From an uncultured Dehalococcoidia bacterium (GTDB lineage Bacteria > Chloroflexota > Dehalococcoidia > Lucifugimonadales > UBA1123), in the NCBI GenBank assembly GCA_964537915.1, contig CAZIDM010000007.1, positions 8,879 to 72,878 on the forward strand: a stretch of 64,000 nucleotides of DNA, given 5' to 3'. Each line of letters opens with the position of its first letter. The first letter of the stretch is position 1. Below are positions 1-64,000 of the stretch, piece after piece. Position numbers and translations under genes: made by a program. A model generated the notes under the pieces. That model made no database searches and had not been told where the DNA came from. It saw only the letters and a program-made list of their open reading frames with translations.

Positions 1-113
1 GGATCAGTGCCTACCCTAGGTGCCACTTCTGAGGGTATCCTGATCGTCCAACTGCCCCACCGAGAAACACCCTTAACCATTTGCGTTCTAAGTATCCTAC
101 AGCCTACAATGAA

Positions 114-402
114 GTGATAGTCGAGATTCGCCGGACCGGGGTTTACGCCCGTTGGTTCAGGCAGCTTCGGGACAGGCAGGTTGAGAATCGACAACCGCAT
201 CAGGCGGCTGCCCCTGGGCAACCCCGGAGACGTGAGGCCGGTGCGAAAGGGAATATCCGAGATTCGGATCGACTACGGACCCGGCTACAGGGTGTACTTC
301 GCACAGCGAGGGGAGGCCTTGGTCGTCCTTCTGGCCGGAGGCGACAAGGACAGCCAGGAGCGGGACATACGAAGGGCTCTGGAGCTGGCCACAGGACTCT
401 AG
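114..402 (+). pseudogene. RelE/ParE-superfamily 'addiction module killer' toxin (COG3657-like), split by a 1-nt frameshift near nt 177-181
   Basis: From GTG 114, the frame of ORF 81..458 gives the N-terminus (IVEIRRTGVYARWFRQLRDRQ). ORF 181..402 gives the rest (RIDNRIRRLPLGNPGDVRPVRKGISEIRIDYGPGYRVYFAQRGEALVVLLAGGDKDSQERDI). Together they match the ~95-aa killer family as I remember it, but the halves lie in different frames. Confidence 0.6.
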
Positions 403-411
403 GAGGCAGCT

Positions 412-735
412 ATGTCAAAGACGCAGACAAGGCCGTGGGACCCGGCGGAGCACCTTGAGACCGAGGAGGACATGGCGGCTTACCTGAACCTCGCGCTGGA
501 AGAGGGCGACCTGAGCCTCATCATGGCGACCCTCGGAGACATCGCCCGCGCCCGGAGAATGGCGCTGGTGGCGGAGGAGACGGGACTGGGGAGGGAGAGC
601 CTCTACAAGTCGCTGTCCGCCGACGGGAACCCGGAGTTCGCCACCGTGCTGAAGGTGGTTCGCGCCCTGGGACTCAGACTTCAGGCCGCAGCAGGGCCGG
701 GAGCCAACGACGCAGCTTCAGGGAGTCTACCATGA
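412..735 (+). CDS. addiction-module antidote protein (HTH, COG3636/HigA-type), partner of the upstream toxin
   Basis: 107-aa ORF starting 9 nt after the toxin stop. It shows the typical pattern EEDMAAYLNLALEEGD...ETGLGRESLYKSLSADGNPEFATVLKVVRALGLRL. Confidence 0.8.
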   Translation: MSKTQTRPWDPAEHLETEEDMAAYLNLALEEGDLSLIMATLGDIARARRMALVAEETGLGRESLYKSLSADGNPEFATVLKVVRALGLRLQAAAGPGANDAASGSLP

Positions 736-786
736 TGCGGTCATAGGTCCCTTTCAATATCGTCGGCTCGTCAGGGGGAGAAGACA

Positions 787-1797
787 ATGGCAGACTCGAC
801 AACAAGCTCTGGTAGCTATCGACTGATAGTAGAGGAGGAAGGCAAGTTTATCAGCAAGTCCATCGTAGCTCTAGGGCGGACTGAGCGACCCACAATGGAC
901 CAGTTGCAGAGTTACCTGCCTGCTCTCGGGCTGCCTGTTCACGGAGTTGACTTTGCGCTGCTCTGGTTGGCAGACGATGATCCAGAAATGAACCATCCGG
1001 TCCTAGTCGCCTCTATCCCGGTTACGATGAAATGGGCAGATTACAACTTGGGGAGAAATTCAGGCGAGAGCTTCGTGGACTACCTTAACCGGATAAGTTC
1101 TGTGCTCTCCACTGGAGAATCCGAAGAAGCGGTTTCCGTTGACATCCTGCAATACATCTTCAACCGAAGTGATATGTCGCCCCAGGAGTCAATGAACCTT
1201 ATAGTAAGGTCACCCTCTGAGGGGTCTGCCGAGTATGAACGGCTAATAGCTCGTCCTGGTGAAGTGTTCATGCTGCTCCTCTATGTTGAAAAGCGTTTGA
1301 GTTATCACTTGGTGTCTCGTGATCCTGACATTGCTCCGTTGTATCGCGAAATTGGCGCAGCTCAATCGGAAGGCCGTGTTTCCACTGAATGGTTTGATGC
1401 ATGGTGGGCCAAACTTGAGCCTCTTCAGGCGAGGCTGGTAGCCAACAACAGCGACAAGGGCTTCCGAGAATTAGTGAACGACTTGGACCAAGAAATACTT
1501 GCCATACTGCCGGATAACCTACGGGAAAGCGGCATCGCCAACCTCAAAGAGCTAGTTGATATTCGCAATACCATAGGGCATTCGACCATCTACAACGGTT
1601 TGGTCGTAGATGGAAAAGTAATGATTGCCCCTCACATAACTAAGCACACTGGCAAATCGAACCGAGAGACCTTGACTACTTATCTTGATGACGAAACCTA
1701 TGGCTTGATTAAGTCTATGATTGAGGACGCGCATGCATTCTTGGAGATCTGCGCTAAAGTCCCTCCAAGAGAGTCGAATGGTGCCCATCAAGTATAA
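787..1797 (+). CDS. hypothetical protein with a possible C-terminal HEPN-like motif
   Basis: 336-aa ORF preceded by a GGGGGAG SD-like sequence. G+C is visibly lower than in the flanks. No family recognised. 'LKELVDIRNTIGHS' fits the HEPN Rx4-6H signature, which is only a weak motif-level call. Confidence 0.55.
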   Translation: MADSTTSSGSYRLIVEEEGKFISKSIVALGRTERPTMDQLQSYLPALGLPVHGVDFALLWLADDDPEMNHPVLVASIPVTMKWADYNLGRNSGESFVDYLNRISSVLSTGESEEAVSVDILQYIFNRSDMSPQESMNLIVRSPSEGSAEYERLIARPGEVFMLLLYVEKRLSYHLVSRDPDIAPLYREIGAAQSEGRVSTEWFDAWWAKLEPLQARLVANNSDKGFRELVNDLDQEILAILPDNLRESGIANLKELVDIRNTIGHSTIYNGLVVDGKVMIAPHITKHTGKSNRETLTTYLDDETYGLIKSMIEDAHAFLEICAKVPPRESNGAHQV

Positions 1798-1827
1798 GAA
1801 GGCCGAGAACGAATACTGGAGAACAGC

Positions 1828-3492
1828 ATGAAGAAGAAGCATCTACAGCCGCTCACACCGGCAGCGCTCTACGCCAGGGTATCCAGCGACAGGCAGGACG
1901 TGGACCTGTCCGTATCCGCCCAGCTTCGGGCGCTCAAGGAGTACGCCAGGGCCAACGGCTACTCCGTCGCCCGCGAGTATGTGGACGAGGCCGAAAGTGG
2001 ACGCGTCGCCGACAGACCACAGTTTCGACAGATGATCGAGGAGGGCAGCAAGCCCCTAGCACCCTTTGAGGTCATTCTCGTCTGGAAGTTCAGCCGCTTC
2101 ACCCGCAAGCGGGAGCACGCCGTCGCCTTCAAGGCCCAGCTACGGCGCAAGGGCATCCGGGTGGTGTCCATCACCGAGCAGGCAGAGGACAACGCCACCG
2201 GCAGGCTGCTTGAGGGCATCATCGAGAGCGTGGACGAATACTACTCGGAGAATCTGGCGCAGGAGGTCGTCAGAGGGATGAGGGAAGCCGCTTCGAGAGG
2301 TTTCTTCCTCGGCTCCAACGCCCCCTTTGGCTACAGGAAGGTCAAGGTCAGCGACGGACCGAAGGAGCGTCCCACGTTGGAGGTTGACCCGACAACCGCT
2401 CCTGTAGTGAAGGAGATATTCGAGAAGTCCCGGAGAGGCAGCGGCCTCAAGGAGATATGCAAAGAGTTGAACGGCCGGGGCATCACCAACAGGGGGAAAC
2501 GCTGGTACAGAGGCGGACTCCACTACGTGCTGAGAAACGAGGCGTACACCGGAACTGCCGTGTGGGGCCGCACCAGCAAGGGAGATAAGGCCCAGGACCC
2601 CGTTCGCGTGGAGGGAGCGTGGCCCGCACTGGTGTCGAGGGAGCTGTTCGACGACGTGCAGCAGGCGATGCGGGACCGCGCCCCGAAGGTGCAGAGGCCC
2701 GGTAGAGTGGGGAGCAAGTATCTCCTGAGCGGACTGCTCAGGTGCGGTGTCTGCAGCAAGCCCTATCGCGCACAGGGAGCCAAGAGCGGCCAGTTCGCCT
2801 ACTACATCTGCGGCACCCTGTTCACCGAAGGAGCGGGGACATGCAGCGCCCGCTACCTGAGCGCCCCGAAGGTCGAGGACTTCATCGTCGACAAGATCAG
2901 GGAGCGCATCCTCAACGAGGAGACTATCGTTGAACTGGTGACGCTGGTGGCGGAGGAGATCGACGCGATTGCCGGTGAGATGTCCGGCAGGTTGGAGGTC
3001 ATCGAGGCTGAGCTAGAGGACGTGAGGAAGAGGCTTGATAGGCTCTACGAGGCCATTGAGGCGAGTGATCTGACCCTGGAGGTCCTGTCGCCCCGCATCT
3101 TCTCTCTGAGGCACCGCGAGGAGCAGTTGGAGTCTGCGAGAGACGACGCAGAGCGCCAGCTTGAACAGCGCCGGGTGGAGCTTCCCACAACAGACGTGAT
3201 CAGGGAGTACGTTGCGGACTTCCAGGAGCTCTTGAAGGAAGGGACGTTCCCCGAGCGCAAGGCGCTCATCCGCAACTTCGTTGAGGGCATCGAGGTAGTG
3301 GGAGACGATGCTACGGTGACGTACACCGTCCCCATGCCCAGCGACGGTGTGACCAGGGAGTCGGCCTCGGTTCTTGATTTTGTCAAGTCCGGCCCACCAG
3401 CCTTTCCGAGGCCACGCGTACTGCATCCGCAATTCTCTGATGACCTCCGCCAGCACTGTTCTCATTTGCGGATTCGTGGCGAGTTCGTCTGA
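1828..3492 (+). CDS. large serine recombinase (resolvase/invertase catalytic domain + recombinase domain + zinc ribbon + coiled coil)
   Basis: The N-terminus ALYARVSSDRQDVDLSVSAQ carries the catalytic Ser-Arg motif. There is a Cys cluster (CGVCSKPY...YYICG...GTCS) and a Glu/Leu-rich coiled-coil C-terminal region. Length 554 aa. Confidence 0.9.
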   Translation: MKKKHLQPLTPAALYARVSSDRQDVDLSVSAQLRALKEYARANGYSVAREYVDEAESGRVADRPQFRQMIEEGSKPLAPFEVILVWKFSRFTRKREHAVAFKAQLRRKGIRVVSITEQAEDNATGRLLEGIIESVDEYYSENLAQEVVRGMREAASRGFFLGSNAPFGYRKVKVSDGPKERPTLEVDPTTAPVVKEIFEKSRRGSGLKEICKELNGRGITNRGKRWYRGGLHYVLRNEAYTGTAVWGRTSKGDKAQDPVRVEGAWPALVSRELFDDVQQAMRDRAPKVQRPGRVGSKYLLSGLLRCGVCSKPYRAQGAKSGQFAYYICGTLFTEGAGTCSARYLSAPKVEDFIVDKIRERILNEETIVELVTLVAEEIDAIAGEMSGRLEVIEAELEDVRKRLDRLYEAIEASDLTLEVLSPRIFSLRHREEQLESARDDAERQLEQRRVELPTTDVIREYVADFQELLKEGTFPERKALIRNFVEGIEVVGDDATVTYTVPMPSDGVTRESASVLDFVKSGPPAFPRPRVLHPQFSDDLRQHCSHLRIRGEFV

Positions 3493-3532
3493 AGTTGAAG
3501 TGCGGATAGAGGTAGCTAAGCGGAGGTCAGTT

Positions 3533-4075
3533 ATGAGAAGGATTCGCTACAACTGCGCCATGAGCCTGGACGGATACATCGCAGGCGCGAACGACGAGTT
3601 CGACTGGATCGTCATGGACCCCGACATCGACTTCGAGGAGCTATCCGAACAGTTCGACACCTACCTGTTCGGTCGGCGCACGTTCGAGGTGACCGCCGGG
3701 GAAGAGTTGCCGGTCCTGCCGGGCAGCCGGACGTTCGTGTTCTCGAATACGTTGTGCCAGGGAGGCTATGAGGGCGTCACGATCGTCGGTGAGGACTGGA
3801 AAGAGGTTGTTCAGGCGCTACGAGAGGAGTCGGGCAAGGACATCTGGCTGTTCGGCGGAGGCGCGCTGTTTCGCAGCCTCTGCGAGGAAGGACTCGTTGA
3901 CACGGTGGAAGTCTCGATCATACCGGTCCTGCTCGGTGAAGGCATTCCTCTCGTCGCTGAGCTGTCCACGCAAATAGAGTTGACTCTGACGGACCAGAGG
4001 ACCTACGACAAAACAGGCATAGTGAGCTTGACGTACGAGGTGAACAAACCCCATCGCGACCAGACGTGCGAATAG
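3533..4075 (+). CDS. dihydrofolate reductase-family protein (RibD C-terminal domain type)
   Basis: From internal Met: MRRIRYNCAMSLDGYIAGANDEFDWI...GRRTFE...IWLFGGGALFRSL..GLVDTVEVSIIPVLLGEGIPL, the typical RibD_C pattern. Confidence 0.8.
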   Translation: MRRIRYNCAMSLDGYIAGANDEFDWIVMDPDIDFEELSEQFDTYLFGRRTFEVTAGEELPVLPGSRTFVFSNTLCQGGYEGVTIVGEDWKEVVQALREESGKDIWLFGGGALFRSLCEEGLVDTVEVSIIPVLLGEGIPLVAELSTQIELTLTDQRTYDKTGIVSLTYEVNKPHRDQTCE

Positions 4076-4079
4076 GCCT

Positions 4080-4385
4080 ATGAAGAAGGACTCTACTGAG
4101 CTGCCCTCCGACGTTCAGGCACAGATACGGGCAGTAGAGGCCCTGCCTGACGACGAGGTCGACACGACCGGCGCTCCCGAGATTCTCGACTGGTCCGACG
4201 CCAGGCGAGGGGTATTCTACCGACCTGTGAAGCAGCAGATTACGCTGAGGCTCGCCGCGGACATCATAGCCTGGTTCAAGGCCAATGCTCGTGGCAACAG
4301 TCGTAGGTACCCAGACGAACATCAATGGGTACTACACGAGCACGTCCAGAGGACGATCCGCTCGGCGAGGTGGCCTCGATGCTAG
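4080..4385 (+). CDS. BrnA-like antitoxin (COG3514-type), orphan with no BrnT; possibly locally frame-scrambled
   Basis: LPDDEVDTTGAPEILDWSDARRG..YRPVKQQITLRLAADIIAWFKAN matches the BrnA pattern. The family motif GYQTRIN appears as GTQTNIN only in the +1 frame (ORF 4285..4500). Confidence 0.5.
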   Translation: MKKDSTELPSDVQAQIRAVEALPDDEVDTTGAPEILDWSDARRGVFYRPVKQQITLRLAADIIAWFKANARGNSRRYPDEHQWVLHEHVQRTIRSARWPRC

Positions 4386-4452
4386 AGGCCGCCCACACAC
4401 TTGGCGGGTGGCAAGTCACAGGGCGGACTCCCCACTAGACCCTCAACAATGT

Positions 4453-4524
4453 GGGGCTGTAACTCAGTTGGGAGAACGCGCTCTTGCACAGCGGAGGTAG
4501 GGGGATCGAATCCCCTCAACTCCA
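4453..4524 (+). tRNA. tRNA-Ala(UGC)-like sequence, probably degenerate (pseudo-tRNA)
   Basis: Cloverleaf folded by hand. Acceptor GGGGCUG/CAACUCC with the G3:U70 Ala identity pair and A73. Anticodon loop CUUGCAC, with TGC at 4485-4487. T-arm GGGGG-AUCGAAU-CCCCU. Defects: C5/A68 mismatch, two D-stem mismatches (ACUC/GAAC), only 4 bp in the anticodon stem, A instead of U at position 54, and no encoded CCA. Confidence 0.5.
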
Positions 4525-4842
4525 CTACCGCTTACAGTATTACCTAGTTGAACCTGTAGAGTCATCATGGCTCCTACGGAGAGGGTAACCAGCGTTCTGA
4601 AAAGTTCCCCCAACACTCCCTATGATCGTCAACTGTTGACACCATATATATCATTATCGCCAGAATACCCCTCAACTTACTAAATCATATAACGACTCAA
4701 GAAAGACTCACCGATTCGGGCATGCGTTCGCAGTCCATGTCTTCTGGTGAAAACACCGACTATACACATATGGATTAAGGCACATTTACTAATACATTTG
4801 TTTGCTTCCAAGAATAAGGCGTAGGCCTTTAGGCGGCTGGCG

Positions 4843-4871
4843 TTGACAGCCCAAACAATGCAGCATATAAT
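4843..4871 (+). promoter_or_regulatory. consensus sigma70-type promoter (TTGACA-17 nt-TATAAT) for the TIR-like gene
   Basis: TTGACA at 4843-4848 and TATAAT at 4866-4871 with an exact 17-nt spacer. A GGAGG SD follows before the ATG at 4897. Confidence 0.6.
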
Positions 4872-4896
4872 AAACTGCAAAGTTTTGGAGGTCGTC

Positions 4897-5952
4897 ATGT
4901 CTCTCCCTATTCGCACTACCATCGCTGACATCGACGCAGTCTGCGGCTACTTGGTTACCAAACCCACTGGTGCCACACCCGCTGAAATGAAGGCCGTCGT
5001 GGACAACCGCAGTCTCGATGGGCGAAAACTCACTGCAATGAAGTATTGGGGGCTCATCGAGGACAATGCCGACAAGGTGAAGATTACGGACAGTGGGCGT
5101 CTAGCCGTGAGGGATTCCGGCTCATCTCGAAGCCACGTGCTGCGTGAAGTAATTCGCCAAGTGCACCCATACTTCGCGGTGATCGAGCGGGTCGCGCACC
5201 GAAACGAGGAGACACTTGCAGCAACTGACGTGGCTGCCCATTGGTATGAGCACTTCAGAAGTGATGTTTCCGAGTCTGAGAAGACACTTAACGACCAGGC
5301 AGTATGCTTCTTTCAGATTGCACAAGGGGCTGACCTTGGAATTCTCACCCTTGGGCGCAGAGGCATGCCAACTCGTTTTGACTTTGATGGTGAGGCAACA
5401 CTTAGATTCATCCACGGCTCTGCCACAGACTTGGAGAGTGTTGAGGCGACGGACGATTCGACAGAACGCGGCTATCCAATTGTTGAAGATGACGTCGATT
5501 CCAGAGATCCCGAATTGGAAGATCCCTCAGATAATGGCAACCGTGTCTTCATCACACACGGAAGGAATCGCAATATCTTGGGCCAAGTGAAGGAGCTAGT
5601 GGAATACGGCAAGTATGAACCTGTCATAGCGATGGAACACGAAACAGCCGCCAGACCCGTTCCTCAGAAGGTCATGGACGACATGCGGGCGTGTAAGGCC
5701 GCTGTAATTCATGTGAGCGCAGAGAGGATCCTTCACGATGACGACGGCAATGAAGTCCCACAGATTAATGGAAATGTCCTTATAGAGATTGGTGCAGCCA
5801 TGGCTCTCTACGGCGATAAGTTTGTCTTGCTTGTCGAGGAGGGATTAAACCTTCCATCCAACTTACAAGGGCTTTACGAGTGTCGCTACAAAGGGGACGA
5901 ACTCAACATGTCAGCAGTCATGAAGTTGCTGAAAGCCTTCAACGAGTTTTAG
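4897..5952 (+). CDS. TIR-like nucleotide-binding protein (PF10137/COG4271-type C-terminal domain) with an uncharacterised N-terminal domain
   Basis: C-terminus: NRVFITHGRNRNILGQVKELVE...AAVIHVSAE...NVLIEIGAAMALYGDKFVLLVEEGLNLPSNLQGLY. This matches the 'predicted nucleotide-binding protein containing TIR-like domain' pattern. Start chosen at MSLPIRT, which follows a GGAGG. Confidence 0.7.
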   Translation: MSLPIRTTIADIDAVCGYLVTKPTGATPAEMKAVVDNRSLDGRKLTAMKYWGLIEDNADKVKITDSGRLAVRDSGSSRSHVLREVIRQVHPYFAVIERVAHRNEETLAATDVAAHWYEHFRSDVSESEKTLNDQAVCFFQIAQGADLGILTLGRRGMPTRFDFDGEATLRFIHGSATDLESVEATDDSTERGYPIVEDDVDSRDPELEDPSDNGNRVFITHGRNRNILGQVKELVEYGKYEPVIAMEHETAARPVPQKVMDDMRACKAAVIHVSAERILHDDDGNEVPQINGNVLIEIGAAMALYGDKFVLLVEEGLNLPSNLQGLYECRYKGDELNMSAVMKLLKAFNEF

Positions 5953-6122
5953 GGTCAGAGCGTTAGCTATCTACCGTGAAGACTCACCACTATTCTCGAT
6001 CTCGTCAAGATCTAGAATTGGAATCCCAATTCAGTCCCTTATAGATTTCGTTTGCCACCCAGCTCATTCCGCTCACTTAGTCCACATCCTGATGGTGTCT
6101 CATCAATGGAGGAATCACATTC

Positions 6123-7214
6123 ATGACGTCCTCATCTCACGAAGCAGCCAACAATACCGCACCTTCCCCAGTGTGGCTGGTGCGTGCAGGCGCCAAGGGT
6201 GAGGACGAAGCAATTGCCCTAGAACTCGGACTGGCCATCATTGGATTTACTGAAGTGCCCGACCTGACAGGAGTTTCGGACCGCAATGCTGTGCTGGAGC
6301 GAGTGCAAAGTATAAACCCCGGGGGGAATGTCAACCGAGACCGCAATCGAGCGGGACAGCTAAACACATTCGTTCTGCGTATGGGAGAGGGAGATATTGT
6401 AGCACTTCCCTTCAAGACACGGCCTGGGCAGATCGCCCTCGGGCGGGTTAGCGGACCATACAACTACCAGAGCATTGATGGTGTCATGCGACATACTCGC
6501 CCAGTCAAGTGGATTCGTCCAGACGCTCCCAGTTCCGAGTTTGGACAGGATTTGCTCTACTCGCTGGGTGCTTACCTTACGGTCTGTCGCATTGCCCGGA
6601 ATGACGCTGAGAACCGCATCGCGACAATCTTGTCCCGAAGCCGCGATAGGGACGGTGACGTACAACACGTGCCACCACGATCCGCGGACGTTGATGTGGA
6701 ACTTGAGCCAGACGATGAAGCTGCTCCGGATATCGCTCAGATCGCTCGGGATCAGATATTTGAGCATATTCGGTCTCGATTCCCAGGGCACGAGTTCGCC
6801 CGACTTGTCAACGCCGTGCTCCAAGCTGAAGGCTACTTCACATTGCTGTCGCCAGCCGGACCCGACGGTGGTGTAGATATACTGGCTGGCCGCGGTTCAC
6901 TTGGATTTGAGAGCCCGAAACTATGCGTCCAAGTCAAGGCTACGGCAGGTGCAGTCGATGTGACCGTTCTTCGCGGTTTGGTGGGCACTATGCAAGCATT
7001 CAACTCAGATCAAGGCCTACTAGTCAGCTGGGGCGGGTTCACACGTGATCTGGAACGTGAGGCGCGGCAGAGTTTCTTTACTGTTCGACTCTGGGGTGCT
7101 GACGACTTCGTCGATGCGATCTGCCGTAACTACGACCGCCTACCGGAACAGATTCAGAACGATATTCCACTTGAGCGGGTGTGGACTCTCGTGCGTGACG
7201 ACAACGAGTACTGA
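6123..7214 (+). CDS. Mrr-like restriction endonuclease (N-terminal recognition domain + PD-(D/E)xK Mrr_cat)
   Basis: FARLVNAVLQAEGY...GPDGGVDILAGRG...KLCVQVKA...VTVLRGLVGTM...GLLVSWGGFT is the Mrr catalytic core (D...QxK). Confidence 0.8.
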   Translation: MTSSSHEAANNTAPSPVWLVRAGAKGEDEAIALELGLAIIGFTEVPDLTGVSDRNAVLERVQSINPGGNVNRDRNRAGQLNTFVLRMGEGDIVALPFKTRPGQIALGRVSGPYNYQSIDGVMRHTRPVKWIRPDAPSSEFGQDLLYSLGAYLTVCRIARNDAENRIATILSRSRDRDGDVQHVPPRSADVDVELEPDDEAAPDIAQIARDQIFEHIRSRFPGHEFARLVNAVLQAEGYFTLLSPAGPDGGVDILAGRGSLGFESPKLCVQVKATAGAVDVTVLRGLVGTMQAFNSDQGLLVSWGGFTRDLEREARQSFFTVRLWGADDFVDAICRNYDRLPEQIQNDIPLERVWTLVRDDNEY

Positions 7215-7319
7215 CGTGCTGCCGGAGCCCCTCTCGTGAAAGACCCGCAGGTGATGTGTCACCTTGCAGCATCCGCAGCGCTCCTTGATTAGGCAGCGAC
7301 ATCTGAATCAAAATAGGAC

Positions 7320-7571
7320 ATGCGGAGACGACACCGGCGGACATTGGAACGGATGCAGGCACGTCCAACGCCGCCAGACATAAGATGGGCAGAGATTGAG
7401 TCACTACTGAGAGCAATAGACGTTGATCTATATGAGCGCGCAGGTTCAAGGGTGCAGTTGGTCAAAGGGTCTGATTCCATAGTGGTACATAGACCTCATC
7501 CTCAGCCAGAAGTGAGTAGAGATACAATCCGTGACATTGCCAGGTTCATCGAACAGGTAGGAGAAGGCTGA
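7320..7571 (+). CDS. hicA: HicA-family toxin (mRNA interferase)
   Basis: 83 aa with the HicA/YcfA pattern ...IRWAEIESLLRAIDVDLYERAGSRVQLVKGSDSIVVHRPHP. Its stop overlaps the next start. Confidence 0.75.
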   Translation: MRRRHRRTLERMQARPTPPDIRWAEIESLLRAIDVDLYERAGSRVQLVKGSDSIVVHRPHPQPEVSRDTIRDIARFIEQVGEG

Positions 7572-7807
7572 TGTTGGAGCACAAAGGCTACGTCGGCCAA
7601 GTCGTCTATGACGATGAAGCCGAGGTCCTGCACGCCAGGGTGATCAACAGCGGTCCGTATCCAATCGCAAACGCCGAGGCGACGGACGTCGAGGGCATCA
7701 AGCGCGAGTTCCGAATTTCGATTGACGTATATCTTGAGGGATGTGCCGAGCTTGGCATCGCACCCGTCGCGCCGACACCTGTTCCCATAGAGTCGGAGGC
7801 TAACTGA
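7571..7807 (+). CDS. hicB: HicB-family antitoxin
   Basis: 78 aa. MLEHKGYVGQVVYDDEAEVLHARV...TDVEGIKREFRISIDVYLEGC is typical of the HicB N-domain. Translationally coupled to hicA. Confidence 0.7.
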   Translation: MLEHKGYVGQVVYDDEAEVLHARVINSGPYPIANAEATDVEGIKREFRISIDVYLEGCAELGIAPVAPTPVPIESEAN

Positions 7808-8036
7808 CCTACACAGCGGACGCCTGTCGTAGCCTCACAACTCAACCCCCATCCACACCAGCTCGTACCTATCCAGAAACGTCCTCCCCACCTCCCTAAA
7901 CTCCTGCATCCTTGGCGCGGGGAGCTCACTCGTACATCGCCTCGACCTCAGGTTCGTCTCCGGGTCGATACGAGCTCGTGCCGTTCCAGAGCACTTCGGT
8001 CTGAGGCTGGTTCGGCTGGCTGCATCCTGCGGATTG

Positions 8037-8471
8037 TCACCGTCGCAACGGGTGCTGCCAGCGCAATCCTGAAAACCGGGTGAAGTCGGAGTCGGTGGAG
8101 ACCATCGTGCAGCCATGCTCGATGGCTACCGCCGCGTGCTGAGCATCTGCGACCAGCTTCCCGGTTGCCCCTGAGTCCCTACACAGTTGCTCGAAGATCG
8201 GGAAGTGGTCTGGGCCGGGAGCTACTACGCGTGCAGTCGGACGTTCCAGAAGCGATGACACAAAGGCAAACGCCGTGTCGATGGTTGACGGCGGGTCGAA
8301 GATCCTCGGATTGGTGGCGATACGGATGAACCCGGCGAGCACCAAGACCGATAGCGCGAAGGGCTCAGGCCCGGTGGCCAGACGAGTCAGCCAAGCCGCA
8401 TACTCCAAGTGGTCGGGAGTGGATTCCTCAAAGTGCGCGTAGATCAGGACGTTGACGTCAGGAAGCAGCAT
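8037..8471 (-). CDS. vapC: PIN-domain toxin VapC
   Basis: MLLPDVNVLIYA...LVADAQHAAVAIEHGCTMVSTDSDFTRF carries the PIN acidic residues. It lies 6 nt downstream of vapB. Confidence 0.85.
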   Translation of the reverse strand: MLLPDVNVLIYAHFEESTPDHLEYAAWLTRLATGPEPFALSVLVLAGFIRIATNPRIFDPPSTIDTAFAFVSSLLERPTARVVAPGPDHFPIFEQLCRDSGATGKLVADAQHAAVAIEHGCTMVSTDSDFTRFSGLRWQHPLRR

Positions 8472-8477
8472 CTGCAG

Positions 8478-8747
8478 TCAGGTGATCTGGGACCCAAACT
8501 GCACCTCGTCTTCTAAGATGTCAAGGGCGCGCGGACGGTCGAGGTCCACACCAGGACGAAGCCGACTTCCGCGAACCGTTACAAGCCGAAATGGCGGCGG
8601 AGCCGATGGTTCACTACGCTTGAGCGCATCGTCCAATATCTTGGCGATGAATGCGCTCACGCTCAAACCCTGTTCGGCAGCCTCTCGGCGTACCTGCTTG
8701 GCAAGTTGATCGTCTAGCGAGATTGTAGTTCTCATTATGCAGAGCAT
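8478..8747 (-). CDS. vapB: VapB-type antitoxin (ribbon-helix-helix)
   Basis: MRTTISLDDQLAKQVRREAAEQGLSVSAFIAKILDDALKR. The start may be the internal Met at 8735. Confidence 0.8.
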   Translation of the reverse strand: MLCIMRTTISLDDQLAKQVRREAAEQGLSVSAFIAKILDDALKRSEPSAPPPFRLVTVRGSRLRPGVDLDRPRALDILEDEVQFGSQIT

Positions 8748-8876
8748 AACATAGACGCATCAGTACATCAAAGATGGCTATCTGGTGAGATTCTTCTTTA
8801 CGGATCTGCCTGGACTATGTCGGGCCGATGCACGTTAGGGGGCATTTGGTCTGTAATCGAGATAGCATGAAGAGCA

Positions 8877-9201
8877 ATGAACCTCTCCATCATCATCCCG
8901 GCCTTTGAGGAGGCGGACTACCTTCCGGCCACGCTGGACTCGATACAGCGCGCAACTGAGCATCTACAGTCGCAGGTTGACGTTGGCGTAGAGGTAATCG
9001 TCGTCGACAACAACAGCACGGACGACACCGCGGCGGTCGCTGAAGCTCGGGGCGCGACGGTGGTACGTGAGACGGTGCAGGGCATCGGGAGGGCGCGCAA
9101 CTGTGGGGCGGGTGCTGATGTTCACCAACCCGATCTTCATCGCGCTGTTCCGGCGATGGAAGGCGGCATGGGCCGACTGGTACAAGCGACCGGTACGTTA
9201 G
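8877..9201 (+). pseudogene. family-2 glycosyltransferase remnant (N-terminal ~80 aa, then out-of-frame C-terminal piece)
   Basis: LSIIIPAFEEADYLPATLDSIQ...VIVVDNNSTDDTAAVAE is the GT2 N-terminus. After ~nt 9115 the similarity stops. A hydrophobic tail (LMFTNPIFIALFRRWKAAWADWYKRP) reads in another frame, and the listed ORF then runs into a repeat. Confidence 0.55.
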
Positions 9202-9213
9202 GACGCAACCGAC

Positions 9214-9288
9214 GGCCCTTCGACAAGCTCAGGGCGAACGGTTTACTGAGACTCAGATCCTGCCCCGTACTTGATACGGGGGCGAACT
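9214..9288. repeat. REP-like palindromic units ('FDKLRA' and 'CPVLDTGA' types)
   Basis: cccttcgacaagctcagggcgaacgg and ccccgtacttgatacggggg recur in at least 8 other intergenic sites in this window. Confidence 0.8.
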
Positions 9289-9322
9289 AGAGATTGAGGG
9301 CGAGACGATAAGACCCTAGCAA

Positions 9323-9460
9323 TCACCAGGGGTTGGTGGCGTCCATCTCCCACTTGGTGATGTCCCTGACGACGATGGGCCTGTCCTCGGTGAAGAGCCT
9401 GACGCCCCTGCTGTCGTCCCTGGTGGGGTAGATCCGCCTGCCCCTGTCAGGAAGCAGCAT
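9323..9460 (-). pseudogene. vapC remnant (only MLLPD retained, then unrelated 40 aa)
   Basis: Below the 60-aa cutoff. ATG at 9460 lies 6 nt after the vapB-2 stop, as in the intact pair. The translation MLLPDRGRRIYPTRDDSRG... diverges from VapC after 5 residues. Confidence 0.5.
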
Positions 9461-9466
9461 CTCCGG

Positions 9467-9742
9467 TCAGGTGGGCCAGGACCCGAACTGCACCTCGTCT
9501 TCGAGGACTTCAAGAGCGCGTGGCCGATCGAGGTCTACACTGGGACGCAGCCGATTGCCCCGCACTGTAACAAGCTGAAACGGCGGGGAAGTAGATGGCT
9601 CGTCACGCTTGAGCGCATCGTCCAGTATCCTCGCGATGGATGCACTCACGCTCAAGCCCTGCTCGGCAGCCTTGCGGCGCACCTGCCTGGCAAGTTGGTC
9701 ATCCAGCGAAATAGTAGTCCTCACTATGCAGAACATAGACAC
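9467..9742 (-). CDS. vapB: second VapB-type antitoxin (paralogue of 8478..8747), orphan
   Basis: VRTTISLDDQLARQVRRKAAEQGLSVSASIARILDDALKR...LEVLEDEVQFGS is collinear with, and highly similar to, the first VapB over its whole length. Confidence 0.75.
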   Translation of the reverse strand: MSMFCIVRTTISLDDQLARQVRRKAAEQGLSVSASIARILDDALKRDEPSTSPPFQLVTVRGNRLRPSVDLDRPRALEVLEDEVQFGSWPT

Positions 9743-9817
9743 ATAAGTGCATCAACGCGGCTCTGTTCAGCCGTTGTCAGCTTAGAGGCTATCCGCCGGT
9801 TCGAGTGCTGTGCGACT

Positions 9818-10312
9818 ATGGATGAGACTCAAGAAAGCGAGGACCAACCAGCAATGACTGTAACTTCCAGGATAAGTCCCTTTCTGTGGTTTGACGGGCA
9901 GGCCGAGGAGGCGGCCGAGTTCTACGTCTCGGTGTTCCCCAACTCTAAGGTGCTGAGCGTCTCCAAGATAGGAGGCGGCCCGGACGACGGCGGGGCGATC
10001 GTGGAGTTTGAGATCGACGGCCTCAAGTTCGGCGGTGTGGACGGCGGCCCGATGTACAAGCCGACTCCGGCCATATCGTTCGTGGTCTCGTGCGACTCCC
10101 AGGAGGAGATCGACTACTACTGGGACAGGCTCACTGAGGGCGGAGCGGAGAGCATGTGCGGCTGGCTGGAGGACAGGTTCGGCATATCCTGGCAGGTAGT
10201 CCCTTCGATGCTTGGGGAGCTTATGGGACCCGCACCGGATGCTGTAATGGCAGCCCTGCTGACGATGCAGAAGATCGACATCGAGCGGCTCCGCAAGGCC
10301 GCCGAAGGGTAA
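9818..10312 (+). CDS. VOC-superfamily protein (3-demethylubiquinone-9 3-methyltransferase-like/PhnB-like domain)
   Basis: ISPFLWFDGQAEEAAEFYVSVFPNSKV...CGWLEDRFGISWQVVP...MQKIDIERLRKAAEG is the typical PF06983 pattern. The start is either 9818 or 9854. Confidence 0.75.
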   Translation: MDETQESEDQPAMTVTSRISPFLWFDGQAEEAAEFYVSVFPNSKVLSVSKIGGGPDDGGAIVEFEIDGLKFGGVDGGPMYKPTPAISFVVSCDSQEEIDYYWDRLTEGGAESMCGWLEDRFGISWQVVPSMLGELMGPAPDAVMAALLTMQKIDIERLRKAAEG

Positions 10313-10324
10313 CGGGCAGCCGTC

Positions 10325-11119
10325 TCAGGGCCTGCGGGCCACCCAGATCATCTCGGTGCTGGTCTCGTCGAAGTCGGAGAGGTCGAAGTCGCCGTAGAGG
10401 GCTTCGATCTCGAAGCCGCATAACCGCAGCATGTGGTGGACCTCCCAGCGGTGGCAGTACCGGAGCTGGTAGTCGCGATACATGCTGCGACTGACGACGT
10501 TGTCGCTGTCGAGCTCTTCGATCAGCATCCGTATGCTGACGATCTGGTTGTGGAAGTCGTACCGGCTCTGCTGGTACAGCACGCGGGTGATGCCGGTCTC
10601 AGGGTCGGTCACGTCCATGAGGTGCCGCAGGTCATCGCTCTGCTCCAGCGCCATGTTCGGGTCGGGCACGAAGATGTTGAAGAGCAGTATGCCGTCGGGC
10701 TGGAGGTGCTGGTAGATCCGACGCAGGGCGCTGAACTGGTCCTCGACGCTCAGCAGCGCGAGGAAGCCCCTGAACGGCATCGTGGCCAGCGGGAATTCCC
10801 TTCTTCTTCCCTCTGAGTCGAAGAGCGCCAGGTCTCTTATGTCAGCGGTGATCAGCTCCAGGCTGCCGGCGGCGTCGCCGAGATTGGCGATCTTACGGGA
10901 TGCGACGGCGAGCATCGGCCCGGAGTTGTCGACGCCGACGACGTCTATGCCAACCTCGACCGTGGGTATCGCGACGCGGCCGGTTCCGACGCCGAGTTCC
11001 AGCACCGGACCTCCCGACTCTATGGCGGCGCGGGTGTAGAGGGGCAGGTCGGAGCGGACGTATGAGTAGACCGAGTCGTAGATCTCGGCCCAGGGGTCGT
11101 AGATGGTCTCTTGGTTCAT
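10325..11119 (-). CDS. class I SAM-dependent methyltransferase
   Basis: VLELGVGTGRVAIP...VVGVDNSGPML is SAM-binding motif I and post-I. Confidence 0.85.
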   Translation of the reverse strand: MNQETIYDPWAEIYDSVYSYVRSDLPLYTRAAIESGGPVLELGVGTGRVAIPTVEVGIDVVGVDNSGPMLAVASRKIANLGDAAGSLELITADIRDLALFDSEGRRREFPLATMPFRGFLALLSVEDQFSALRRIYQHLQPDGILLFNIFVPDPNMALEQSDDLRHLMDVTDPETGITRVLYQQSRYDFHNQIVSIRMLIEELDSDNVVSRSMYRDYQLRYCHRWEVHHMLRLCGFEIEALYGDFDLSDFDETSTEMIWVARRP

Positions 11120-11120
11120 G

Positions 11121-11702
11121 TTATGTGCCGGCGAGGCGATCGAGGGCGGCGCGGATGCGCTCCTCGTCGGGGGCGCCGGACTCGGTGCTGGCTATGGCCT
11201 CGTGGGCCTCGGTGTAGGCGTAGCCGAGGGCCGTGAGTGCGTCGACGAGGTCTGAGTCGACTCCCCCACCGTCGGTGCGACCGAAGTCCAGGTCGAGCTT
11301 GCCCTTGAGCTCCAGCACGATCCTGCTGGCCGTGCGGCGACCGACTCCGGGCACTGTGGACAGCGCCCTGGTGTCGCCTTCCTCGACGGCCTGCAACAGC
11401 GACATGGGACTGAAGCGCGCCAGCATGGCGAGCGCGAGTCGGGGGCCGATGCCGCTGATGTTCAGCAGCGTCTCGAAGGTGAGCTTCTCGTCCTCTGTCG
11501 AGAAGCCGTAGAGGGAGAGGCTGTCCTCCCTGACCTGTAGGGACGTATAGAGAGTGACTTCCTCTCCGACGCGTCCGATGACGTCGGCGGCGTTACCGGG
11601 AACGCTGACTCGCAGCGTGATGCCGCCCATGCCGACGTCCACCCAGTCCTCGCCGGTGCGCTGGAGGGTGCCAGAGATCGATGTGACAAGCGAAGATACC
11701 AC
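11121..11702 (-). CDS. ruvA: Holliday junction branch migration complex subunit RuvA
   Basis: ISGTLQRTGEDWVDVGMGGITLRVSVP...LYGF...EKLTFETLLNISGIGPRLALAML...VPGVGRRTASRIVLELK. Confidence 0.9.
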   Translation of the reverse strand: MVSSLVTSISGTLQRTGEDWVDVGMGGITLRVSVPGNAADVIGRVGEEVTLYTSLQVREDSLSLYGFSTEDEKLTFETLLNISGIGPRLALAMLARFSPMSLLQAVEEGDTRALSTVPGVGRRTASRIVLELKGKLDLDFGRTDGGGVDSDLVDALTALGYAYTEAHEAIASTESGAPDEERIRAALDRLAGT

Positions 11703-11705
11703 AGG

Positions 11706-12200
11706 CTACTCCCACATCTCGATGCCAAGCGTCTGGGTCGACTGCACGTGGCAGATGGCGACTGCCAGCGCGTCGGCCCTGTCGGGAGGGTCGAGCGGCT
11801 CGGTGAGTCCGAGCAGCGCCTGGACCATCCCCTGCACCTGCTCCTTGGAGCTTCCGCCGTAGTCGGTGACGGCCTTCTTGACCTCGCGGGGAGCGTAGGT
11901 GGCGACGGGCACGCCGTGGGACGCCGCGGCGATCATGGCGACGGCCTGCGACTGTCCAACGGCCACGGCGGCCTTGACGTTGCGTGACACGAAGGGCGAC
12001 TCGATCGCGACGACCTCGGGGTTGAGGTCCTGCACTATCGTGTCGAGCCGTTCGTGGAGCCACGCGAGGCGTTCGGCGATGTCGGCCTTCCGGGGCGGGT
12101 TGAGCGTCGTGGACAGGGTGACGGCATACTGGTCGCCGTCGACATCGACCGCGCCGATGCCCATGCTGTATGTTCCAGGGTCTATTCCGAGTACTAGCAA
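11706..12200 (-). CDS. ruvC: crossover junction endodeoxyribonuclease RuvC
   Basis: MLVLGIDPGTYSMGIGAV...VAIESPFVSRNVKAAVAVGQSQ...KKAVTDYGGSSKEQVQ...ADALAVAICH. Confidence 0.9.
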   Translation of the reverse strand: MLVLGIDPGTYSMGIGAVDVDGDQYAVTLSTTLNPPRKADIAERLAWLHERLDTIVQDLNPEVVAIESPFVSRNVKAAVAVGQSQAVAMIAAASHGVPVATYAPREVKKAVTDYGGSSKEQVQGMVQALLGLTEPLDPPDRADALAVAICHVQSTQTLGIEMWE

Positions 12201-12329
12201 TGGTTATCCACTAAGAACACTGAGGGCTCCAAGTTTGTTTAGATGATTATGCACGAAACGACGCCGGAGGGCGAAGAGGATCATGCATCATTAATGATGA
12301 ATTCCTGCTTTCGGAGAGGGGGTTATAGG

Positions 12330-13115
12330 CTATCGGATGGCGCGGTACCAGGGTGGGAGTGTGGCTTCGGCGCCGGACCAGGTGGACTGGCACTGGCAGT
12401 CGAGGTCGGTGGGCAGCTCTGCGATGGCGCGGCGGAGTATCGGGGCAAGGTCGTCGGGGGTGATCATGACCCAGTCGGTCTCGTCCTCGACGCCGGCGAC
12501 ATCGCTCAGCCAGGCGAGGCCGGCGTAGCACATCTCCAGCTCCCTGAAGTAGACGACCTCGGGGTAGATCGTCGTGCAGATGATGTCGGCTCCCCAGATG
12601 CGGTAGGCGTTGATCTCGGCAGGGGTCTCGTTGTGCGGACCCTGGACACAGATGTTGACCGCGCCGTCGTGGACTCGCCGGTCGGTCTCGGCGCGAGCGG
12701 AGTCGACCAGCGCGCGTCGCAGTCCGGGACAGAACGGGACGTTCATGTTGGCCCTGAACCAGCCCTCGTCGCCGTCGAAGACCGTCGTGGGAGTGCGCTC
12801 GCACATGCGAATGAAGTCGCTGTAGACGACCAGGTCGTCGACCCGGTAGTCCGTGTTGATCGCGCCGAAGCCGTTGAGGGTGATGACACGGCGGACGCCC
12901 AACTGCCTGAAGGCGACGGAGTGGGCGGCGTGGTTGACGAGGTCGGCCTGCAGGCTGTCGTTGGGGCCGAAGCGCCGGATGTAGTAGACGGTATTGGGTC
13001 CGATCTCGCCCTCGAGGACGCTGACGGCGCCGAACCTGGTGTCGACGTCGGTCCTCGCGCCGGTGCGTTCGAGGATGGCTTCGTATTTAGAAGCGCCGAG
13101 TATGCCGATTTTCAT
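12330..13115 (-). CDS. purine/5'-methylthioadenosine nucleoside phosphorylase-family protein
   Basis: MKIGILGAS...YYIRRFGPNDSLQADLVNHAAHSVAFRQLGVRRVITLNGFGAIN resembles MTAP/PNP-family proteins. The assignment rests on motifs only. Confidence 0.6.
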   Translation of the reverse strand: MKIGILGASKYEAILERTGARTDVDTRFGAVSVLEGEIGPNTVYYIRRFGPNDSLQADLVNHAAHSVAFRQLGVRRVITLNGFGAINTDYRVDDLVVYSDFIRMCERTPTTVFDGDEGWFRANMNVPFCPGLRRALVDSARAETDRRVHDGAVNICVQGPHNETPAEINAYRIWGADIICTTIYPEVVYFRELEMCYAGLAWLSDVAGVEDETDWVMITPDDLAPILRRAIAELPTDLDCQCQSTWSGAEATLPPWYRAIR

Positions 13116-13125
13116 GGTGCTGCCT

Positions 13126-13422
13126 GTCTGAACTCGGATTTGTCTGATTAAGGGATTTTCTGGATTACGTTGGTGGTTGATGAGGTTGGTGGGAGTGGCT
13201 GGACTTTGATCTGTGGGATTAGGGGCTTTCTGTGATTGCGTTGGTGGCTGATGAGGAAGTCTGAACTCTGATTTGTCTGATTAGGGGATTTTCTGGATTA
13301 CGTTGGTGGTTGGTGGGGATGTTTGGACTTTGATTTGGGGTGTTTTTGTGATTGCGAACCAAGTGCGCCGACCACCCAGGTAATCATGACAATCCATTAA
13401 TCACATAAATCCGAGTTCAGAC
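13126..13422. repeat. four tandem ~62-66-bp units (gtctgaactcggatttgtctgattaggggattttctggattacgttggtgg...) followed by one inverted partial copy
   Basis: Units start near 13126, 13197, 13259 and 13321. An inverted copy (aatccgagttcagac) ends at 13422 and contains the stop codon of the GxxExxY gene. Confidence 0.85.
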
Positions 13423-13821
13423 AGTTGCCCGTCGTTTGAACTTCCGGTTGAGGACTCTCTTGAACTGGAGACTCTTCGCGCCGAAGTTTATCAGGAGTCC
13501 GACTTCGAGGTCGTATGCTTCCAGGTAGTTGATTGCCTGTGCGAGGTGGACGTCCTCCAGTTGCGTGATGGCCTTCAGTTCGACGGAGACGACGCCTTCG
13601 ACCAGGAAGTCGACTCTACGTGTGCCAACCTGCTGCCCTCTGTACAGGACGGGCATCTCGTGCTCGCGGCTGAAGGAGATGCTCTCATCGGCCAGCTCGA
13701 TCGCGAGAGCGCGCTGGTAGATAACCTCCTGAAAGCCGCTGCCAAGCGCGGAGTGGACCGACATAGCGCAGCCGATTACCCTTCGGGTTAGGTCGGAGTA
13801 TCTGTATTCCTTGTTGATCAC
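13417..13821 (-). CDS. GxxExxY protein (PD-(D/E)XK nuclease superfamily, PDDEXK_3-like)
   Basis: LTRRVIGCAMSVHSALGSGFQEVIYQRALAIEL...RRVDFLVEGVVSVELKA...AQAINYLEAYDLEVGLLINFG. The start is set at GVG-context GTG 13821, because the upstream part of ORF 13417..13896 translates repeat DNA. Confidence 0.8.
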   Translation of the reverse strand: MINKEYRYSDLTRRVIGCAMSVHSALGSGFQEVIYQRALAIELADESISFSREHEMPVLYRGQQVGTRRVDFLVEGVVSVELKAITQLEDVHLAQAINYLEAYDLEVGLLINFGAKSLQFKRVLNRKFKRRATV

Positions 13822-13848
13822 GAGAGGTCGGGCGTGGGTCGGGCGATT

Positions 13849-13959
13849 GTCTGAACTCAGATTCGTCTGATTTCTATGATTAATGTGATTACGCACCAGG
13901 TGAAGCAGCCATGAACGTAATCATGAAAATCCCCTAATCAGACAAATCCGAGTTCAGAC
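13849..13959. repeat. ~110-bp hairpin made of two inverted copies of the 13126-type repeat
   Basis: gtctgaactcagattcgtctgatt...aatcagacaaatccgagttcagac, with the arms complementary over ~25 nt. Confidence 0.8.
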
Positions 13960-13980
13960 GGCGAATGGAAGACTAGCCCC

Positions 13981-14733
13981 CTACCCCCCGTAGTTGGCGA
14001 GGGCCTCGTCGGGGAAGTCGGCGTTGGAGTAGACCTGCTGGACATCGTCTATCTCTTCGAGCTGGTCCAGGAGGCGCAGGATCTGGCCGGCCATGCGGGT
14101 GTCGAGGGTTACGGTGTGGCTGGGGATCAGGGAGACCTCGGACGAGCTGATGGAGGCGTCGCTGGACTCGAGGGCGCTGCGTACTTCCTCGAGGGTGCCG
14201 GGCTCTGAGTAGACCTGGAGTATCGAGTCGTCGGTGTCGACGTCCTCTGCTCCGGCGTCGATGGCGATGAGGGCGAATTCGTCGGCCTCGTCGTCGCCCG
14301 CCTCGACGGTTATCACTCCGCGCTTCTCGAACTGCCAGGAGACTGAGCCGGCCTCGGCGAGGTTGCCTCCGGCGCGGGTGAGCGTGGTGCGCACGGCGGA
14401 AACGGTGCGGTTGCGGTTGTCGGTCAGGGTCTCGAGCATGATGGCGACGCCGCCTGGGCCGTAGCCCTCGTAGACGGCCTCGATCATCTGGACGCCGTCG
14501 CCGCCCTCACCGGTGCCGCGCTTGATGGCGCGGTCGATGTTGTCGTTGGGCATGTTGGCGTCCTTGGCGTGCTGGATCGCCATACGGAGCCTGAAGTTGC
14601 CGTCGGGGTCTCCGCCGCCCTGCTGCGCGGCCACGATGATCTCACGCGCGAGCTTGGTGAACAGCTTGCCGCGTCGCTGGTCGGTGATCGCCTTGGCGTG
14701 CTTGATCTGCTTCCACTTGGAATGTCCAGCCAT
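13981..14733 (-). CDS. yebC: YebC/PmpR-family transcriptional regulator
   Basis: MAGHSKWKQIKHAKAITDQRRGKLFTKLAREI...NMPNDNIDRAIKRG. Start taken at the internal Met (14733). Confidence 0.9.
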   Translation of the reverse strand: MAGHSKWKQIKHAKAITDQRRGKLFTKLAREIIVAAQQGGGDPDGNFRLRMAIQHAKDANMPNDNIDRAIKRGTGEGGDGVQMIEAVYEGYGPGGVAIMLETLTDNRNRTVSAVRTTLTRAGGNLAEAGSVSWQFEKRGVITVEAGDDEADEFALIAIDAGAEDVDTDDSILQVYSEPGTLEEVRSALESSDASISSSEVSLIPSHTVTLDTRMAGQILRLLDQLEEIDDVQQVYSNADFPDEALANYGG

Positions 14734-14875
14734 GTCGAAACTCCGCTGTTTGCGCTGCTCCGGGTGGGGCCAGATGGATGGCCTCGGAAGCTTGGACAAA
14801 CGGGGTGCCCAAGCCCGGAGAGGCGGGTGGGATTGGGGCAGATTCTAGCATAGATTCAATGCATTGGTGGCATGG

Positions 14876-15030
14876 GGAGTAGGAGCGGTTCGAGAACCGC
14901 CCAGGTTGGTATACATCGCGACCAAGAGTGGTGCAGTGGATTCGCCCTCACCCCAACCCTCTCCCCCAGGAGAGGGGGCAGTTGGTTGGAGCAGGACGAA
15001 GGGCGATTCTCGAACCGTCCCTGCAATGCG
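14876..15030. repeat. REP-like array ('GAVREPP', 'PSPPGEG', 'RFSNRP' unit types)
   Basis: ggagcggttcgagaaccgccc, ccctcaccccaaccctctcccccaggagaggggg and gggcgattctcgaaccgtccc are each a small palindrome that recurs elsewhere in the window. Confidence 0.8.
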
Positions 15031-15083
15031 ACGGATGGGTCGTGTAGGATTGGGCTTTCCCCAAGACCTGCGGGTGCGGTGTT

Positions 15084-16070
15084 ATGTCCCAGATCGTTGT
15101 TGAGGACCTCGTCAAACGCTTTCGGATCGCGGAGCGCGACCCGGGGCTTGTGGGCGCGCTGCGTGGGGTCGTTCATCGCCGGTATCACACCATCGACGCG
15201 CTGGACGGGGTGTCGTTCTCGATAGAGCCGGGGGAGCTGGTGGGCTACATCGGGCCGAACGGCGCGGGGAAGTCGACGACGATCAAGATCATCTCGGGCA
15301 TCCTGGTGCCGGACTCGGGAAGGTGCGAGATCCTCGGGCGTGTGCCGTGGCGGGAGCGTCAGGAGCACGTGCGGGACATCGGGGTCGTGTTCGGACAGAG
15401 GACGCAGCTCTGGTGGGACCTGCCGGTGATCGAGTCTTTCGACCTGCTGCGGGACATCTACCGGGTGCCGAGGGACGTGTACGCGCGCAACCGCGACGAG
15501 TTCATCGAGGTGCTGGACCTGAGCGCGCTGCTCGACGTGCCGGTGCGCCAGCTCAGCCTGGGTCAGCGGATGCGCTGCGACCTGGCGGCTGCGCTGCTGC
15601 ACTCGCCGTCGATCCTGTTCCTGGACGAGCCGACGATCGGACTGGACGCGGTGTCGAAACTGGCGTTCAGGGACTTCATCCGGCGGTTCAACAGGGAGCG
15701 GGAGATCACGGTCATCCTAACGACGCACGACATGGACGACATCGAGGCGCTGTGCGACAGGGTCATGGTCATCAGCAGCGGCAAGATTCTGTCGGACGGC
15801 AGTCTGGACGAACTCCGACGGCGGATCTCGAACGAGCGCCGGCTGGTGGTGGAGCTTGTGGACGAGAGCGACGAGATATCCGACCCCGACGCCAGGGTGA
15901 CGGAACGAGTCGGGCGACGCGTGGCGCTGAGCTTCGACCCGGAGTCGGTGTCGGCGGCGGATTTGATCGGGCGGGTGACGTCGGCGCATCCGGTGCGGGA
16001 CCTGTTCGTGGAGAACCCGCCGATCGAGGAGATCGTCGCGGGGATCTATGTTGATTCCAACAGTGAGTGA
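15084..16070 (+). CDS. ABC transporter ATP-binding protein (ABC-2 type)
   Basis: Walker A GPNGAGKST, signature LSLGQRMR, Walker B ILFLDEPTIGLD. Confidence 0.9.
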   Translation: MSQIVVEDLVKRFRIAERDPGLVGALRGVVHRRYHTIDALDGVSFSIEPGELVGYIGPNGAGKSTTIKIISGILVPDSGRCEILGRVPWRERQEHVRDIGVVFGQRTQLWWDLPVIESFDLLRDIYRVPRDVYARNRDEFIEVLDLSALLDVPVRQLSLGQRMRCDLAAALLHSPSILFLDEPTIGLDAVSKLAFRDFIRRFNREREITVILTTHDMDDIEALCDRVMVISSGKILSDGSLDELRRRISNERRLVVELVDESDEISDPDARVTERVGRRVALSFDPESVSAADLIGRVTSAHPVRDLFVENPPIEEIVAGIYVDSNSE

Positions 16071-16094
16071 AGAGGAGTGAGGAGCGAGAGCCGT

Positions 16095-16207
16095 CCCCAC
16101 ACTCCTCTGGATTCCCGCTTTCGCGGGAATGACGATTCGGGTAGCGAGTGAAGAGGAGTGAGACTCACCCTCACCCCAGCCCTCTCCCGTCGAGGGAGAG
16201 GGGGCAG
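16095..16207. repeat. REP-like units ('IPAFAGMT' and 'PSPxGEG' types)
   Basis: ggattcccgctttcgcgggaatgacg and ctcaccccagccctctcccgtcgagggagaggggg. The short direct repeat agtgaagaggagtgag flanks the first unit. Confidence 0.8.
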
Positions 16208-16218
16208 AGGACGCGCAG

Positions 16219-17010
16219 GTGACTAGCTACTGGGCGGTGTTGAGCGCGCAGTTCAGGTCGCTGCTGCAGTACAGAGCGGCGGCGTTGGCGGGCCTGGGGA
16301 CGCAGGTATTCTGGGGGCTGATCCGCGTGATGATCTTCCAGGCGTTCTTCCGGTCGACGACTGCCGAGCAGCCGATGGCGCTCGACGACGTGCTGACCTA
16401 CGTCTGGCTGGGCCAGGCGTTTCTCGCGATGCTGCCCTGGAACCAGGACAACGAGCTTCGAGGGCTGATCCGCACGGGCAACGTGGGCTACGAGCTTCTG
16501 AGGCCGGTCGACCTGTACGGCTTCTGGTACTGCCGCTCGCTGGCCTTTCGCACCGCTCCGACGCTGCTGAGAGCGTTGCCGCTGATCGCCTTCGCGGGAC
16601 TGTTCATGGGCATGAATCCACCGGACTCGTGGGGCGCTGCGGGGGCGTTCGTGGTGTCGATAGTCGGGGCGATCCTGCTGAGCAGCGCGATCACAACGCT
16701 GTTCAGCATCACCATGATGTGGACGATCTCGGGAGACGGGGTGTTCGCGCTCGCGCCGGGCGTCGTCGGGCTGCTGTCCGGGCTGATAGTACCGCTCCCG
16801 CTGTTCCCGGACTGGGCGCAGACGGTACTGAACGTCCTGCCGTTCAGGGGGCTGGTGGACACGCCGTACCGGCTCTACCTCGGGCACATCCCGGCGAGCG
16901 ATCTGCCGTTGCTGCTGGCGCACCAGGTAGTGTGGATCGCGGCGATCGTGCTGATCGGGCGCTGGCTGCTGTCGCGCGGACAGCGGCGGCTGGTGGTACA
17001 GGGAGGATGA
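16219..17010 (+). CDS. ABC-2 family transporter permease
   Basis: 263-aa multi-TM protein following the ATPase. Its stop overlaps the next start (ATGA). Confidence 0.8.
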   Translation: MTSYWAVLSAQFRSLLQYRAAALAGLGTQVFWGLIRVMIFQAFFRSTTAEQPMALDDVLTYVWLGQAFLAMLPWNQDNELRGLIRTGNVGYELLRPVDLYGFWYCRSLAFRTAPTLLRALPLIAFAGLFMGMNPPDSWGAAGAFVVSIVGAILLSSAITTLFSITMMWTISGDGVFALAPGVVGLLSGLIVPLPLFPDWAQTVLNVLPFRGLVDTPYRLYLGHIPASDLPLLLAHQVVWIAAIVLIGRWLLSRGQRRLVVQGG

Positions 17011-17816
17011 GGATGCTCGACACGGTCTACCTGTATGGGCGGTTCCTGTCAGTCTCGGTGCGGAGCCAGATGCAGTACCGGGCGTCGTTCGTCATGCTGG
17101 CGATCGGGTACATGGTCACGACAGGACTGGAGTTCGTGGCGATCCTGGTGCTGTTCGACCGGTTCGGGTCGCTCGTCGGCTGGAAGCTGCACGAGGTGGC
17201 GTTCATCTACGGACTGGTGAACATCTCGTTCGCGTTCGCTGACGCCATGTCGAGGGGATTCGACATGTTCGGATCGATGGTGAAGTCGGGCGAGTTCGAC
17301 AGGCTGCTCACGCGTCCGAGATCGACCGCGCTGCAGCTCGCGGGTCAGGAGCTGACGCTGAGGCGCGTCGGGCGGCTCGCACAGGGGCTGACAGTGCTGG
17401 TGTGGGCGAGTGTCGGGCTGGAGCTGGACTGGTCGGTGATCGAGGTCGGACTGATGCTGGGCACAGTTGCGGGCGGAATCTGCCTGTTCATGGGTCTGGT
17501 GGTGTTGCAGGCGACGCTGGCGTTCTGGACGACGGAGACGCTCGAGATAATGAACACGGTCACGTACGGCGGAGTGGAGACGACTCAGTACCCGATATCG
17601 ATATACCACCCGTGGTTCAGGCGGCTGTTCACGTTCGGGGTGCCGCTGGCGTGCGTCAGCTACTTCCCGTCCCTGGCGATCATGGGAGTGCCGGACCCGC
17701 TGGGGTCGCCTAGCTGGTTCGGGTACGTCTGCCCCGTCATAGGAGTCGCCTTCCTGGCGGTCGCGCTGCAGGTGTGGAAGTTCGGCGTCCGGCACTACCT
17801 GTCAACCGGGAGCTAG
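17007..17816 (+). CDS. ABC-2 family transporter permease (second subunit)
   Basis: From Met 127 of ORF 16629..17816 (MRMLDTVYLYGRFLSV...) the product is hydrophobic and multi-TM. The upstream part of the ORF is Arg/Ala-rich off-frame text. Confidence 0.8.
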   Translation: MRMLDTVYLYGRFLSVSVRSQMQYRASFVMLAIGYMVTTGLEFVAILVLFDRFGSLVGWKLHEVAFIYGLVNISFAFADAMSRGFDMFGSMVKSGEFDRLLTRPRSTALQLAGQELTLRRVGRLAQGLTVLVWASVGLELDWSVIEVGLMLGTVAGGICLFMGLVVLQATLAFWTTETLEIMNTVTYGGVETTQYPISIYHPWFRRLFTFGVPLACVSYFPSLAIMGVPDPLGSPSWFGYVCPVIGVAFLAVALQVWKFGVRHYLSTGS

Positions 17817-17860
17817 TACTGAGTCCAGATGAGAATGACAGTTGACTTGCCCCAGCCGTC

Positions 17861-17907
17861 ATACCGGCGAAGGAACGTCACCCCGTACTTCGATACGGGG
17901 CCGGTAT
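17861..17907. repeat. nested REP-like hairpin
   Basis: ataccggc...ccccgtacttcgatacgggg...gccggtat. Confidence 0.6.
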
Positions 17908-18040
17908 CCAGAGTTCGCGGCCGGTCGCCATGTATCAGAACCATCTGGACACTGTACTAGAGGGAAGCCACCCTCATAGATCTTCAACCACAGCGCCAGT
18001 CCCAACACGTGACGCCGCTCAGCGATGCTATTCAAACGTC

Positions 18041-18049
18041 TGATATAAT
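18041..18049 (+). promoter_or_regulatory. extended -10 promoter element (TGATATAAT)
   Basis: TGnTATAAT consensus at 18041-18049. No good -35 element is present. Confidence 0.45.
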
Positions 18050-18054
18050 TGGTA

Positions 18055-18127
18055 TGTCCCGTTAGGGACATTTGAACTGCGTCTCCGTTGGAGGCACTTG
18101 ACTCCGGGCCCCGTTGGGGCCCTTTTT
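18055..18127 (+). ncRNA. candidate ~70-nt structured leader or small RNA (three hairpins with GUU(A) loops, the last being a terminator)
   Basis: Hairpins are tgtccc-gtta-gggaca (18055-18070), gtctcc-gtt-ggaggc (18081-18095) and gggcccc-gtt-ggggccc (18106-18122) followed by TTTTT. The NYN gene starts 22 nt later. Confidence 0.45.
18106..18127 (+). terminator. rho-independent terminator
   Basis: A 7-bp all-G/C stem, a GUU triloop and a U5 tract. Confidence 0.7.
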
Positions 18128-18149
18128 GTTGCCCAGGTGATCTGTCGAG

Positions 18150-18818
18150 ATGTCCGAATCGTATGTAGGGTTTATAGATGCGGGGTACCTGAGAGCCGAA
18201 GGTGCAAGGGCGCTTGGCACGAGAGCAGCAGCCGTTCGACCTGACGCCGCAGCCATTGCAGACTGGTTTGCTAATAAGCCAAGTAATGAGTTGTATGAAC
18301 AGTCATTTCTCCGTGCATACTGGTACGACGGAGCATTTGACCCATGGCACCCTGAGTATGATGGGCAGAGGCGATTCTTCGATGCCATTGCTCACACGCC
18401 CGGTATCCAATTGCGGCTTGGACACATCGCGGAGCGACAGTCTCGTCTGGAGAACCCCATACGCCACGCACTACGAACCACGGCGGAAGGACTAGGAATC
18501 GACCCGGACCAGCTTGTCGGGGAATTTGATAAGAATTGGACTTTCTACCCCGACCGGCAGCAGAAGGGAGTCGACACTCTGATCGCACTGGATATGGTGC
18601 GTCTCGCAGGTCGCTCGGTATTCCAGACCGCAATCCTGATCGCCGGCGATCGAGATCTCTCAGAGGTCGTCCGAACTGTGCAGGACTACGGCGTCCGTGT
18701 GTTGATTGCCACTCCGAACCGCTCCAGCGTTGCCAGTGAGATACTTCAACTCGCGGATGACGTCGTTGACATCGGCGAGGAAGTTCTTCGCACAATGCTG
18801 CCCAGCCGTCCCACGTAG
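18150..18818 (+). CDS. NYN-domain (LabA/DUF88-like) protein
   Basis: VGFIDAGYL...QKGVDTLIALDMV...AILIAGDRDLSEVVRTVQDYGVRVLIA. Confidence 0.8.
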   Translation: MSESYVGFIDAGYLRAEGARALGTRAAAVRPDAAAIADWFANKPSNELYEQSFLRAYWYDGAFDPWHPEYDGQRRFFDAIAHTPGIQLRLGHIAERQSRLENPIRHALRTTAEGLGIDPDQLVGEFDKNWTFYPDRQQKGVDTLIALDMVRLAGRSVFQTAILIAGDRDLSEVVRTVQDYGVRVLIATPNRSSVASEILQLADDVVDIGEEVLRTMLPSRPT

Positions 18819-18865
18819 GATCGGTCAGTCCCGGCGCGAGTGGCTTTCAAGTCATGTGTTCGTCG

Positions 18866-20325
18866 TTACCGCTCGTGGAAGAAGACTATGTCGTCGGCGA
18901 AGGGTTTGGGGTAGTCTTCGGATCCGGCCAGGCCGATCTGGCCGCGGCCGGTTACGTTGTTCCTGGCGCCGTCCATGCGTGGGTCGACGTAGGTGTCGTA
19001 CCAGGCTTCGAGGTCGGACCTCAAGCCTGAGACGCGCCCGGCGTGTGCGGACTCGTCGACCAGGTTGCGGCTCTCCAGAGGGTCGTTGACGAGGTCGTAG
19101 AGCTCGTTCGGGCCGTCTGGGTAGCGGTGGACGTACTTCCAGCGCTGCGTGCGGATCATTCGCGTGGGGCCGTACTCGTCCAGCACGTAGACCGGAGTGT
19201 CACCAGCCATCGACTCCCCCCTGAGCACGGGTGAGAAGTCCCGGCCGGGAAGCGGCTGGTCTGAGTCAGCCTCTAGCCCGAGATATCCGAGGAACGTGGG
19301 CATGAAGTCGTACTGGCTGAGCAGCCTGTCACAGACGAGGTCCTGCGGGACGTGTCCGGGCCGGGAGACCAGGGTCGGGACTTTCACGGCGGTGTCGAAC
19401 ATGTTGGGCGGGTATGTGCCGTTGCCCTTGCCCCAGATGCCGTGGTGTCCCATGTTCATGCCGTTGTCAGCGTTGAAGACGACGAGGGTGTTCTCCCGCA
19501 GTCCGTTCTCTTCGAGCCAGTCGAGCAGACGGCCAATGTTCCTGTCCATCTCGGTGACGGCCGCGAAGTAGCCGCTCAGGGCAAGTCTGCGATTCTCTGG
19601 CGTGTCGCCGAGGGTGGCCGCGCGGGCTCCTTGTCGAGCTGGCTGCGATGAATCGGCTCGTCGGGGACGGAGTCGAACGCGCACTCGTCGTGGTACCTGT
19701 TGAAGACGTCGGCGGGATGGTGCTCCCTGCCCCACGGCGCGTGCGGCGCGGTGTAGTGGACGTTCAGCGAAAACGGCGCGTCGGAGTCGAGCTGCGCGTC
19801 GAGGAACTCAAGGGCGTGGTCAGTGATGACGTCGGTGACGTAGCCGTCGGGCTGGTAGAAGGTCCCGTCCTCGATCATGGGAGCGCGGTAGTAGTTGCCG
19901 CCGCCTGAAGCGTGGACGTTCCAGTAGTCGAATCCGAGCTGGGGCAAGGCGGCGTGTCCAAGGTGCCACTTGCCGCTCAGCCCGCAGGAGTAGCCGTTCT
20001 CAGCGAGGACCTCGATGTAGGACCTGCGTCCGCGCATGTACTCGATCTCGACGCCGTCCTGAGGCAGGTGCACGGAGTTGCCCTTTCTCAGGAAGTCCTG
20101 GACGCCGTGCTGGGACGGGATCTGGCCGGTGAGAATGGAGGCGCGAGCGGGCGAGCAGACCGGGGAAGCGCAGAAGAAGTTCTCGAACCTGATCCCCGTG
20201 GCCGCGATGCGGTCGAGGTTGGGAGTGTCGAGCTCGTCGTTGCCGGCGCAGCCCATCGCCCATGCGCCCTGGTCGTCGCTGAGTATAAAGACGATGTTCG
20301 GAGTCTGTGTGTCGGTGCTTGCCAT
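18866..20325 (-). pseudogene. sulfatase (formylglycine type) interrupted by a frameshift near 19600-19650
   Basis: The N-terminal part, from ATG 20325, reads NIVFILSDDQGAWA...CASPVCSPARASILTG (CxPxR motif) and ends at 19576. The C-terminal part (LALSGYFAAVTEMDRNIGRLLDWL...VVFNADNGMNMGHHG) continues in another frame (ORF 18866..19735). The two ORFs overlap by 160 nt. Confidence 0.8.
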
Positions 20326-20330
20326 GATGA

Positions 20331-21539
20331 CTAGATCTCCACGCCGAGGGCGCTGGCCACGGTATCCATGTCCTTGTCTCCTCGTCCGCTGAGTCCGAGC
20401 AGGATGACCTGCTCGCGGTCGAGCCTGGGGGCGAGCTGCGATACGTAGTAGAGCGCGTGTGAGGGCTCCAGCGCGGGGATGATGCCCTCGGTGCTGCACA
20501 GAAGCTGGAATCCTTCGAGAGCCTGGGCGTCGGTGACGTTTACGTACTCTGCCCTGCCGGTGTCCTTGAGCCAGCTATGCTCAGGGCCGACACCAGGGTA
20601 GTCGAGTCCGGCGGATATGCTGTGCGGCTCGTGGACCTGCCCATCTTCGTCCTGGAGCAGGTACGACATGCTCCCGTGCAGTACGCCGACCAGCCCGGCG
20701 GTGAGGGTAGCGGCGTGCTCGCCTGTCTCAACTCCGAGTCCTCCGGCCTCGACTCCCACCAGCTTCACGCTCTCGTCCTTGACGAACTCGTGGAACAGAC
20801 CCATCGCGTTGGAGCCGCCTCCGACGCAGGCGACGGCGTAGTCGGGAAGCCTGCCGATTGTGGACATCATCTGCTCGCGCGCCTCGCGACCTATGATGGC
20901 CTGGAAATCGCGCACCATCATCGGATACGGATGCGGACCGACGACGCTTCCTATGGTGTAGTGAGTCGTCTCGACGTTCGTGACCCAGTCGCGGATCGTC
21001 TCGTTGATGGCGTCCTTGAGAGTCCGGCTGCCGCTGGTGACGGACCTGACCTCAGCGCCGAGCAGACGCATCCTGAACACGTTGAGCGCCTGGCGACGGA
21101 TGTCCTCCTCGCCCATGTAGACGATGCACTCCTGTCCGAGCATGGAGCAGACGGTGGCGGTGGCGACGCCGTGCTGTCCGGCGCCTGTCTCCGCGATGAT
21201 GCGGCGCTTGCCCATCCGCTGTGCGAGCAGGCCCTGTCCCAGCGCGTTGTTGATCTTGTGAGCCCCGGTGTGGGCGAGGTCCTCGCGCTTGATGAAGATG
21301 CGCGCCCCGCCGAGCTCGCGGGTCAGGTTCTCGGCGTAGTAGAGCGTGGTCGGCCTGCCGACGTAGTCGCGCGACAGGGACTGCAGCCTGGCCTGGAACT
21401 CCTCGTCGGCCTGGGCGGCGCGGTACTCGGCCTCGAGCTCGTGGATCGCGCCCATGAGCGTCTCCGGGACGAACCTGCCTCCGAACTGGCCGAAGCGTCC
21501 TCTCTCGTCTGGTAGGGTCTCCTGTAAAGTCTGCGTCAT
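20331..21539 (-). CDS. trpB: tryptophan synthase beta chain
   Basis: [16 protein letters not shown]...[22 protein letters not shown]...GGGSNAMG. Start taken at MTQTLQ. No trpA lies adjacent. Confidence 0.9.
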
Positions 21540-21701
21540 AGGTTGATGTCCTGGGTCATGATGTAACGTGTGTCGGCAGTGTTGATTATACGCATGGACT
21601 GGGATGAGCGGACAGAGGGCGGATGTGTCCACCCCAGGCAGGATAGTCAGAGCAGGGAACGTGGGCTAAAATACCGCGAGAAGAAAGGGGGAGCAGCAAG
21701 C

Positions 21702-22283
21702 ATGGTCAGACCCACTGAACGGACGCGGATCAGGAACCACCCGGAGAGGGCCGTTCTTGAGGAGACGGCGCAGATACTGTCCGACGGGATGGTTGCGCAC
21801 GTGGGGTTCATCGAAGACGGGATGCCATACGTGATCCCCTTCTCGTACCACTTTGACCAGGCGACGCCTGATCTGCTCTACCTGCACGGCTCCGTCCGCA
21901 GCAGGGCGATGAAGCTTCTGGCGACCGGTGTTCCGGTCTGTGTGACGGTGACGCTCACCGACGGTCTCGTGTACTCGCGCAAGGCGATGAACCACTCGAT
22001 GAACTATCGCAGCGCGGTGGTGTTCGGCACCGGCAGAGAGGTGATGGACGAGTCTGAGAAGTCGGAGATCTTCGACGACATGGTGCAGCGGTACTTCCCT
22101 GGTCGAACCCTGGGAAGCGACTACAACGTCCCCCCACCCGCCGACCTCGGCGTCACCACACTGATCGAGGTGCGGATCGAAGACTGGAGCGGCAAGGCCC
22201 GGCGCGGAGGCCCAACGGGCCCCGACGACGACGACCCCAACGCCCTCGGCTCAGCAGGCGTAATCGACTTCAGAGAGGTCTAG
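21702..22283 (+). CDS. pyridoxamine 5'-phosphate oxidase-family (flavin-binding) protein
   Basis: RIRNHPERAVLEE...GMVAHVGFIEDGMPYVIPFSY...LYLHGSVRSR...NYRSAVVFG. Confidence 0.75.
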   Translation: MVRPTERTRIRNHPERAVLEETAQILSDGMVAHVGFIEDGMPYVIPFSYHFDQATPDLLYLHGSVRSRAMKLLATGVPVCVTVTLTDGLVYSRKAMNHSMNYRSAVVFGTGREVMDESEKSEIFDDMVQRYFPGRTLGSDYNVPPPADLGVTTLIEVRIEDWSGKARRGGPTGPDDDDPNALGSAGVIDFREV

Positions 22284-22315
22284 GGCCGGAGACCGCAGCA
22301 CCGGGCGAGGTACTC

Positions 22316-23995
22316 CTAGCCGCCCCTCGCCTGCGGCTCACTGTCTGGAGACTCATCCTCTTGAGAGGTTTGCACTTCGGGCGCGGGTTCAACTTCGGGT
22401 TCGACCGGCCGCGGGGTGCTGGGGTTGCTGCTGAATACCCTCGCAACTGGACTGACTAATCGGTGGTCTTTGAATCTGACCACCAAGAAGACAACCACCG
22501 CGATGGCCGCCCAGATCGGGCTGAACGTAGCGATCCAAATCAACACGGTGCCGATCACCTGCAATACCGCTGACAGCGCCCTGCTCGCGTCCCTGAAGTT
22601 CTTACCCGCGCTCCACCCGGCGATTACAAGTCCCTCCGACTCCTCCACACGCACCCCGAAGGCGGACGACCCGATTACCTCTCCGGCGTCGCTGTCAGCA
22701 GTTACGGTGAAGACTACCCGGTAAGCCTGCGGACGATGGTTGTCGAATGCGTGCGTCACGGTGATCCTGGACTCGCCCGGCTCCGGGCTGCCAGTTACCG
22801 GGGCAGTGCCGTCGCCGAAGTCCCAGGTGTAACGGAAGTTGGCCAACTCGTCCGACCTCGTGAAGGAGCCCGTGTACTCGGCACTCTGACCCTGTTCGAC
22901 GGTGCGGTCGGAGCCAGCATACGACTCGATGGTTGGAACCTTCTTGACGGTCGTTCTGAGCGTGGCTAAGCCTATTGCCAGACCCGCGTCGCCGGTGCCG
23001 GTGATCTTCAGCCGGACTATGTAGGGGGAGTCGATGTCGCTCTCGTAGACGTGACTGACCGTCGCCGTAACGTGCTGACCGGAGGCCGTGGTTGGAGCGT
23101 GTCCTGTCCCTGTGACCGGCGGAGAGTGGTCTCCGAAGTCCCAGCTGAACGAGAACTCTTCAATCCCCGGAGGTGGCGTGAAGTGCGCCTGGAACCTCGC
23201 CGGCTCCCCTGCCCTCACCACACGGTCGCCACCCGCGTCCACGGGCAGGATGGTCGGGGGAAGCTCAACTCTGACGTTTATGAGGGAGAACGCGGCCGTC
23301 TCCTCCATGTACCTGATCCGGCCAAGCATGGCCTCGATATCGGACTGGACAGTCGCCAGTTGGTTCTGCACGTCCAGAGCATCTTCCACCTCGATTGCAC
23401 GTTCAAACAGGCTCAGCAGCGCCTGCTCGGTGGCTCTGAGGCTGGCCAGTCTCGACTTCGTGTCGACGTAGTCGTCGGTCACGTCCTGGCTGCTGGACAG
23501 CTCCGACACCACCTCGATACCCACGTCCCTGATACCAAAGACCGCCTCGTCGAGCGCCTGCGCCGGCACACGCACAGACACAAGGGCGTCATGCTTCGAG
23601 GTCCTCTCGGACGATACGACCCATCCTCCGAACTGGCGTGCCACTGCGGCGATTTCGTCGACTGACATTGCGACGTTCTCAACGACAAGTTCCAGGTCGA
23701 CGGTCCTGATGATGACGCGCTGCTGCTGCACCAGGGCGGCCTGGACCCTGTTCAGGTCGAATCCGCCCGGCCCCTGCGCTGCTTCCATAGCCGCTGCCGG
23801 AGCGGGTGCTGCGGGTGCAGGCGCAGGACTCTGGGCCTGCTGTTCAGAAGCCTGGACGGCAGGTGCGGCGGCTGGCGCCGCCGGAGCCGCGGGAGCGGGG
23901 GCCGGGGCTTCCTGCGAAGAGCTGCAGGCCGCAGCAAGTCCCACCAGAACTGCAACGAGCACGACTGACAGTGCTATGTGGGTCAGTCTACGCAT
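22316..23995 (-). CDS. lipoprotein with a DUF4349 domain, two PKD-like domains and a C-terminal TM anchor
   Basis: Lipobox LAAAC. The DUF4349-like block reads VIIRTVDLELVVENVAMSVDEI...SRLASLRATEQALLSL. Two WDFGD(G/H) PKD signatures are present, followed by a hydrophobic C-terminal segment. Confidence 0.7.
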   Translation of the reverse strand: MRRLTHIALSVVLVAVLVGLAAACSSSQEAPAPAPAAPAAPAAAPAVQASEQQAQSPAPAPAAPAPAAAMEAAQGPGGFDLNRVQAALVQQQRVIIRTVDLELVVENVAMSVDEIAAVARQFGGWVVSSERTSKHDALVSVRVPAQALDEAVFGIRDVGIEVVSELSSSQDVTDDYVDTKSRLASLRATEQALLSLFERAIEVEDALDVQNQLATVQSDIEAMLGRIRYMEETAAFSLINVRVELPPTILPVDAGGDRVVRAGEPARFQAHFTPPPGIEEFSFSWDFGDHSPPVTGTGHAPTTASGQHVTATVSHVYESDIDSPYIVRLKITGTGDAGLAIGLATLRTTVKKVPTIESYAGSDRTVEQGQSAEYTGSFTRSDELANFRYTWDFGDGTAPVTGSPEPGESRITVTHAFDNHRPQAYRVVFTVTADSDAGEVIGSSAFGVRVEESEGLVIAGWSAGKNFRDASRALSAVLQVIGTVLIWIATFSPIWAAIAVVVFLVVRFKDHRLVSPVARVFSSNPSTPRPVEPEVEPAPEVQTSQEDESPDSEPQARGG

Positions 23996-24035
23996 CTGGC
24001 CTGGTTCTCCTCTCACCACACACCGTCGCCCCGCT

Positions 24036-24145
24036 TACAGGGGTAGGTATTCGAGGTTTTCGCCCTCACCCCCAGGAGAGGGGATCCGTTGGTGGCTGTT
24101 CATGCTTGTTTAACTACCCCTACCCACCCCTGTCAGCCATCGCCC
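24036..24145. repeat. REP-like array
   Basis: caggggtaggtat...ccctcacccccaggagagggg...cccctacccacccctgtcagcc. Related copies lie at 26720-26890 and 52070-52135. Confidence 0.7.
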
Positions 24146-24202
24146 CGGGAGAGTCGATCATAGTCCATGCTCAAGGTTACTGCCACATCCTGAATTTCCG
24201 CC

Positions 24203-24359
24203 TCAGGGTCTTTTCGTCTTCGCCTCGTCGCAAGTCTCTCGTTCGCCCTGTTGAAAATCCGCCGGGGCGGGAGCTTGTCGAAGGGCCGTCCGTTCATGGT
24301 TCGACAAGCTCACCACGAACGGACTACTCAGGTGACACTCGAAAACGAAAAGACCCTGA
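24203..24359. repeat. ~157-bp long-hairpin (MITE-like) element, copy 1
   Basis: The termini tcagggtcttttcgt / acgaaaagaccctga are perfectly complementary over 15 nt. The inner stem is gagcttgtcgaa / ttcgacaagctc. Homologous copies lie at 52165-52300 and 63106-63335. Confidence 0.85.
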
Positions 24360-24452
24360 TATCGACCTACTGCGGGATAACAGCAAGGTTCACGGAATTC
24401 AGATAGAGCAGAGAGCAGGCCGAAAGTTGTCTGCCTGCACCTGGGTGCGCGC

Positions 24453-24653
24453 CTAGCTCGGTTTGAGCGTGCCGTCGGGTTGGAGGATGTGGAGGCGGGT
24501 GCAATGGTCGCATGAGTATACGGTGCCCTCACTCCCGACGTCGGGGCGGTCCACCAGGAAGAAGTACCGCTTCATGTATCCCGGTCGGCCGGCACATCCA
24601 ACGCCTTGACACCTCGAGATCAGCTCTTTCATGTGAGCAGGTTCTGCAGTCAT
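24453..24653 (-). CDS. small Cys-rich hypothetical protein (possible zinc ribbon)
   Basis: 66 aa with a strong SD (AGGAGGAG) 9 nt upstream. It carries paired Cys motifs CQGVGC and CDHC. Confidence 0.5.
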   Translation of the reverse strand: MTAEPAHMKELISRCQGVGCAGRPGYMKRYFFLVDRPDVGSEGTVYSCDHCTRLHILQPDGTLKPS

Positions 24654-24675
24654 GGTTATCCACTCCTCCTGAGGG

Positions 24676-24855
24676 CTAGCCTCCCAAAATCGGAAAACCT
24701 TCGAGGTAGTCCATCTGCACCAGTTCGACGTTGGGGGCCTGGCGGGAGAGTTCGCGCTCTATGGGCTCCATGTCCGTTGGACTCGTGACCGGCGAGTTCC
24801 GGTCGATATAGGCATCGAAATAGACGACCAGCCTGTATGTAGATACGCCCATCAT
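24676..24855 (-). CDS. unlisted 59-aa ORF ending in Gly-Gly, translationally coupled to the aldo/keto reductase
   Basis: Translated by hand: MMGVSTYRLVVYFDAYIDRNSPVTSPTDMEPIERELSRQAPNVELVQMDYLEGFPILGG*. Its ATG overlaps the AKR stop (ATGA). Its composition looks more protein-like than the Arg-rich listed ORF 24656..24865. Confidence 0.45.
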   Translation of the reverse strand: MMGVSTYRLVVYFDAYIDRNSPVTSPTDMEPIERELSRQAPNVELVQMDYLEGFPILGG

Positions 24856-25841
24856 GATCCTCCAAACCCGGCCCAGACCTCCGGCAGGCGGGCCATCGCC
24901 TCAGCCGGGAGTTGGCCTTTAGCGGCGAAGTCGATTGCCTGCTCCAGGTGCTCCAGGCTCGAATAGCCCACCAGCACGCTGCTCACCCCATCGTTGCCCA
25001 GGGCGAACTGCAGCGAGGCCTCCACCAGGTTGTCCACGTATCCCTCCCGCACCAGGAACCGGAATCCGTCTGCCCTCGACAGGTCCTGGCCGTAGTCGCG
25101 ACCCGAACCAATGGGATCGACAGCCGGGACTGCGACGGGATGTCTCGCAGCCTCGCCGGTAAGGGCTCCTGCCGCCAGCACCCGGATCACCAGCACTCCC
25201 ATGCCATTGGCCGATGCGCGCCCGATCTGGTTTCCATAGTCGGGCATGTCGAATCCGGGCGGCACGTCGTTTCCGGCGCTCGGGTTGACCAGGTTGTACA
25301 CCGACTGGATGCAGTTCAGTGCAGCCGCGTCGATGACCCGGTGCAGCGCAGCGGTCTCCCCCACCGCGGTCATCCCTCCGAACCTGACCTTGCCCTGGTC
25401 ACGCAGATCCGTCAGCGCGTCCACGACCTCGCCAAGCGCCTCTTCGGGAGAGACGGAGCCGTCGTCTCCCGTCGACGAGACGTGGTTGTGCATCTGGATC
25501 AGGTCGACATGCTCTCGCTGCAACCGGGTCAGGCTCTCCTCCACAGAGGCGATGACATTGCCCCTGATCTGTCCAGGCTCGTGGGTGGTGACCCGGAACT
25601 TGGTGCCGACGTAGACGTCCGCCGATAGCTCATTCAGCACCCGGCCGAGGTTGGTCTCGGACTCACCATCGCCGTATGAGGGCGCGGTGTCGAAGTAGTT
25701 GATTCCCAGCTCCATGGCACGAGCGACCGCCTTCACCTGGTCCCCGTGCTCGCCCCGGATCATCAGGCCGCCCACATTGCCGCAGCCAAACCCGATTTCG
25801 GAGACCCGAATGCCCGTGTTACCCAAGGGTCGATAGTCCAT
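24852..25841 (-). CDS. aldo/keto reductase
   Basis: From the internal Met: MDYRPLGNTGIRVSEIGFGCGN...GINYFDTAPSYGDGESE...DLIQMHN. Confidence 0.85.
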   Translation of the reverse strand: MDYRPLGNTGIRVSEIGFGCGNVGGLMIRGEHGDQVKAVARAMELGINYFDTAPSYGDGESETNLGRVLNELSADVYVGTKFRVTTHEPGQIRGNVIASVEESLTRLQREHVDLIQMHNHVSSTGDDGSVSPEEALGEVVDALTDLRDQGKVRFGGMTAVGETAALHRVIDAAALNCIQSVYNLVNPSAGNDVPPGFDMPDYGNQIGRASANGMGVLVIRVLAAGALTGEAARHPVAVPAVDPIGSGRDYGQDLSRADGFRFLVREGYVDNLVEASLQFALGNDGVSSVLVGYSSLEHLEQAIDFAAKGQLPAEAMARLPEVWAGFGGS

Positions 25842-25919
25842 AGCATTTCTCCATTCGATCTTCTGTGTGTCCTGATGGTATTCCCATGGTACGGTTGGCG
25901 GCAATAAGGAGGTAACACA

Positions 25920-26681
25920 ATGACAGTAGACGTAAACCTGGAAGGCCAGGTGGCAATCGTGACCGGGGCGGCGCAGGGTATCGGGAGGGGTATTGCCCTT
26001 GTCCTGGCCGAGGCGGGCGCCAGTATCATCATCGGTGACATCCAGGAGGCCACCTCGACGGTGGAGGAGATCCGCCAGGCAGGTGGACAGGCGACCGCCA
26101 TGATCATGGATACAAGCAGTCCCCAGCAGGCCAACTCGATCGTAGACCTGGCGATGCAGGAGTACGGACGCCTGGACATTCTCGTCAACAACGCCGGCAT
26201 AGACGACCCTGACGGATATGCATGGGACCTCTCCGACCACGAGTGGCAGCGGACCATAGACGTCAACCTGAGCGGGGTGTTCTACTGCTCCAGGGCAGCT
26301 CTGGGACCGATGTTGGAAGCTGGCAGCGGGTGCATCGTGAACATCAGCTCCCAGGCATCGAGAGTTGCAAGGAAGGACGGTTCACCTGCCTACAACGCCA
26401 GCAAGGCAGGGCTCATAGGCCTGACCGCCGGATTCTCAGCGCAGGTCGCCGACAGGGGCGTGAGGGTGAACGCCATAATGCCGGGACTGGTCATGTCCAG
26501 AGATTTTGGGTGGACTCCGGAGTATACCGCTGCCCGGCAGAGCCAATATCCCCTGGGTGCGGGACAGCCAAGAGACATCGGCCACACCGTCCTCTACCTC
26601 GTCAGCCCTCTCGCCAGCTGGGTGTCAGGGACTGCGCTCCACGTTACAGGCGGCTACCAGCAGAGCGCCCTCTGGCTCTAG
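25920..26681 (+). CDS. SDR-family oxidoreductase (FabG-like)
   Basis: VAIVTGAAQGIGRGIA...NNAG...catalytic S...YNASK. Confidence 0.9.
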   Translation: MTVDVNLEGQVAIVTGAAQGIGRGIALVLAEAGASIIIGDIQEATSTVEEIRQAGGQATAMIMDTSSPQQANSIVDLAMQEYGRLDILVNNAGIDDPDGYAWDLSDHEWQRTIDVNLSGVFYCSRAALGPMLEAGSGCIVNISSQASRVARKDGSPAYNASKAGLIGLTAGFSAQVADRGVRVNAIMPGLVMSRDFGWTPEYTAARQSQYPLGAGQPRDIGHTVLYLVSPLASWVSGTALHVTGGYQQSALWL

Positions 26682-26702
26682 CCCTCTGGCTCTAGAGTTG
26701 AA

Positions 26703-26890
26703 ACCCCCTCTCCCTTGGAGGGCTAACAGGGGTAGGTATTTCGCAATCGTCGTTCCGGCGAAGGCCGGAATCCAGCGGGGTGGGGAGTCCTTCGACAAGC
26801 TCAGAGCCTGTGCCGGACTTGATCCGGTGACGAACGAGTAGTCGGTTTACCTACCCCAGTATGCCCTTGGAGGGTGAGGGTGAAAGAGGA
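26703..26890. repeat. composite REP array that is itself a large imperfect palindrome
   Basis: It contains the units cccctctcccttggaggg, gttccggcgaaggccggaatc, ccttcgacaagctcagagcc and gccggacttgatccggtg. Its ends are complementary (caggggtaggta / tacctacccc). Confidence 0.85.
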
Positions 26891-26996
26891 TTGGTCGCAA
26901 TCTACCTGACATCACCCATGACCCTCTGAATTCGCGTCAGGGTTGTCTTTGTCCGAGTCCACCCGGGACGTCCATCAGGACTCGACCTGGAGCCGT

Positions 26997-28136
26997 CTAG
27001 TAGATGCCAGGAAGAATCCGGTACTTCACGCGTGCCTGGTACTCTGCCCACTTCTCCTCGCCGTACTTCTCGGCACAGAGGCTGTCGTCGAGTCGCTGAC
27101 GCCAGGTGAACAGCGAGACGATGAAGACGAAGTAGGTCCACGCCCAGGGGTTGGCGAAGTATCCAAACACCAGCCCGATCGAGAATGACAGGAACCCCTC
27201 ACCCAGGTAGTTGAAGTGGCGGGCGAAACCCCAGAGTCCGCTGCACAGGATCTTGCGGTCGCCGGCCTGAATATACTCCGGCTCGATGATCCCGAGGAAC
27301 TTGCGGTCGGGCCATCGCTTGAAGGTGTACTTCTGCATGTTGGCGCCGCGCGAGATGCCCCATCCGACCAGGAACAGCGTCGCCGTTACGATGAGCCAGA
27401 TGCTCGTCCACCCCGACGAGAAGCCGGGGTCCGGGTGAACGGCCATGCCCCACAGCGGGAGGATGTAGAGCCACCCGTAGATCACGAGTCCGCCCCAGAT
27501 CAACTTGAATCCGAGATGCTCGTGAATAAGGTCGTAGGTGTACAGCTGGACTCGCTCGAAGACGAAGTAGTCCAGCACATAGAACGTCAGAAAGCCCGCA
27601 TACAGGAAGACGCCCGGATTGGAGTCTTCTCCGAACAGCCCGTAGTGGTACGCGGCGCCGGACATGGCGTTGAGCACCAGCATCGTGCCGCCGACGAGAT
27701 ACAGGTACATCTTCACGTCGAAGCGCTCATTGAAGAACGGCAGCTCCAGCGCCCTGCCCTCCCACAGCGCAAGGAGCGGGTTCGCGATCTCGCCCTTCGG
27801 CCGGCTGTATACAGCCCAGAGTGAGAAGACGAGACAGAAGACAGTCCCACCGGCCACGGCATAGACCGACGACCGGTAGAACCAGTCGCGCGGCATCCCC
27901 GTGACCTCCGTGGCCCACACGATCACCGCGATCGCGAACACCAGGATGCCGTTCAGACGGTAGTTGCGAGGCTCGCCGGTCGACGGGTTGACGACGTAGC
28001 CGGTAACCCGCCTGGCCGGCAGGATGATCTGCTCCACGAAGAACAGCGCGAAGATCGCCAGCGGGGTCAGAAACCCGGCAACGGCTTCCATCCCGGAAAG
28101 CTCAAAGAGGTGACCGATACCAAGCCACTCAATCAT
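26997..28136 (-). CDS. ERG4/ERG24-family sterol reductase homologue (delta14/delta7/delta24(28)-sterol reductase-like membrane protein)
   Basis: Multi-TM protein whose C-terminus is a near-textbook family signature: LCSGLWGFARHFNYLGEGF...WRQRLDDSLCAEKYGEEKWAEYQARVKYRILPGIY. Confidence 0.8.
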   Translation of the reverse strand: MIEWLGIGHLFELSGMEAVAGFLTPLAIFALFFVEQIILPARRVTGYVVNPSTGEPRNYRLNGILVFAIAVIVWATEVTGMPRDWFYRSSVYAVAGGTVFCLVFSLWAVYSRPKGEIANPLLALWEGRALELPFFNERFDVKMYLYLVGGTMLVLNAMSGAAYHYGLFGEDSNPGVFLYAGFLTFYVLDYFVFERVQLYTYDLIHEHLGFKLIWGGLVIYGWLYILPLWGMAVHPDPGFSSGWTSIWLIVTATLFLVGWGISRGANMQKYTFKRWPDRKFLGIIEPEYIQAGDRKILCSGLWGFARHFNYLGEGFLSFSIGLVFGYFANPWAWTYFVFIVSLFTWRQRLDDSLCAEKYGEEKWAEYQARVKYRILPGIY

Positions 28137-28286
28137 GACCGCATACCCCTCGCTCAGGTTATGAGGCCATTATCTGCGCAAGCATGAATTAGGTCAATGG
28201 CATAATACCCAGTAAATGTCCGAGTTAAGCAGGCACAGTCCTCGGACCACATATGGATTTCGCGCACAGCGCGAAACGGAGAGCTG

Positions 28287-28499
28287 ATGGTCCAGCTGCT
28301 CCGAGACCGTATGCGTCGCGATGGCGGCAGGTTAGGGATCTTCAAAATCTGGCTTGATATGCTCGTCGACTCTATAATCGAGCTATCACGACGCTACATC
28401 TACCTCTACGAGAAGATCACCGGTCGCTCTTTCGAGTTTCCTGAGGAGGACCAGCCGATCGAGACACGCCTGGAAAGCAACCTTGCAGGAGTCAAGTGA
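28287..28499 (+). pseudogene. possible 3' remnant of purC (SAICAR synthase)
   Basis: Only the last ~35 aa (ELSRRYIYLYEKITGRSFEFPE) resemble the PurC C-terminus (…YIEAYERxTG…F) as I remember it. No upstream PurC sequence is present. Confidence 0.3.
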
Positions 28500-29140
28500 A
28501 GAAGTACATTCTCTTTGACCACGACGGGGTCCTGGTCGAGACGGAACAGTGGTACTACCTGGCAAACAGGCGAGCGCTGGCATCTCTCGGAATCGACCTC
28601 CCGCGAGACTCATACCTCGTGAACATGGCCAATGGAGTTTCCACGTGGGAAGTAGCACGAGCTGCGGGAATATCGGAATCCGAAATCGAACGTGGCCGGG
28701 AGATGAGAGACCGATACTACCAGGAATACCTGAAGACAGAAGACATCGAGATAGATGGTGTCCTGGAAACCCTGGACGTGCTCGCAGGTGAGTACAGGAT
28801 GGGTATAGTCACCACTTCCAAACCGCCTGACTTCGCCCTGATACACGAGAATCGGTCCATCCTGGACCACATGGAATTCTGCTTGACCCGGGAGGACTAC
28901 GACCAGGCCAAGCCACATCCCGAGCCCTATCTGAAGGGACTCCAACGCTTTGGCGCTGCTGCTGCGGAAACGGTGGCCATCGAGGACTCGGAGAGAGGCC
29001 TGAAGTCCGCAGTAGCGGCGGGTATCGACTGCATCGTGGTCGCAAACGAGTTCACAGCATCTCACGACCTGTCCAGAGCAACCGCCAGGGTCGATTCGTT
29101 CCGCGAACTGCCTTCCGCCATAAAGGGCTTAACAAGCTAG
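28496..29140 (+). CDS. HAD-family hydrolase
   Basis: ILFDHDGVLVETE is the DxDG motif I. GIVTTS is motif II. AIEDSERGLKSAVAAGIDCIVV is motif III/IV. Confidence 0.85.
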   Translation: MKKYILFDHDGVLVETEQWYYLANRRALASLGIDLPRDSYLVNMANGVSTWEVARAAGISESEIERGREMRDRYYQEYLKTEDIEIDGVLETLDVLAGEYRMGIVTTSKPPDFALIHENRSILDHMEFCLTREDYDQAKPHPEPYLKGLQRFGAAAAETVAIEDSERGLKSAVAAGIDCIVVANEFTASHDLSRATARVDSFRELPSAIKGLTS

Positions 29141-29230
29141 CCAGAGACCTATCCCGGAATCCTTGAGAGAGTGGTCCTATCGCCTGCATGTAATATACTG
29201 GGCGGACGTTGAAGGAGAAGGAGCATCCAA

Positions 29231-30073
29231 GTGACCATGACACCGGGAACCGAACTGATAGAACTCGAAACAGGCGTATTCGCGCGACTGCACGAGGGAC
29301 TTACCAACGCTGGCATCCTCATCGGCGACGAGGGCGTGCTGGTGATCGACTCGCTGCGAGTCCCCTCGTTCGCGCGGGACCTTATCCAGGACGTCAAGCA
29401 CATCACCGACAAGCCGATCCAGTACGTGATCGACACGCACTCGCACTGGGACCACGCGTGGGGCAACGAGGAGTTCCCCGATGCCACGATCATCGGACAC
29501 GAAAACTGCTACAACGAGATGGTGGACGTCGAGTGGAACAGGCAGTGGCGCGAGAACGTGATGAGCTCCGGTGACTCGTGGTCCGAAGAGGCCGGACTGG
29601 TGAACATCACGCCTCCAAACCTCACGTTCGAGACGAGCATGAGGCTCTACTTCGGCGGCAGGGAGTTGCACCTCAGGTACCTCGGCAAGGCGCACACGAG
29701 CGGCGACACTCACATACACCTGCCGGACGACGGCATCGTCTTCTGCGGCGACGTCGCGCAGGACGGCGGAGTCCCCTACCTCGGCGACTCCTACCCTGAC
29801 GAGTGGCCCGACACCGACGACCGCCTGGTCGGTCTGCCAATCCAGCGATTCGTCTCCGGGCACGGCCCGGTCGGAGAGCACTCCGCGCTGGAGGAGGCGA
29901 GGGACTTCATCTACGACCTCTTCGGCAGTCTCAGGACCGCCATCAGCGAGGGCCGGAACGCCCAGGATGCCGCGTCCTCAGTGGTAGCCGCTCTCACCCC
30001 ACGCTACGGAAGCTGGCGCAGCTTCGAACGCCTCGAGGAGACCCTGCCCGACGTCTACGCCAAGATGGCGTGA
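29231..30073 (+). CDS. MBL-fold metallo-hydrolase
   Basis: VIDTHSHWDHAWGN (HxHxDH) plus the downstream HTSGDT and GH motifs. Confidence 0.85.
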   Translation: MTMTPGTELIELETGVFARLHEGLTNAGILIGDEGVLVIDSLRVPSFARDLIQDVKHITDKPIQYVIDTHSHWDHAWGNEEFPDATIIGHENCYNEMVDVEWNRQWRENVMSSGDSWSEEAGLVNITPPNLTFETSMRLYFGGRELHLRYLGKAHTSGDTHIHLPDDGIVFCGDVAQDGGVPYLGDSYPDEWPDTDDRLVGLPIQRFVSGHGPVGEHSALEEARDFIYDLFGSLRTAISEGRNAQDAASSVVAALTPRYGSWRSFERLEETLPDVYAKMA

Positions 30074-30092
30074 TTTCTGACTGGAGTCGGCA

Positions 30093-30785
30093 TTGAACGA
30101 ACACGCGGCACTGAGGGGCAGCCAGCGCTGGCTTCAGGTGGCAGTGAATCGATCCCCGGATGTCATTGACGATGCCATCTCCGAAGCAATGGGCCTCGGG
30201 CAGTCCGAGACTATCGAGTGGCTTTCGCCCCTGGAGTCCGAGGACTTCATCGAGTACAGGGATCGCGCGTTCCTCGAACGTCTCGGACTGAGTCCCCAGC
30301 ACCGTCAGCTTGCTGACTTCTGGCCTGCCGGCGGACCTGTATGGGACGGCCTGGCTCGAACGAGTTCAGGGCGATCTCTCCTGATCGAGGCCAAGGCAAA
30401 CGTCCCGGAGTTCGACAGCAGTCCGACCGGCGCGTCAGGGCGGTCCCTCACAAAGATAGAAGAGGCGCTGGAAGAGACCAGGACGTTCCTGCGAGTCACG
30501 TCAGCGACGGACTGGACAAGCTGCTTCTACCAGTACGCCAACAGGCTGGCACACCTCTACTTCCTGAGGGAGCTGAACGGGATCGACGCCGCCCTGGTCT
30601 TCGTCTACTTCACCGGCGACACTACGGTCCCCGGCAGGGATCCCGTTCCGCGTGAGGGATGGGAGGCCGCAATCGGACTGGCAACGAATCACCTCGGCGT
30701 TCGCTTGAGTTCCCCCTGGATTCGAGAGAACGTGGCCGACGTCTTCATCGACATCAGAGAGCTCAGCCATATCTCCTGGCCATAG
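30093..30785 (+). CDS. hypothetical protein with a PD-(D/E)xK-like motif
   Basis: 230 aa with a TTG start. [27 protein letters not shown] fits D-x13-ExK. No named family recognised. Confidence 0.55.
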
Positions 30786-30825
30786 TCGACAGGCTATTGC
30801 CGTTGTCACCCGAGAGGACATACTA

Positions 30826-31107
30826 ATGCCTATGAAGAACCCGCCCCACCCCGGATTGTACATCCGCCATGATTGCCTTGAGCCTCTCGGCCTCAGCGTT
30901 ACGGATGCCGCCGCCCATCTTGGTGTCAGCCGTAAGCAGCTATCCGACGTGCTAAATGGTCGCTCAGGGATCTCAGCCGAGATGGCCATACGCTTGGACA
31001 AGGCATTCGGTGGCGGTGCAGCAGCTTGGTATCAGCTACAGGCGGCTTATGATCTGGCACAGGTGTTGAAGAGGGCCGATGAGATCGAGGTACAGCGGGT
31101 GGCCTGA
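30826..31107 (+). CDS. higA: HigA-family antitoxin (XRE HTH), with no HigB upstream
   Basis: [58 protein letters not shown]...[10 protein letters not shown] is collinear with the HigA at 37028. Confidence 0.8.
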
Positions 31108-31222
31108 TAGATGATACTGCGTCGGTTTTCATACCCCACAACTCCCCCTGCCCTTGACATAAAAGTACATCTGTTCTATTATCGTGCCAAGACAATAACC
31201 TCTGGACCCAAGCTCCCGGCAC

Positions 31223-32062
31223 ATGACACTCTCAGAATACATCCTCGAAAACACCGACGACGGTATCGACATGGCCCGTCTCCTCATCGACGTGATGAAC
31301 GGCTTCATCCGCGGTGTCAAGCTCAGCCACAGACTCACCGCAGCCAGGCTGCTAACCATCTACGGCTTCCAGGATGCCCGAGACTTCATCGACGACAATA
31401 CCCTCAACCCCTATGACAATGGGCGACAGTGGGTCGTAAGCGACCCCGAACTCGCAAGGCTCATCAGGGCCAGGACCAACGACGGCCATGAGATGTGCGA
31501 CTTTCTCATAGACGTCATGTGGGGAAAGGTCGAACGCACCCGCGTCGGACACCGGGTGTCAGCGGCCAGGGAGCTCCTGAACAGGGCGTTCGGCAGGAGC
31601 CAGGGCATACCACTGCCCAATCCTCCACGAGTGACCGCGCCCCGGGGAACAATCAAGAGGACAGACCAACCGGTCGAGTCTGCGCCCGTTCATCCTGTTG
31701 AAGATCCGCCGCGGTCGGAACCTGCCGAAGAGCAGCCGGCTACACCTGCCCAAACAGCGGTCCTGACCGAGACAGACAAGCAGGTCGAGTCTGCGCCCGT
31801 TCATCCTGTTGAAGATCCGCCGAGGCGGGAGCCTGATCGAAGTGAGCCTATCGAAGGACAGCCGGAGCGTGAAGCCAACGACAACTTCGACCCCGACATC
31901 TACAGGGCAGCCAGCAGGTGCATAGACCCAAACTTCGATCCGATGCGCTATGCCACCGACGATGACTACTTCTGGAACTACGACGGCTGTGACAACATTA
32001 GCTGCCCATATCACGGCGATCCCGAAGACCCCGACTACGACCCCAACGCCCAACACTACTGA
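31223..32062 (+). CDS. hypothetical protein with an internal N-terminal duplication and two in-frame 37-codon-spaced repeat modules
   Basis: DG(I/H)(D/E)M..(L/F)LIDVM.G......(S/G)HR(L/V)(T/S)AAR.LL...(G)F occurs twice. An identical 40-nt module lies at 31672-31711 and 31783-31822. The C-terminus is acidic and Asp/Pro-rich with CxxxxC. Confidence 0.55.
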   Translation: MTLSEYILENTDDGIDMARLLIDVMNGFIRGVKLSHRLTAARLLTIYGFQDARDFIDDNTLNPYDNGRQWVVSDPELARLIRARTNDGHEMCDFLIDVMWGKVERTRVGHRVSAARELLNRAFGRSQGIPLPNPPRVTAPRGTIKRTDQPVESAPVHPVEDPPRSEPAEEQPATPAQTAVLTETDKQVESAPVHPVEDPPRREPDRSEPIEGQPEREANDNFDPDIYRAASRCIDPNFDPMRYATDDDYFWNYDGCDNISCPYHGDPEDPDYDPNAQHY

Positions 32063-32253
32063 CCCGCATGGTCTTCATCGACCTCCCGGCAATGCAAGGA
32101 CATGATTGGATATGAAGGCTGGGGAACTCTCGTTCCCTCTTCTTCACCTGTCCCTCCGGTCCGCGATTTGAGCATACTCGCATGTCGCAATACAATGTGC
32201 TGAGAGTCCCCCTCGTTTCGTAGGCAGCCATCACAGTCAGGAGGGTCCCCGCC

Positions 32254-33666
32254 ATGTCAGACCGCGACACCGCGCTACTAGCTCACCTCATGCGCCGCGC
32301 CGGGTTTGGCGCGAGACCCGACGAACTCGACCGATACGCCGAAATTGGATATGAGGCGACCGTCGAGGAGTTTCTGCATCCCGAGAACATGCCGCCCGCG
32401 CTCGAGGACGAAGACCTCATCCGGCGCTACCACGTCGACGAGAACGGCCTGCTGATCGTCGACAGCTGCCAGGCGTACCTGGTCTACCGCATGATCAACA
32501 CGCGCCGTCCCCTCGAGGAGAAGCTCGCCCTGTTCTGGCACAGCATCTTCGCAACGGGCTACACCAAGCTCAACCAGCCAAAGTCGATCCTGAACCAGAT
32601 AGAGATGTTCCGCAGGAACGGCTTTGGGCGATTCAGGGACCTGCTCGTCGATATCTCCAGGGACCCCGCGATGATCTTCTGGCTCGACAACAAGGACAAC
32701 CACAAGGACGCCGTTAACGAGAACTACGGCAGGGAGATCCTGGAGCTGTTCTCGATGGGCGTCGGCAACTACACCGAGGACGACGTCAGGCAGTGTTCGC
32801 GAGCGTTCACCGGCTGGACCATTCGCAACGCCACACACCACACTGTTCGCGCTTCGGTGGACTCGGTTTGGCCATACGGCCGCCTCGACTGGCAGTACGA
32901 GTACCGTGACGACGACCACGACGAGGGCGAGAAGACGTTCCTCGGCCACCAGGGCGCGTTCGATGGCGAGGACGTCATCGACATCATCTGCGATCAGCCC
33001 GCGACCGCGCGCTTCATATCGCGTCACCTGTACAACTTCTTCGTCGCCGACGAGCCGCAGGTGCCCGCGTGGGAGACCGTGCCGCCGCGTGACCCTGAAG
33101 CGATCGACACGCTCGTCGACTGCTACTTCGAGAGCGGCGGTGAGATTCGCGCCATGCTGCGGACGCTGTTCAACTCCGGCTTCTTCAAAAACGCCCGGTT
33201 CGAGAAAGTGAAGAGCCCTGCGGAGATGGTCGCAGGCGCGGCGCGGCAGTCCGGCGGCTTCGCGTTCCCGGAGGTCGAGGACATCCAGCTCGCGCTCCAG
33301 ACCGGCAGCATGGGCCAGATGCTCGTCGATCCTCCGAGCGTGGAAGGCTGGCACTCAGGCCGGGAGTGGGTCACCACCGCGAGCCTCGTCAACCGCGTCA
33401 ACTTCGCCGTGCAGCAGTTCGCCGACGACACGAAGCCGGGAGTCAGGTCCATCGTCGAGCGCGTCCAGGCTCGCGGGCCGGGACTCACCCCCGAACAGCT
33501 CGTGGATAGCTGCCTGGAGCTCATGGGATCGATGAGCATGTCGGAGCGCACCAGGCAGGAGCTCATCGAGCACGCAGAGAACGCTGCGGCCGACGGCGAG
33601 TCGACCGAGAGCGTGATGGCGCTGCTGCAGCTCATAGTCGCTACCCGCGAATACCAGATGGCCTGA
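32254..33666 (+). CDS. DUF1800 domain-containing protein
   Basis: LLAHLMRRAGFGARPDELD...WHSIFAT...FWLDN.DN...NENYGREILELFSMGVGNYTE.DV is the typical DUF1800 pattern. Confidence 0.8.
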   Translation: MSDRDTALLAHLMRRAGFGARPDELDRYAEIGYEATVEEFLHPENMPPALEDEDLIRRYHVDENGLLIVDSCQAYLVYRMINTRRPLEEKLALFWHSIFATGYTKLNQPKSILNQIEMFRRNGFGRFRDLLVDISRDPAMIFWLDNKDNHKDAVNENYGREILELFSMGVGNYTEDDVRQCSRAFTGWTIRNATHHTVRASVDSVWPYGRLDWQYEYRDDDHDEGEKTFLGHQGAFDGEDVIDIICDQPATARFISRHLYNFFVADEPQVPAWETVPPRDPEAIDTLVDCYFESGGEIRAMLRTLFNSGFFKNARFEKVKSPAEMVAGAARQSGGFAFPEVEDIQLALQTGSMGQMLVDPPSVEGWHSGREWVTTASLVNRVNFAVQQFADDTKPGVRSIVERVQARGPGLTPEQLVDSCLELMGSMSMSERTRQELIEHAENAAADGESTESVMALLQLIVATREYQMA

Positions 33667-33682
33667 GGCCTGGAGTCACACC

Positions 33683-34708
33683 ATGGTCGCCACTGACCAA
33701 CTCTACAAATACAGCCACACCATCGGCCTGTACTCGCTGCAGGGGCGCGGGTTCAACAACCCCGTCGACATGGCCTTCGGCAATGACGGCGTGATGTACG
33801 TGCTCAACCGCGCCGGTCCCGAGGTCGCGGCCAGGCTGCCCTACAAGCGCGTAACGATGTGCAGGGCGGACGAGGAGTACCTGGGCGAGTTCAGCACCGG
33901 CGGCGTGGAGGACGGCCAGATGATGTGGCCGTCGTCGATCGCCACGGACCGCGACGGCAACGTGTACGTGTCCGACGAGGCGCTGCAGCGCATCTCCATC
34001 TTCGACCCACGCGGCGGCTACCTCGGCAAGTGGGGCACGAAGGGCCGGGGCGACGGCGAGTTCAACCGTCCGTCCGGCATAGCCTTCGACTCCGACGACA
34101 ACCTGCTGGTCAGCGACAGCCTCAACTGCCGCGTCCAGCGCTACACCCGCGACGGACGCTTCCTGGAGTCGTGGGGCCGTCCCGGACATGCAGACGGTGA
34201 GTTCAATCTCCCCTGGGGCATACACGCAGTCCCGCAGAGCGGAGACGTGCTGGTCGCCGACTGGCGCAACGACCGCGTGCAGCGTTTCGACGCCGGTGGC
34301 AGTCATGTTGCCACCTACGGCACACCGGGTGACGGCGATGGCGAGTTCAACCGTCCGGCTGGAGTCACGACCGACCCGGACGGCAACATACACGTCGCCG
34401 ACTGGGGCAACGAGCGCGTGCAGGTGCTGCGTCCCGACGGGAGCTTTCTCGCCAGGATGCGCGGCGATTCGGGCATATCCAAGTGGGGCTACGAGTACTT
34501 CGACGCCAACGCCGAAGAACTGCGAGAGCGCCAGGAGTCCGACATGGAGCCGGAGCTAGGTCCCATGGCGCAGGGAAGCTCACGAGAAGAGTCAGCCAAC
34601 ATCGAAAAGCTCCTCTGGGGCCCGACCTCAGTGAAGCTAGACGCCGACGGCAGACTGTTCATAGTAGAAAGCTGCCGCTTCCGAATCCAGGTATACCAGC
34701 GGGGATAG
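33683..34708 (+). CDS. NHL-repeat beta-propeller protein
   Basis: Six repeats of the form G.GDGEFNRP.G(I/V)..D.DGN..V.D..N.RVQ. Confidence 0.8.
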   Translation: MVATDQLYKYSHTIGLYSLQGRGFNNPVDMAFGNDGVMYVLNRAGPEVAARLPYKRVTMCRADEEYLGEFSTGGVEDGQMMWPSSIATDRDGNVYVSDEALQRISIFDPRGGYLGKWGTKGRGDGEFNRPSGIAFDSDDNLLVSDSLNCRVQRYTRDGRFLESWGRPGHADGEFNLPWGIHAVPQSGDVLVADWRNDRVQRFDAGGSHVATYGTPGDGDGEFNRPAGVTTDPDGNIHVADWGNERVQVLRPDGSFLARMRGDSGISKWGYEYFDANAEELRERQESDMEPELGPMAQGSSREESANIEKLLWGPTSVKLDADGRLFIVESCRFRIQVYQRG

Positions 34709-34757
34709 GCGCCGGCAGGGCGAATACTGAGGTCTGCGAAAGGGCACGAACAGGCCG

Positions 34758-36098
34758 ATGACCAGCTCCATTGAGGCCATTACTCAGCTCAAGGAAGAAC
34801 TCGACTGCCTGCGTCCCCTGCCGTCCGAAGTTATCGATCGAGTGGAGCAGAAGCTCAGGCTGGAGGCCAACTACAACTCGAACGCCATAGAGGGAAATAC
34901 GCTTACCTATGGAGAGACTCGCAGCCTCATCCTGCACGGTCTGACGGCTCACGGCAAGCCAATGCGCGACCACCTCGACATCGAGGGTCATGACGACGCT
35001 GTCAAAGCTATTACGGCCGCTGTCGAGAACCATGAGGAACTGACCGAAGCCTTCATTCGCAATCTCCACCTGATTCTTCTGAAAGAACCATACGAAACTG
35101 AGGCGGAGACTCCCGGCGGCGCTCGCATAAGGCGGACCATTTCGGTCGGCGACTACAAGACCGTTTCCAACAATGTGCGGACATCCACTGGCGAGATCTA
35201 CTACTTCACCCCTCCCGAGCAGGTAAAGCCAGCGATGAGCGATCTCATCGACTGGTACAGGGAGATGGAGCGCAAAGGGGAACACCCCATCGTAGTAGCG
35301 GCCACCTTTCACTACCGCTTCGTTCGTATCCACCCATTCGACGACGGCAACGGGCGAATGGCCCGGCTACTAATGAACATGATCCTCATCAGGCACGGCT
35401 ACACTGTCGCCCTGATCCGTCTGGAAAGCCGCGACAACTATCTCGACCATCTCGAAAGGGCTGACAGGTCCGAAGACCTGACAGAGTTCATCAACTTCAT
35501 CGCCAACTCCTGTGAGTATTCACTGAACCTCTATCTGAGAGCAGCTCGTGGCGAGAGCATAGAAGATGTGGATGACATAGATAAGGAGATCGAACTCTTC
35601 AAGCGATCCCTGGCCACTAGCGCCGACCAGATTCCATTCGCCCGACAGTACATCGTGTCCACACTAGCCCCGTTCGCAGAGTACTGCCGGAGCAAGGCCG
35701 AACTGCTTGAAGGGACCTTCGTCAGCGTTGACACGCACAGCACGCTCCACGGGACTACAGCAGACGGGCAAGTGTGTGACCTCACTCACCTCCTAAGTGC
35801 CCAGCCGACTCTTCTTGAGCTGGATTTCTTGCGAGGCGAATTAACTTCGATCTCGTTTCTGCTGAGAAGTCATTTTGATAGCTTCCAAGGTAGCCGGAAT
35901 ATGAACCGTGGTATTACGGTCGAAAACACCACGGAAAAGTCCAGCAGTGCTTGGAGATTTGTCACTAGCCAAAGTCCTGTCCGTCGTTTTTTCCAGCCGG
36001 AACTGGAATATGATGGCCGAGATTTAGATGAACTCAAAGGGACATTCAACACGCTCTTGCGATTGATGATGCATGAGTTACAGGAGCGGTCTACGTAG
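34758..36098 (+). CDS. Fic-family protein (Fic_N + Fic core + ~170-aa uncharacterised C-terminal extension)
   Basis: Fic motif HPFDDGNGRMARLLMN. The N-terminal SNAIEGN element fits (S/T)xxxE(G/N). The 3' third has lower G+C. Confidence 0.85.
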   Translation: MTSSIEAITQLKEELDCLRPLPSEVIDRVEQKLRLEANYNSNAIEGNTLTYGETRSLILHGLTAHGKPMRDHLDIEGHDDAVKAITAAVENHEELTEAFIRNLHLILLKEPYETEAETPGGARIRRTISVGDYKTVSNNVRTSTGEIYYFTPPEQVKPAMSDLIDWYREMERKGEHPIVVAATFHYRFVRIHPFDDGNGRMARLLMNMILIRHGYTVALIRLESRDNYLDHLERADRSEDLTEFINFIANSCEYSLNLYLRAARGESIEDVDDIDKEIELFKRSLATSADQIPFARQYIVSTLAPFAEYCRSKAELLEGTFVSVDTHSTLHGTTADGQVCDLTHLLSAQPTLLELDFLRGELTSISFLLRSHFDSFQGSRNMNRGITVENTTEKSSSAWRFVTSQSPVRRFFQPELEYDGRDLDELKGTFNTLLRLMMHELQERST

Positions 36099-36159
36099 TC
36101 GGCGGATTCGACATCCGGCGGAGCGACACGGCTGAGGCCTTGCTGACGCAGCTAATCGG

Positions 36160-36225
36160 CTAACCTCCTCTCATGAGGCGGAAGAACTTACGGATGTCCT
36201 CGGCGAGAAGCTGGGGCTGTTCACC
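36160..36225 (-). pseudogene. 3'-terminal fragment of an epoxide-hydrolase paralogue
   Basis: The minus strand reads GEQPQLLAEDIRKFFRLMRGG*. The intact gene at 38476 ends LEEPQLLAEDIREFFRPMRGD*. The fragment is cut off by REP units at 36235. Confidence 0.55.
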
Positions 36226-36234
36226 ATTGTCCGG

Positions 36235-36290
36235 AGCGCGGGCGTCTCGCCCGCATTCGTTCGTCCTGAGCTTGTCGAAGGACGGCCAAC
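36235..36290. repeat. REP-like units
   Basis: gcgggcgtctcgcccgc (also at 40217) and gagcttgtcgaaggac. Confidence 0.7.
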
Positions 36291-36448
36291 GATCGAGCTA
36301 CCTACAAAATCGTTAAAGGTTCGCATTTCTTCTGGCTTTGGCGAACTGACCTAGCTCTGGCGTACAATTCAGTTGCGTCTAGGAGGTGTCGCCAAGCGTC
36401 TCCACTCGGGGCTGATGCCCCAACCCTAGTCGCCCTCCAAGGCCTTCC

Positions 36449-36631
36449 ATGCATCTCTGCTACATTGACGAGTCAGGTACGCCCGATGTCCCGGGCAATA
36501 CCTCTCACTACGTCCTGGCAGGCCTCTATGTTGCCGACGAAGACTGGAAGAGCCATCACGTGCAGACAGCATGTGGACTGTACAAATGGGTGACGAGGAG
36601 TGTGCCGCGATATCAGACGCCCCGGTGGTAG
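36449..36631 (+). pseudogene. DUF3800-like N-terminal fragment
   Basis: MHLCYIDESGTPD...SHYVLAGL is the DUF3800 N-terminus. The ORF ends after 60 aa, whereas the family is ~200+ aa as I remember it. Confidence 0.45.
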
Positions 36632-36711
36632 CGTTTCCAGTCCTTCGACCTTACGGCAACTGCCCCTGTATGCCGGATTACTACCTGTAGTAATTCAGAT
36701 GTATATTGAGA

Positions 36712-36742
36712 GCCTTAAGTAACTTAAGGCATAATATGCCTT
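36712..36742. promoter_or_regulatory. nested palindromic operator abutting the higB start
   Basis: GCCTTAAG-TAA-CTTAAGGC (36712-36730) overlaps AAGGCATA-A-TATGCCTT (36726-36742). The higB ATG is at 36743. Confidence 0.55.
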
Positions 36743-37015
36743 ATGGAGTTCAGACATCGGGGGCTGAGGCGACTGGCTGAGCGCGACGATCCGAGTCGGC
36801 TACCTCCGGAGATACTTGGACGTACCAGGCGAATCCTGGCGCAGCTCGCGGCCGCACGCTCCCCTCGAGACATGGACTTGCCCGGTGCGCGTCTACATCC
36901 CTTAACAGGCGATCGTGCCGGTCAGTGGAGTGTTCGTGTAACTGGCAACTGGCGAATAGTCTTCCGATTTGAGGACGGTGTGGCCGTAGATGTGGACCTG
37001 GTTGACTATCACTGA
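36743..37015 (+). CDS. higB: HigB-type toxin (RelE-fold, plasmid maintenance system killer)
   Basis: FRHRGLRRL....D.SRLPPE...R..RIL..L..A.....M..PG.RLH.L.GDRAGQWSVRVTGNWRIVFRFEDG.A.DVDLVDYH. Confidence 0.85.
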   Translation: MEFRHRGLRRLAERDDPSRLPPEILGRTRRILAQLAAARSPRDMDLPGARLHPLTGDRAGQWSVRVTGNWRIVFRFEDGVAVDVDLVDYH

Positions 37016-37027
37016 AGGAGGGCACCC

Positions 37028-37309
37028 ATGATTAACCCGCCGCACCCTGGCGAAAGCGTACGGGAGTGCATTGACGAGGCAGGCATGACGGTGAAGGACT
37101 GCGCCATGCAAATTGGCGTCACTCCAAACAACATGTACAGGCTTGTGAACGGACGAATCGGGATCTCTCCGAAGGTTGCTCTTGGTCTTGAGACTCTCGG
37201 CTGGAGCAACGCGGAGTTCTGGTTGCGGCTGCAGGCGCAGTACGACCTCGCGCAGCTCCGTCTGCACGACTCGCCGCGGGAAGCAGATGTTGCTACGGTT
37301 GAATCATAG
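37028..37309 (+). CDS. higA: HigA-family antitoxin
   Basis: INPPHPGESVRECIDEAGMTVKDCAMQIGVTPNNMYRLVNGRIGISPKVALGL...FWLRLQAQYDL. Confidence 0.85.
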   Translation: MINPPHPGESVRECIDEAGMTVKDCAMQIGVTPNNMYRLVNGRIGISPKVALGLETLGWSNAEFWLRLQAQYDLAQLRLHDSPREADVATVES

Positions 37310-37497
37310 CTAGTGCCGTATCCATATGGTTCTGACATATGTCGACCTGCCGCGAACTCTGGATTCGCCGCGGCGAATGACGATTGAGGCGAATCGGACT
37401 GTCATATTCATCTGGACTTACTACTAGTGACGTCTATCTCTATCAGGAAGAGTTATATTGAGACCCAATGACAACGAGATACGGAGGAGAAGCAACC

Positions 37498-38211
37498 ATG
37501 GCATCTACCACCCTTAGAACGATCGTGGCGGGCGACCCGGCCCCGGACTTTGAGCTGCCGTCTCTGGCTGGCGGCTCGGTGAGGCTCTCGGACTATCGGG
37601 GCAGGAAGGTCGTCCTGTTTATGTGGGCGTCGTGGTGAGGATGCAGGGAGCAGCTGCCAGGCTGGCAGCAGTTCAGCGAGGATAACCAGGGACGTGGTGT
37701 TGAGGTGCTGTCGGTAGCCATCGACGCGCAGTCGTCCGACAAGCCGCGCCACTACGTTGAGAAGGCCGGCGCGACGTTCACGACGGTCGTCGACCAGGAG
37801 AACGTGCTCAGCGACCTCTACGGCTTCAGGGCCATTCCCAACGGGTTCCTGATCGACGAGGACGGCATCGTGCGCTTCAGCGCGCTCGGAGGCTTCGACA
37901 TCCGCCGGAGCGAGACGGCTGAAGTCATCGAACGATGGCTCTCAGGCCAGAGTGAAGCGCCAGGCGGTGAAGAGTCGACGGACGTGGACTCCGGCCACTC
38001 GGAGGCCAACGCGATCTTCCGCGAGGGACTGGAACTCTTCAACTCCGGCAGCGCCGATGAGGCTCTGGCGCGATGGCGACAGGGACTCGAGCTCGACCCG
38101 GACAACTACCTCATCCGCAAGCAGATCTGGGCCGTGGAGAACCCGGATAGGTTCTACGATGGCGATGTCGACTACACCTGGCAGCAGGAGCAGCTCGCGA
38201 GAGGACTATAG
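37498..38211 (+). CDS. TlpA/redoxin-like thioredoxin-fold protein with a C-terminal TPR-like region; in-frame TGA (37636-37638) at the active-site Cys position makes it a candidate selenoprotein
   Basis: ATG 37498 follows a GGAGGAG. Translation: [61 protein letters not shown]... It continues in the same frame into listed ORF 37705..38211 with no other stop. Confidence 0.6.
37649..37673 (+). promoter_or_regulatory. SECIS-like hairpin downstream of the in-frame UGA
   Basis: Stem gctgcc/ggcagc (37653-58 / 37664-69), extended by agc/gtt around an A/A mismatch. The apical loop is AGGCU. The hairpin starts 11 nt after the UGA. Confidence 0.45.
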
Positions 38212-38244
38212 GCTGTGATGCCGATGACGGAGAGTTTTGCACAC

Positions 38245-38428
38245 CTCCGTCATTCCGGCGAAGGCCGGAACCCAGCGAGTGAGGGTGTCCTTCGACAAGC
38301 TCAGAGCCTGCGCCGTACTTGATCCGGCGACGAACGAGTTGTCCCCTGTCAGCCCCCGTATCAAGTACGGGACAGGCTCTGACACGCCCCACCCTTGGAT
38401 TCCCGCTTCCGCGGGAATGACGGTTTGT
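38245..38428. repeat. composite REP array
   Basis: cattccggcgaaggccggaac, ccttcgacaagctcagagcc, gccgtacttgatccggcg, cccccgtatcaagtacggg and ggattcccgcttccgcgggaatgacg. Confidence 0.85.
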
Positions 38429-38475
38429 GGGTTCATACCCTGTAATTGCTGAAGAAGAGGGGGCTCCTGACGCGC

Positions 38476-39633
38476 CTAGTCGCCTCTCATGGGACGGAAG
38501 AACTCGCGGATGTCTTCGGCGAGGAGCTGGGGTTCTTCGAGGGCGGCGAAGTGGCCGCCTCGGGGCATCGGTGTCCAGTGCTGCAGGTTGTATGAGCGCT
38601 CGCCCCACTCCCTCGGGGGACGGCTGAGCTCGAATGGGAACGCGGCCACCCCTGTCAGGGCCTGAATCTTCTCGTCGCGCTCCATCGTCCACGTGTAGCT
38701 CTGGTTCTCCTTGTACATCCTCGTGGACGAGCCGATGGTCGCGGTCGCCCAGTAGATGGTGATGGTCGTCAGCAGCTCGTCCTTGGTGAAGCGACTTTCG
38801 ACGTTGCCATCGCAGTCGCTCCAGGTGCGGTACTTCTCGACGATCCAGGCGGCGAGTCCGACTGGAGAGTCGTTCAGGCCGTAGGAGAGGGTCTGCGGCT
38901 TGGTGCCCTGCATGTGCGCGTACGCGCCCTCATCCTGCTGCCACTGCTCACGCTGTCGCATGTGGGCCTTCTCGGCGTCCGTCAGCGGTGCAGCGTCTTC
39001 GCCCAGATACGGCATCGGCCTGGTGATCGACGTGAGGTGGATGCCGATCATGCTGTCGGCGTGACCGTAGCCCAGGTTGGCGGTCACACCGGCGCCGATG
39101 TCTCCGCCATGCGCGGCGAACCTGGGATAGCCGAGTACCTGAGTCATCAGATCTTCCCACAGTGCGGCTGTCCTGGCGACCTCAACTCCGGGCTCGGTGG
39201 GATGGTCCGAGAAGCCGAAACCGGGCAGCGACGGCGCGACCACGTCGAACGAGTCGCTGGGGTCGCCACCGTGCGATGCGGGATCGGCGAGCAGCGGGAT
39301 GAGCTTGTACATCTCGAAGACAGTCCCGGGCCAGCCGTGGGTGATGACCAGCGGCATCGGATCGGGACCCTGCCCACGCTCGTGAATGAAGTGAATGCCC
39401 AGACCTCCGACGGTCGACCTGTAGTGGCTGAACGAGTTGATCAGCCGCTCCTGCGCCCGCCAGTCGAAGTCGTTGATCCAGTAGTCGACCAGCTCCTTCA
39501 TGTAGTCCAGCCTGGAGCCGTAGTCCCAGCCCACTCCGTCAAGTTCGTCAGGCCAGCGTGTGGCGCTGAGTCGACTGCGCAGGTCTTCGAGCACGTCGCC
39601 GCTGATGTTCACGCTGAATGGCTCAGACTGCAT
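38476..39633 (-). CDS. epoxide hydrolase (EHN N-terminal domain + alpha/beta-hydrolase fold)
   Basis: From the internal Met: MQSEPFSVNISGDVLEDLRSRLSATRWPDE...FIHERG...PLVITHGWPGTVFEM. Confidence 0.85.
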   Translation of the reverse strand: MQSEPFSVNISGDVLEDLRSRLSATRWPDELDGVGWDYGSRLDYMKELVDYWINDFDWRAQERLINSFSHYRSTVGGLGIHFIHERGQGPDPMPLVITHGWPGTVFEMYKLIPLLADPASHGGDPSDSFDVVAPSLPGFGFSDHPTEPGVEVARTAALWEDLMTQVLGYPRFAAHGGDIGAGVTANLGYGHADSMIGIHLTSITRPMPYLGEDAAPLTDAEKAHMRQREQWQQDEGAYAHMQGTKPQTLSYGLNDSPVGLAAWIVEKYRTWSDCDGNVESRFTKDELLTTITIYWATATIGSSTRMYKENQSYTWTMERDEKIQALTGVAAFPFELSRPPREWGERSYNLQHWTPMPRGGHFAALEEPQLLAEDIREFFRPMRGD

Positions 39634-39773
39634 GGTCTCTCCCTCTCTTTCATCCACCAGGAATACCGAATTGAACTTCCATAGACTGCGATCCAACACA
39701 GTTATATCTTTATATATAGATTAGTTCATAATAAAGCAAACTAAATCTCAAGATAACGCCGGAAGGAGGCATC

Positions 39774-40163
39774 ATGACAGCCGCCAATACAACACCAGGC
39801 ATGTGGAAGCCTCTGATACTCGGCGCAGGAGTCGCCCTGGCCTTTGTGGCAGTCTGTGCGATTCTGATGGCTCTCACCTGGACAGCGCTTGTCTCTTCAC
39901 GGGACAACCCTGTTTTCGCAGAGTGGCAGTCCGCAAGTCAACCGGACCCGCTGGCTGCGAGCATAGACGCCGGGGACGTCGAATCCGATCCGTCACGCGC
40001 AGTCCCGGAGACGGTCACGGACCAGAACGGGATCGCCGTCTGGCTCACCAGGATGGCGATGGGGCTGAGCTCCGACTCGGCCGTCTCCTATCTCTCCTAC
40101 GCCTATGGCGTCGCACCTCCGAACCCGATGTCGACCACGCCAACCTGGGCCCTGGCGGAGTGA
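39774..40163 (+). CDS. hypothetical single-pass membrane protein
   Basis: 129 aa with a GGAGG SD and one hydrophobic helix (LILGAGVALAFVAVCAILMALTW). No family recognised. Confidence 0.45.
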   Translation: MTAANTTPGMWKPLILGAGVALAFVAVCAILMALTWTALVSSRDNPVFAEWQSASQPDPLAASIDAGDVESDPSRAVPETVTDQNGIAVWLTRMAMGLSSDSAVSYLSYAYGVAPPNPMSTTPTWALAE

Positions 40164-40216
40164 GTTCCAGGCCTGTGTCTAACTGGTAGGTGCTACTAAG
40201 TCCACCGTCAAATGGA

Positions 40217-40270
40217 GCGCGGGCGTCCCGCCCGCATGTCCCGTAGGGGCGGTTCGCGAACCGCCCCTAC
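40217..40270. repeat. REP-like units
   Basis: gcgggcgtcccgcccgc and gtaggggcggttcgcgaaccgcccctac. Confidence 0.75.
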
Positions 40271-40316
40271 ATCGTTGGCCTGCCAAACTGACACTGGCTC
40301 GTGAGTTCTGCCAGGA

Positions 40317-40345
40317 TTGACACTCACATGACTCACGGTGATAAT
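40317..40345 (+). promoter_or_regulatory. sigma70-like promoter (TTGACA-17-GATAAT)
   Basis: TTGACA at 40317-40322 and GATAAT at 40340-40345, 23 nt before the GTG start of the oxidoreductase. Confidence 0.5.
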
Positions 40346-40368
40346 CCCGGAGACTTCACCTGGGGAGC

Positions 40369-41568
40369 GTGGGATTGTCCAAGAGTGTCGACGTTGTTGT
40401 GATTGGCGCGGGCGTGGTCGGCTGCTCGGTGGCCTACTACCTCGCCCGCGAGGGCGTCGGCGTGACCGTGCTGGAGCGGGAGGCCATCGGCAGCGGTGCT
40501 TCCGCTCACGCCACCGGCTCACTCAGCCTGCTCGGTGCCGAGTTCACGCCCGGGGCGTCCTTCGAGATGGCGCGGGCCTCCTTCTCCGAGTTCGCGCAGA
40601 TCGTCCCGGAGCTCGAGTCCGCCACGGACATGGACCTGCTCTACCAGCGTCGTCCCTCTCTGCGCCTGGCCCTCGACGACGAAGAGGCAGACCTGATCAG
40701 GGGCATGATGAGCTGGCAGCAGCCGCACGTCGGGATGCGCTGGATCGACGCCGGAGAAGTCCACTCGATCGAGCCAAGACTCTCCCCTTCCGTGGTCGGA
40801 GCAGTGTATGAGGACGAGTCCGCGCAGCTGGACAGCTACCGTCTCAACCTGGCCCTTGGACGCGGCGCCGAGCTTATGGGCGCGGAGCTCATCTACCGGG
40901 AAGTGACCGGTCTCGTCACCAGCGGCTCCACGGTCACCGGAGTCAGGACAGCCTCAGAGGACATACCCTGCGGCACAGTGGTCGTCGCAGCCGGCACCTG
41001 GAGTCGGGCGTTCACTCCCTGGCTGGACTTCCCAGTTCCAGTCCGACCTCTGAAGGGAGAGCGCCTGCTGCTCAGCTATCCCGACGATCCGCTTCCGGTG
41101 CTGATCAGCTCGCCCAAACGCGGTCACATGATCAGCCGGATGGACGGCTTCACCAGCGTCGGCAGCACCGGCGGTCGGGACTACGATCAGAGACTTCTCT
41201 TTGCAGGAGAGGAGTTCGACCGTCAGCCCACGGCATCGGCCCGGATGGAGCTCCTCCAGCGCGCCGTCGACGTCCTTCCCGACCTTGAGCGCGCCGAGCT
41301 GGTGCAGCAACTTGCCGGTTCGCGTCCGCTAAGTCCGGACGGCAACCCCATCATCGGCCCGGTCCCCGGCTGGGACGGCGTCCTGCTGGCCACCGGCCAC
41401 ACGACCAAGGGCATCCACCTCGGACCGATAACCGGCCGGATGATCGCCGACTACGTCAGCCGCAACTCAACCGACGCCGTCTCCGACATGACCGAGTTCC
41501 TCCCCGCCCGCTTCACAGACTTCGCCGACACCGACTTCCTCCCAGCCGCCCAGGCAGTGGAGGAGTAG
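40369..41568 (+). CDS. FAD-dependent oxidoreductase (DAO family; sarcosine/D-amino-acid oxidase-like)
   Basis: VDVVVIGAGVVGCSVAYYLAREGVGVTVLE is the dinucleotide-binding motif. The C-terminus contains GHTTKGIHLGP. Confidence 0.85.
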   Translation: MGLSKSVDVVVIGAGVVGCSVAYYLAREGVGVTVLEREAIGSGASAHATGSLSLLGAEFTPGASFEMARASFSEFAQIVPELESATDMDLLYQRRPSLRLALDDEEADLIRGMMSWQQPHVGMRWIDAGEVHSIEPRLSPSVVGAVYEDESAQLDSYRLNLALGRGAELMGAELIYREVTGLVTSGSTVTGVRTASEDIPCGTVVVAAGTWSRAFTPWLDFPVPVRPLKGERLLLSYPDDPLPVLISSPKRGHMISRMDGFTSVGSTGGRDYDQRLLFAGEEFDRQPTASARMELLQRAVDVLPDLERAELVQQLAGSRPLSPDGNPIIGPVPGWDGVLLATGHTTKGIHLGPITGRMIADYVSRNSTDAVSDMTEFLPARFTDFADTDFLPAAQAVEE

Positions 41569-41609
41569 GGTTCGCCTGTCAGCCAGTCGAAAAGATCACT
41601 CTCCAATCC

Positions 41610-42038
41610 TCAGAGAGTGACCAGGGATTCCTCTCCGGCATCCCTGACGACTCCCGCAGGTACACTTCGGTCGAGGGTTACTAAGCGGGCGCTATGAGCG
41701 ACTGCCAGAGCCAACAGGTAAACATCGGTAACCTGTCCCGGACCCAGCAGACTTTGGCTGTCCACCAAGTCGCCATCAAGCAGGCTGATGTCATCGGCAA
41801 TGAACTGGTGATACGGAGTAGACACTGCCGATCTCAGTTTGTCGATAGCTTCCTCGATGCGCAGTGAGTTCGGATATCGTGGCAACGAGAGAATGCGGAC
41901 ACAGCCGTTCTGGGTCAGCGGACAGGAAGCCCATCCATCCTGAATGTGATCTGAGAGCCACTCCGCCACCAATTCGTGACTACCATGGTTCTCGTCAATC
42001 AGAGCTATAAGGACATTGACGTCAAGCAATGCCCTCAT
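41610..42038 (-). CDS. vapC: PIN-domain toxin VapC
   Basis: MRALLDVNVLIALIDENH...VTDVYLLALAVAHSARLVTLDRS. Confidence 0.85.
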   Translation of the reverse strand: MRALLDVNVLIALIDENHGSHELVAEWLSDHIQDGWASCPLTQNGCVRILSLPRYPNSLRIEEAIDKLRSAVSTPYHQFIADDISLLDGDLVDSQSLLGPGQVTDVYLLALAVAHSARLVTLDRSVPAGVVRDAGEESLVTL

Positions 42039-42041
42039 GCA

Positions 42042-42296
42042 TCAGAACCCAAGCTCTTCACGGAGTTCATTAACCAAGTCATTAGTGACGGCGCGCCCTC
42101 CGGCTGGAATGGGCTTGAATCCGTACAGGTCTTTCGTCCCTCTCTGGGGTCTGTCCAGCACTTGGGCCGCATCTTGAGCATCTGCCAAGATGATGTTCCG
42201 CACCGAGACGGGTATCGAGCGTCCTGCAACAGGAGCTAGCCATTCGTTGGAGGCCAGTTCTCTTGCGTCGTTCAGTTTGATAGTTGTGGTTCTCAT
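42042..42296 (-). CDS. vapB: VapB-type antitoxin
   Basis: 84 aa, ending 3 nt before vapC. The MRTTTIKL... start and the C-terminal ...AVTNDLVNELREE tail are typical of VapC partners. Confidence 0.65.
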   Translation of the reverse strand: MRTTTIKLNDARELASNEWLAPVAGRSIPVSVRNIILADAQDAAQVLDRPQRGTKDLYGFKPIPAGGRAVTNDLVNELREELGF

Positions 42297-42580
42297 GGGG
42301 GCATCTGTTCCAGCTCAGCATCTAAGCGGCTCAGATAGATCTCTACAGGCTCCTGATCATCGCTTGGCGCAACCTCGAAAATCAGATGGTGCTCTCTCTT
42401 CGGACAAGACTCACTGGGTTCAGCCCACATCCCGGTCTTTCTGAGAACGTCTTCCACATTTATGTTGACGGGCTCACCGACGCGAAGATAGAACACGACC
42501 GCATCAAAGGTCGCACCGTCCATATGGACTCTCTTGACCTCGTACTCGTGAGACGAGGCATCGTCGGCTGGGTATCTCAT
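42293..42580 (-). CDS. hypothetical 95-aa protein, translationally coupled to vapB
   Basis: Its stop TGA overlaps the vapB ATG (ATGA at 42293-42296). No family recognised. Confidence 0.5.
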   Translation of the reverse strand: MRYPADDASSHEYEVKRVHMDGATFDAVVFYLRVGEPVNINVEDVLRKTGMWAEPSESCPKREHHLIFEVAPSDDQEPVEIYLSRLDAELEQMPP

Positions 42581-42739
42581 GGGTCTTCACCATCGCCCCC
42601 AGTCACAATTTGCCACTGCACAGACGATAGGTCAATCATAGCACGGGCCTGTTGGGATGCTTCACGCTACGGGTCTTCAAACTCACAAAGCTAGAAGATC
42701 CGTCAGAACCAATCACTCAACAAAACTTTGATTCTGTAC

Positions 42740-44059
42740 TCAGGAACTGGTCACCACGACCCAAACATCTTTACCTTCAATGAATATCTCGGAGCCAATG
42801 GTCAGTGTAACTTGGCCCTCAAAGGCGTGGATAATGGGCTGTTCACCGCGGCTGGGCAACTCCACCCTGATTGTGTCATCTGACTCTATCCCGTGGCCGC
42901 TTTCCCAGCAGACGAGTCTGTGCGTCCATGGAACCGAGTCGATCGAATCACGCATCCGTCCGTGGTTTTCCGTGACCCGGGAGGGAGGTTCGCCTACCAG
43001 TCGTATTGTGCGAGGCTCGTCATTTACCTTGATCATGCAAGTATCCGACAGAAGCTGAGCAAGATAACACTGAGCGTCTGTTCGGGTCCGGGCGCGGACG
43101 ATTTTGCCCTCCGTTCCTACTCGTAGAGGAAAAGTGTGCCAGATGCCGTCTTGGGCTCGTTGTATGTATCCGAGGATGGTTCCTCCCGGTGTGAGCACCT
43201 TCCCGGTCTGCTTCTTTGGCGGATCGCTCCATTCGATTCGTGGAATCACGTCTCTGGGTTGTGGGGGCAGCACGTCCATTCTTGACAGCAAGTACCTGAT
43301 GGCGGGGTCTGACAATTGGTTCAGCGAATGGAAAGCCTCAGAAACCATTCTGTTCATGAATTCGTCGCCGATTACGAAATCCTGTTGGAAAGCTTGGTTT
43401 AGGGCTTCTTGGCAAGATGGGTGGCTTAGGACCCAATCTATGTAGCGCCTTACGGTCGCCTCGTGGTCAGACCCTGGGCTGAAAGCCAGATGCACGGGTG
43501 GAAGTAGGGCCTCGCGTACTGTCCGTTCAACTCGGGCTTTAATGGTCTGTCCATCCGAGGAGTTTGGCCCGCACAGGATGATGATTGCAAGTAGGATCTC
43601 CCGGTGAATCGTCGGCCACACTTTGCGAAAGAGCGACTCTTCCTGCTCCGGGTTAAGTTCCCAATATCTCATCCTATCGAAGGCCTTTGCCGTGCCTACG
43701 GTTTCTAAGTAGGCGTTCAGGGATCTGAGGTGCCCTAGGCCTGGGTGGTTGGGGTTTAGGCCGTAGAATTCGGTCGCGTCATCAAAGATCTTTTCTAGGA
43801 ATTCGACCTCAGTGCGGTCGAATTCACGGAGTTGGCGCAGGTGTTTGTGGAGGTCATGATGGAGTAAGAATTCGCCGCCGTGCTTTTTGATGAGGAATTT
43901 CAGGCCTCGTTCAATAGCTAAGTGGACTATCGGCACCCGGTTGCTGATTTGGACAAACGTCGTTTGAGTAGGAGTGTCCGGCTGGAGGGGCGGGTCGTCC
44001 AAGATTTGCAGCGCGTCGCCAAGTGAAAACTGTACGGCGAATTCTTCCACGAGGTACAC
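42740..44059 (-). CDS. hypothetical 439-aa protein (possible N-terminal HEPN-like helical domain and beta-rich C-terminal half)
   Basis: Long ORF with lower G+C than the core genes. HLAIERGLKFLIKKHGG and RKVWPTIH (Rx6H) are weakly HEPN-like. No confident family. Confidence 0.55.
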   Translation of the reverse strand: MYLVEEFAVQFSLGDALQILDDPPLQPDTPTQTTFVQISNRVPIVHLAIERGLKFLIKKHGGEFLLHHDLHKHLRQLREFDRTEVEFLEKIFDDATEFYGLNPNHPGLGHLRSLNAYLETVGTAKAFDRMRYWELNPEQEESLFRKVWPTIHREILLAIIILCGPNSSDGQTIKARVERTVREALLPPVHLAFSPGSDHEATVRRYIDWVLSHPSCQEALNQAFQQDFVIGDEFMNRMVSEAFHSLNQLSDPAIRYLLSRMDVLPPQPRDVIPRIEWSDPPKKQTGKVLTPGGTILGYIQRAQDGIWHTFPLRVGTEGKIVRARTRTDAQCYLAQLLSDTCMIKVNDEPRTIRLVGEPPSRVTENHGRMRDSIDSVPWTHRLVCWESGHGIESDDTIRVELPSRGEQPIIHAFEGQVTLTIGSEIFIEGKDVWVVVTSS

Positions 44060-44229
44060 CTGCCCCTGTTACGAGTCCCACGAGTCTATTGGAGTGACCA
44101 TTGGCGAAACAAGGTAGGTCCGTCCGCATATTCCAGTACGGAGTCAGGGCATGCCGCAACAGTCGGGAGAGTCCGGTCGCCGCTCAGGTTCTGAACCAGG
44201 AGCCGATTTCTGTAGTCAACTACGAGCCC

Positions 44230-44658
44230 CTATCGAGACGCCCGCCGTTCAATGTACTGCTGCACATCCGACAGCAGGGCTGGGACGTCTGTGGACGCGG
44301 CAGACCATACTACGTCGCTGGCCACGACCCACGGCCTGTGGACCAGAATCGCGCGCATGGCGAAGAGACCGACCCAGTTGACACTCGGAAGCCCGTCGCG
44401 GATCTCGGAGGGCAGTCCCCTTGCCGCGTCAGCCAGGAGGCCAATCGCGTGGTACACAGCGAAGCGGGATCTGAGGTCGCCGTCCAGGAAGTAGCGTCGG
44501 TGGTTCCTCGATAACCAGATCACCACCTCGCACCAGTGTTCCACTCGGCGTAGGTGGTCGTGTGGTTCTGGGCCGGACTCAGACGGCTGTGTAGATGACG
44601 TCACGGCTGTCCTTCTCGTGCCGAGCCCACTCGGCGCCGTCCGCAACGTGCCTTTCAA
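44230..44658 (-). CDS. hepT: HepT-like (DUF86/HEPN) toxin
   Basis: ...IGLLADAARGLPSEIRDGLPSVNWVGLFAMRAILVHRPWVVASDVVW carries the RxxxxH HEPN motif. The true start is probably the internal GTG near 44544. Confidence 0.65.
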   Translation of the reverse strand: MKGTLRTAPSGLGTRRTAVTSSTQPSESGPEPHDHLRRVEHWCEVVIWLSRNHRRYFLDGDLRSRFAVYHAIGLLADAARGLPSEIRDGLPSVNWVGLFAMRAILVHRPWVVASDVVWSAASTDVPALLSDVQQYIERRASR

Positions 44659-45019
44659 GGATGCCCTTGTCCATTATCCACACACGGCTGTCCAGCAGCT
44701 CCTCAAGGTCACTGACCACGTCGAAGTGGTGCTTCTTGAAGCCCCACTCGTAATCGCCGGGACCGAAGTCCGCTATCAGGAACAGGTCGACTGCCGCGAA
44801 CGGGTCGCCATCGCTGGTGTGTGCGGCGTCAGCCGGAGGGCGATGCTGGCTGGTATCTATCGACAGCTCAACCAGATCCCACCGCCGACAGATCTCGATG
44901 ACACGGTCGACCGGCAGGTCTTCCCTGGTGAGAAGCGATTTCTGTCCTGACGTGATCACGGGCCTCTCCCCAGAACGACATGGCATCCCGATGGCCTTCA
45001 GTTGGATTGAGTCTACCAA
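44579..45019 (-). CDS. mntA: MntA-like nucleotidyltransferase-fold antitoxin (degenerate catalytic motif)
   Basis: It sits upstream of and overlapping hepT. DLFLIADFGPG...DLEELLDSRVWIMDKG matches the MNT layout, but the GS-x-aRG motif is not evident. Confidence 0.45.
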   Translation of the reverse strand: MVDSIQLKAIGMPCRSGERPVITSGQKSLLTREDLPVDRVIEICRRWDLVELSIDTSQHRPPADAAHTSDGDPFAAVDLFLIADFGPGDYEWGFKKHHFDVVSDLEELLDSRVWIMDKGILERHVADGAEWARHEKDSRDVIYTAV

Positions 45020-45233
45020 CTTTCCGAATTACCGTGAAGGAGCATCGCTGGTTGTCCCCACAACTATTCCAGCGTAATCTGCCGTTGAAGGCCATGACAG
45101 TGACTTCGGCGGCGATGCTGGCATAATATTGGCTGGTGCGAAACCGGCTTTGGTCGTTCGCATGAATCGGCGCCAGGTTTCTGGTCTTCAGTAAACTCAG
45201 TCCCAATCACCTGAACCACACGGAGTTACCAAC

Positions 45234-46847
45234 ATGGCCCTCTTGAATACTGACCTGGATCACGATGCGATCGTGATCGGCGCCGGTATTGCTGGCATGT
45301 ACCAGCTTTACAAGCTGCGGGAGATGGGCCTGTCGGTCCGGGTCTTTGAGAGAGGGACTGGCGTCGGGGGCACCTGGTACTGGAACCGGTACCCGGGCGC
45401 GCGGTTCGACTCGGAAAGCTACTCCTACGGATACTCATTCTCCCAGGAGCTGCTCGACGAGTGGGACTGGACGGAACGCTTCTCGCCGCAGCCGGAGACC
45501 CTGCGATACCTGCAGTACGTGGCCGACAAGTTCGACCTTGTGAAGGACATCCAGTTCTCCAGCGACGTCAAATCCGCTGTCTACCATGAAGATACTCGCA
45601 GCTGGGAAGTCCAAATTGAGGACGGGAGCACCCACACGAGCAGGTTCCTGATTACGGGCGTCGGCATCCTCTCTCAGCCCACCCTGCCGAGAATCGACGG
45701 GATCGAATCTTTCCAGGGACAGTCGTTCCACACCTCCCGGTGGCCTCATACCCCCCTGGATTTCTCGGACAAGCGGGTGGCGGTCATCGGCACCGGCGCT
45801 ACCGGAATACAGACGATCCAGGAGGTGGCCAAGAACGTCGGGCATCTCACCGTCTTCCAGCTCCGGCCGGAGTGGAGCGCTCCGCTCCACAACTCGAAGA
45901 TCGAGCGCGATGAGATGGAAACCATCAGGGCCGGCTACGACGAAATGTTCGAGCACTGCGCCCAGACTGCGGCCGCGTTCATACATGACGTCGATCCCAG
46001 GGGCACTTTCGAGGTGTCCGAGGAAGAGCGATATGCGTTCTGGGAGAAGCTGTACGCCAGTCCGGGGTTCGGCATCTGGCAGGGCAACTTCAGAGACATG
46101 CTGACCAACCCCGAGGCCAACAGGGCCATGTCGGAGTTCATCGCCGGCAAGATACGGGAGCGCGTGAATGATCCCGTGGTCGCTGAGAAGCTGATTCCGA
46201 AGGACCACGGATTCGGGACCAAGCGGGTGCCGCTGGAGACCAACTACTTCGAGTCCTACAACCAGGACAACGTCGAGATGATCGACATCAGCGAGACTCC
46301 CATACAGAGGATCACCCCGAAGGGCGTCCTGACCTCTGAGAAGGAGTTCGAGTTCGACTTCATAGTCTACGCCACGGGGTTCGACGCGGTGTTCGGCAGC
46401 TACAACAGGATAGACATTCGCGGTGTCGACGGGCGCAGGCTAAAGGAGCAGTGGGAGGAGGAGCTGGCGACCTTCCTGGGGATCCAGACCAACGGCTTCC
46501 CCAACTTCTTCATGATCATGGGTCCCCACGCAATGGCGGGGAACAACCCGCGCTCCATCGAGTACCAGGTGGACTTTGTGACGGAGGCCATCAGGTACAT
46601 GAACGACCGCGGCTTCACCCGCGCCGAGGCCACACCGGAGGCCCAGGATAGCTGGCACCAGTACGTGCTGGACCAGGGCAAGGACCTTCTGAGAAACGAC
46701 GTGGACTCGTGGCAGACCGGCATCAACATCAACCTGGAGGGCAGGCAGACCCGCATGACGCTCATGTACGCCGGCGGTCAGCCATCCTTCAGACGCCGCT
46801 GCGAAGAGGTAGTGCGCAGCGGCTACCGGGAGCTGAACCTGAGGTAG
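45234..46847 (+). CDS. type I Baeyer-Villiger (flavin-containing) monooxygenase
   Basis: AIVIGAGIAGMY...GVGGTWYWNRYPGARFDSESYSYGYSF, the BVMO fingerprint FQGQSFHTSRW, and a second GxGxxG (VIGTGATG). Confidence 0.9.
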   Translation: MALLNTDLDHDAIVIGAGIAGMYQLYKLREMGLSVRVFERGTGVGGTWYWNRYPGARFDSESYSYGYSFSQELLDEWDWTERFSPQPETLRYLQYVADKFDLVKDIQFSSDVKSAVYHEDTRSWEVQIEDGSTHTSRFLITGVGILSQPTLPRIDGIESFQGQSFHTSRWPHTPLDFSDKRVAVIGTGATGIQTIQEVAKNVGHLTVFQLRPEWSAPLHNSKIERDEMETIRAGYDEMFEHCAQTAAAFIHDVDPRGTFEVSEEERYAFWEKLYASPGFGIWQGNFRDMLTNPEANRAMSEFIAGKIRERVNDPVVAEKLIPKDHGFGTKRVPLETNYFESYNQDNVEMIDISETPIQRITPKGVLTSEKEFEFDFIVYATGFDAVFGSYNRIDIRGVDGRRLKEQWEEELATFLGIQTNGFPNFFMIMGPHAMAGNNPRSIEYQVDFVTEAIRYMNDRGFTRAEATPEAQDSWHQYVLDQGKDLLRNDVDSWQTGININLEGRQTRMTLMYAGGQPSFRRRCEEVVRSGYRELNLR

Positions 46848-47175
46848 GGGTGGCAGCCCGGCCTCAGCCAGACCGCCGAAATCCACCAAGCCCATTCACC
46901 AAGAGGGTCCATGTAGTCTCCTCGAGGAAATTACCAGTCCTGGCCAATAACTGCATCACTGAGTCAGGACACTATGTTCAGCGTGATTTGTACTTGGAAG
47001 TTATATCGATAGCTTCGGCAGTGGTGCTGACATGATCAATGCGAACCAACTACGAAATTGGTAACCACATTTCAGTCTTGGCTAGATGGCTCAGCCAGTC
47101 CTTCCGCAATCTCATATCTTGGAGTGGGGCTGAGCGATCTGTATAATTGCCGAGACTACTTTCGAGGGTAACGCT

Positions 47176-48978
47176 TTGCAGACTAGCATTTTGACGCCGC
47201 AGAATATCTTCTTCCAGATAGTTCGCTACGAAATCCCGGCATTCCAGCGCCCGTATATCTGGACACAGGAACAACAGTGGGAACCCCTGTGGGAGGACGT
47301 GAGCGATATGGCCGATTCGATTGTTGAGAGCGGCCAGACTAGTGCTCACTTTATGGGGGCGATAGTACTGCAGCAGCGTCCGAATCCTACCAATGCCATC
47401 CAGTCCCGCATAGTCGTAGACGGGCAACAGAGACTTACAACACTACAACTTCTGATCGATGCCATCCAAGAGGTATGCGAGCAGAGGGAGCACAAGGGAC
47501 CGGCGGAGCGTCTAGCCCCGCTGGTGTACACGCAGGAGGCTTTCTGGGGAGGTAATCCCGACCTCGCATTTAAGGTGTGGCCCACGATCTATGATCAGCC
47601 AGCTTTCCGTCACGCGATGCAGAATGATCTTCCGAGTGACGAATACAAGAACTCGCGTATTGTCGCTGCCCACAACTACTTCAAGAACAAGACGGAGCAG
47701 TGGCTGGAGGTATTTCGTGAAGAAGACGGCCAGCAGGAGAAGGCAGCATCTGCCCTAGAACGTGTGGTGACTAACCACCTAGAACTGGTCGTTATCGACC
47801 TTGGACTGGCTGACGATCCTCACGTCATCTTCGAGACCTTGAATGCAAGAGGAACTCCCCTTCTGCCGTCGGACATGATCAAAAACCAGATACTTCACAT
47901 AGCGGGTGTGGGCGCAGAGTACGACGAAGGCAACCAGTCTGATGAGATAGAGCAGCTTTGGGGATTCAGTGACGATTGGTGGAGGCGGGAAATCGGCAGA
48001 GGCCACCAGCGCCGTCCTCGTATCGACGTCTACCTGAACAACTGGCTTACACTGCGAAATAGGTCCGAAACCAAGGCCCACACCGAGTTTGCTGCCTTTG
48101 GCAAGTATGCTAAGAACTCCATAGAAAACGGCACAGCGATACAGGAAATAGCAGAAGACATCGGACGGCTCGGTGGCATCTATCGTGACATTGACCAGAG
48201 TCGCATAAATCTGATCGAACCCTTTCTATACCGGCGTCGGGTAATGGGCATTGGGGCTGTGATTCCGACGTTGCTGTGGCTCCTCTCCTCCGAAGTTCCT
48301 GAGTCCCAACTGTTGAGAAGCATTACTTTCCTAGAGAGCTACATGATCCGACGCATGGCCTGCGGGATGAGTGCCAGGAGCTATGGGCAGTTGTTCCTCG
48401 GTCTGACCAACGAGTTGGAGAATGCGGGTCCAGGGCTTGCGGGCAATACCGTGGTTCGTTTTCTGAATCAGCAGACCGCGTACGCGAACCTGTGGCCGGA
48501 CGACCAGACCCTTCTAGACACATTCCTTACAAAACCAATGTACGGATCCCTTGCTCAGGGCCGACTGAACCTGATCCTACAAGGCATAGAGGGCGAACTG
48601 CGAACGGCAATGTCCGAAACACAGGCCGTGCCGCGCAACCTCCATATCGAACATGTGATGCCACAGGGTTGGATGGCGCATTGGAACCTACCAGACGAGG
48701 TTGAAGACAGGGAAATTGCGGTTGCCAGGCGCAACCGGATGATCCACTCGATGGGGAATCTGACGCTGGTGAGTCAGAGACTTAATACTGCGCTGTCCAA
48801 TGCACCCTGGGAACAGAAGCGGGTGACGCTGGACAAGCATGCAGTCCTCCACCTGAACAAGGATCTGACGCTCAATGCCCCGCCAATGTGGGATGAGTCC
48901 GCGATTGTCGAACGGGGAAAGCGCCTCCACGAGGCAGCGATCAAGGTCTGGCCCCACGCTAACAGCGCAATGCAATAG
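47176..48978 (+). CDS. GmrSD-like type IV restriction enzyme (DUF262 + DUF1524/HNH-like)
   Basis: YEIPAFQRPYIW and VVDGQQRLTTL form the DUF262 ParB-like part. The C-terminal HIEHVMPQGW...GNLTLV...LN forms the DUF1524 part. The segment has low G+C. Confidence 0.8.
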   Translation: MQTSILTPQNIFFQIVRYEIPAFQRPYIWTQEQQWEPLWEDVSDMADSIVESGQTSAHFMGAIVLQQRPNPTNAIQSRIVVDGQQRLTTLQLLIDAIQEVCEQREHKGPAERLAPLVYTQEAFWGGNPDLAFKVWPTIYDQPAFRHAMQNDLPSDEYKNSRIVAAHNYFKNKTEQWLEVFREEDGQQEKAASALERVVTNHLELVVIDLGLADDPHVIFETLNARGTPLLPSDMIKNQILHIAGVGAEYDEGNQSDEIEQLWGFSDDWWRREIGRGHQRRPRIDVYLNNWLTLRNRSETKAHTEFAAFGKYAKNSIENGTAIQEIAEDIGRLGGIYRDIDQSRINLIEPFLYRRRVMGIGAVIPTLLWLLSSEVPESQLLRSITFLESYMIRRMACGMSARSYGQLFLGLTNELENAGPGLAGNTVVRFLNQQTAYANLWPDDQTLLDTFLTKPMYGSLAQGRLNLILQGIEGELRTAMSETQAVPRNLHIEHVMPQGWMAHWNLPDEVEDREIAVARRNRMIHSMGNLTLVSQRLNTALSNAPWEQKRVTLDKHAVLHLNKDLTLNAPPMWDESAIVERGKRLHEAAIKVWPHANSAMQ

Positions 48979-49229
48979 GCTATTCAAGAGGGGTATCTGT
49001 GAGCAATTCCCATGTATACAGGATCTCGCTGATACATACAGCACTCTCGAAGACTACCCGGGCCAACATACTGGACAGAGACGCCCGCAGGATCGGCGTC
49101 GGAGTTGCCATTACCGAAGCCCCCGAAAATGGCTGGACGCACGAGACCGTGTTCGCGACCCAGAACTTCTCAGCGTGCAGGTAGCGGCAGACGGCCCCAA
49201 CCGTCACGGCTCGCGCAGACAGGCTCGCC

Positions 49230-50777
49230 TCAGCCCCACCGCCGGCCGGCCAGTGGTCTTTTGCCTGGGCGCAGGCTGAAGCCGGTGGATGTTCCGGCGA
49301 AGGTGAAGGCTGCGCCGACTGCCAGCATCGCTGCCATGAGCCAGTAGGCGTAACGGAGGCCTGTGACGAACGCGCCGAGGAGTCCGGCGGAGCCTTCGGC
49401 TGAGACCTCGGCGAGGCTCGGCGGGTATCCCATCGACCCCATGGTGATCGTTACGACCGCCGTGGCGATTGCCACGCTGGTAACGCTCGCGGAGTTTCGC
49501 ACGAGGTTCAGGAAGCCGGATATGACGGCGTGCTCTTCGTTCGCCACGGCGCCCAGGATTGCGCTGTTGTTTGGAGGATTGAACGCTCCGATCCCGAGAC
49601 TCTGCATGATCATCCCGGCGATCGCGATCGCCACATGGGAGTCAGGCCTCAGAGTCGACAGAGTCAGAATTCCCGCAGTCGTGATCAGCAGGCCGCCCAC
49701 TGTGAAGAGCCTCCGGCCAAGCCTGTCCGAGAGGCGTCCGGAGATGGGACCCACTATCATCATGGCGACGTAGCTGAGCGCGGTCATGAGTCCGACCTCG
49801 CCGGGGGTGTAGCGCAGCACGACCTGAAGGTAGAACGGCATCAGGAACCACGCGGAGGTGGTGCCGATGAAGTGGATGAACGACGATACCACCCCGACTC
49901 TGAAGACACGATTGCCGAACAGCCGCAGGTCCAGCAGTGGATGCGACGACCTGAGCTCCCATGTCACAAATCCGGCGGCGAGTGCGACGGCGGCGACCAG
50001 TGCCAGGACGATGTAGACGCTGCCATAGCCGACGTCGGGCGCCCACGTCATCGCCTGAAGGAACGCGATCAGGGCTCCGGCCGCCAGTGTCGCGCCAAGC
50101 CAGTCGAATCTGAACGGACGGCCTCCCTCGCGCGCTGCCCCGCCGGATTCCACGAATACTATCGTCGAGACCATCGCGATCAGGCCAAGCGCCGACACGC
50201 CGAAGAATACCCACGGCCATCCCAGCACGCCGACCACCAGCCCCCCTGCGGCGGGACCGAATACGCTTCCCGCTCCAACCACTCCCATGTAGATTCCCAG
50301 CACCTTGCCCCGCTCGGACTGCGGAAACGTGGCGACCGTCATGGCCATCGCCGTGCCCTGGGTCATGCCCGCGCCCAGGCCGTGAAGTGTGCTGACCGCT
50401 ATGAGAGCTGGAATCGAAGGTGCGAATCCGGCCATGACTCCCGTGATGGCAAAGATGACGAATCCGACGACATAGACAGGCTTGCGACCCACGAGGTCCG
50501 CCAGCCTGCCCATCGGCAGCAGCGTGATGCTGATCGCCAGTACGTATCCGATTGGCACCCACTGGGTGGTGGGTAGGTCGCTCTCGAAGTGGTTGGCGAT
50601 GGACGGGAGCGCGATGATGATGCTCCCGTGATCTGCGACAACCGTGAACAGCCCGAAGAGAATCGCGGAGAAGGCGAGATACCGGCTGCGTTGGATGCGA
50701 ACTAGGCTCATAGAGTCCGCACCATTGTACAGTCCGGCCCGGACCCGTTCAGCAGCCGCTGGCGACAATTCGTTCAC
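49230..50777 (-). CDS. MFS transporter (DHA2/EmrB-like, ~14 TM)
   Basis: GRLADLVGRKPVY is the MFS motif A. The product is hydrophobic throughout. Confidence 0.85.
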   Translation of the reverse strand: MNELSPAAAERVRAGLYNGADSMSLVRIQRSRYLAFSAILFGLFTVVADHGSIIIALPSIANHFESDLPTTQWVPIGYVLAISITLLPMGRLADLVGRKPVYVVGFVIFAITGVMAGFAPSIPALIAVSTLHGLGAGMTQGTAMAMTVATFPQSERGKVLGIYMGVVGAGSVFGPAAGGLVVGVLGWPWVFFGVSALGLIAMVSTIVFVESGGAAREGGRPFRFDWLGATLAAGALIAFLQAMTWAPDVGYGSVYIVLALVAAVALAAGFVTWELRSSHPLLDLRLFGNRVFRVGVVSSFIHFIGTTSAWFLMPFYLQVVLRYTPGEVGLMTALSYVAMMIVGPISGRLSDRLGRRLFTVGGLLITTAGILTLSTLRPDSHVAIAIAGMIMQSLGIGAFNPPNNSAILGAVANEEHAVISGFLNLVRNSASVTSVAIATAVVTITMGSMGYPPSLAEVSAEGSAGLLGAFVTGLRYAYWLMAAMLAVGAAFTFAGTSTGFSLRPGKRPLAGRRWG

Positions 50778-50868
50778 CCCCGGATCAGGTCCGGGGCGAG
50801 CTCTGAGCCTTTAGAAGGGAGCCTATCGAAGGACATCCACCCCCTCGATTCGCCGCGGCGAATCACGG
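50776..50868. repeat. REP-like units (degenerate)
   Basis: cccccggatcaggtccgggg, gagctctgagcc...atcgaaggac and gattcgccgcggcgaatc. Confidence 0.65.
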
Positions 50869-50970
50869 ACTAGTTCAATCTTCTCGACCGCCTGCATTGA
50901 CACTCATATCCAGCGCCGGATACGATCTGACTACTTGCAGGACTATAGTCACTAATGAGGTCATTTGCGA

Positions 50971-51204
50971 ATGGCGACGATATCGAAGAGCAAGCTGAAG
51001 GCCAACATGCTTCGGGTGTTCCGAGAGATTGAGGCCAGCGGCGAAGAGCTGATCGTGACCGACCGCAATCGGCCGGTGCTACGCATACTGCCCATTGGGG
51101 ACAAGAAGAGCGTCGATGACCTGTTCGGCCCACTCCAGGGACAACTGGTCTTCCACGAGGATGTCAACGCTCCGACCACTGACGAATGGGCTGACATCCA
51201 GTGA
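50971..51204 (+). CDS. Phd/YefM-family antitoxin
   Basis: MATISKSKLKANMLRVFREIEASGEELIVTDRNRPVLRILP. The stop overlaps the vapC start. A TTGACA-18-TACGAT promoter-like site lies at 50897-50926. Confidence 0.8.
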   Translation: MATISKSKLKANMLRVFREIEASGEELIVTDRNRPVLRILPIGDKKSVDDLFGPLQGQLVFHEDVNAPTTDEWADIQ

Positions 51205-51581
51205 TCGTACTGGACACGTCGGCGCTTCTCTTCTGGACTCTCCACCGCGAACGACTTTCGGAAGCGGCGTCAGATGTGATCTCAGAGGCCGACCGCGTGC
51301 TGGTCAGCTCGATCTCGATCTGGGAGATCGGCATCAAGGTCGCCAGGGGAGGGCTGTCAATCCCGCTTTCCGTCCAGGAGTACTCAGAACGGCTGGAGCG
51401 AATCGCGCGTGTCGAAGTCCTTCCGGTCGACACGGCGATCTGGCTGGCCAATCTCGATCTCTCCTGGGACCACCGAGACCCCGCCGACCGCACGATCGTC
51501 GCGACTGCCGTGCTGAACGTCTGCCCGCTGGTGACATCTGACAGGGCCATCAGGGGCTTCTACTCCCGCGCGGTGTGGTGA
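51201..51581 (+). CDS. vapC: PIN-domain toxin VapC
   Basis: MIVLDTSALLFW...SSISIWEIGIK...DPADRTIVATAVLNVCPLVTSDRAI. Confidence 0.85.
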   Translation: MIVLDTSALLFWTLHRERLSEAASDVISEADRVLVSSISIWEIGIKVARGGLSIPLSVQEYSERLERIARVEVLPVDTAIWLANLDLSWDHRDPADRTIVATAVLNVCPLVTSDRAIRGFYSRAVW

Positions 51582-51631
51582 CTCGGCCTGGCGGTGGAGG
51601 CATGGCGGATTCTCCCCAGCCCGAAGACCCC

Positions 51632-51928
51632 CTACCCGATCTCTTCGTAGATCTCCGTCTCGTGCGTGGACGCGAGCACCGGGTAGATCTTCTCGAAGAT
51701 CTCGGTGATGGAGCGCGTGGCGCGGACCTGGTCCCGGGAAGCGTCGTAGGTCGCTACTGAGTCCCACTGCTGGACGGTGACCATCGTGCCGTGGGGGCCC
51801 AGCACCTTGCGGTACACGCTCAGAGGGGGAAAGCCTGCCTCGACCGTGGCCGTCTGAAGGTCGCGGAGGTGTCGCTGAAGTCCGCCTCCGCCGGGCTTTG
51901 GAGTGTAGGTCCGTCGAACGATGATCAT
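51632..51928 (-). CDS. hypothetical small protein (possibly ferredoxin-like/dimeric alpha-beta barrel)
   Basis: 98-aa ORF with protein-like composition. No motif recognised with confidence. Confidence 0.45.
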   Translation of the reverse strand: MIIVRRTYTPKPGGGGLQRHLRDLQTATVEAGFPPLSVYRKVLGPHGTMVTVQQWDSVATYDASRDQVRATRSITEIFEKIYPVLASTHETEIYEEIG

Positions 51929-51969
51929 GTGAGTCTCCTTTGTGGTGTGATTCAGTTTGGCAGGCAGTG

Positions 51970-52300
51970 TTTTCGCCCCCCGATCGAGTCCGGGGCAGGC
52001 TCTGAGCTTGTCGAAGGATCCCCTCCCTTCCCCTGGGTTCCGGCCTTCGCCGGAACGACGATTGCGAAATACGTACCCCTGTCAGCCGCCAGGAGAGGGG
52101 GTCCGTTGGTGGCTCTGTTGTACCATCCGCCTCGATAACTGACAATAGGGCTGACTGCCCGTTGCAGGGTCTCTGTGCGTTCGCCCCCGTATCAGGTACG
52201 GGGCAGGCTCTGAGCTTGTCGAAGGGCCGCCCGTTCATGGTTCGACAGGCTCACCACGAACGAACTACTCAGGGGACATTCGAAAACGAATAGACCCTGA
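51970..52300. repeat. composite REP array plus copy 2 of the long-hairpin element (52165-52300)
   Basis: cccccgatcgagtccgggg, ggctctgagcttgtcgaagga, gttccggccttcgccggaac and gccaggagaggggg, followed by cagggtctct...gagcttgtcgaa...ttcgacaggctc...tagaccctga. Confidence 0.85.
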
Positions 52301-52595
52301 GCCATGGGGCCTCGGTATTGCCCTGCTGCCCTTCCCACGCACTGCAAATGGGTGCAGAATCTCCACAGACCTGACCTTGGGATAAAACCTTTCATAGACG
52401 TACTTATGGAATGCGTAACATGGCCAGAGTGGCGATCTGGTGGGTCGAGCCTGCTGTTTTCATGGCAATGGCAGGGACAATAGTGCCTACGAGCCTTGGT
52501 ACAAATTTGCTTGTCCTCGACTAGCCAGGGCCGAATTGAACGCAGGCCAGGGCTTCCCATCCCGGCAGGATTAGGGCAGGCCCTTTCGACCTATC

Positions 52596-53510
52596 TCAGT
52601 CGAGGCGGCCTCTGAGCCTAGGGTCGAGATGGTCGCGTAGACCATCCCCAAAGATGTTGAATGCGAGGATGGCTATGGTGATGGTCACACCGGGGTAGAT
52701 CACCAGCCACCAGGGGGGCTTGAAGACATCGCCGAGAACTCCGCCGAGCATGTTTCCCAGGCTGGGATGAGGCGGCGGGATACCGAGCCCGAGGAAGCTG
52801 AGTGCGGCCTCGGCGAAGATGGCACCGCCGAGGCTGGCGCTGGCCACGACCATCAGGGGCGCGATGCACTGCGGCGCTACGTGCCTAATCATGATACGGA
52901 GCTGAGAGGCACCCAAAGCGCGGGCGCCCTCCACGTAGGGCATCTCCCTGACGGAGAGCACCACCAACCTTATGACCCTGGTCGTACCCGCTATTCCGGT
53001 GAAGGCTATGGCGATGATAACCGTGTATAGGCCGGCCCCGAGGCCGGCAAGTAGTAATAGGGCGAGTATCACCCCCGGAAATGAGATGAGCACATCGAGG
53101 AAGCGCTGGCTTATCAGATCGAACTTTCCTCCGAGGTATCCGGACAGAACACCCCATGAGAAGCCTACTATTTTGGCCAGGGCGACGGACACGAACGCAA
53201 CATAGAGGGATGTGCGGGTGCCCACGATGATCCTGCTCAGGGCGTCTCTGCCAACGTGGTCACTGCCGAGCAGCCGCTCCCGCGACGGGGGCTTTTGAAA
53301 GTGGAGCGCGGAGGTGTCGAGAGGGTCGTAGGGAGCGAGCTGATAAGCGAAGATGGCGACAAGTCCCATTATGATGAGTACCGCCGCGGAGGCGGCACCG
53401 GGTGGGGAGGTCCTGGTGAATCTTAGAGCGACTCCGAAGGCGACACTCCATGTCCTCATCAACGGATTGAGGACTCCCCACCTGCGGGCGTTGTCTCCCA
53501 CTTGTCTCAT
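52596..53510 (-). CDS. ABC transporter permease (DppC/OppC-like)
   Basis: From Met 213 of ORF 52596..54146. It carries the GSDHVGRDALSRI motif, an EAA-like region and a C-terminal LRD.LDPR. The upstream part of the ORF overlaps the next gene out of frame. Confidence 0.85.
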   Translation of the reverse strand: MRQVGDNARRWGVLNPLMRTWSVAFGVALRFTRTSPPGAASAAVLIIMGLVAIFAYQLAPYDPLDTSALHFQKPPSRERLLGSDHVGRDALSRIIVGTRTSLYVAFVSVALAKIVGFSWGVLSGYLGGKFDLISQRFLDVLISFPGVILALLLLAGLGAGLYTVIIAIAFTGIAGTTRVIRLVVLSVREMPYVEGARALGASQLRIMIRHVAPQCIAPLMVVASASLGGAIFAEAALSFLGLGIPPPHPSLGNMLGGVLGDVFKPPWWLVIYPGVTITIAILAFNIFGDGLRDHLDPRLRGRLD

Positions 53511-53527
53511 TTGATCTGTGGTCCCGT

Positions 53528-54487
53528 CTATCTGTAGCGAATGCGAGGGTCCAGGAACCCGTAAGCTAGGTCTATGGCAAGGTTGATGAATACGAAAACA
53601 ACTCCGTAGAGCAACACTACATTTTGGACGATGACCCAGTCGCGCTCCTGGATGCCCTTCACCAGGGCGAATCCCAGCCCGGGAACCGAGAAGGCGCGCT
53701 CCACGGCGACCGAGCCGCCGAGAAGGGCGGCCAACTGCAATCCAGAAATGGTGAGGACTGGCAGAAGGGCGTTCCTGAGAGCGTGACGGACCACCACGAC
53801 GCGTTCGGCCAGACCCTTGGAGCGCGCTGTGCGGACGTAGTCTTCGCGGAACACTTCGAGGAGCGTGGCACGGACCATACGCGCGAGTATGGCACCCATA
53901 GCCACCCCAATGACGATGGCTGGGCCAATAACTATCTGCAAGTTCTGGAATGGATTGTCCCACAGATGGACGATGCCTAAAGGAGGCCTCCAACTCCATA
54001 CAAGGACAGTGACGAGTATCACGGTTAAGCCGAGCCAGAAGCTGGGAATGGCCATGAAGAGGGTGACAAAGAAGCGGACGGTATAGTCGAGCCACGAGTT
54101 CCGCCACACGGCGGCGATGAGACCGACGGGCAGGCCAACAATCCACGAAATAACCACGGCCATGAGAGCGTACTCAACCGTGATGGCGCCGCGCCGTTGG
54201 ATGGTCTCCCTGATGGGCTTCTGGTGCCAGAAGGACTTACCCATATCGCCTCTGAACACGTCTACCATCCAGTCGAGATACTGGATGTACAGAGGTCGGT
54301 CCAAGCCGAGGTTCTGGCGGGCGGTGCGGTATTCCTCTTCACTAAGTATCCGCGCGCCGCCACCCTCGAAGTAAATGGTCTTCAGCGGGTCACCAGGTAT
54401 CACCCGCATAGCCACGAATATGAGGACAGTGATGCCAAACAGGGTTGGCACGGCCAGCAGCAGGCGCTGGATTACATAAGTTCGCAT
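53528..54487 (-). CDS. ABC transporter permease (DppB/OppB-like)
   Basis: MRTYVIQRLLLAVPTLFGITVLIFVAMRVIPGDP...YVRTARSKGL...LDPRIR. Confidence 0.9.
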   Translation of the reverse strand: MRTYVIQRLLLAVPTLFGITVLIFVAMRVIPGDPLKTIYFEGGGARILSEEEYRTARQNLGLDRPLYIQYLDWMVDVFRGDMGKSFWHQKPIRETIQRRGAITVEYALMAVVISWIVGLPVGLIAAVWRNSWLDYTVRFFVTLFMAIPSFWLGLTVILVTVLVWSWRPPLGIVHLWDNPFQNLQIVIGPAIVIGVAMGAILARMVRATLLEVFREDYVRTARSKGLAERVVVVRHALRNALLPVLTISGLQLAALLGGSVAVERAFSVPGLGFALVKGIQERDWVIVQNVVLLYGVVFVFINLAIDLAYGFLDPRIRYR

Positions 54488-54596
54488 TCTGCCACCTGCA
54501 TTACAGACGAGACACGGAAAGAGGGGTGGGCGGCGCGGGCCTTACGGCCCACGCCTATGCTTTCTTCTCAGAAAACCGCGAGCGGACACTCATCGG

Positions 54597-56384
54597 TTAC
54601 CTGTCCAACCAGGTGGTCTCCCAGCTATCGGTGTTGCTTCCAAGCGACCGGATCTGGAGGTTCAGCCCCTTCACGTAGTTGTGCCACATAGGCGACCATG
54701 CGCAGAAGCCGATGTGGTAAACTGGTGGATCTTCGTCGAGAATCTCCATGCCCTGATTGAAGAGTTCCTGCCGCCTGACGGGGTCGAGCTCACCAGCCAA
54801 CTCGTCGAGTACGGAGTCGAAATCAGCGTTGGAGTACCTAGACCAGTTCTGGTTGGCACCTGTCCTGAAGAAGTTGCTCCACATCAGATAGGGATCGAGA
54901 AGCGACCCGCCAAAGCTGTAGCCCCTGTCGAGTTCATAGTCGCCAGATGCCAGAATCTCACCGCCGGTGAACCTCTCTATTACCCTAATATCCGCGTCGA
55001 TTTTGAGGGCCTTGTTCAGCATATCGACGAAGAGTGGCGTAGCGACTTCAGCGGTGGGAGCGCCGTTCCATGTTACGATCTCGGTCTTAAAGCCGTCGGG
55101 ATAGCCGGCCTCAGCCATCAGCCTCTGTGCTTCGGCGATGTCTTCGGTCTTGTCAGCGCGGTATCCTGGCATCGTCTGGATCTGTCCCGGGTCAGTCGCG
55201 TATGGGCTCGGAACAGGTATCCAGCGAGTTACGAAGGTCGGCTCCCACACGGGCCTGTAACCGTCGATCTGGACCTGACGGCTCACGGCCAGGTGGATAG
55301 CCTTGCGGATGCGCGGGTCGTCAAACGGCGGCTTTTCGTTGTTGAACGCGACGTTATGTGACCACAGGCAGGGCGTCTCGGCTACGCTGATGTCGGCACG
55401 CTTTTGACCCTCGTCCCAAGTTCCCCTTGAAACATTGAAGGAGTAGTCGGCCTGACCAGTCAAGACGGCGGTGCCTCTTTCCGGCCAGGTTACGGCGTGG
55501 ACAACTTCAACCCCATCCAGATAGGGCAGGCCGGGTACGAAGTAGTCGGGGTTGGAGCGAAGCTTCCAACGCTCGTCCGGGGCATGGTCCTCGAACATAA
55601 ACGGGCCTGTACCGGTGGGGATCTCGATCCGCCTGAGATCGCCGTTGTTCGCGTTCAACTCCTCATCTGAGTACATCACCATGTTGCCAGCAACGAGAAT
55701 CTCGAGGAAGTATGGCGTGGAGTTGTTCAGAGAGAACTTGACGGTATAGTCGTCAATCTTGTCAACTGAGTCCACCGCAACCAGGGTGTCCTTGAGTGAG
55801 CTGGTCACGCCCTCGGGTGGATCGAGGATGCGGGTCATGTTCGCCATGACATCATCCGCGTTGAACGGAGTGCCATCGTGATAGGTCACCTTCTGGCGCA
55901 GGTTCAGGGTGAAGCCCTTCGCATCGGGGGTGCTCTCCCATGTTTCGACAAGATCAGGGACGATGGTGCGGAGTCCGTCCATGACGTTGCGCTGGACCAG
56001 CTTATTTTAAACTGGCGCGACGATGTGAATGCCGCCGCCCTGAAGTACATCGAAGGCATTTAGTGAAACGGGGATGGCCTCCCTGAATATGCCACCGCGC
56101 TGGGGATTGGCCTCGAGGGCTCTGAGTACGAATCCAGGTTCCTGCAGCTCAGGAACGGGCGTAGCGATGACCTCAACAACCTTCTCTACTTCGACGATCT
56201 TTTCTACTTCGACAGGTACTTCCCTGACGACTTCCTTCTCGACCTCGACGATCTTCTCGACCTCGACGACTTTCTCCACTACAACCGGAGTTGGCACCGG
56301 CCCCTCCGGCTCGTCACTTGAACATGCCACTAAAGCAAATCCTGCAATAGTAACAACGATCAAAGTAAGTATGAAGTGCCGCAT
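54597..56384 (-). pseudogene. ABC substrate-binding lipoprotein (family 5, peptide/nickel type) with an in-frame TAA at 56007-56009
   Basis: ORFs 56007..56420 and 54597..55982 are in the same frame: ...GGIHIVAPV-TAA-NKLVQRNVMDGLRTIVPDLVETWES.... Together they form a signal peptide with lipobox (FALVAC), a VEK-repeat linker and the SBP_bac_5 body. Confidence 0.75.
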
Positions 56385-56892
56385 AATGCCCCCTTCCCCT
56401 TTCAAAGCCGACTCGCTCACAATGGCCGAGCGGTTTGACCACTTCCCAATATGTTCGCAATACTAGTAGAGCGTTCTCAGTGTGTCAAACGGGGTGTCAG
56501 GACAGAACCTGCCCGAGATTAGTAGGAAGTAGCGCTACCGAATAGGTTAACTCGGTTGAAGGCGACTAACGCCTGATCAGTGGCTACAGGCTGCCACAGC
56601 CAGCGGCAAGCAATATGGGTACCCATCCGTTCTGCCCCTGGGTTACCGGTGGCGTCCACTCTTCCTGAAATAGTCTCTTCACGGATCTTCTCTGAAGAGC
56701 GCCCCCCTCATAAATGTAGTTATGAGCACCCTCACATGACCCCGCTGAATGCAAGAATAGTGCAATCGGGCCATTCCCTACTCTGTGGTAACCTAACTCT
56801 CACTTGCCGTACTGCACCATTGGGAAGACCTGTCCGCTTCACCGGCGGACACGACCGTCGCAATCCGCCAAGTCCACCCCCAGGAGGATCCC

Positions 56893-57723
56893 ATGCCAGA
56901 GCCTCGAGTGATCTACCTGCCCAGGCCGGGAAGCCCGATTGACGTCGACAGGGAGTTCTACGGACGTCTGGGCGAGGAGACGGAGTCCCGCAGCCTGGTC
57001 GACGAGTTCGTGGTGCCGATCCGCTCCGGCAAGGCGTGGCCGGTGCTGGCGGGCCAGATTTGCCGCATCGTCGTGGTGGAGGGCGCGCAGGTGGCCGACT
57101 TCAACGCGTGGAACCTCAACAACCCGCGCGAGCGATTCTGGGCGGCGCGCACCAAGCAGCTCCACCGGGCGCACGTGACGAAGTTCGACCGGCTGTGGTC
57201 AAGCCTCCCGTACCTGCGACCGATGCTCACCATCACCGGCGACTCGGTGGACTATGGGCTGGACGAGGACGGCGCCGGGTGTCACGACCTGCTGGGCACT
57301 CGCTGCGACCCGTACGTCCACAAGCTGCTGAACGACGAGGACTTCGACTACTGCTGCCACTCGAACCTGGTGCGGGCGGTCACTCCGTTCCACCTCAACG
57401 AGAGCGACGTCCACGACGTGCTCAACATCTTCCAGGTGACCGGACTCACGCAGGACGACCGCTACTTCGTGAAGCCCTCACCGGCGAGGCGGGGGGACTA
57501 CTTCGAGTTCTTCGCCGAGATAGACCTTCTGTGCGCGATCTCCACGTGTCCGCACGGAGACCTGTCAGTGCAGGTGTGGGGAGAGGAGGACGCCATCGAC
57601 CCAATCGAGACCTGCAACCCGCTGGGGGTCGAGGTCTACCAGCCCGGTCCGGAACTGCTGGAGGGGTGGGAGTCGCCCCCGACGATCGACTACCGGGGGA
57701 TTCATGGGCTTGATCGTGGGTGA
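56893..57723 (+). CDS. DUF1989 / urea-carboxylase-associated family protein
   Basis: VPIRSGKAWPVLAGQICRIVVVEGAQVADFNAWN...RERFWAARTKQ...LWSSLPYLRPMLTITGDS...CHDLLGTRCDPY. Confidence 0.75.
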   Translation: MPEPRVIYLPRPGSPIDVDREFYGRLGEETESRSLVDEFVVPIRSGKAWPVLAGQICRIVVVEGAQVADFNAWNLNNPRERFWAARTKQLHRAHVTKFDRLWSSLPYLRPMLTITGDSVDYGLDEDGAGCHDLLGTRCDPYVHKLLNDEDFDYCCHSNLVRAVTPFHLNESDVHDVLNIFQVTGLTQDDRYFVKPSPARRGDYFEFFAEIDLLCAISTCPHGDLSVQVWGEEDAIDPIETCNPLGVEVYQPGPELLEGWESPPTIDYRGIHGLDRG

Positions 57724-57752
57724 GGCTTCGGATGGATTGTGAGCAAGCCTTT

Positions 57753-57790
57753 TCACCCTCACCCAACCCTCTCCCTGAGGGAGAGGGGCT
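57753..57790. repeat. REP-like unit ('PSPxGEG' type)
   Basis: caccctcacccaaccctctccctgagggagagggg. Confidence 0.75.
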
Positions 57791-57829
57791 AATGTATAGG
57801 ACTTCTCAAGGAACTAGCCGGAGGGCGAG

Positions 57830-58660
57830 ATGATCGTGGTGACCGGAGCGGCGGGACGGCTGGGGCGCATGGTCGTGCAGATGATTGTGGACGGGGGCCG
57901 GGATGTGCTGGCTACGGACCAGGTGGACGCCGACGACCTCCCGGCGGAGTTCGTTCGTTGCGACCTGGTCGACGCTGACACGGCGGGGGAGATCCTCAAG
58001 GGTGCGGAGGCCGTCATCCACATGGGGGCGATCCCCGGCCCGATGCGTGATCCCCCAAGGGTGATCTTCGAGAACAACGTGGAGAGTACGTTCAACGTCA
58101 TGATGTCGGCGGCGGAGCTTGGACTGCGACGCGTGGTGTTCTCGTCCAGCGCGTTCGGCATGGGGTGGGCGCACGAGGGGGACGCATTCGTGCCGCTGTA
58201 CCTGCCGCTCGACGAGGAGCATCCCATGATGCCGTTCGAGCCATACGGCCTGTCCAAGCAGGTCGGCGAGGACATCGGCAGGATGATCGCGCGCAACTCG
58301 GACACCACCGTCGTCAGCCTGCGGTTCACGAACGTGGCGATGCCGGAGGTGATTGCGGAGTTCCCGTGGCCGGCTCCCACGCCGGAGGAGCCGCTGACGC
58401 TGGTGATGTGGGCGTACGCTGAGGCGACGTCCGTGGCCGAGGCCCACGTGCTCGCGCTGGACGCCGAGATCGAAGAGTACGAGGCGTTCATGCTCGCGCA
58501 GCCATCCAGCCGCTTCGAGGAGCCGACGGTCGACCTCGTCAGGAACAACTTCGGAGACCGCGTCGAGATACGCGAGGGCCTGGACGGCACAGCCAGCGTC
58601 ATCAGCACCCAGAAGGCACAGCGAATGCTGGGCTGGACGCCGCACCACGACTGGCGGTGA
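57830..58660 (+). CDS. NAD-dependent epimerase/dehydratase-family protein
   Basis: MIVVTGAAGRLGRMVV is the Rossmann GxxGxxG motif. Y..SK appears as PYGLSKQ. Confidence 0.85.
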   Translation: MIVVTGAAGRLGRMVVQMIVDGGRDVLATDQVDADDLPAEFVRCDLVDADTAGEILKGAEAVIHMGAIPGPMRDPPRVIFENNVESTFNVMMSAAELGLRRVVFSSSAFGMGWAHEGDAFVPLYLPLDEEHPMMPFEPYGLSKQVGEDIGRMIARNSDTTVVSLRFTNVAMPEVIAEFPWPAPTPEEPLTLVMWAYAEATSVAEAHVLALDAEIEEYEAFMLAQPSSRFEEPTVDLVRNNFGDRVEIREGLDGTASVISTQKAQRMLGWTPHHDWR

Positions 58661-58667
58661 GGGCGTG

Positions 58668-58753
58668 CCTCCCACCCTCTTCTTTGCTTTCGCTGCTCCT
58701 ATCGCCTAGTATCGACGCCATCGTGACGCGGGTACTGCCGGGAGGAGGAGACT
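58668..58753 (+). promoter_or_regulatory. conserved PTE leader, copy 1
   Basis: A pyrimidine-rich 5' part (cctcccaccctcttctttgc), then catcgtgacgcgggtactgccgggaggaggag, shared with the leaders at 61899 and 63332. Confidence 0.5.
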
Positions 58754-59854
58754 GTGGCTGCTAACGCACCGAACATGGCCGGCAAGGTGATGACTGTCCG
58801 GGGGCCGATCGAGCCGGACGCGCTTGGCCCCACCCTGATGCACGAGCACCTGTTCATCATCTTCTACAGGGGCGTGGAGATGGACGACAACACCCCGGCC
58901 ACCGACTGGTGCCTGTGGGAGCAGGAGCTCACCATGGACAAGCTGGACCTGGTGCGTGCCCGCAAGCCACTACGTGACAACTGGCTGCTCATCGACGAGA
59001 GGGCGGCCATAGAAGAGGCCATGGAGTTCAGGTATCACGGCGGCGGCGCAATCGTCGACGTCACCAGCATCGGCATCGGGAGGGACCCGCTGGCACTGGC
59101 TCGCGTGTCCCACGCCACAGGCCTCAACGTCGTAATGGGCGCGGGCTGGTACCAGAAGCTCTACCACCCCGTCGACATGGACGAGAAGACCGTCGAGGAG
59201 ATGACCGACGAGATCATCCGGGACATCACGGCTGGCGTCGCTGGCACCGGCATCCGTTCAGGCATCATCGGAGAGGTCGGCATCGAGGGCAACCCGATCA
59301 CCGACAACGAGGTCAAGAGCATCCGCGCGTCCGGCAGGGCCAGTCGCGCCACCGGCGCCGCAATCTCGTTCCACCGTGGCGGAGTTGGCCGGGAGAAGCT
59401 CGCGGTGATCGGTATGCTCGGCGAGGAGGGCGCCGACATGTCGCGTGTCATCTTCGGTCACAGCGACCCCATCGCCGGCGACCTCGACCTGATGCTGGAG
59501 CTGCTGGGCCACGGGGTCTACATCCAGTTCGATCTGCTGGGCCGGCTGGGCGCGCCACTGCGGCACGTGCCGGACGGCGACGACTTCGGAACATTCTTCA
59601 CCAGCGCCGGAACGGCTGCGGTGGCCGAGGCGATCCCCAATCTCATAGAAGCCGGATACGCCGACCGCATCCTGCTGTCCCAGGACGTGTGCGGCAAGGT
59701 ACAGCTCAAACGATACGGCGGGACTGGATTCTCCTTCATCATGGAAAAGTTCCTGCCCGAACTGCGCTCCCGAGGCGTCTCAGAAGACCACATCCAGATG
59801 ATGATGGTGGACAACCCACAGCGGATCCTGACGTTCGTAGAGCCGCGGGGGTAG
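58754..59854 (+). CDS. phosphotriesterase-family (PTE/PLL-like amidohydrolase) protein, paralogue 1
   Basis: VMTVRGPIEPDALGPTLMHEHLF carries the HxH metal ligands. IIGEVGIE...FHRGG...GHSD...LLSQD is the TIM-barrel metal-ligand series. Confidence 0.85.
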   Translation: MAANAPNMAGKVMTVRGPIEPDALGPTLMHEHLFIIFYRGVEMDDNTPATDWCLWEQELTMDKLDLVRARKPLRDNWLLIDERAAIEEAMEFRYHGGGAIVDVTSIGIGRDPLALARVSHATGLNVVMGAGWYQKLYHPVDMDEKTVEEMTDEIIRDITAGVAGTGIRSGIIGEVGIEGNPITDNEVKSIRASGRASRATGAAISFHRGGVGREKLAVIGMLGEEGADMSRVIFGHSDPIAGDLDLMLELLGHGVYIQFDLLGRLGAPLRHVPDGDDFGTFFTSAGTAAVAEAIPNLIEAGYADRILLSQDVCGKVQLKRYGGTGFSFIMEKFLPELRSRGVSEDHIQMMMVDNPQRILTFVEPRG

Positions 59855-60125
59855 ACTTTCTAACGATCACATCACGCCGACTTACGCTCGTCCAGAACCC
59901 TAAGAGGAACGACGGGAAGCAGTTCACGGCGTCCCTCCACTAGGGTCCATTACTTATCTATCTCACCGACTATCGACTATTTCTTTCACACTCACTGATT
60001 TCCTTAAACCAACTCCTCTTCGAAGAGGAGGGGTCATTTCGACGTCTATATCCTGCTACGCACTTCGCCAGTTGTTGGCGGCTCTGCTGTGCTAGGTGTC
60101 GCGTTGGGGTAAGTTGTCGACACGT

Positions 60126-60197
60126 ATTGTATGTATATTTACCATTGTATTTGATGTTTTTATTGTATGAATATTCCATATTGTATTTCCTCTTTTT
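60126..60197. repeat. four 18-bp-phased iteron-like repeats with an ATTGTAT core
   Basis: ATTGTAT occurs at 60126, 60144, 60162 and 60180, at exact 18-bp spacing. The units are otherwise degenerate and AT-rich. Confidence 0.8.
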
Positions 60198-60930
60198 AAT
60201 CCATTAGTTTTCTTCATGTTCGGTCCTTTCTTTCATCTTTAGACTAAGCTCAGATGACCAGTTATACTCAAGGCTCGTGTATCATGAGCCTATAGCGACG
60301 TATTGGGCAAAAATTCAGTTGAAAGCTGATTAAGTATAAAGTCTGTTCATTCATTAGTGCTATCCCATATTCAATACTGCATACATATATTATACCACAT
60401 GCTGTCAACTATTTACCGATTTATTGAAAGACATTAATTGATTAACTATCTATGTCTGGATTCATCTCTCTGTAGAACCACAGCTCTTTCAGACCAATTA
60501 CGCGAGGCTACTCACAAGAAGCTGCTACTACGGATGAAGCAGTGCACACAATTCACGGTTCTTAGGAAACAATTGAGCCAACAGAATGCCGCACGCAAAA
60601 GACTGACACATCGAAGTCGTATATTCGCATGGCCTCACCATTGATAGCATGGCATGCACTTCAACACGGACAGTGACCTAAGGACAATTGACCAGTTCCG
60701 CCCTCAAGACGATAGATTGAAACCGTAAGGTCAGGTCGTTCAGGCACACGTTAAACTAGGCCAGCCAAATGGCCAGTGAGTCGTATGGCAGTCGCTGGCT
60801 GCGACTCCTTCCAGCAGGTGGTACCACGGTATTAGGGTAAGATCGACGATCACCCAGGTTCCTGGATTCTCTCTCTGTTAATTTGGCGATACACTGAGCT
60901 AGCATATGCTGAATTATTCATAGGTCAGAC

Positions 60931-61566
60931 ATGCGAGGGAGTTCGTTCTTGAACTATCTGACAACATACCATCCTCTCGTAGAAACGCGTCGTGGCAGGG
61001 CCGCCATCGACACGTTCGGTTTCCCGCCGTATGTGGATGACTCATGTCGCAGGGAACCAGACTTCGAGTCTGAGTTTCCCTCAATCACTGCCTTGTGCAG
61101 AAGAAGCAAATTCGCACCGCGACTGTGGGAGTCAGACTACATTGCTTACATGACGATCAAAGGCAAGTATCCTGACCTGGATGAACCTCACTGGCGCTTG
61201 ACAGCCATCCTTAGAGTAGTGAATAGGTTCGAGACGCACCGAGAGGCAGCGAACTGGTATCAGGAGCAGGGATTGCCACTACCCAGCAATTGTATAGTCG
61301 ACGGCAACTTGCCTTTTGAACTGGAGATGACGGGCAATCGTGATAGCCACCAATTCGTGAGGTTCTGGGACGCAATCTACCGAAAACGAGTCCGTGACTA
61401 CTCAATGTTCTTGGTAACTGAACCTGAATTTCTTGAAATCACATACCCACCTATTGTGACAGAAACCATGCTGCAAGATATATTCGGTAGGGTTCCGGCA
61501 ACGCGCACTCCACCTCGCATCACTGACGAACAACTAATGGCCCTGATCGAAGCAGTCGCCATTTGA
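60931..61566 (+). CDS. hypothetical 211-aa protein in the low-G+C island
   Basis: It is the only convincing ORF in 59855-61970. No SD is obvious and no family is recognised. Confidence 0.5.
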   Translation: MRGSSFLNYLTTYHPLVETRRGRAAIDTFGFPPYVDDSCRREPDFESEFPSITALCRRSKFAPRLWESDYIAYMTIKGKYPDLDEPHWRLTAILRVVNRFETHREAANWYQEQGLPLPSNCIVDGNLPFELEMTGNRDSHQFVRFWDAIYRKRVRDYSMFLVTEPEFLEITYPPIVTETMLQDIFGRVPATRTPPRITDEQLMALIEAVAI

Positions 61567-61898
61567 GGAGTCATATTTCTGTGAAACGGTTGAGAATCCT
61601 GCCTGCCCCAGTCTTATCAAATTAGGTTACCCAGAGATCACAAGTCTTCAGTTCAACGCTGCGCTCCAGTTCGATGTGACAGATATTCACACACTGAAGT
61701 TATTCCAGCGGTACCACCTAGCTGCTCGTAGGACATGAGGAGCTGCCCGATGCTAAGTTACGAGCATAACCCCTTAGATGAACATGTTGCCCGTCTCGAC
61801 GACCTGCCTGAATACCCTGCCGAATACGCCGATTGCGTGGAGGATGGAAGCCATCTGCAAATGCTGAGTGATAACGTTGATCGGGGTCCCGTTCCCAA

Positions 61899-61985
61899 CT
61901 AGCCGTCTCCCCCCTTTGCCCTCCCCGCCCCTATCCCCTACCATCGGCTTCATCGTGACGTGGGTTCTACGTGGAGGAGACATCC
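61899..61985 (+). promoter_or_regulatory. conserved PTE leader, copy 2
   Basis: ctagccgtctcccccctttgccctccccgcccctatcccctaccatcggcttcatcgtgacgtgggttctacgtggaggag. Confidence 0.5.
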
Positions 61986-63086
61986 GTGACTGCTGACCTG
62001 CCGAACTCGGCCGGACAGGTGATGACCGTCAGAGGCCCCATCGAACCGGAGCGGGTCGGCGTTACGCTGATGCATGAGCACCTGTTCCTCACTACGAACA
62101 AGACGTACGCGCCGGTCGGCGACACTCCGGCTACGGACTGGCGGCTGTGGGAGCAGGACGTGACCATGGACAGGCTCGACCTCGTCCGTGCTCGCAAGCC
62201 GATCAGGGACAACTGGTTCGTGGCGGATGAGCAGACGGCGGTCGACGAGGCCCTGGAGTTCAGGTATCTCGGCGGCAGCACCTTCGTCGAGGTCACCAGC
62301 ATCGGCCTCAGGCGCGACCCGCTGGGCATGGCCCGCGTGTCCTACGCCACCGGCCTCAACGTGGTCATGGGCACCGGGTGGTACATGAAGCTCTACCACC
62401 CTGACAACATGGACGAGCTGACCGTCGAGGGCATGACCGATGAGATCGTCCGGGACATCACCGTCGGCGTGGGGGACACCGGCATCCGCTCCGGCATCAT
62501 AGGCGAGGTCGGCATCGAGGGCGCTCCGATCACCGAGAACGAGGTCAAGAGCATCCGCGCCGCCGGACGGGCCAGCCGCGCTACGGGAGCTCCCATCACG
62601 TTCCACAGGGGAGGCCAGGGTTGGGAGAAGCTGGCGGTGATCGACATGCTCCGGGAGGAGGGCGCGGACACCTCCCGCGTGGTCTTCGGTCACAGCGACT
62701 CCCTTGCTACGGACATGGACCTCATGCTGGAGATGCTGGGACACGGTGTCTACATCCAGTTCGACCTTCTCGGGCGAGTCGCGGTGCCCCTACGGTACGC
62801 GCCGGACGGCGACGACCTGAGATCGTTCATGACCAGCGCGGGAGCGGCGGCGGTGGCCGACGCGATTCCCAGGCTGATAGACGCCGGCTACATCGACCGG
62901 CTCCTGCTGTCGCAGGACGCCTGCACCAAGATGCAGATGAAGCCGTACGGCGGAACAGGCTTCTCGTTCATCAGCGAGAGGTTCCTGCCTGAGCTGCGCT
63001 CCCGGGGAATCTCAGAGGATCACATCCAGACTATGATGGTCGAGAACCCGAAGCGGGTTTTGACGTTCGTGGAGCCTCGGGACTAA
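61986..63086 (+). CDS. phosphotriesterase-family protein, paralogue 2
   Basis: Collinear with paralogue 1 (VMTVRGPIEPERVGVTLMHEHLF...). Start taken at GTG 61986, after a GGAGGAG. Confidence 0.85.
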   Translation: MTADLPNSAGQVMTVRGPIEPERVGVTLMHEHLFLTTNKTYAPVGDTPATDWRLWEQDVTMDRLDLVRARKPIRDNWFVADEQTAVDEALEFRYLGGSTFVEVTSIGLRRDPLGMARVSYATGLNVVMGTGWYMKLYHPDNMDELTVEGMTDEIVRDITVGVGDTGIRSGIIGEVGIEGAPITENEVKSIRAAGRASRATGAPITFHRGGQGWEKLAVIDMLREEGADTSRVVFGHSDSLATDMDLMLEMLGHGVYIQFDLLGRVAVPLRYAPDGDDLRSFMTSAGAAAVADAIPRLIDAGYIDRLLLSQDACTKMQMKPYGGTGFSFISERFLPELRSRGISEDHIQTMMVENPKRVLTFVEPRD

Positions 63087-63105
63087 CTCCCCGGTTCCCG
63101 AGTTC

Positions 63106-63335
63106 CTGGGTCTCTTAGTTTTCGAGTGCCATCTGTGTGGTCCGTTCGTGGTGAGCCTTGTGTAGTCCGTTCGTGGTGAACCTTGTGTGGCCCGTTCGTG
63201 GTGAGCCTTGTGTGGCCCGTTCGTGGTGAGCCTTGTGTGGCCCGTTCGTGGTGAGCCTGTCGAACCATGTACAGGCGGCCCTTCGACAAGCTCAGGGCGA
63301 ACGGATGTAGGCGAGACGAAATGAGGAGACCCTAG
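63106..63335. repeat. copy 3 (inverted orientation) of the long-hairpin element, carrying a 5 x 25-bp internal tandem amplification (63134-63258)
   Basis: ccgttcgtggtga recurs at 63142, 63167, 63192, 63217 and 63242. The flanks match the reverse complement of 24203-24359. Confidence 0.85.
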
Positions 63336-63415
63336 TCCCCCTCCTTTGCCTTCCCCGCCCCTATCCCATACCATCGCCACCATCGTGACGTGGGTCCTAC
63401 GTGGAGGAGGAGACC
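63332..63415 (+). promoter_or_regulatory. conserved PTE leader, copy 3
   Basis: ctagtccccctcctttgccttccccgcccctatcccataccatcgccaccatcgtgacgtgggtcctacgtggaggaggag. Confidence 0.5.
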
Positions 63416-64000
63416 ATGACTGCTGACGTACCGAACATGGCTGGGAAGGTGATCACCGTCCGGGGGCCTATCGAGCCGGACCGGCTTGGGAACACCATCA
63501 TGCACGAGCACCTGTTCATCACTCTGTACAGGGCGTTCGAGCCGGATGACAACACTCCGGCGACCGAGTGGTGTCTATGGGAGCAGGAGCTCACCATGGA
63601 CAAGCTCGACCTGGCGCGCAACCGCAAGCCGATCCGCGACAACTGGCTGCTGGTCGACGTGCAGACGGCGATCGATGAGGCCATGCAGTTCCGACATCAC
63701 GGCGGCGGCACCCTCGTCGACGTCACCAGCATCGGCATCCGGCGAGACCCGCTGGCGCTGGCTCGCGTGTCGCACGCCACCGGCCTCAACGTCGTCATGG
63801 GCGCGGGCTGGTACCAGAAGCTCTACCACCCGTCCAACATGGACGAGCGGACCGTCGAGGACATGACCGATGAGATCGTCCGCGACGTCACCGTCGGCGT
63901 CGGCGACACCGGCATCCGCTCCGGCATCATCGGGGAGGTCGGCATTGAGGGCGCTCCGATCACCGAGAACGAGGTCAAGAGCATACGTGCATCCGGTCGG
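63416..64000 (+). CDS. phosphotriesterase-family protein, paralogue 3 (partial, runs off the window)
   Basis: Translated by hand from ATG 63416: MTADVPNMAGKVITVRGPIEPDRLGNTIMHEHLFITLY...IIGEVGIEGAPITENEVKSIRASGR. It is open to the end of the window. Confidence 0.85.
   Translation, partial: MTADVPNMAGKVITVRGPIEPDRLGNTIMHEHLFITLYRAFEPDDNTPATEWCLWEQELTMDKLDLARNRKPIRDNWLLVDVQTAIDEAMQFRHHGGGTLVDVTSIGIRRDPLALARVSHATGLNVVMGAGWYQKLYHPSNMDERTVEDMTDEIVRDVTVGVGDTGIRSGIIGEVGIEGAPITENEVKSIRASGR

Follow-up and report, generated by a model that had tools for sequence, protein, structure and literature searches.

An orphan HigA antitoxin, a putative nuclease and a repeat protein in a decaying islet of a Dehalococcoidia genome

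Between a metallo-beta-lactamase-fold gene (MBL) and a DUF1800 gene in the genome of an uncultured Dehalococcoidia bacterium, we identified a decaying variable islet of three genes (p230, HigA1 and p279) that are real but do not constitute one system. In the explanation that we favour, and which we regard as probable for the locus as a whole, a HigA1 that has lost its higB lies next to a stand-alone p230 and a self-contained p279, and the three would be modules of independent function brought side by side by deletions. An earlier note on this DNA had seen in them a single uncharacterised cassette, possibly for defence. The islet is indeed small, variable and of a type that elsewhere bears defence or toxin-antitoxin (TA) genes, but the trio is not a recurring unit: its members are neighbours by shared ancestry, in very close relatives only.

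Layout of the islet and its flanks

The features of the islet are listed below for the window, by which we mean the whole stretch of 64,000 nucleotides that was analysed.

Table 1. Features of the islet, its flanks and the comparator HigB2-HigA2 pair, in window coordinates
Feature	Position	Strand	Description
MBL gene	29231..30073	+	Conserved left flank of the islet; PF00753, E 4.6e-22
MBL-p230 spacer	30074..30092	+	Reduced by about 137 nt relative to L001 and L005; the AGGAGG Shine-Dalgarno sequence is gone (by alignment)
p230	30093..30785	+	230 aa, TTG start; PD-(D/E)xK-like motif D85, E99-A-K101, Q147, R151
p230-HigA1 deletion scar	30786..30825	+	Only the GAGAGG Shine-Dalgarno spacer of the old higB-higA junction is left (by alignment)
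HigA1	30826..31107	+	93 aa, intact orphan HigA-family antitoxin or HTH regulator (putative); 40 nt after p230
p279 promoter	31154..31182	+	Sigma-70 type, TTGACA-N17-TATTAT, 11/12 match
Pseudo-palindrome AGTACATCTGTTCT	31164-31177	+	Inside the spacer of the p279 promoter
p279	31223..32062	+	279 aa; 115 nt beyond HigA1
Terminator-like hairpin	32121..32137	+	After p279; matches the consensus, with a count no higher than in shuffles
DUF1800 gene	32254..33666	+	Conserved right flank of the islet; PF08811, E 5e-108; syntenic in L001, L004 and L005
HigB2-HigA2	36743..37309	+	Canonical pair with 12-nt spacing; comparator for HigA1

The MBL gene is syntenic and 94% identical in the related loci L001, L004 and L005. 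The content between the flanks differs among close relatives, with BrnTA and IS insertions and the loss of p279 in L005, and HigA-like genes match PHROG 1381. These observations would fit the remains of a prophage or satellite, as the earlier note had allowed, or of an integrative element, but such an origin is highly improbable. No integrase, terminase or structural genes were detected in the 12 kb examined, ARAGORN predicted no tRNA anywhere in the window (Rfam gives one tRNA hit, at 4453-4524, which is not near the islet), and the phage genome collection gave no match. IMG/VR contains no p279 and a single p230 hit, at a contig edge. Neither protein has a significant PHROG match (best E 0.097 for p230 and 0.011 for p279), and the islet displays none of the marks of such elements that were looked for (integrase or recombinase, att repeats, phage genes, presence in viral collections). 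The PADLOC v2 defence models likewise recognised neither p230 nor p279, and gave only marginal HTH hits for HigA1. The PHROG family matched by the HigA genes is an antitoxin family. At the BrnTA insertion of L001 and L005 and at the HigBA2 segment of the window (36099-37922), 40-100 bp of the target gene appear to be duplicated.

Loss of higB beside HigA1

HigA1 scores 98.5 bits on TIGR02607 (cut-off 47.7) and matches HTH_3 (E 1.5e-9). It is paralogous to the HigA2 at 37028 (42% identical, E 5e-22), which, as the earlier note had stated, follows a normal HigB of 90 aa by 12 nt (HigB2, 36743-37015; PF05015, E 1.7e-17). Directly upstream of HigA1 in the window there is no HigB, only the 40-nt spacer, and the note had placed p230 in this slot as a non-canonical, nuclease-type toxin. 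Remnants of higB in related loci show instead that the slot was emptied by deletion. In L005, an open reading frame (ORF) of 111 aa that ends 12 nt before higA is a decayed higB: over its final 38 residues it can be aligned with a HigB of the cognate type, from which it differs by deletion of the NWRIVFR core. This alignment is short (38 aa) and its E value of 2e-6 comes from a tiny search space. The whole 111-aa ORF could not be taken as a HigB, as it has no Pfam match and aligns over the C-terminal 38 residues alone. In L001, only the last 10 codons of higB remain (...VSDVNYIDYH*), preceded by an in-frame TAA, and in the window, where about 127 nt are absent relative to L001, the alignment leaves GAGAGG as the sole trace of higB upstream of HigA1. 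A decay series of higB is thus visible over three related genomes. HigA1 would be the antitoxin left over from a higBA pair that was once canonical, with a Shine-Dalgarno spacer as the last trace of what was probably a stepwise loss in the window genome; the "HigB slot" has no HigB because the gene appears to have been deleted in steps, of which L005 and L001 preserve the remnants.

The same loss was found further afield. Close HigA1 homologues are preceded by a full-length higB in L041 and L043, and higB is gone in L042, L044 and L045 (syntenic with L043) and is also missing from L040, so its loss is recurrent. The 245-aa gene that overlaps higA in L042, L044 and L045 was considered as a possible relative of the islet genes and is not related to p230 or p279.

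Since higB remnants lie between p230 and higA in L001 and L005, the juxtaposition of the two genes is explained by deletion. A non-canonical type II TA pair, in which the nuclease took the place of HigB and HigA serves as its antitoxin and repressor, would agree with their shared strand and close spacing, with the conserved nuclease-like motif of p230 and with the retention of the arrangement in L001, yet we consider it very unlikely. The two genes are 2.4 kb apart in L005, where a GIY-YIG gene and another ORF intervene. HigA occurs within 5 kb of p230 homologues in the syntenic loci L001/L004 (same contig) and L005, and otherwise at only 1/109 non-syntenic p230 loci (L080), there with its own intact HigB. 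Homologues of p230 stand alone amid housekeeping genes, which would be unlikely for an unneutralised toxin. In addition, p230 is far larger than the ~90-aa HigB and has no homology to HigB/RelE or another known toxin in Pfam, NCBIfam or PADLOC. As far as can be judged from sequence, p230 is not the toxin of HigA1, and HigA1 is an orphan antitoxin.

HigA1 is under constraint (dN/dS 0.03-0.08). No promoter or terminator was found between p230 and higA in the window, and given this and the 40-nt spacing the two genes are probably co-transcribed in the window genome. The native promoter region of HigA1 appears to be gone, and its transcription would now probably be read-through from p230. There may be a recently co-opted regulatory link between p230 and higA. 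Selection would maintain HigA1, the most plausible reason being either a regulatory role through DNA binding or an "anti-addiction" role in which it neutralises HigB paralogues.

Orphan antitoxins are mostly remnants of degraded TA pairs, and regulatory or anti-addiction roles have been proposed for them (PMC7354431). Set against other orphan type II antitoxins, HigA1 is full-length, TIGR02607-positive and under purifying selection, with no cognate toxin, and relatives of its locus keep higB pseudogene remnants. It differs in that, through a deletion, higA now abuts the 3' flank of an unrelated gene, which makes the arrangement mimic a TA operon, and in that HigA1 lacks the native promoter/operator region once upstream of higB. 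A gene in the "toxin slot" beside an antitoxin can thus be an artefact of toxin deletion, which calls for caution in annotation.

The p230 family and its nuclease-like motif

The coordinates of p230, its length of 230 aa and its 40-nt distance from HigA1 were all confirmed. The database gene call starts at Met33 (198 aa), and we favour the longer reading because the N-terminus is conserved and the TTG start is also that of L001 and L005. The protein is a stand-alone gene product of a large, horizontally scattered and uncurated family, with at least 2183 clusters at 50% identity. In line with the earlier note, which could name no family for it, p230 falls outside the curated and known housekeeping families: neither Pfam, NCBIfam, PADLOC nor PHROGs matches it, 78 diverse members scanned against Pfam gave nothing, and cluster look-ups brought up no informative names.

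The D-x13-ExK signature that the note had pointed out is present, and its residues are conserved among homologues. In 32 close homologues D85, E99 and K101 are all invariant. Across a more diverse set of 78 representatives, which share 34-56% identity with the query, D85, E99 and Q147 do not vary, and the conservation of K101 is at least 90%. The motif residues are also kept in 20/22 extended members; in the other two, P0296 and P0320, the four residues E54, D85, K101 and Q147 are all missing. The AF2 model (pTM 0.77) places D85 at the start of strand 86-90 and E99 and K101 in strand 95-102, which is followed by helices and then by strand 166-174; the pLDDT, given by block, ranges from 81 to 91 over residues 81-100 and drops to 59 in the block that begins at residue 101. 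By predicted secondary structure, the motif fits the beta2-beta3 hairpin of an alpha-beta-beta-beta-alpha-beta core.

Based on the motif and the predicted topology, p230 is a putative member of the PD-(D/E)xK superfamily. With the known members (the Cas4/RecB type with D...ExK...QxxxY, EndoMS/NucS, Vsr and MutH) it shares D-x13-E-x-K on a predicted beta-hairpin, a following helix that bears the invariant Q147 and R151, and the predicted succession of secondary-structure elements; it is partnered by other DNA nucleases. In contrast to them, it has its first and second core strands separated by a long conserved insertion (residues 44-84), lacks a Cys cluster and has no significant profile or structural match to any known member. 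PDB sequence-profile searches with shallow and deep alignments found nothing relevant, and Foldseek comparison of the model gave no significant match in PDB (best E 0.09) or in BFVD (best E 0.008, an unrelated protein). The top Foldseek hits include a single nuclease, EndoMS/NucS, and its match is weak (TM 0.29).

Fusions and neighbours of the family offer clues to its role. Six of the top 150 representatives carry an N-terminal ExoIII/Xth-like domain (TIGR00633, 75.9 bits; PDB ExoIII, E 4e-11), and single members carry Ada_Zn_binding (PF02805, 42 bits) or DUF429. A DUF2779 gene, which combines Cas4-like and exonuclease parts (PMC13621843, PMC3985635), adjoins p230 homologues in five independent loci. 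As recurrent partners, the ExoIII-type AP endonucleases and these "solo Cas4-like" nuclease-exonuclease fusions of the DUF2779 kind place the p230 domain in a DNA-end or lesion-processing context. The p230 of the window differs in being single-domain: the window has no ExoIII-like domain, and no DUF2779 homologue turned up in the ORF annotation surrounding the islet. In L006, L007, L010 and L012, the gene just upstream of p230 was considered as a split ExoIII-like gene and set aside as marginal (hmmsearch E 0.0011, no PDB hit; the four loci represent one syntenic position). The 55 ORFs that adjoin p230 at 28 genome loci include at most two matches to any one Pfam family, and the PADLOC families (methyltransferase models, Cas3c, WYL) are represented by one ORF each; housekeeping genes predominate among the neighbours. 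A clear defence island (GmrSD, KAP NTPase, AbiJ and DUF4411) harbours one homologue, and another, the sole plasmid hit, is annotated "hypothetical protein" on an Azospirillum plasmid beside WYL and PD-(D/E)XK genes.

From these fusions and neighbours, p230 is most likely a DNA nuclease acting in repair or in restriction-like defence; it is predicted to depend on metal and would work alongside exonuclease or AP-endonuclease-type activities. An accessory DNA-repair endonuclease, which would recognise or incise lesions or structures ahead of AP-endonuclease/exonuclease processing and be located in the islet only incidentally, is plausible without being probable. The fusions with ExoIII/Xth-like, Ada_Zn_binding and DUF429 domains, the housekeeping surroundings, the resemblance to EndoMS/NucS, however weak, and strong purifying selection (dN/dS about 0.2 against orthologues) with conserved length all argue for it, but the fusions are a minority, the family is patchy and not universal, and its position varies between related genomes. 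Alternatively, p230 could be a single-gene restriction-like nuclease, for instance a modification-dependent enzyme in the manner of type IV systems, carried as cargo of a p279-marked islet with HigA and p279 as unrelated neighbours, a reading that we find possible but rather unlikely. It accords with the sporadic distribution across phyla, the defence-island and plasmid homologues, the Cas4-like DUF2779 next to some of them and the absence of a methyltransferase partner, as expected of a type IV enzyme. Moreover, p230 lies to the promoter side of p279, a cargo position that Eco57I-like, Type ISP, McrBC and SIR2-HerA systems occupy in the paralogous islets. Against it, no PADLOC model matches p230 and the adjacent PADLOC families are single ORFs, the identity between phyla, about 60%, is unusually high by the standard of defence genes, ExoIII-type AP endonuclease and Ada zinc domains are classic repair modules, and p230 has no recognisable modified-base reader domain.

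p279 and the defence, TA or IS cargo that it adjoins

The third gene, p279, was correctly located 115 nt downstream of HigA1 by the earlier note and is uncharacterised. The internal duplication reported for it is borne out (residues 3-44 against 77-118, 43% identical), with a Smith-Waterman score of 80 against 20.6 +/- 3.8 in shuffles (z = 15.7), and one homologue has a third copy of the module. Closer inspection showed two helical repeats of ~60 aa (residues 1-62 and 63-135), a disordered, Pro/Glu-rich linker that includes a 65-nt direct repeat (31660-31724 and 31771-31835), and a conserved acidic Cys/His C-terminal domain (residues ~220-279). The Cys-containing acidic tail noticed before is thus a conserved feature, in which C233, C256, C261 and H264 are invariant or nearly so. 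No match was found in Pfam, NCBIfam, PADLOC or PHROGs, and Foldseek found no significant match in PDB for the AF2 model, which is of low confidence (overall pLDDT 62).

The protein is restricted to Dehalococcoidia, where it occurs as several paralogues per genome, and was found neither in JGI metagenomes nor in IMG/VR. The paralogues in L001 and L036-L039 are preceded by a conserved form of its promoter, and the homology of the paralogues runs from the -35 box to within 35 nt of the stop codon. The palindrome in the promoter spacer occurs once in the window. Together, p279 would be a self-contained unit of ~1 kb with its own strong promoter and a palindromic, operator-like site, encoding a lineage-specific, multi-copy and probably DNA-binding protein.

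At 7/7 independent sites p279 adjoins restriction-modification (R-M), McrBC, SIR2-HerA, TA or IS cargo, a raw count that draws on precomputed Pfam hits for the neighbours and is not set against background. The cargo comprises an Eco57I-like enzyme between pheS and pheT, DUF6414 with an HI1420-like antitoxin, a DDE transposase, SIR2-HerA with IS66, a Type ISP R-M system, McrBC with PhdYeFM-PIN and, in the window, p230 with HigA. At one site, an identical p279 protein (P0148) is found with different cargo, and the paralogues elsewhere have no adjacent HigA or p230 homologue. A shared element, CCCTCTCCCTTGATGGCTGACAGG, was considered as a boundary of the cassettes and discarded, as it occurs at two independent sites only.

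Transcription regulators associated with defence systems are exemplified by BrxR/WYL and CapH. The likeness of p279 to these is one of context and putative function only: it adjoins many defence systems, often divergently transcribed, and the palindromic site in its own promoter suggests autoregulation. It differs from them in having neither a PADLOC hit nor a recognised HTH domain, be it WYL, Xre or another, in consisting of two novel helical repeats, a disordered linker and an acidic Cys/His tail, and in being confined, in multiple copies, to Dehalococcoidia-like genomes; its DNA binding is putative. The most likely reading is that p279 is an autoregulated regulator associated with defence, TA and IS islets, at whose edge it would sit. 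More tentatively, and in our view less likely to be right than wrong by a clear distance, p279 could represent a new Dehalococcoidia-specific class of proteins that mark, and control or help assemble, small chromosomal hotspots of defence/TA/IS turnover, with p230 as a new single-gene PD-(D/E)xK-like nuclease family for DNA surveillance.

With its strictly conserved nuclease-like site, the large and uncurated p230 family is a candidate for curation and biochemistry, and its Rosetta-stone links connect it with ExoIII-type AP endonuclease, Ada-type repair modules and the predicted nucleases DUF429 and DUF2779. The best lead from the locus is the pattern of p279 beside unrelated defence systems, which, if true genome-wide, would be a handle for finding such islets in the poorly studied Dehalococcoidia.

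HigA1 and the loss of its HigB partner

The genes p230, HigA1 and p279 had been read in an earlier note as one cassette, and the coordinates, gaps and strand that it gave for the three ORFs agree with ours (see the table). HigA1 scores 98.5 bits against the HigA equivalog model TIGR02607 (cut-off 47.7 bits) and is, as had been proposed, a paralogue of the HigA encoded at 37028 (HigA2; 42% identity, E 5e-22), which has a canonical 90-aa HigB 12 nt upstream. Both p230 and p279 are uncharacterised, as the note had stated, with no match in Pfam, NCBIfam, PADLOC or PHROGs. Metagenome-assembled Dehalococcoidia genomes are the closest relatives.

Coordinates of the features discussed (positions in the window unless a locus is named)
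Feature	Position	Strand	Remarks
p230	30093-30785	+	ORF
HigA1	30826-31107	+	ORF, 93 aa; 40 nt downstream of p230
p279	31223-32062	+	ORF; 115 nt beyond HigA1
p279 promoter	31154-31182		11/12 match
p279 promoter-spacer palindrome	31164-31177		GTAC-N4-GTTC
65-nt direct repeat in p279	31660-31724 and 31771-31835		89% identical, 111 nt apart
BrnTA insert	L001:7140-8146; L005:8416-9375		orthologous to window ~31006-31110
Element CCCTCTCCCTTGATGGC(C)TGACAGG(A/G)GTAT	L001:5901-5933; L005:4902-4933; L038:5860-5889
HigA1-type gene and 245-aa gene	L042/L044/L045:3001-4034
Fic/DOC-family gene	34758-36098		446 aa, PF02661
37-nt direct repeat	36099-36135 and 37886-37922		89% identical
DUF3800 fragment	36449-36631
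AhpC/TSA-TPR gene	37468-37638 plus 37705-38211		apparently frameshifted
tRNA	4453-4524		Rfam, 36.7 bits
Low-GC segment	60001-61000		GC 0.44 vs about 0.60 for the remainder

The suggestion that p230 and HigA1 form a non-canonical toxin-HigA pair is not supported, given higB remnants in two closely related genomes, L001 and L005, and p230 loci elsewhere that lack HigA. Both genomes keep the flanking genes, one of metallo-beta-lactamase (MBL) fold on the left and a DUF1800 gene on the right. In L005, 2.4 kb containing a 206-aa ORF and a GIY-YIG gene separates p230 from higA, and a 111-aa ORF stops 12 nt before higA, the spacing of the canonical HigB2-HigA2 pair (HigBA2). The last 38 residues of this ORF align to the HigB of L041, the partner of a close HigA1 homologue, with an internal deletion that takes out the NWRIVFR core. 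L001 retains no more than the last ten codons of higB (...VSDVNYIDYH), preceded by an in-frame TAA. In the window just the GAGAGG Shine-Dalgarno spacer of the higB-higA junction survives, and alignment A5 (window against L001) shows about 127 nt of the L001 sequence to be absent. Given this decay series from L005 through L001 to the window, p230 as a replacement for HigB was rejected. HigA is found within 5 kb of p230 only in the syntenic loci L001/L004 (one contig) and L005; among 109 other p230 loci it is nearby in one (L080), with its own intact HigB.

Other HigA1-type genes compared, 82-87% identical, have the same spread of higB states. A full-length higB lies upstream in L041 and L043, the L041 copy being already interrupted by a stop codon. 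L042, L044 and L045 (syntenic with L043) have lost higB and L040 too is without it; in the HigA1 subfamily, higB has thus been lost repeatedly while higA was kept. HigA1 is under strong purifying selection (dN/dS 0.03-0.08) and is a functional orphan antitoxin, in agreement with the literature on orphan antitoxins (PMC7354431). No promoter or terminator was found between p230 and higA in the window, so the two are probably co-transcribed there, an arrangement that the deletion would have brought about as a side effect.

In L042, L044 and L045, from a different lineage, the stop codon of the higB-less HigA1-type gene overlaps the start of a 245-aa gene, followed by a gene for an MR_MLE enzyme; the syntenic L043 retains higB. 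The 245-aa protein has no Pfam match and was rejected as a relative of p230 or p279, being unrelated to both.

The p230 family and its nuclease-like motif

More than 2000 p230 homologues were found at 90% clustering, at least 2183 representatives at 50% clustering and at least 588 matches in JGI metagenomes, scattered over Dehalococcoidia, Latescibacterota, Acidobacteriota, Proteobacteria and Myxococcota. Across the 55 ORFs adjoining p230 in 28 genome loci, each Pfam family matches at most two, and each PADLOC family (methyltransferase models, Cas3c, WYL) a single ORF. The gene belongs to a large uncurated family and stands alone. It is under purifying selection (dN/dS about 0.2).

The D-x13-ExK motif, which had been taken as nuclease-like, is present and conserved among homologues, and its reading as a conserved nuclease-like motif is supported. 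In representatives that share no more than 34-56% identity with the query, residues S10, W43, S45, P46, W77, G81, W84, D85, E99, E106, I122, Q147 and R151 are invariant, and those conserved in at least 90% include K101, E54 and D57. Of 22 extended members, 20 have the putative site (E54, D57, D85, E99, K101, E106, Q147 and R151) intact. In the other two, P0296 and P0320, E54, D85, K101 and Q147 are gone jointly and the structural Trp, Ser and Pro are still there, the pattern expected of a single functional site. In the AF2 model (pTM 0.77), D85 begins strand 86-90, and E99 and K101 lie in the hairpin partner strand 95-102 (block pLDDT 81-91 for residues 81-100, dropping to 59 in the block from residue 101); helices bearing Q147 and R151 follow, then another strand. 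This predicted order of elements is the textbook PD-(D/E)xK layout. Because none of the profile and structural searches confirms that fold, we call p230 only PD-(D/E)xK-like and do not claim superfamily membership. The pieces of the locus are of known kinds: HigA1 is an orphan antitoxin, and p230 probably represents a new family within a known nuclease superfamily.

The sole recurrent fusion partner of p230 is an N-terminal ExoIII/Xth-type AP endonuclease (six among the top 150 representatives), and an Ada zinc-binding domain and the RNase H-like DUF429 (PMC3985635) are each fused in a single case. A DUF2779 protein, a Cas4-like nuclease joined to a 3'-5' exonuclease (PMC13621843), adjoins p230 homologues in five independent loci. 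Judging from these fusions and neighbours, the most likely role of p230 is to act on DNA alongside end- or lesion-processing nucleases, either in accessory repair or in restriction-like defence.

In L100 and L104, the gene between the p230 homologue and the DUF2779 gene encodes a 184-aa protein that has a D-x12-EAK motif of its own (FDLCLFSEDAIVIIEAKVQQ); in L083 the gene for this protein lies just downstream of the p230 homologue. The arrangement may represent a three-nuclease module in that sublineage. At one syntenic position (L006, L007, L010 and L012), a protein of ~290 aa whose ends carry EEP-like motifs (SWNI..., ...SDHCRLLIEV) is encoded on the same strand about 90-105 nt upstream of p230; it resembles the ExoIII-like fusion domain only marginally (hmmsearch E 0.0011).

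Rearrangement of the islet and other modules in the window

The p230-HigA1-p279 region is a decaying, rearranging islet. In the window, the MBL-p230 spacer is about 137 nt shorter than in L001 and L005 through loss of sequence, and higB has gone completely. Both relatives have gained a ~0.9-kb BrnT/BrnA (BrnTA) toxin-antitoxin insert at the higA 3' end, where the window represents the unoccupied state. This insert is bounded by a duplicate of the higA 3' end (~100 bp in L001, ~60 bp in L005), has the junction CAATGTCCATACTCAGTCAGCCCC in both, and contains no recombinase. An IS element splits p279 in L001, and p279 is gone altogether from L005. No prophage or satellite signs were found in the islet, and the idea of a relic of either kind is not upheld. 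Nor is the three-gene cassette: p230 stands alone, HigA1 is an orphan and p279 is a separate unit.

Further along, a 37-nt direct repeat encloses the DUF3800 fragment and the canonical HigBA2 pair, with its upstream copy directly after the stop codon of the Fic gene and its downstream copy inside the AhpC/TSA-TPR gene; the HigBA2 segment looks like a target-duplicating insertion of the same kind as at higA1. The Fic/DOC-family gene lies between an NHL-repeat gene and HigBA2, so that conserved genes in the 30-37.3 kb region are interspersed with several modules of TA-type or accessory nature. Elsewhere, the tRNA, above the Rfam gathering score and with no ARAGORN call, may be degenerate or unusual, and the low-GC segment may be recently acquired DNA.

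p279 and its chromosomal sites

The p279 family (237 matches, several copies per genome) seems confined to Dehalococcoidia-like genomes, and scans of JGI metagenomes and IMG/VR gave no member of it. The internal duplication described earlier is significant, at z = 15.7 relative to shuffles, with 43% identity across 42 residues, and one homologue has a third copy of the module. The predicted architecture comprises two three-helix repeats, a disordered linker and a conserved Cys/His acidic C-terminal domain; a fold search gave no match. In the linker, the 65-nt repeat encodes a repeated VESAPVHPVEDPPR motif, and homologues differ widely in linker length and in repeat content.

Every p279 copy has its own near-consensus promoter (TTGACA-N17-TATTAT) whose spacer contains the pseudo-palindrome AGTACAnnTGTTCT, in opposite orientation in one paralogue, and homology between paralogues extends from the -35 box to at most 35 nt past the stop codon. 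The window palindrome, also present in the p279 promoters of L001 and L036-L039, differs by one base per half-site from GAAC-N4-GTTC, the Gram-positive or Dehalococcoides-type LexA (Cheo) box; SOS control of p279 is conceivable. The CCCTCTCCCTTGATGGC element lies upstream of p230 in L001 and L005 (deleted in the window) and, in L038, just downstream of an unrelated p279 paralogue.

Accessory cargo directly flanks p279, with housekeeping genes beyond, at seven independent chromosomal positions. The cargo is an Eco57I-like enzyme that has inserted between pheS and pheT, a DUF6414 gene together with an HI1420-type antitoxin, a DDE transposase, SIR2-HerA and IS66, a Type ISP R-M system, McrBC on one side and PhdYeFM-PIN on the other, and, in the window, p230 with HigA. 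One site encodes an identical p279 protein with different cargo. No HigA or p230 homologue adjoins p279 at the sites outside the window; one p230 locus, L018, has a distant p279-like gene about 3 kb off. We infer from context and promoter structure that p279 behaves like a defence-associated, autoregulated regulator. The most novel lead is the link between p279 and defence islets.

Follow-up and report, generated by a model that had tools for sequence, protein, structure and literature searches.

The window analysed here, a stretch of 64,000 nucleotides from an uncultured Dehalococcoidia bacterium, carries on its minus strand at 42740..44059 a gene of an unnamed protein family in which an N-terminal domain like those of the HEPN-T type is followed by a beta-rich C-terminal module. 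The superfamily and the logic of such a protein are known; the family has no name, and its fixed architecture is new. Toxin-antitoxin (TA), Abi and CRISPR systems repeatedly use HEPN RNases as effectors, and the family adds to them a constant combination of a HEPN-T domain with a family-specific alpha/beta and barrel module. We put at about even the chance that the 439-aa protein is a self-contained HEPN RNase effector of conflict or defence, with a C-terminal module that would regulate or target it; in this reading we infer that the protein is an RNase, that its C-terminal part acts as a regulator or sensor and that its phenotype is anti-phage.

The ORF that the initial annotation listed at these coordinates is present, opens with a GTG codon and encodes 439 aa. 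Its homologues (below) have N-termini of the form MEEF..., a start matched in the window by the GTG at 44050, the second in frame; translation probably starts there rather than at 44059 and would give a product of 436 aa; residue numbers are nevertheless counted throughout from the 44059 start. Comparison with close orthologues (73-77% identical) gave dN/dS values of 0.28-0.33, and the ORF is thus a real gene under purifying selection.

The protein had been called an orphan, and this did not survive database searching. A word-indexed search gave 50 clusters of relatives at 34-78% identity (E down to 5e-228), the sole names among them being "hypothetical protein", from Dehalococcoidia. When 1.84 billion representatives were searched exhaustively with phmmer, 206 proteins scored E <= 1e-3, of which 66 reached E <= 1e-30; most are ~440 aa long and aligned end to end, and nearly all of the 206 come from MAGs of Dehalococcoidia, SAR202 or Chloroflexota. 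A set of 66 diverse family members was used for the conservation counts and the family-model scans described below. The family has no name in Pfam, NCBIfam, PADLOC or PHROG, and the 66 members gave singleton noise only in NCBIfam, PADLOC and PHROGs; the PADLOC-DB v2 models had 0 matches to the window protein and only weak singleton matches among the 66 members. No relatives were found in phage and plasmid collections by tblastn or in IMG/VR by a pattern scan. In contigs taken from one genome per species the family is present at 51 loci, of which 50 are in MAGs titled Dehalococcoidia, SAR202, Chloroflexi or Chloroflexota and one is in Bryobacterales.

Within this range the 439-aa gene is patchy, fast-evolving and accessory. 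Of 30 species in the genus 7 have it, G011 and G021 as a short remnant only and G023 as an intact copy together with another that is split by ~10.5 kb; elsewhere in the order it was found in only one of 31 genomes. Copies within the genus can be as little as 35-37% identical to one another, which implies that the gene has been acquired repeatedly there. Codon composition confirms a foreign origin: GC3 is 0.61 in the 439-aa gene vs 0.82-0.85 in the flanking genes for a DAO-type oxidoreductase, a BVMO and an epoxide hydrolase. The lower G+C that had been ascribed to the whole run of minus-strand genes at 41610-45019 holds for this gene and for vapC, vapB and the 95-aa ORF (orf95; GC3 0.57-0.60 for these three), but the HepT and MNT-like genes are only mildly lower (0.74-0.75).

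What kind of protein does this gene encode? An AF2 model built with 30 homologues (pLDDT 84, pTM 0.74) is helical over residues 1-262 and beta-rich over residues 274-435, in agreement with the helical-looking N-terminal and beta-rich C-terminal parts that had been suspected from the sequence. The N-terminal ~190 aa (43490..44059) are predicted to form a divergent, PF05168-like HEPN-T domain, as indicated by sequence profile, profile-profile comparison and modelled fold alike, and the hint of HEPN in the initial annotation was right in substance. By itself the window protein reaches 13.8 bits with PF05168 (E 0.065), which is below the Pfam cut-off of 22 bits; 34 of the 66 members match this model when scanned singly (best E 1.7e-5), one homologue carries a precomputed PF05168 match, and no family other than PF05168 recurs among the 66 members, the other HEPN-clan Pfam models included. 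When the family's N-terminal alignment was compared by hhalign with a canonical HEPN-T alignment (made from PF05168 matches in related genomes), it matched with a probability of 87.6% and an E of 3.5e-6 over only 54 columns, a stretch that comprises helix 2, the insert and helix 3; the negative control, an alignment of HepT-like (PF01934) proteins, gave a probability of 0.5%. Searching with structure gave a divided outcome: Foldseek with the whole AF2 model found no HEPN structure in the PDB (best E 0.017, probability 0.18), but in BFVD, a collection of viral predicted structures, it found a 145-aa phage protein named "HEPN domain-containing protein" at a probability of 0.99 (target TM-score 0.65, 167 columns). 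A sequence-profile search of the PDB had 0 matches at E <= 10.

Several residues of this domain vary little or not at all among the 66 members. The Ex3[KR] motif of HEPN helix 2 (PMC3710099) is present as E50-x3-K54 within a predicted helix at residues 31-59, with E50 being E in 63 of the 66 members (D in the other 3) and K54 being K in 64 (R in 2). The same helix carries R41-x4-H46, and the segment that spans both pairs, RVPIVHLAIERGLK, lies at 43898..43939 (minus strand). H46, H68, Y132 and E154 are each conserved in 66/66 members, R41 is R in 53 (K in 4; R or K in 58/66 when taken as part of R41-x4-H46), and H152 and R176 are conserved in 58/66 and 59/66, respectively. H68 (43856..43858) is in the loop that follows the Ex3K helix, falls in the alignment on the histidine of "tHdL" in canonical HEPN-T domains and is our candidate for an alternative catalytic histidine. 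R131-Y132-W133 (43661..43669; R131 in 65/66) corresponds to the canonical "TRYP" and retains the arginine of Rx4-6H. The histidine of the canonical Rx4-6H motif is not found 5-7 residues after R131, where positions 136-138 are variable among the 66 members. In AF0298-type HEPN-T domains and in AbiV the motif histidine has likewise been lost, and a second conserved histidine, in the insert between helices 2 and 3, was proposed to rebuild the active site together with the motif arginine (Anantharaman et al. 2013, PMC3710099). The family displays the pattern of this variant, with the invariant H68 as the alternative histidine from the helix-2/3 insert.

Two other arginine-histidine pairs were considered as motifs and ruled out. 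R41-x4-H46 sits in helix 2, not in the canonical place of Rx4-6H, and was rejected as a displaced HepT-type motif given the 0.5% hhalign probability against HepT. Of the two strings that had been called HEPN-reminiscent, AIERGLKFLIKKHGG is indeed the stretch with the conserved Ex3K that matches HEPN in the alignment, but RKVWPTIH (Rx6H, R145...H152) is not a family motif, since R145 is conserved in 19/66 members.

C-terminal to the HEPN-T-like domain is a middle helical region, ~residues 191-263 (43271..43489; AF2 helices at 198-262), that has a conserved D251-P-A at its end (D251 in 61/66 members, A253 in 65/66). The remainder, residues 264-439, was also modelled separately with 43 sequences (pLDDT 83.5, pTM 0.77). 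It is predicted to consist of an alpha/beta subdomain at residues 264-356 (42992..43270), which has four to five strands, a helix and a hairpin and in which G297 is invariant and D304, W307 and D328 are conserved, and of a small beta-barrel whose strands run from residue 379 to residue 435 (42755..42925) and in which W385, H389 and G415 are conserved. The barrel sequence gave weak KOW-like hints only, in 2 of the 66 members (E 0.11), and Foldseek with the separate C-terminal model found nothing credible in the PDB (best probability 0.47, over 49 residues). Searches with this region and with profiles of it returned only the same family or fragments of it, and the module was not found in any other architecture. 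The C-terminal ~175 aa are thus family-specific and without detectable relatives, and the architecture is fixed.

The gene lies in a variable islet at 41569..45233, between the conserved genes for the DAO-type oxidoreductase and the BVMO, and comparison of this gap with that of relatives shows the islet to be a context and not one system. The order of minus-strand genes in it is as the initial annotation had it, and they form three modules: vapC-vapB-orf95, the 439-aa gene, and HepT with an MNT-like gene. The PIN protein gene vapC is at 42038-41610 (PF01850, E 1.7e-7), the HepT-like gene at 44658-44230 (PF01934, E 1.2e-8) and the 146-aa MNT-like ORF, which has no Pfam match, at 45019-44579, all on the minus strand. 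Between the 439-aa gene and the PIN gene lie the 95-aa ORF and then an 84-aa ORF, also on the minus strand and without Pfam matches. The earlier labels "mntA-like" and "vapB" thus have no Pfam support, but both genes travel with their partners in relatives, where the MNT-like gene goes with the neighbouring HepT and orf95 is kept beside vapB and vapC. Farther along the window, at 47176-48978, lies a GmrSD gene (type IV restriction).

The contents of this gap differ greatly among relatives. It is 3669 bp long in the window and ~780 bp, an empty site, in G005 and G007. In G001 it holds the MNT and HepT genes with a remnant in which orf95 and vapB are fused, and in G006 the MNT and HepT genes, a DDE transposase gene and a PIN remnant. 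In G029 the two TA modules are intact (81-88% identity), and exactly in the place of the 439-aa gene there is a different gene of 293 aa whose product has a PD-(D/E)xK-like look in its N-terminal sequence and a weak match to DUF5655; orf95 is present there beside vapB and vapC, and so travels with vapBC also where the 439-aa gene is absent. Locus L050 has the 439-aa gene, orf95, vapB and a PIN remnant and lacks HepT and MNT, and at locus L001 the 439-aa gene has both modules beside it and shares their strand, as in the window. From these gap contents and from L050 it follows that the 439-aa gene is an independent cassette in a variable hotspot and not part of either TA module.

Does it have a partner of its own elsewhere? 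The ±5 genes at 55 loci were clustered by BLAST, and no conserved partner gene emerged; the most frequent neighbour family is common to no more than 7 of the 55 loci. Genes on the opposite strand flank it on both sides at at least 11 loci, and it is often monocistronic. Small same-strand ORFs lie 1-28 nt upstream at several loci, and these tightly abutting ORFs are mutually unrelated (HicB, resolvase fragments, unknowns). No conserved, co-oriented and tightly linked antitoxin gene was found among the protein-coding neighbours at the 55 loci, no nucleotidyltransferase family is among the recurrent neighbour families, and an adjacent minimal nucleotidyltransferase is not a feature of the family.

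The setting among defence and TA genes on which the initial annotation had remarked does recur in unrelated loci, where homologues have DNA methylases, Mrr-type nucleases, Type ISP, SMODS, HicAB and transposases beside them. The 101 immediate neighbours include 6 N6_N4 MTases, 4 Mrr_cat and 3 Eco57I-type proteins, and further ones are Type ISP, SMODS, UvrD, SNF2, transposases and resolvases; the background of PF01555 in the genus is ~14 per ~3.6-Mb genome, or ~0.4% of genes. The six methylase neighbours are not all independent, as four come from a single sub-clade in which a convergent DPPF methyltransferase gene is conserved in synteny, so the enrichment of immediate neighbours for methylases and other restriction-modification (R-M) genes is suggestive and not proven. 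One homologue lies with HicAB and a type IIG R-M enzyme, accompanied by an EVE protein, another in a ubiquitin-like Bub/ThiF cluster, and another with a ResIII helicase and transposases. At ±2 positions the neighbours are already mostly metabolic genes, and the surroundings are small islets, not large islands.

The closest resemblance is to the AF0298-type HEPN-T proteins (PF05168, PDB 2hsb). Both have Ex3K in helix 2, a histidine right after that helix ("tHdL" vs H68-D-L here), an "RY" motif with no histidine downstream of it (TRYP vs R131-Y-W here) and an occasional linkage to R-M genes. The canonical HEPN-T protein is, however, a single domain of 120-140 aa that is often accompanied by a minimal nucleotidyltransferase, whereas the present family has no MNT partner, has an insert of ~30 residues before RYW and the extra conserved residues R41, H46, H152 and E154, and has its domain fused to ~250 more residues; the window protein, moreover, is under the Pfam cut-off. 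AbiV, the lactococcal abortive-infection HEPN protein, is ~200 aa long and is without a beta-rich C-terminal module. It is like the 439-aa protein in standing alone, with no partner gene, and in that an alternative histidine is said to replace that of the canonical motif (PMC3710099), and unlike it in coming from a different phylum. The neighbouring HepT with its MntA (DUF86, PF01934; type II/VII TA; HepT at 44230-44658) shares the HEPN superfamily and the same kind of islet, but HepT has the canonical RNxxxH and an MNT antitoxin and the 439-aa protein has neither, and PF01934 matches neither the window protein nor any of the 66 members. RnlA/LsoA, Csm6/Csx1 and PrrC/RloC also combine a HEPN RNase with non-catalytic regulatory domains in one polypeptide; in the present family, by contrast, the HEPN domain is N-terminal, there is no RnlB/Dmd-type partner, and no relation of the attached domains to CARF, to ABC-ATPase or to the RnlA NTD/NRD could be detected.

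If the protein is such an effector, it might work as follows. E50 and K54 of the Ex3K motif, H46, H68 and R131-Y132 would form a metal-independent RNase centre, the predicted layout of which is the "alternative histidine" arrangement of AF0298-type HEPN-T and AbiV. The helical linker, the alpha/beta subdomain and the barrel would most likely keep the RNase inactive, or target it, until it is released by a trigger, for which a signal of infection or the binding of an RNA or a protein might serve; the outcome would be arrested growth or abortive infection. A more specific form of this proposal, which we advance tentatively and regard as appreciably less probable than the general one, is that the gene by itself constitutes a hitherto undescribed anti-phage system of Chloroflexota, of the abortive-infection kind, in which an AF0298/AbiV-style HEPN RNase would be under the control of a C-terminal sensor of unsolved fold.

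Other explanations of the gene differ mainly in whether the domain is catalytic and in whether the protein acts alone. Because the histidine of the canonical Rx4-6H motif is absent, the domain could be non-catalytic, a module for binding or scaffolding such as the substrate-binding HEPN domains of nucleotidyltransferases or that of sacsin, and the protein could be a regulator or adaptor that is, for example, linked to R-M. Several HEPN-T domains are in fact non-catalytic, some HEPN versions have lost the motif, and HEPN-T clusters with R-M operons (PMC3710099), and the sub-clade with the conserved convergent DPPF methyltransferase neighbour would suit this explanation as well. On the other hand, members that are 22-78% identical share two histidines, an arginine, a tyrosine and two acidic residues with little or no exception, which is the pattern of a catalytic centre, this conserved set fits the alternative-histidine arrangement that was proposed to be active (PMC3710099), and most loci have no methylase neighbour. 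We consider a non-catalytic adaptor unlikely, though it is the least unlikely of the alternatives.

The remaining two give the protein a partner. HEPN toxins are commonly paired with antitoxins, and the 439-aa protein could be the toxin of a TA pair whose antitoxin has gone unrecognised, either as a small, fast-evolving protein (orf95, for instance, or one of the short ORFs upstream) or as an RNA; the small ORFs just upstream at several loci and the position of orf95 after the 439-aa gene both in the window and at L050 would fit this. Yet no family of protein neighbours reaches beyond the 7 loci given above, the tight upstream ORFs have nothing in common with one another, opposite-strand genes enclose the gene at the 11 or more loci already mentioned, and orf95 is kept with vapB and vapC in G029 without the 439-aa gene, so that a TA toxin seems to us improbable, more so than an adaptor. 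A functional tie to the flanking HepT/MntA or VapBC, by which the gene would be a third component and the islet one multi-gene system, has in its favour that the gene adjoins both modules on the same strand in the window and at L001, and is contradicted by the comparison of loci: G029 has both modules around the 293-aa gene, G001 and G006 keep MNT and HepT without the 439-aa gene, L050 has it without HepT and MNT, none of the ~50 distant loci has these partners, and intergenic gaps of ~160-180 nt lie on both sides of the gene. This last explanation is very improbable.

We return to the self-contained HEPN effector. Should it prove active, it would be a compact, self-regulated RNase with possibly a new sensor fold and a test case for the "alternative histidine" site; we know of no direct test of that HEPN active site since it was proposed in 2013. 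Should it prove inactive, the gene would be one more uncharacterised accessory gene. Its source phylum, the Chloroflexota, includes sponge symbionts and has a defence repertoire that is essentially unexplored by experiment. Some of the MAGs that bear the family are themselves derived from sponges, and two homologue records carry the bin labels Chloroflexi bin125 and SAR202 bin22, which we take to be bins of the Aplysina aerophoba study. The title of that study speaks of "unity in defense" among its bins (PMC5649159).

The intergenic site between the DAO-type oxidoreductase gene and the BVMO gene (window 41569-45233; loci L086-L090) is a within-genus integration or swap hotspot: in two species of the genus it holds no cargo and is ~780 bp long, and in others the cargo differs. 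For example, in G029, a genome of this genus, a 293-aa gene flanked by the same two TA modules takes the place of the 439-aa gene, and in G006 a DDE transposase is present at the site. The N-terminus of the G029 293-aa protein is PD-(D/E)xK-looking.

Copies of the 439-aa family are in places broken. The second copy in G023 (L054) is in two pieces on contig C4 (56323-56580 and 67074-68141), interrupted at residues 87/88 by ~10.5 kb of inserted DNA; truncated or frameshifted copies are found at L046, L049, L052 and L055, and remnants in G011 and G021.

The small gene orf95 is kept alongside vapB and vapC (window 42293-42580, minus strand; L088 825-1112; L050 11657-11941). In G029 and L050 it accompanies these two genes at 80-84% identity regardless of the 439-aa gene. 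An orf95/vapB fusion occurs as well (L001 7424-7642 and L087 259-477): in both L001 and G001, orf95 codons 1-21 have been joined by a deletion to vapB codons 17/18-84. These observations support assignment of orf95 to the VapBC module.

The 146-aa "MntA-like" partner of HepT (window 44579-45019, minus strand) gave no match in a Pfam search, and the glycine-serine motif typical of nucleotidyltransferases seems to be missing from it; four genomes keep this gene together with HepT at 81-86% identity. The ORF of this partner shares 80 nt with the HepT ORF as annotated, and the true HepT start is therefore probably further downstream.

At L029, L030, L037 and L043, which belong to one sub-clade of the 439-aa family (63-77% identity), a ~550-aa DPPF DNA methyltransferase gene at about position +1 is convergent with the family gene across a gap of 18-132 nt, an adjacency that may reflect a lineage-specific functional link to restriction-modification. 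PF01555 N6/N4 DNA methyltransferase matches are very numerous in genomes G001-G015 of the genus (up to 33 per ~4-Mb genome), where PF05168 HEPN and PF01934 HepT copies per genome are also many.

Part of the full-length AF2 model of the 439-aa protein is matched in BFVD by A0A6J5SA48 (51 aa) and A0A6G5YDB4 (71 aa), with Foldseek probability 0.99-1.0, rmsd 1.4-2.8 Å and 23-24% identity; the matched region of the model may be the C-terminal small barrel. Both are tiny uncharacterised phage proteins.

Follow-up and report, generated by a model that had tools for sequence, protein, structure and literature searches.

The window analysed here comprises 64,000 nucleotides (positions 8,879 to 72,878, forward strand) of contig CAZIDM010000007.1 from a 2.68-Mb Dehalococcoidia MAG (GCA_964537915.1). 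Three tandem phosphotriesterase paralogues, PTE1, PTE2 and PTE3, lie towards its right end (Table 1), and PTE1 and PTE2 are separated by a low-G+C segment at 59855-~61905. The compositional contrast described in the original prediction is evident: G+C is 0.62-0.68 in the flanks but only 0.32-0.52 within the segment. The stretch 60123-60622, with a G+C of 0.364, is the lowest of all 500-nt windows in the assembly (mean 0.604, sd 0.038), and the AT-rich block to which it belongs is the most compositionally deviant DNA in the genome. PTE repeat units begin at 58675, 61907 and 63337, ~79 nt 5′ of each start codon, and the foreign segment is therefore slightly shorter than first proposed (59855-61970). 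Its left edge stands, but the right edge moves to ~61905, as the PTE leader belongs to the repeat unit. The units are ~80% identical to one another. The spacer between PTE2 and PTE3, earlier given as a ~330-bp repeat and leader region, is 314 nt long and contains five copies of a 25-nt tandem repeat.

Table 1. Features of the PTE1-PTE3 region (window coordinates)
Feature	Position	Strand	Remarks
PTE1, left flank	58754-59854	+	Pfam PF02126, E 1.5e-68
Left ACGATCAC copy, 8-nt direct repeat	59863-59870	+	Left edge of unique block
Unique AT-rich block	59871-60845	n/a	~975-980 bp, no ORF; sits in PTE-to-gene spacer, ~80 nt in close relatives
Perfect 18-nt palindrome CTCCTCTTCGAAGAGGAG	60013-60030	n/a	Hairpin z = -3.2 (post hoc choice)
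36-nt tandem repeat, 2.1 copies	60125-60198	+	TRF; 78% match; carries four ATTGTAT cores
Right ACGATCAC copy, 8-nt direct repeat	60846-60853	+	
Conserved upstream region of 205-aa gene	60860-60948	+	Aligns with L063, L069, L312, L313
Intact gene, conserved unnamed family	60931-61566	+	211 aa from ATG 60931
Intergenic DNA between 205-aa and 570-aa genes	61567-61749	+	Conserved with relatives
Stump of 570-aa gene, first ~42 codons	61750-61877	+	Within ORF 61735-61902
Filler at deletion joint, ~27 nt	61878-61904	n/a	Joint aligned with L063
PTE2 leader, ~80 nt, conserved	61905-61985	+	Opens next PTE repeat unit; repeat families D2, D3; leader alignment
PTE2, right flank	61971-63086	+	Pfam PF02126; probable true start GTG 61986
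PTE3	63401-64000+		Pfam PF02126

Foreign reads joined into the contig might be suspected from the extreme composition of the AT-rich block, which is unique to this assembly, and from the nearby PTE repeats, which can mislead assemblers. However, an independent per-run Logan contig of 2765 nt (run SRR22586461), which may share its reads with the MAG, is 100% identical to the window over 59782-62546 and crosses both junctions. In addition, the two junctions share a single ~80-nt spacer, and the remainder of the locus is collinear with that of relatives, a picture unlike that of chimeric joins. A chimeric join, a danger recognized at the outset, is refuted as far as contig sequences allow, and an artefact of assembly is regarded as extremely improbable.

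The right half of the segment carries the intact gene. Its start is more likely the TTG at 60949, giving 205 aa as in all relatives, than the upstream ATG; a Shine-Dalgarno-like GAGGGAG is found at 60935-60941. The product had been called an orphan, and this proved incorrect. A word-indexed search detected 444 homologues and an HMM search detected 535 representative clusters at 50% identity, and clusters are present in at least nine phyla. The family displays an invariant S-C-R-R-E-P-D motif, part of a wider invariant set S-C-R-R-E-P-D...W-Y...W-D..Y. With dN/dS of 0.10-0.13 against four relatives, the gene is under purifying selection and, by this measure, is functional.

Searches of Pfam, NCBIfam, PHROGs and PADLOC with the 211-aa protein were all negative, its PDB profile search gave nothing relevant, and ASCH, EVE, YTH or other Pfam families are not matched at E <= 1 by any of the 40 family members searched (40/40 negative). 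The AF2 model has a pLDDT of 94.6 and a pTM of 0.89, and the seven best PDB matches found with Foldseek all belong to one clan: ZmASCH (5y6b/5guq) and MJECL36 (2p5d), then the McrB N-terminal domain (6p0f/6n0s), PH1033 and YTH. Match probabilities are 0.72-1.0 with E values from 1.4e-3, and TM scores are 0.35-0.41 (query-normalised) and 0.41-0.55 (target-normalised), summarised as 0.38-0.55 for the top Foldseek hits. Comparison of the model with BFVD likewise gave ASCH and EVE proteins. The protein is thus predicted to form a PUA-like beta-barrel of the ASCH/EVE/YTH clan, with similarity at the clan level only. The S-C-R-R-E-P-D motif is not known from characterised ASCH enzymes.

Stand-alone ASCH and EVE proteins are associated with restriction-modification and toxin-antitoxin loci (PMC7641849), and PUA domains also occur in modification-dependent nucleases (PMC6765204). 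The 205-aa protein resembles the former in being small, stand-alone and a predicted beta-barrel, and in often adjoining McrBC, methyltransferases, Abi genes and insertion sequences. Neighbourhoods found elsewhere include McrBC with an N6-methyltransferase and PIN, AbiJ/Abi_C with IS21, and IS21 with a reverse transcriptase. Some family members sit among housekeeping genes, and no conserved neighbour was detected across 42 loci. The protein differs from ASCH and EVE proteins in that it is without a sequence-profile match and is ~60 residues larger than ASCH domains.

Downstream of this gene, the segment ends in the remains of a second one. Residues 6-47 of a 55-aa open reading frame align with residues 1-42 of protein P0121 (BLASTP, 64% identity, E 2e-14), and tblastn and blastn comparisons to G023 and L063 agree on the identity of this stump. 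Relatives keep an intact gene of 570-577 aa; in the window ~1.6 kb of the gene and its 3′ flank are missing, and the deletion ends at the PTE2 leader. The 570-aa family has no PADLOC hit. Its neighbours elsewhere are type ISP restriction-modification, Eco57I, PIN and IS630 genes, and its structure model (pLDDT 78.9, pTM 0.48) displays a weak partial match to Avs3 that is not built upon here. Judged from gene neighbourhood, the 205-aa and 570-aa families are candidates for a role in defence.

The arrangement in related genomes places these genes in context. In L063 and L064 the order is PTE_a, a 375-aa NmeDI_C nuclease, the 205-aa gene, the 570-aa gene, PTE_b and PTE_c. In L313 and L312 it is a PTE, ~80 nt, the 205-aa gene, a 570/577-aa gene and a PTE, and in L069 the PTE stop is followed after 69 nt by the 205-aa gene. 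Positions 60938-61876 of the window are collinear with 5990-6886 of L063 at 76.5% identity. PTE1 has its lowest dN (0.081) against PTE_a of L063 and PTE2 its lowest (0.119) against PTE_b; by sequence divergence, PTE1 is the positional orthologue of PTE_a and PTE2 that of PTE_b. The dS of the 205-aa gene (0.72) is similar to that of flanking genes (0.87 for the epimerase, 0.62 for PTE1 against PTE_a), and this, together with the orthologous position, argues for vertical inheritance followed by decay. The original proposal of horizontally acquired DNA thus holds in part. The composition is foreign, the 211-aa gene is present in only two of 60 related genomes, and the first ~1 kb is present in none of ~460 genomes of the class; a recent single insertion of the whole segment, on the other hand, does not agree with a right half that close relatives share at the orthologous site.

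The 375-aa nuclease of the relatives carries NmeDI_C (PF27126, precomputed annotation) and matches PADLOC REase_II (E 9e-15). Among these proteins it alone has a catalogued defence match in PADLOC, the window's 211-aa protein and the 570-aa family giving none. This protein, of the R.NmeDI type (PMC2095814), occupies the exact place of the AT-rich block, and tblastn detected no trace of the nuclease gene in the window. As the closest relatives L313, L312 and L069 are also without the nuclease, this lineage may never have had it.

PTE arrays were found in G001, G002, G005, G006, G007, G009, G023 and G029, as well as in L063, L313 and L069. In nine genomes of the genus the gaps in the arrays vary from 33 to 8461 bp and the cargo differs between genomes: NmeDI_C/REase_II-like and AHJR-like nucleases, an SDH-type protease, insertion sequences and unknown genes. 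All gaps of ~500 bp or more (504-8461 bp) have a G+C of 0.51-0.58, vs ~0.64 in the PTE genes. Spacers of relatives have acquired insertion sequences, which in G023 are IS630, IS66 and an IS1380-like element. With conserved flanks, different or no cargo in relatives and a deviant cargo composition, the array qualifies as a variable hot spot or islet.

The AT-rich block itself forms the left half of the segment. It is missing in L313, L312 and L069, where the PTE stop is followed by 69-81 nt and then the 205-aa gene. As was originally noted, the first ~1 kb is without a credible open reading frame, all those in 59856-60930 being <=69 aa; those within the block have no protein-family hit. Six-frame translations with stops masked have no hit in Pfam, tblastx of the block against its own genome and all of the compared loci gave no match, and neither did tblastn with the relatives' nuclease and other island proteins. 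No period-3 signal was detected, in a test of low power here (the real 205-aa gene reaches only z = 1.6). A blastn search found no match in 60 relatives and 400 further genomes of the class. The block is single-copy, blastn at word size 9 having detected no second copy in its own genome.

The sequence ACGATCAC occurs only five times in the window (both strands), and two of these copies stand at the edges of the block, 983 nt apart; a rough estimate puts the chance of such a pairing by coincidence at ~1%. With respect to features of insertion sequences and MITEs, the block has this 8-nt direct repeat at both edges, which resembles a target-site duplication, but it is single-copy, is absent from the class genomes searched and has no terminal inverted repeats. 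Lacking terminal inverted repeats and a second copy, it is not a good fit to a known transposable element.

Within the block, the phased ATTGTAT array noted originally consists of four cores at 60126, 60144, 60162 and 60180, in exact 18-nt phase. No phased pair was found in shuffled sequences. The array is equally describable as the 36-nt tandem repeat of Table 1, and only the cores, 7 of every 18 nt, are conserved. The spaced pattern ATTGTAT-N11-ATTGTAT-N11-ATTGTAT, sought in metagenome and viral contigs, gave only AT-rich tandem repeats, which blastn confirmed to be unrelated. The predicted 18-bp palindrome is also real; as the genome has 35 perfect 18-nt palindromes (~1 per 77 kb), however, to meet one in a 1-kb stretch is no more than slightly unusual. 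Of the hairpins that had been pointed out, 60755-60807 does fold, at z = -3.0, at sites that had been picked by eye.

Plasmid iteron origins combine an array of 17-22-bp iterons, an adjoining rep gene, DnaA boxes and an AT-rich element for unwinding. The block is similar in having fixed-phase direct repeats in very AT-rich DNA, and it was originally thought that it could be a remnant of a small mobile replicon. The array would then represent iterons, the AT-rich sequence would be unwinding DNA, and a Rep or transposase gene would have been lost. Four phased repeats where the genome is richest in A+T, the ACGATCAC copies at both edges and the insertion sequences acquired by spacers of relatives can be cited in its favour. 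Yet no rep-like open reading frame and no remnant of a rep, transposase or other protein family are found in any frame, nor is there a DnaA box in the block, and blastn detected no similarity among 72,556 plasmids and 50,697 phages. An 18-nt period also represents a non-integer number of helical turns, and conservation is confined to the 7-nt cores. The proposal of a replicon or mobile-element relic is thus not borne out, and its probability is considered low.

Both the array and the palindrome are more than chance would give, and they may serve as protein-binding sites. A functional cis-regulatory region might be envisaged, with the ATTGTAT cores and the palindrome as operators and the AT-rich DNA as a promoter serving the 205-aa gene once it was cut off from PTE1 read-through. 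The phasing of the cores far beyond chance, the local stability of the palindrome and twin hairpins, and the continued selection on the downstream gene are consistent with this. Sigma-70-like hexamers also occur, at 60117-60145 and 60240-60268, but the number of such sites equals the shuffle expectation. In addition, ~750 nt lie between the array and the start codon downstream of it. The ~90 nt immediately 5′ of the gene, which are kept in relatives without the block, probably hold the native signals, and the content of the block is conserved in no other genome searched. A regulatory function for the block therefore seems unlikely.

It is very improbable that the block specifies either a small protein or a structured non-coding RNA of a kind missing from present libraries. 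Approximately 1 kb free of open reading frames beside accessory genes is a setting in which retron-like or toxin-antitoxin RNAs are found, and local hairpins are present. However, Rfam with permissive filters gave no match at E <= 1 over 58500-63500 and a tRNA/tmRNA scan found nothing. Folding in 150-nt windows on both strands gave z values of -2.0 to +2.4, none below -2.1, and the 275-nt 5′ part of the block has z = -0.6. There are no homologues in which covariation could be sought, and the short open reading frames lack family hits. The Rfam and RNA-structure scans advised with the original prediction thus gave no signal, and its suggestion of a non-coding RNA or regulatory locus finds no support in Rfam matching, folding energy or conservation. 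On these negative results only, the AT-rich block is taken to be non-coding filler.

The segment as a whole is thus rather likely to be what decay has left of a small accessory islet, one with a probable link to defence, in one spacer of the tandem PTE array. The ancestor shared with the closest relatives had PTE_a, a ~80-nt spacer, the 205-aa gene, the 570-aa gene and PTE_b, with a solitary NmeDI_C-type restriction nuclease in front as well in some lineages. A ~1.6-kb deletion up to the PTE2 leader has cut the 570-aa gene to its first ~42 codons. The AT-rich block may have been acquired from a low-G+C source in one insertion or illegitimate-recombination event, and its contribution to the 205-aa gene may at most be that of a promoter-like AT-rich sequence. 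The protein encoded by this gene would act alone to bind or process a modified nucleotide or nucleic acid, as suggested by its PUA-like fold, its invariant polar residues and its neighbours elsewhere. Cargo may be gained, lost and truncated through recombination between PTE units, which are ~80% identical, and between their leaders.

A more far-reaching interpretation is that the 205/211-aa gene is the founder of an undescribed family of stand-alone PUA-like enzymes or sensors that hydrolyse modified nucleotides or nucleic acids or else recognise them, with a single-gene immune or salvage function, and that the ~980-bp block represents a novel type of non-coding insert, which rewired expression of this gene after loss of its 570-aa neighbour. 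This interpretation is considered unlikely.

A decayed islet is consistent with what is known of defence and accessory islets in hot spots, where conserved flanks (here the PTE units) surround low-G+C cargo that varies by genome and decays by deletion and insertion. The types of cargo also match: solitary restriction nucleases, toxin genes and insertion sequences. It differs from typical islets in being flanked by tandem paralogues of a single enzyme gene, each preceded by a conserved ~80-nt leader. A recognisable attachment site and an integrase were not found, and the copy in the window keeps no recognised defence gene.

The locus itself is unremarkable, an eroded accessory islet at a variable site. 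Of wider interest are the two widespread and strongly conserved families, the 205-aa PUA-like and the 570-aa proteins, which are unnamed in the libraries, have neighbourhoods of the defence type and would be worth including in functional screens. The PTE tandem array gathers foreign cargo repeatedly across this genus of soil Dehalococcoidia, and it represents an example of paralogue repeats that serve as a site of landing and reshuffling.

The DNA between the first two tandem phosphotriesterase (PTE) paralogues has an ordinary history: it is an accessory islet at a variable spot that has lost part of its content by deletion and is broken up by about 1 kb of AT-rich DNA of untraceable source. 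The window covers 8879-72878 of contig C7 in a metagenome-assembled genome (MAG) of 2.68 Mb and 46 contigs, roughly 80% complete. The repeated PTE unit starts about 79 nt 5′ of each start codon (58675, 61907 and 63337), so the foreign segment runs from 59855 to about 61905. A flanking G+C of 0.62-0.68 gives way to 0.32-0.52 inside, and 60123-60622 (0.364) is the lowest 500-nt window for G+C in the assembly (mean 0.604, sd 0.038). The features named in the original prediction are all found in the segment, including a first kilobase without a plausible open reading frame (those of 59856-60930 are all at most 69 amino acids); the observation is confirmed, with sound coordinates. The start of PTE2 is probably GTG 61986 rather than that of the longest open reading frame, relatives beginning MTANVPN. 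The PTE2-PTE3 spacer carries a 25-nt unit (TGTGTGGCCCGTTCGTGGTGAGCCT) five times in tandem (63134-63258), with related sequence in the corresponding spacer of a related genome, G029.

An assembly artefact is very unlikely. A 2765-nt Logan per-run contig, SRR22586461_357897, whose protein falls into the 90% cluster of the 205-aa protein described below, is 100% identical to 59782-62546 and spans the end of PTE1, the AT-rich block, the gene that follows, the gene remnant and the beginning of PTE2. Both block junctions lie within one short spacer, and the rest of the locus is collinear with relatives.

Features of the PTE array and of the corresponding loci in relatives (window coordinates unless a locus is named)
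Feature	Location	Remark
PTE1	58754-59854	Pfam PF02126
PTE2	61971-63086	Pfam PF02126
PTE3	63401 to window end	Pfam PF02126
Stump of 570-aa gene	61750-61877	intact counterpart P0121 at L063:6760-8472
Gene order, two relatives	L063/L064	PTE_a, 375-aa NmeDI_C-type nuclease, 205-aa gene, 570-aa gene, PTE_b, PTE_c
Gene order, two relatives	L313, L312	PTE, ~80 nt, 205-aa gene, intact 570/577-aa gene, PTE
Cargo: NmeDI_C/REase_II-like nuclease	G002, G007, G023	
Cargo: 483-aa unknown protein	G006	
Cargo: AHJR-like nuclease + 166-aa protein	G006, G001	
Cargo: 149 + 175-aa pair	G001, G005	
Cargo: 332-aa SDH-type ClpP-like serine protease	L014:7180-8178 (G001)	PF01972, E 2.4e-19
Cargo: PTE pseudogene pieces + PemK toxin	G001, L313	

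The array's spacers form a variable spot. Tandem arrays of these paralogues occur in nine genomes of the genus, with gaps of 33 bp to 8.5 kb between PTE genes. In every gap from about 500 bp upwards (504-8461 bp) G+C lies at 0.51-0.58, the cargo of the kilobase-sized ones is mutually unrelated, and the conserved PTE leader of about 80 nt closes each gap. In the second PTE spacer of G001 the ClpP-like protease is the sole cargo. A conserved stretch of about 150 nt directly 3′ of the PTE stop in relatives (L063:4572-4735, L005:6434-6600, L013:2448-2563, L014:~4775-4930) looks like the N-terminus of an XRE/HigA-like antitoxin (MSGRHSFQELTEDFSQDRRRRIEAIKEELLAEM...) and is apparently a cut-down relic travelling with the nuclease cargo.

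The right half of the segment is the decaying form of a known islet. Its 205-aa protein shares at least 90% identity with those of L313 and L312, and 60938-61876 is collinear with L063 5990-6886 at 76.5% identity. The G023 copy of this islet is full of insertion sequences: IS630, IS66 and an IS1380-like element. The 55-aa product of open reading frame 61735-61902 aligns with residues 1-42 of the 570-aa protein (64% identity, E 2e-14), and between 61877 and the PTE2 leader lie about 27 nt of filler; thus some 1.6 kb of the 570-aa gene have been deleted. The PTE2 leader is closer to that of PTE3/PTE_c than to that of PTE_b, which hints that recombination between units may have produced the deletion. 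Synonymous divergence from L063 is similar for the 205-aa gene (dS 0.72), the flanking epimerase (0.87) and PTE1 versus PTE_a (0.62), and dN is lowest for the pairs PTE1-PTE_a and PTE2-PTE_b. The islet was therefore inherited here from a common ancestor and not recently acquired. The proposal of horizontally acquired DNA holds for the cargo as a class but not for the islet itself, which has long occupied this locus.

Compared with L064, the whole array lies inverted with respect to its epimerase/DUF1989 flank (56893-64000 versus L064:3400-12600): in the window the epimerase is followed by PTE genes on its own strand, and in L064 the PTE genes run towards it from the other side. This MAG, 80% complete, yielded no copy of the amidase found next to the array in L063/L064. 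Downstream of the window, about 5 kb past the array and after a peptide ABC transporter, C7:78740-81895 encodes type I restriction-modification, an hsdM-like gene followed by a low-G+C hsdS-like gene; defence-type islets are plentiful on this contig.

A unique insertion makes up the left half. From PTE stop to 205-aa gene there are 69-81 nt in L313, L312 and L069 (69 nt only in L069). The gene-proximal 90 nt or so of this spacer are kept at 60860-60948, and the remaining ∼980 nt have no counterpart in these three loci. ACGATCAC stands at each block edge (59863-59870 and 60846-60853), two of just five copies in the 64-kb window; the pair may reflect a target-site duplication, or a microhomology through which illegitimate recombination took place. 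The predicted 18-nt palindrome (60013-60030) is present and only mildly unusual, because the genome holds 35 such perfect palindromes, about one per 77 kb. One other, GGCGGTTCGCGAACCGCC, occurs 14 times across the MAG, once at 40248 (C7:49126), which suggests a REP- or MITE-like dispersed element. The phased ATTGTAT array (four cores, 18-nt phase) is far above chance and equally describable as a 36-nt tandem duplication, and the hairpins are borne out by good folding near 60755-60807.

The block has no terminal inverted repeats, no second copy in the genome and no match among 60 relatives and 400 further genomes of the class. A small mobile replicon had been proposed, which finds no support: the block lacks a DnaA box, a protein-family trace in six-frame translations, and any match among plasmids or phages. 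Nor is there support for a non-coding RNA, with no Rfam match at E ≤ 1 and, for 150-nt windows of either strand, folding energies that do not exceed expectation (z -2.0 to +2.4). The nuclease that relatives carry at this place left no tblastn trace, and a period-3 signal, a weak test, is lacking. The spaced ATTGTAT pattern, in the metagenome and viral contigs scanned, returned only unrelated AT-rich tandem repeats. The genome's other lowest-G+C spots are ordinary coding islets (e.g. DUF262-type genes), which makes the block unusual: it is the DNA richest in A+T and at the same time has no open reading frames.

The gene described as a 211-aa orphan has 444 homologues in a word-indexed search. 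It likely starts at TTG 60949, 3′ of a Shine-Dalgarno-like GAGGGAG, as in all relatives (MNYL...), giving 205 amino acids. An HMM search of 1.84 billion representatives found 535 clusters; almost all are single-domain proteins 200-260 aa long. The family is represented in Chloroflexota, Acidobacteriota, Verrucomicrobiota, Bacteroidota (including cultured Spirosoma and Hymenobacter), Sorangium, Gemmatimonadales, Ignavibacteriota and others. The gene is patchy among relatives of this genome (2 of 60) and purifying selection acts on it (dN/dS 0.10-0.13 in comparisons with four relatives). Its G+C is usually below that of its surroundings (25 of 30 loci). Neighbours elsewhere include McrBC with a large N6-methyltransferase and PIN, AbiJ/Abi_C with IS21, and IS21 with reverse transcriptase; one member sits amid plain housekeeping genes, and no neighbour recurs across 42 loci.

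A confident AlphaFold2 model of the gene's product, built with a 40-sequence alignment (pLDDT 94.6, pTM 0.89), is placed by Foldseek in the PUA-like clan, the best matches to this predicted fold being Zymomonas ASCH, MJECL36, McrB N-terminal domains, PH1033 (EVE) and YTH domains (probability up to 1.0, TM 0.38-0.55). In BFVD, too, ASCH and EVE proteins head the matches. Published work describes EVE and ASCH proteins that stand alone beside restriction-modification and toxin-antitoxin modules as probable modified-base binders (PMC7641849), and PUA domains as sensors in modification-dependent nucleases (PMC6765204). The 205-aa family resembles these in predicted fold and context, but its sequence does not place it among EVE/ASCH proteins, and no sequence-profile link to any named family was found. 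With 26 invariant columns, many of them polar (R40, E42, D44, S51, Y73, T75, R99, N120, N126, D147, Y150), the protein looks more like a putative enzyme than a mere reader.

At least 1879 clusters make up the 570-aa family, with identities above 50% and the annotation 'hypothetical' throughout; it has no Pfam or PADLOC model. It adjoins type ISP and Eco57I restriction-modification genes, PIN toxins and IS630, and its AlphaFold2 model (pLDDT 78.9) weakly matches part of Avs3. Both this family and the 205-aa family are conserved and unnamed.
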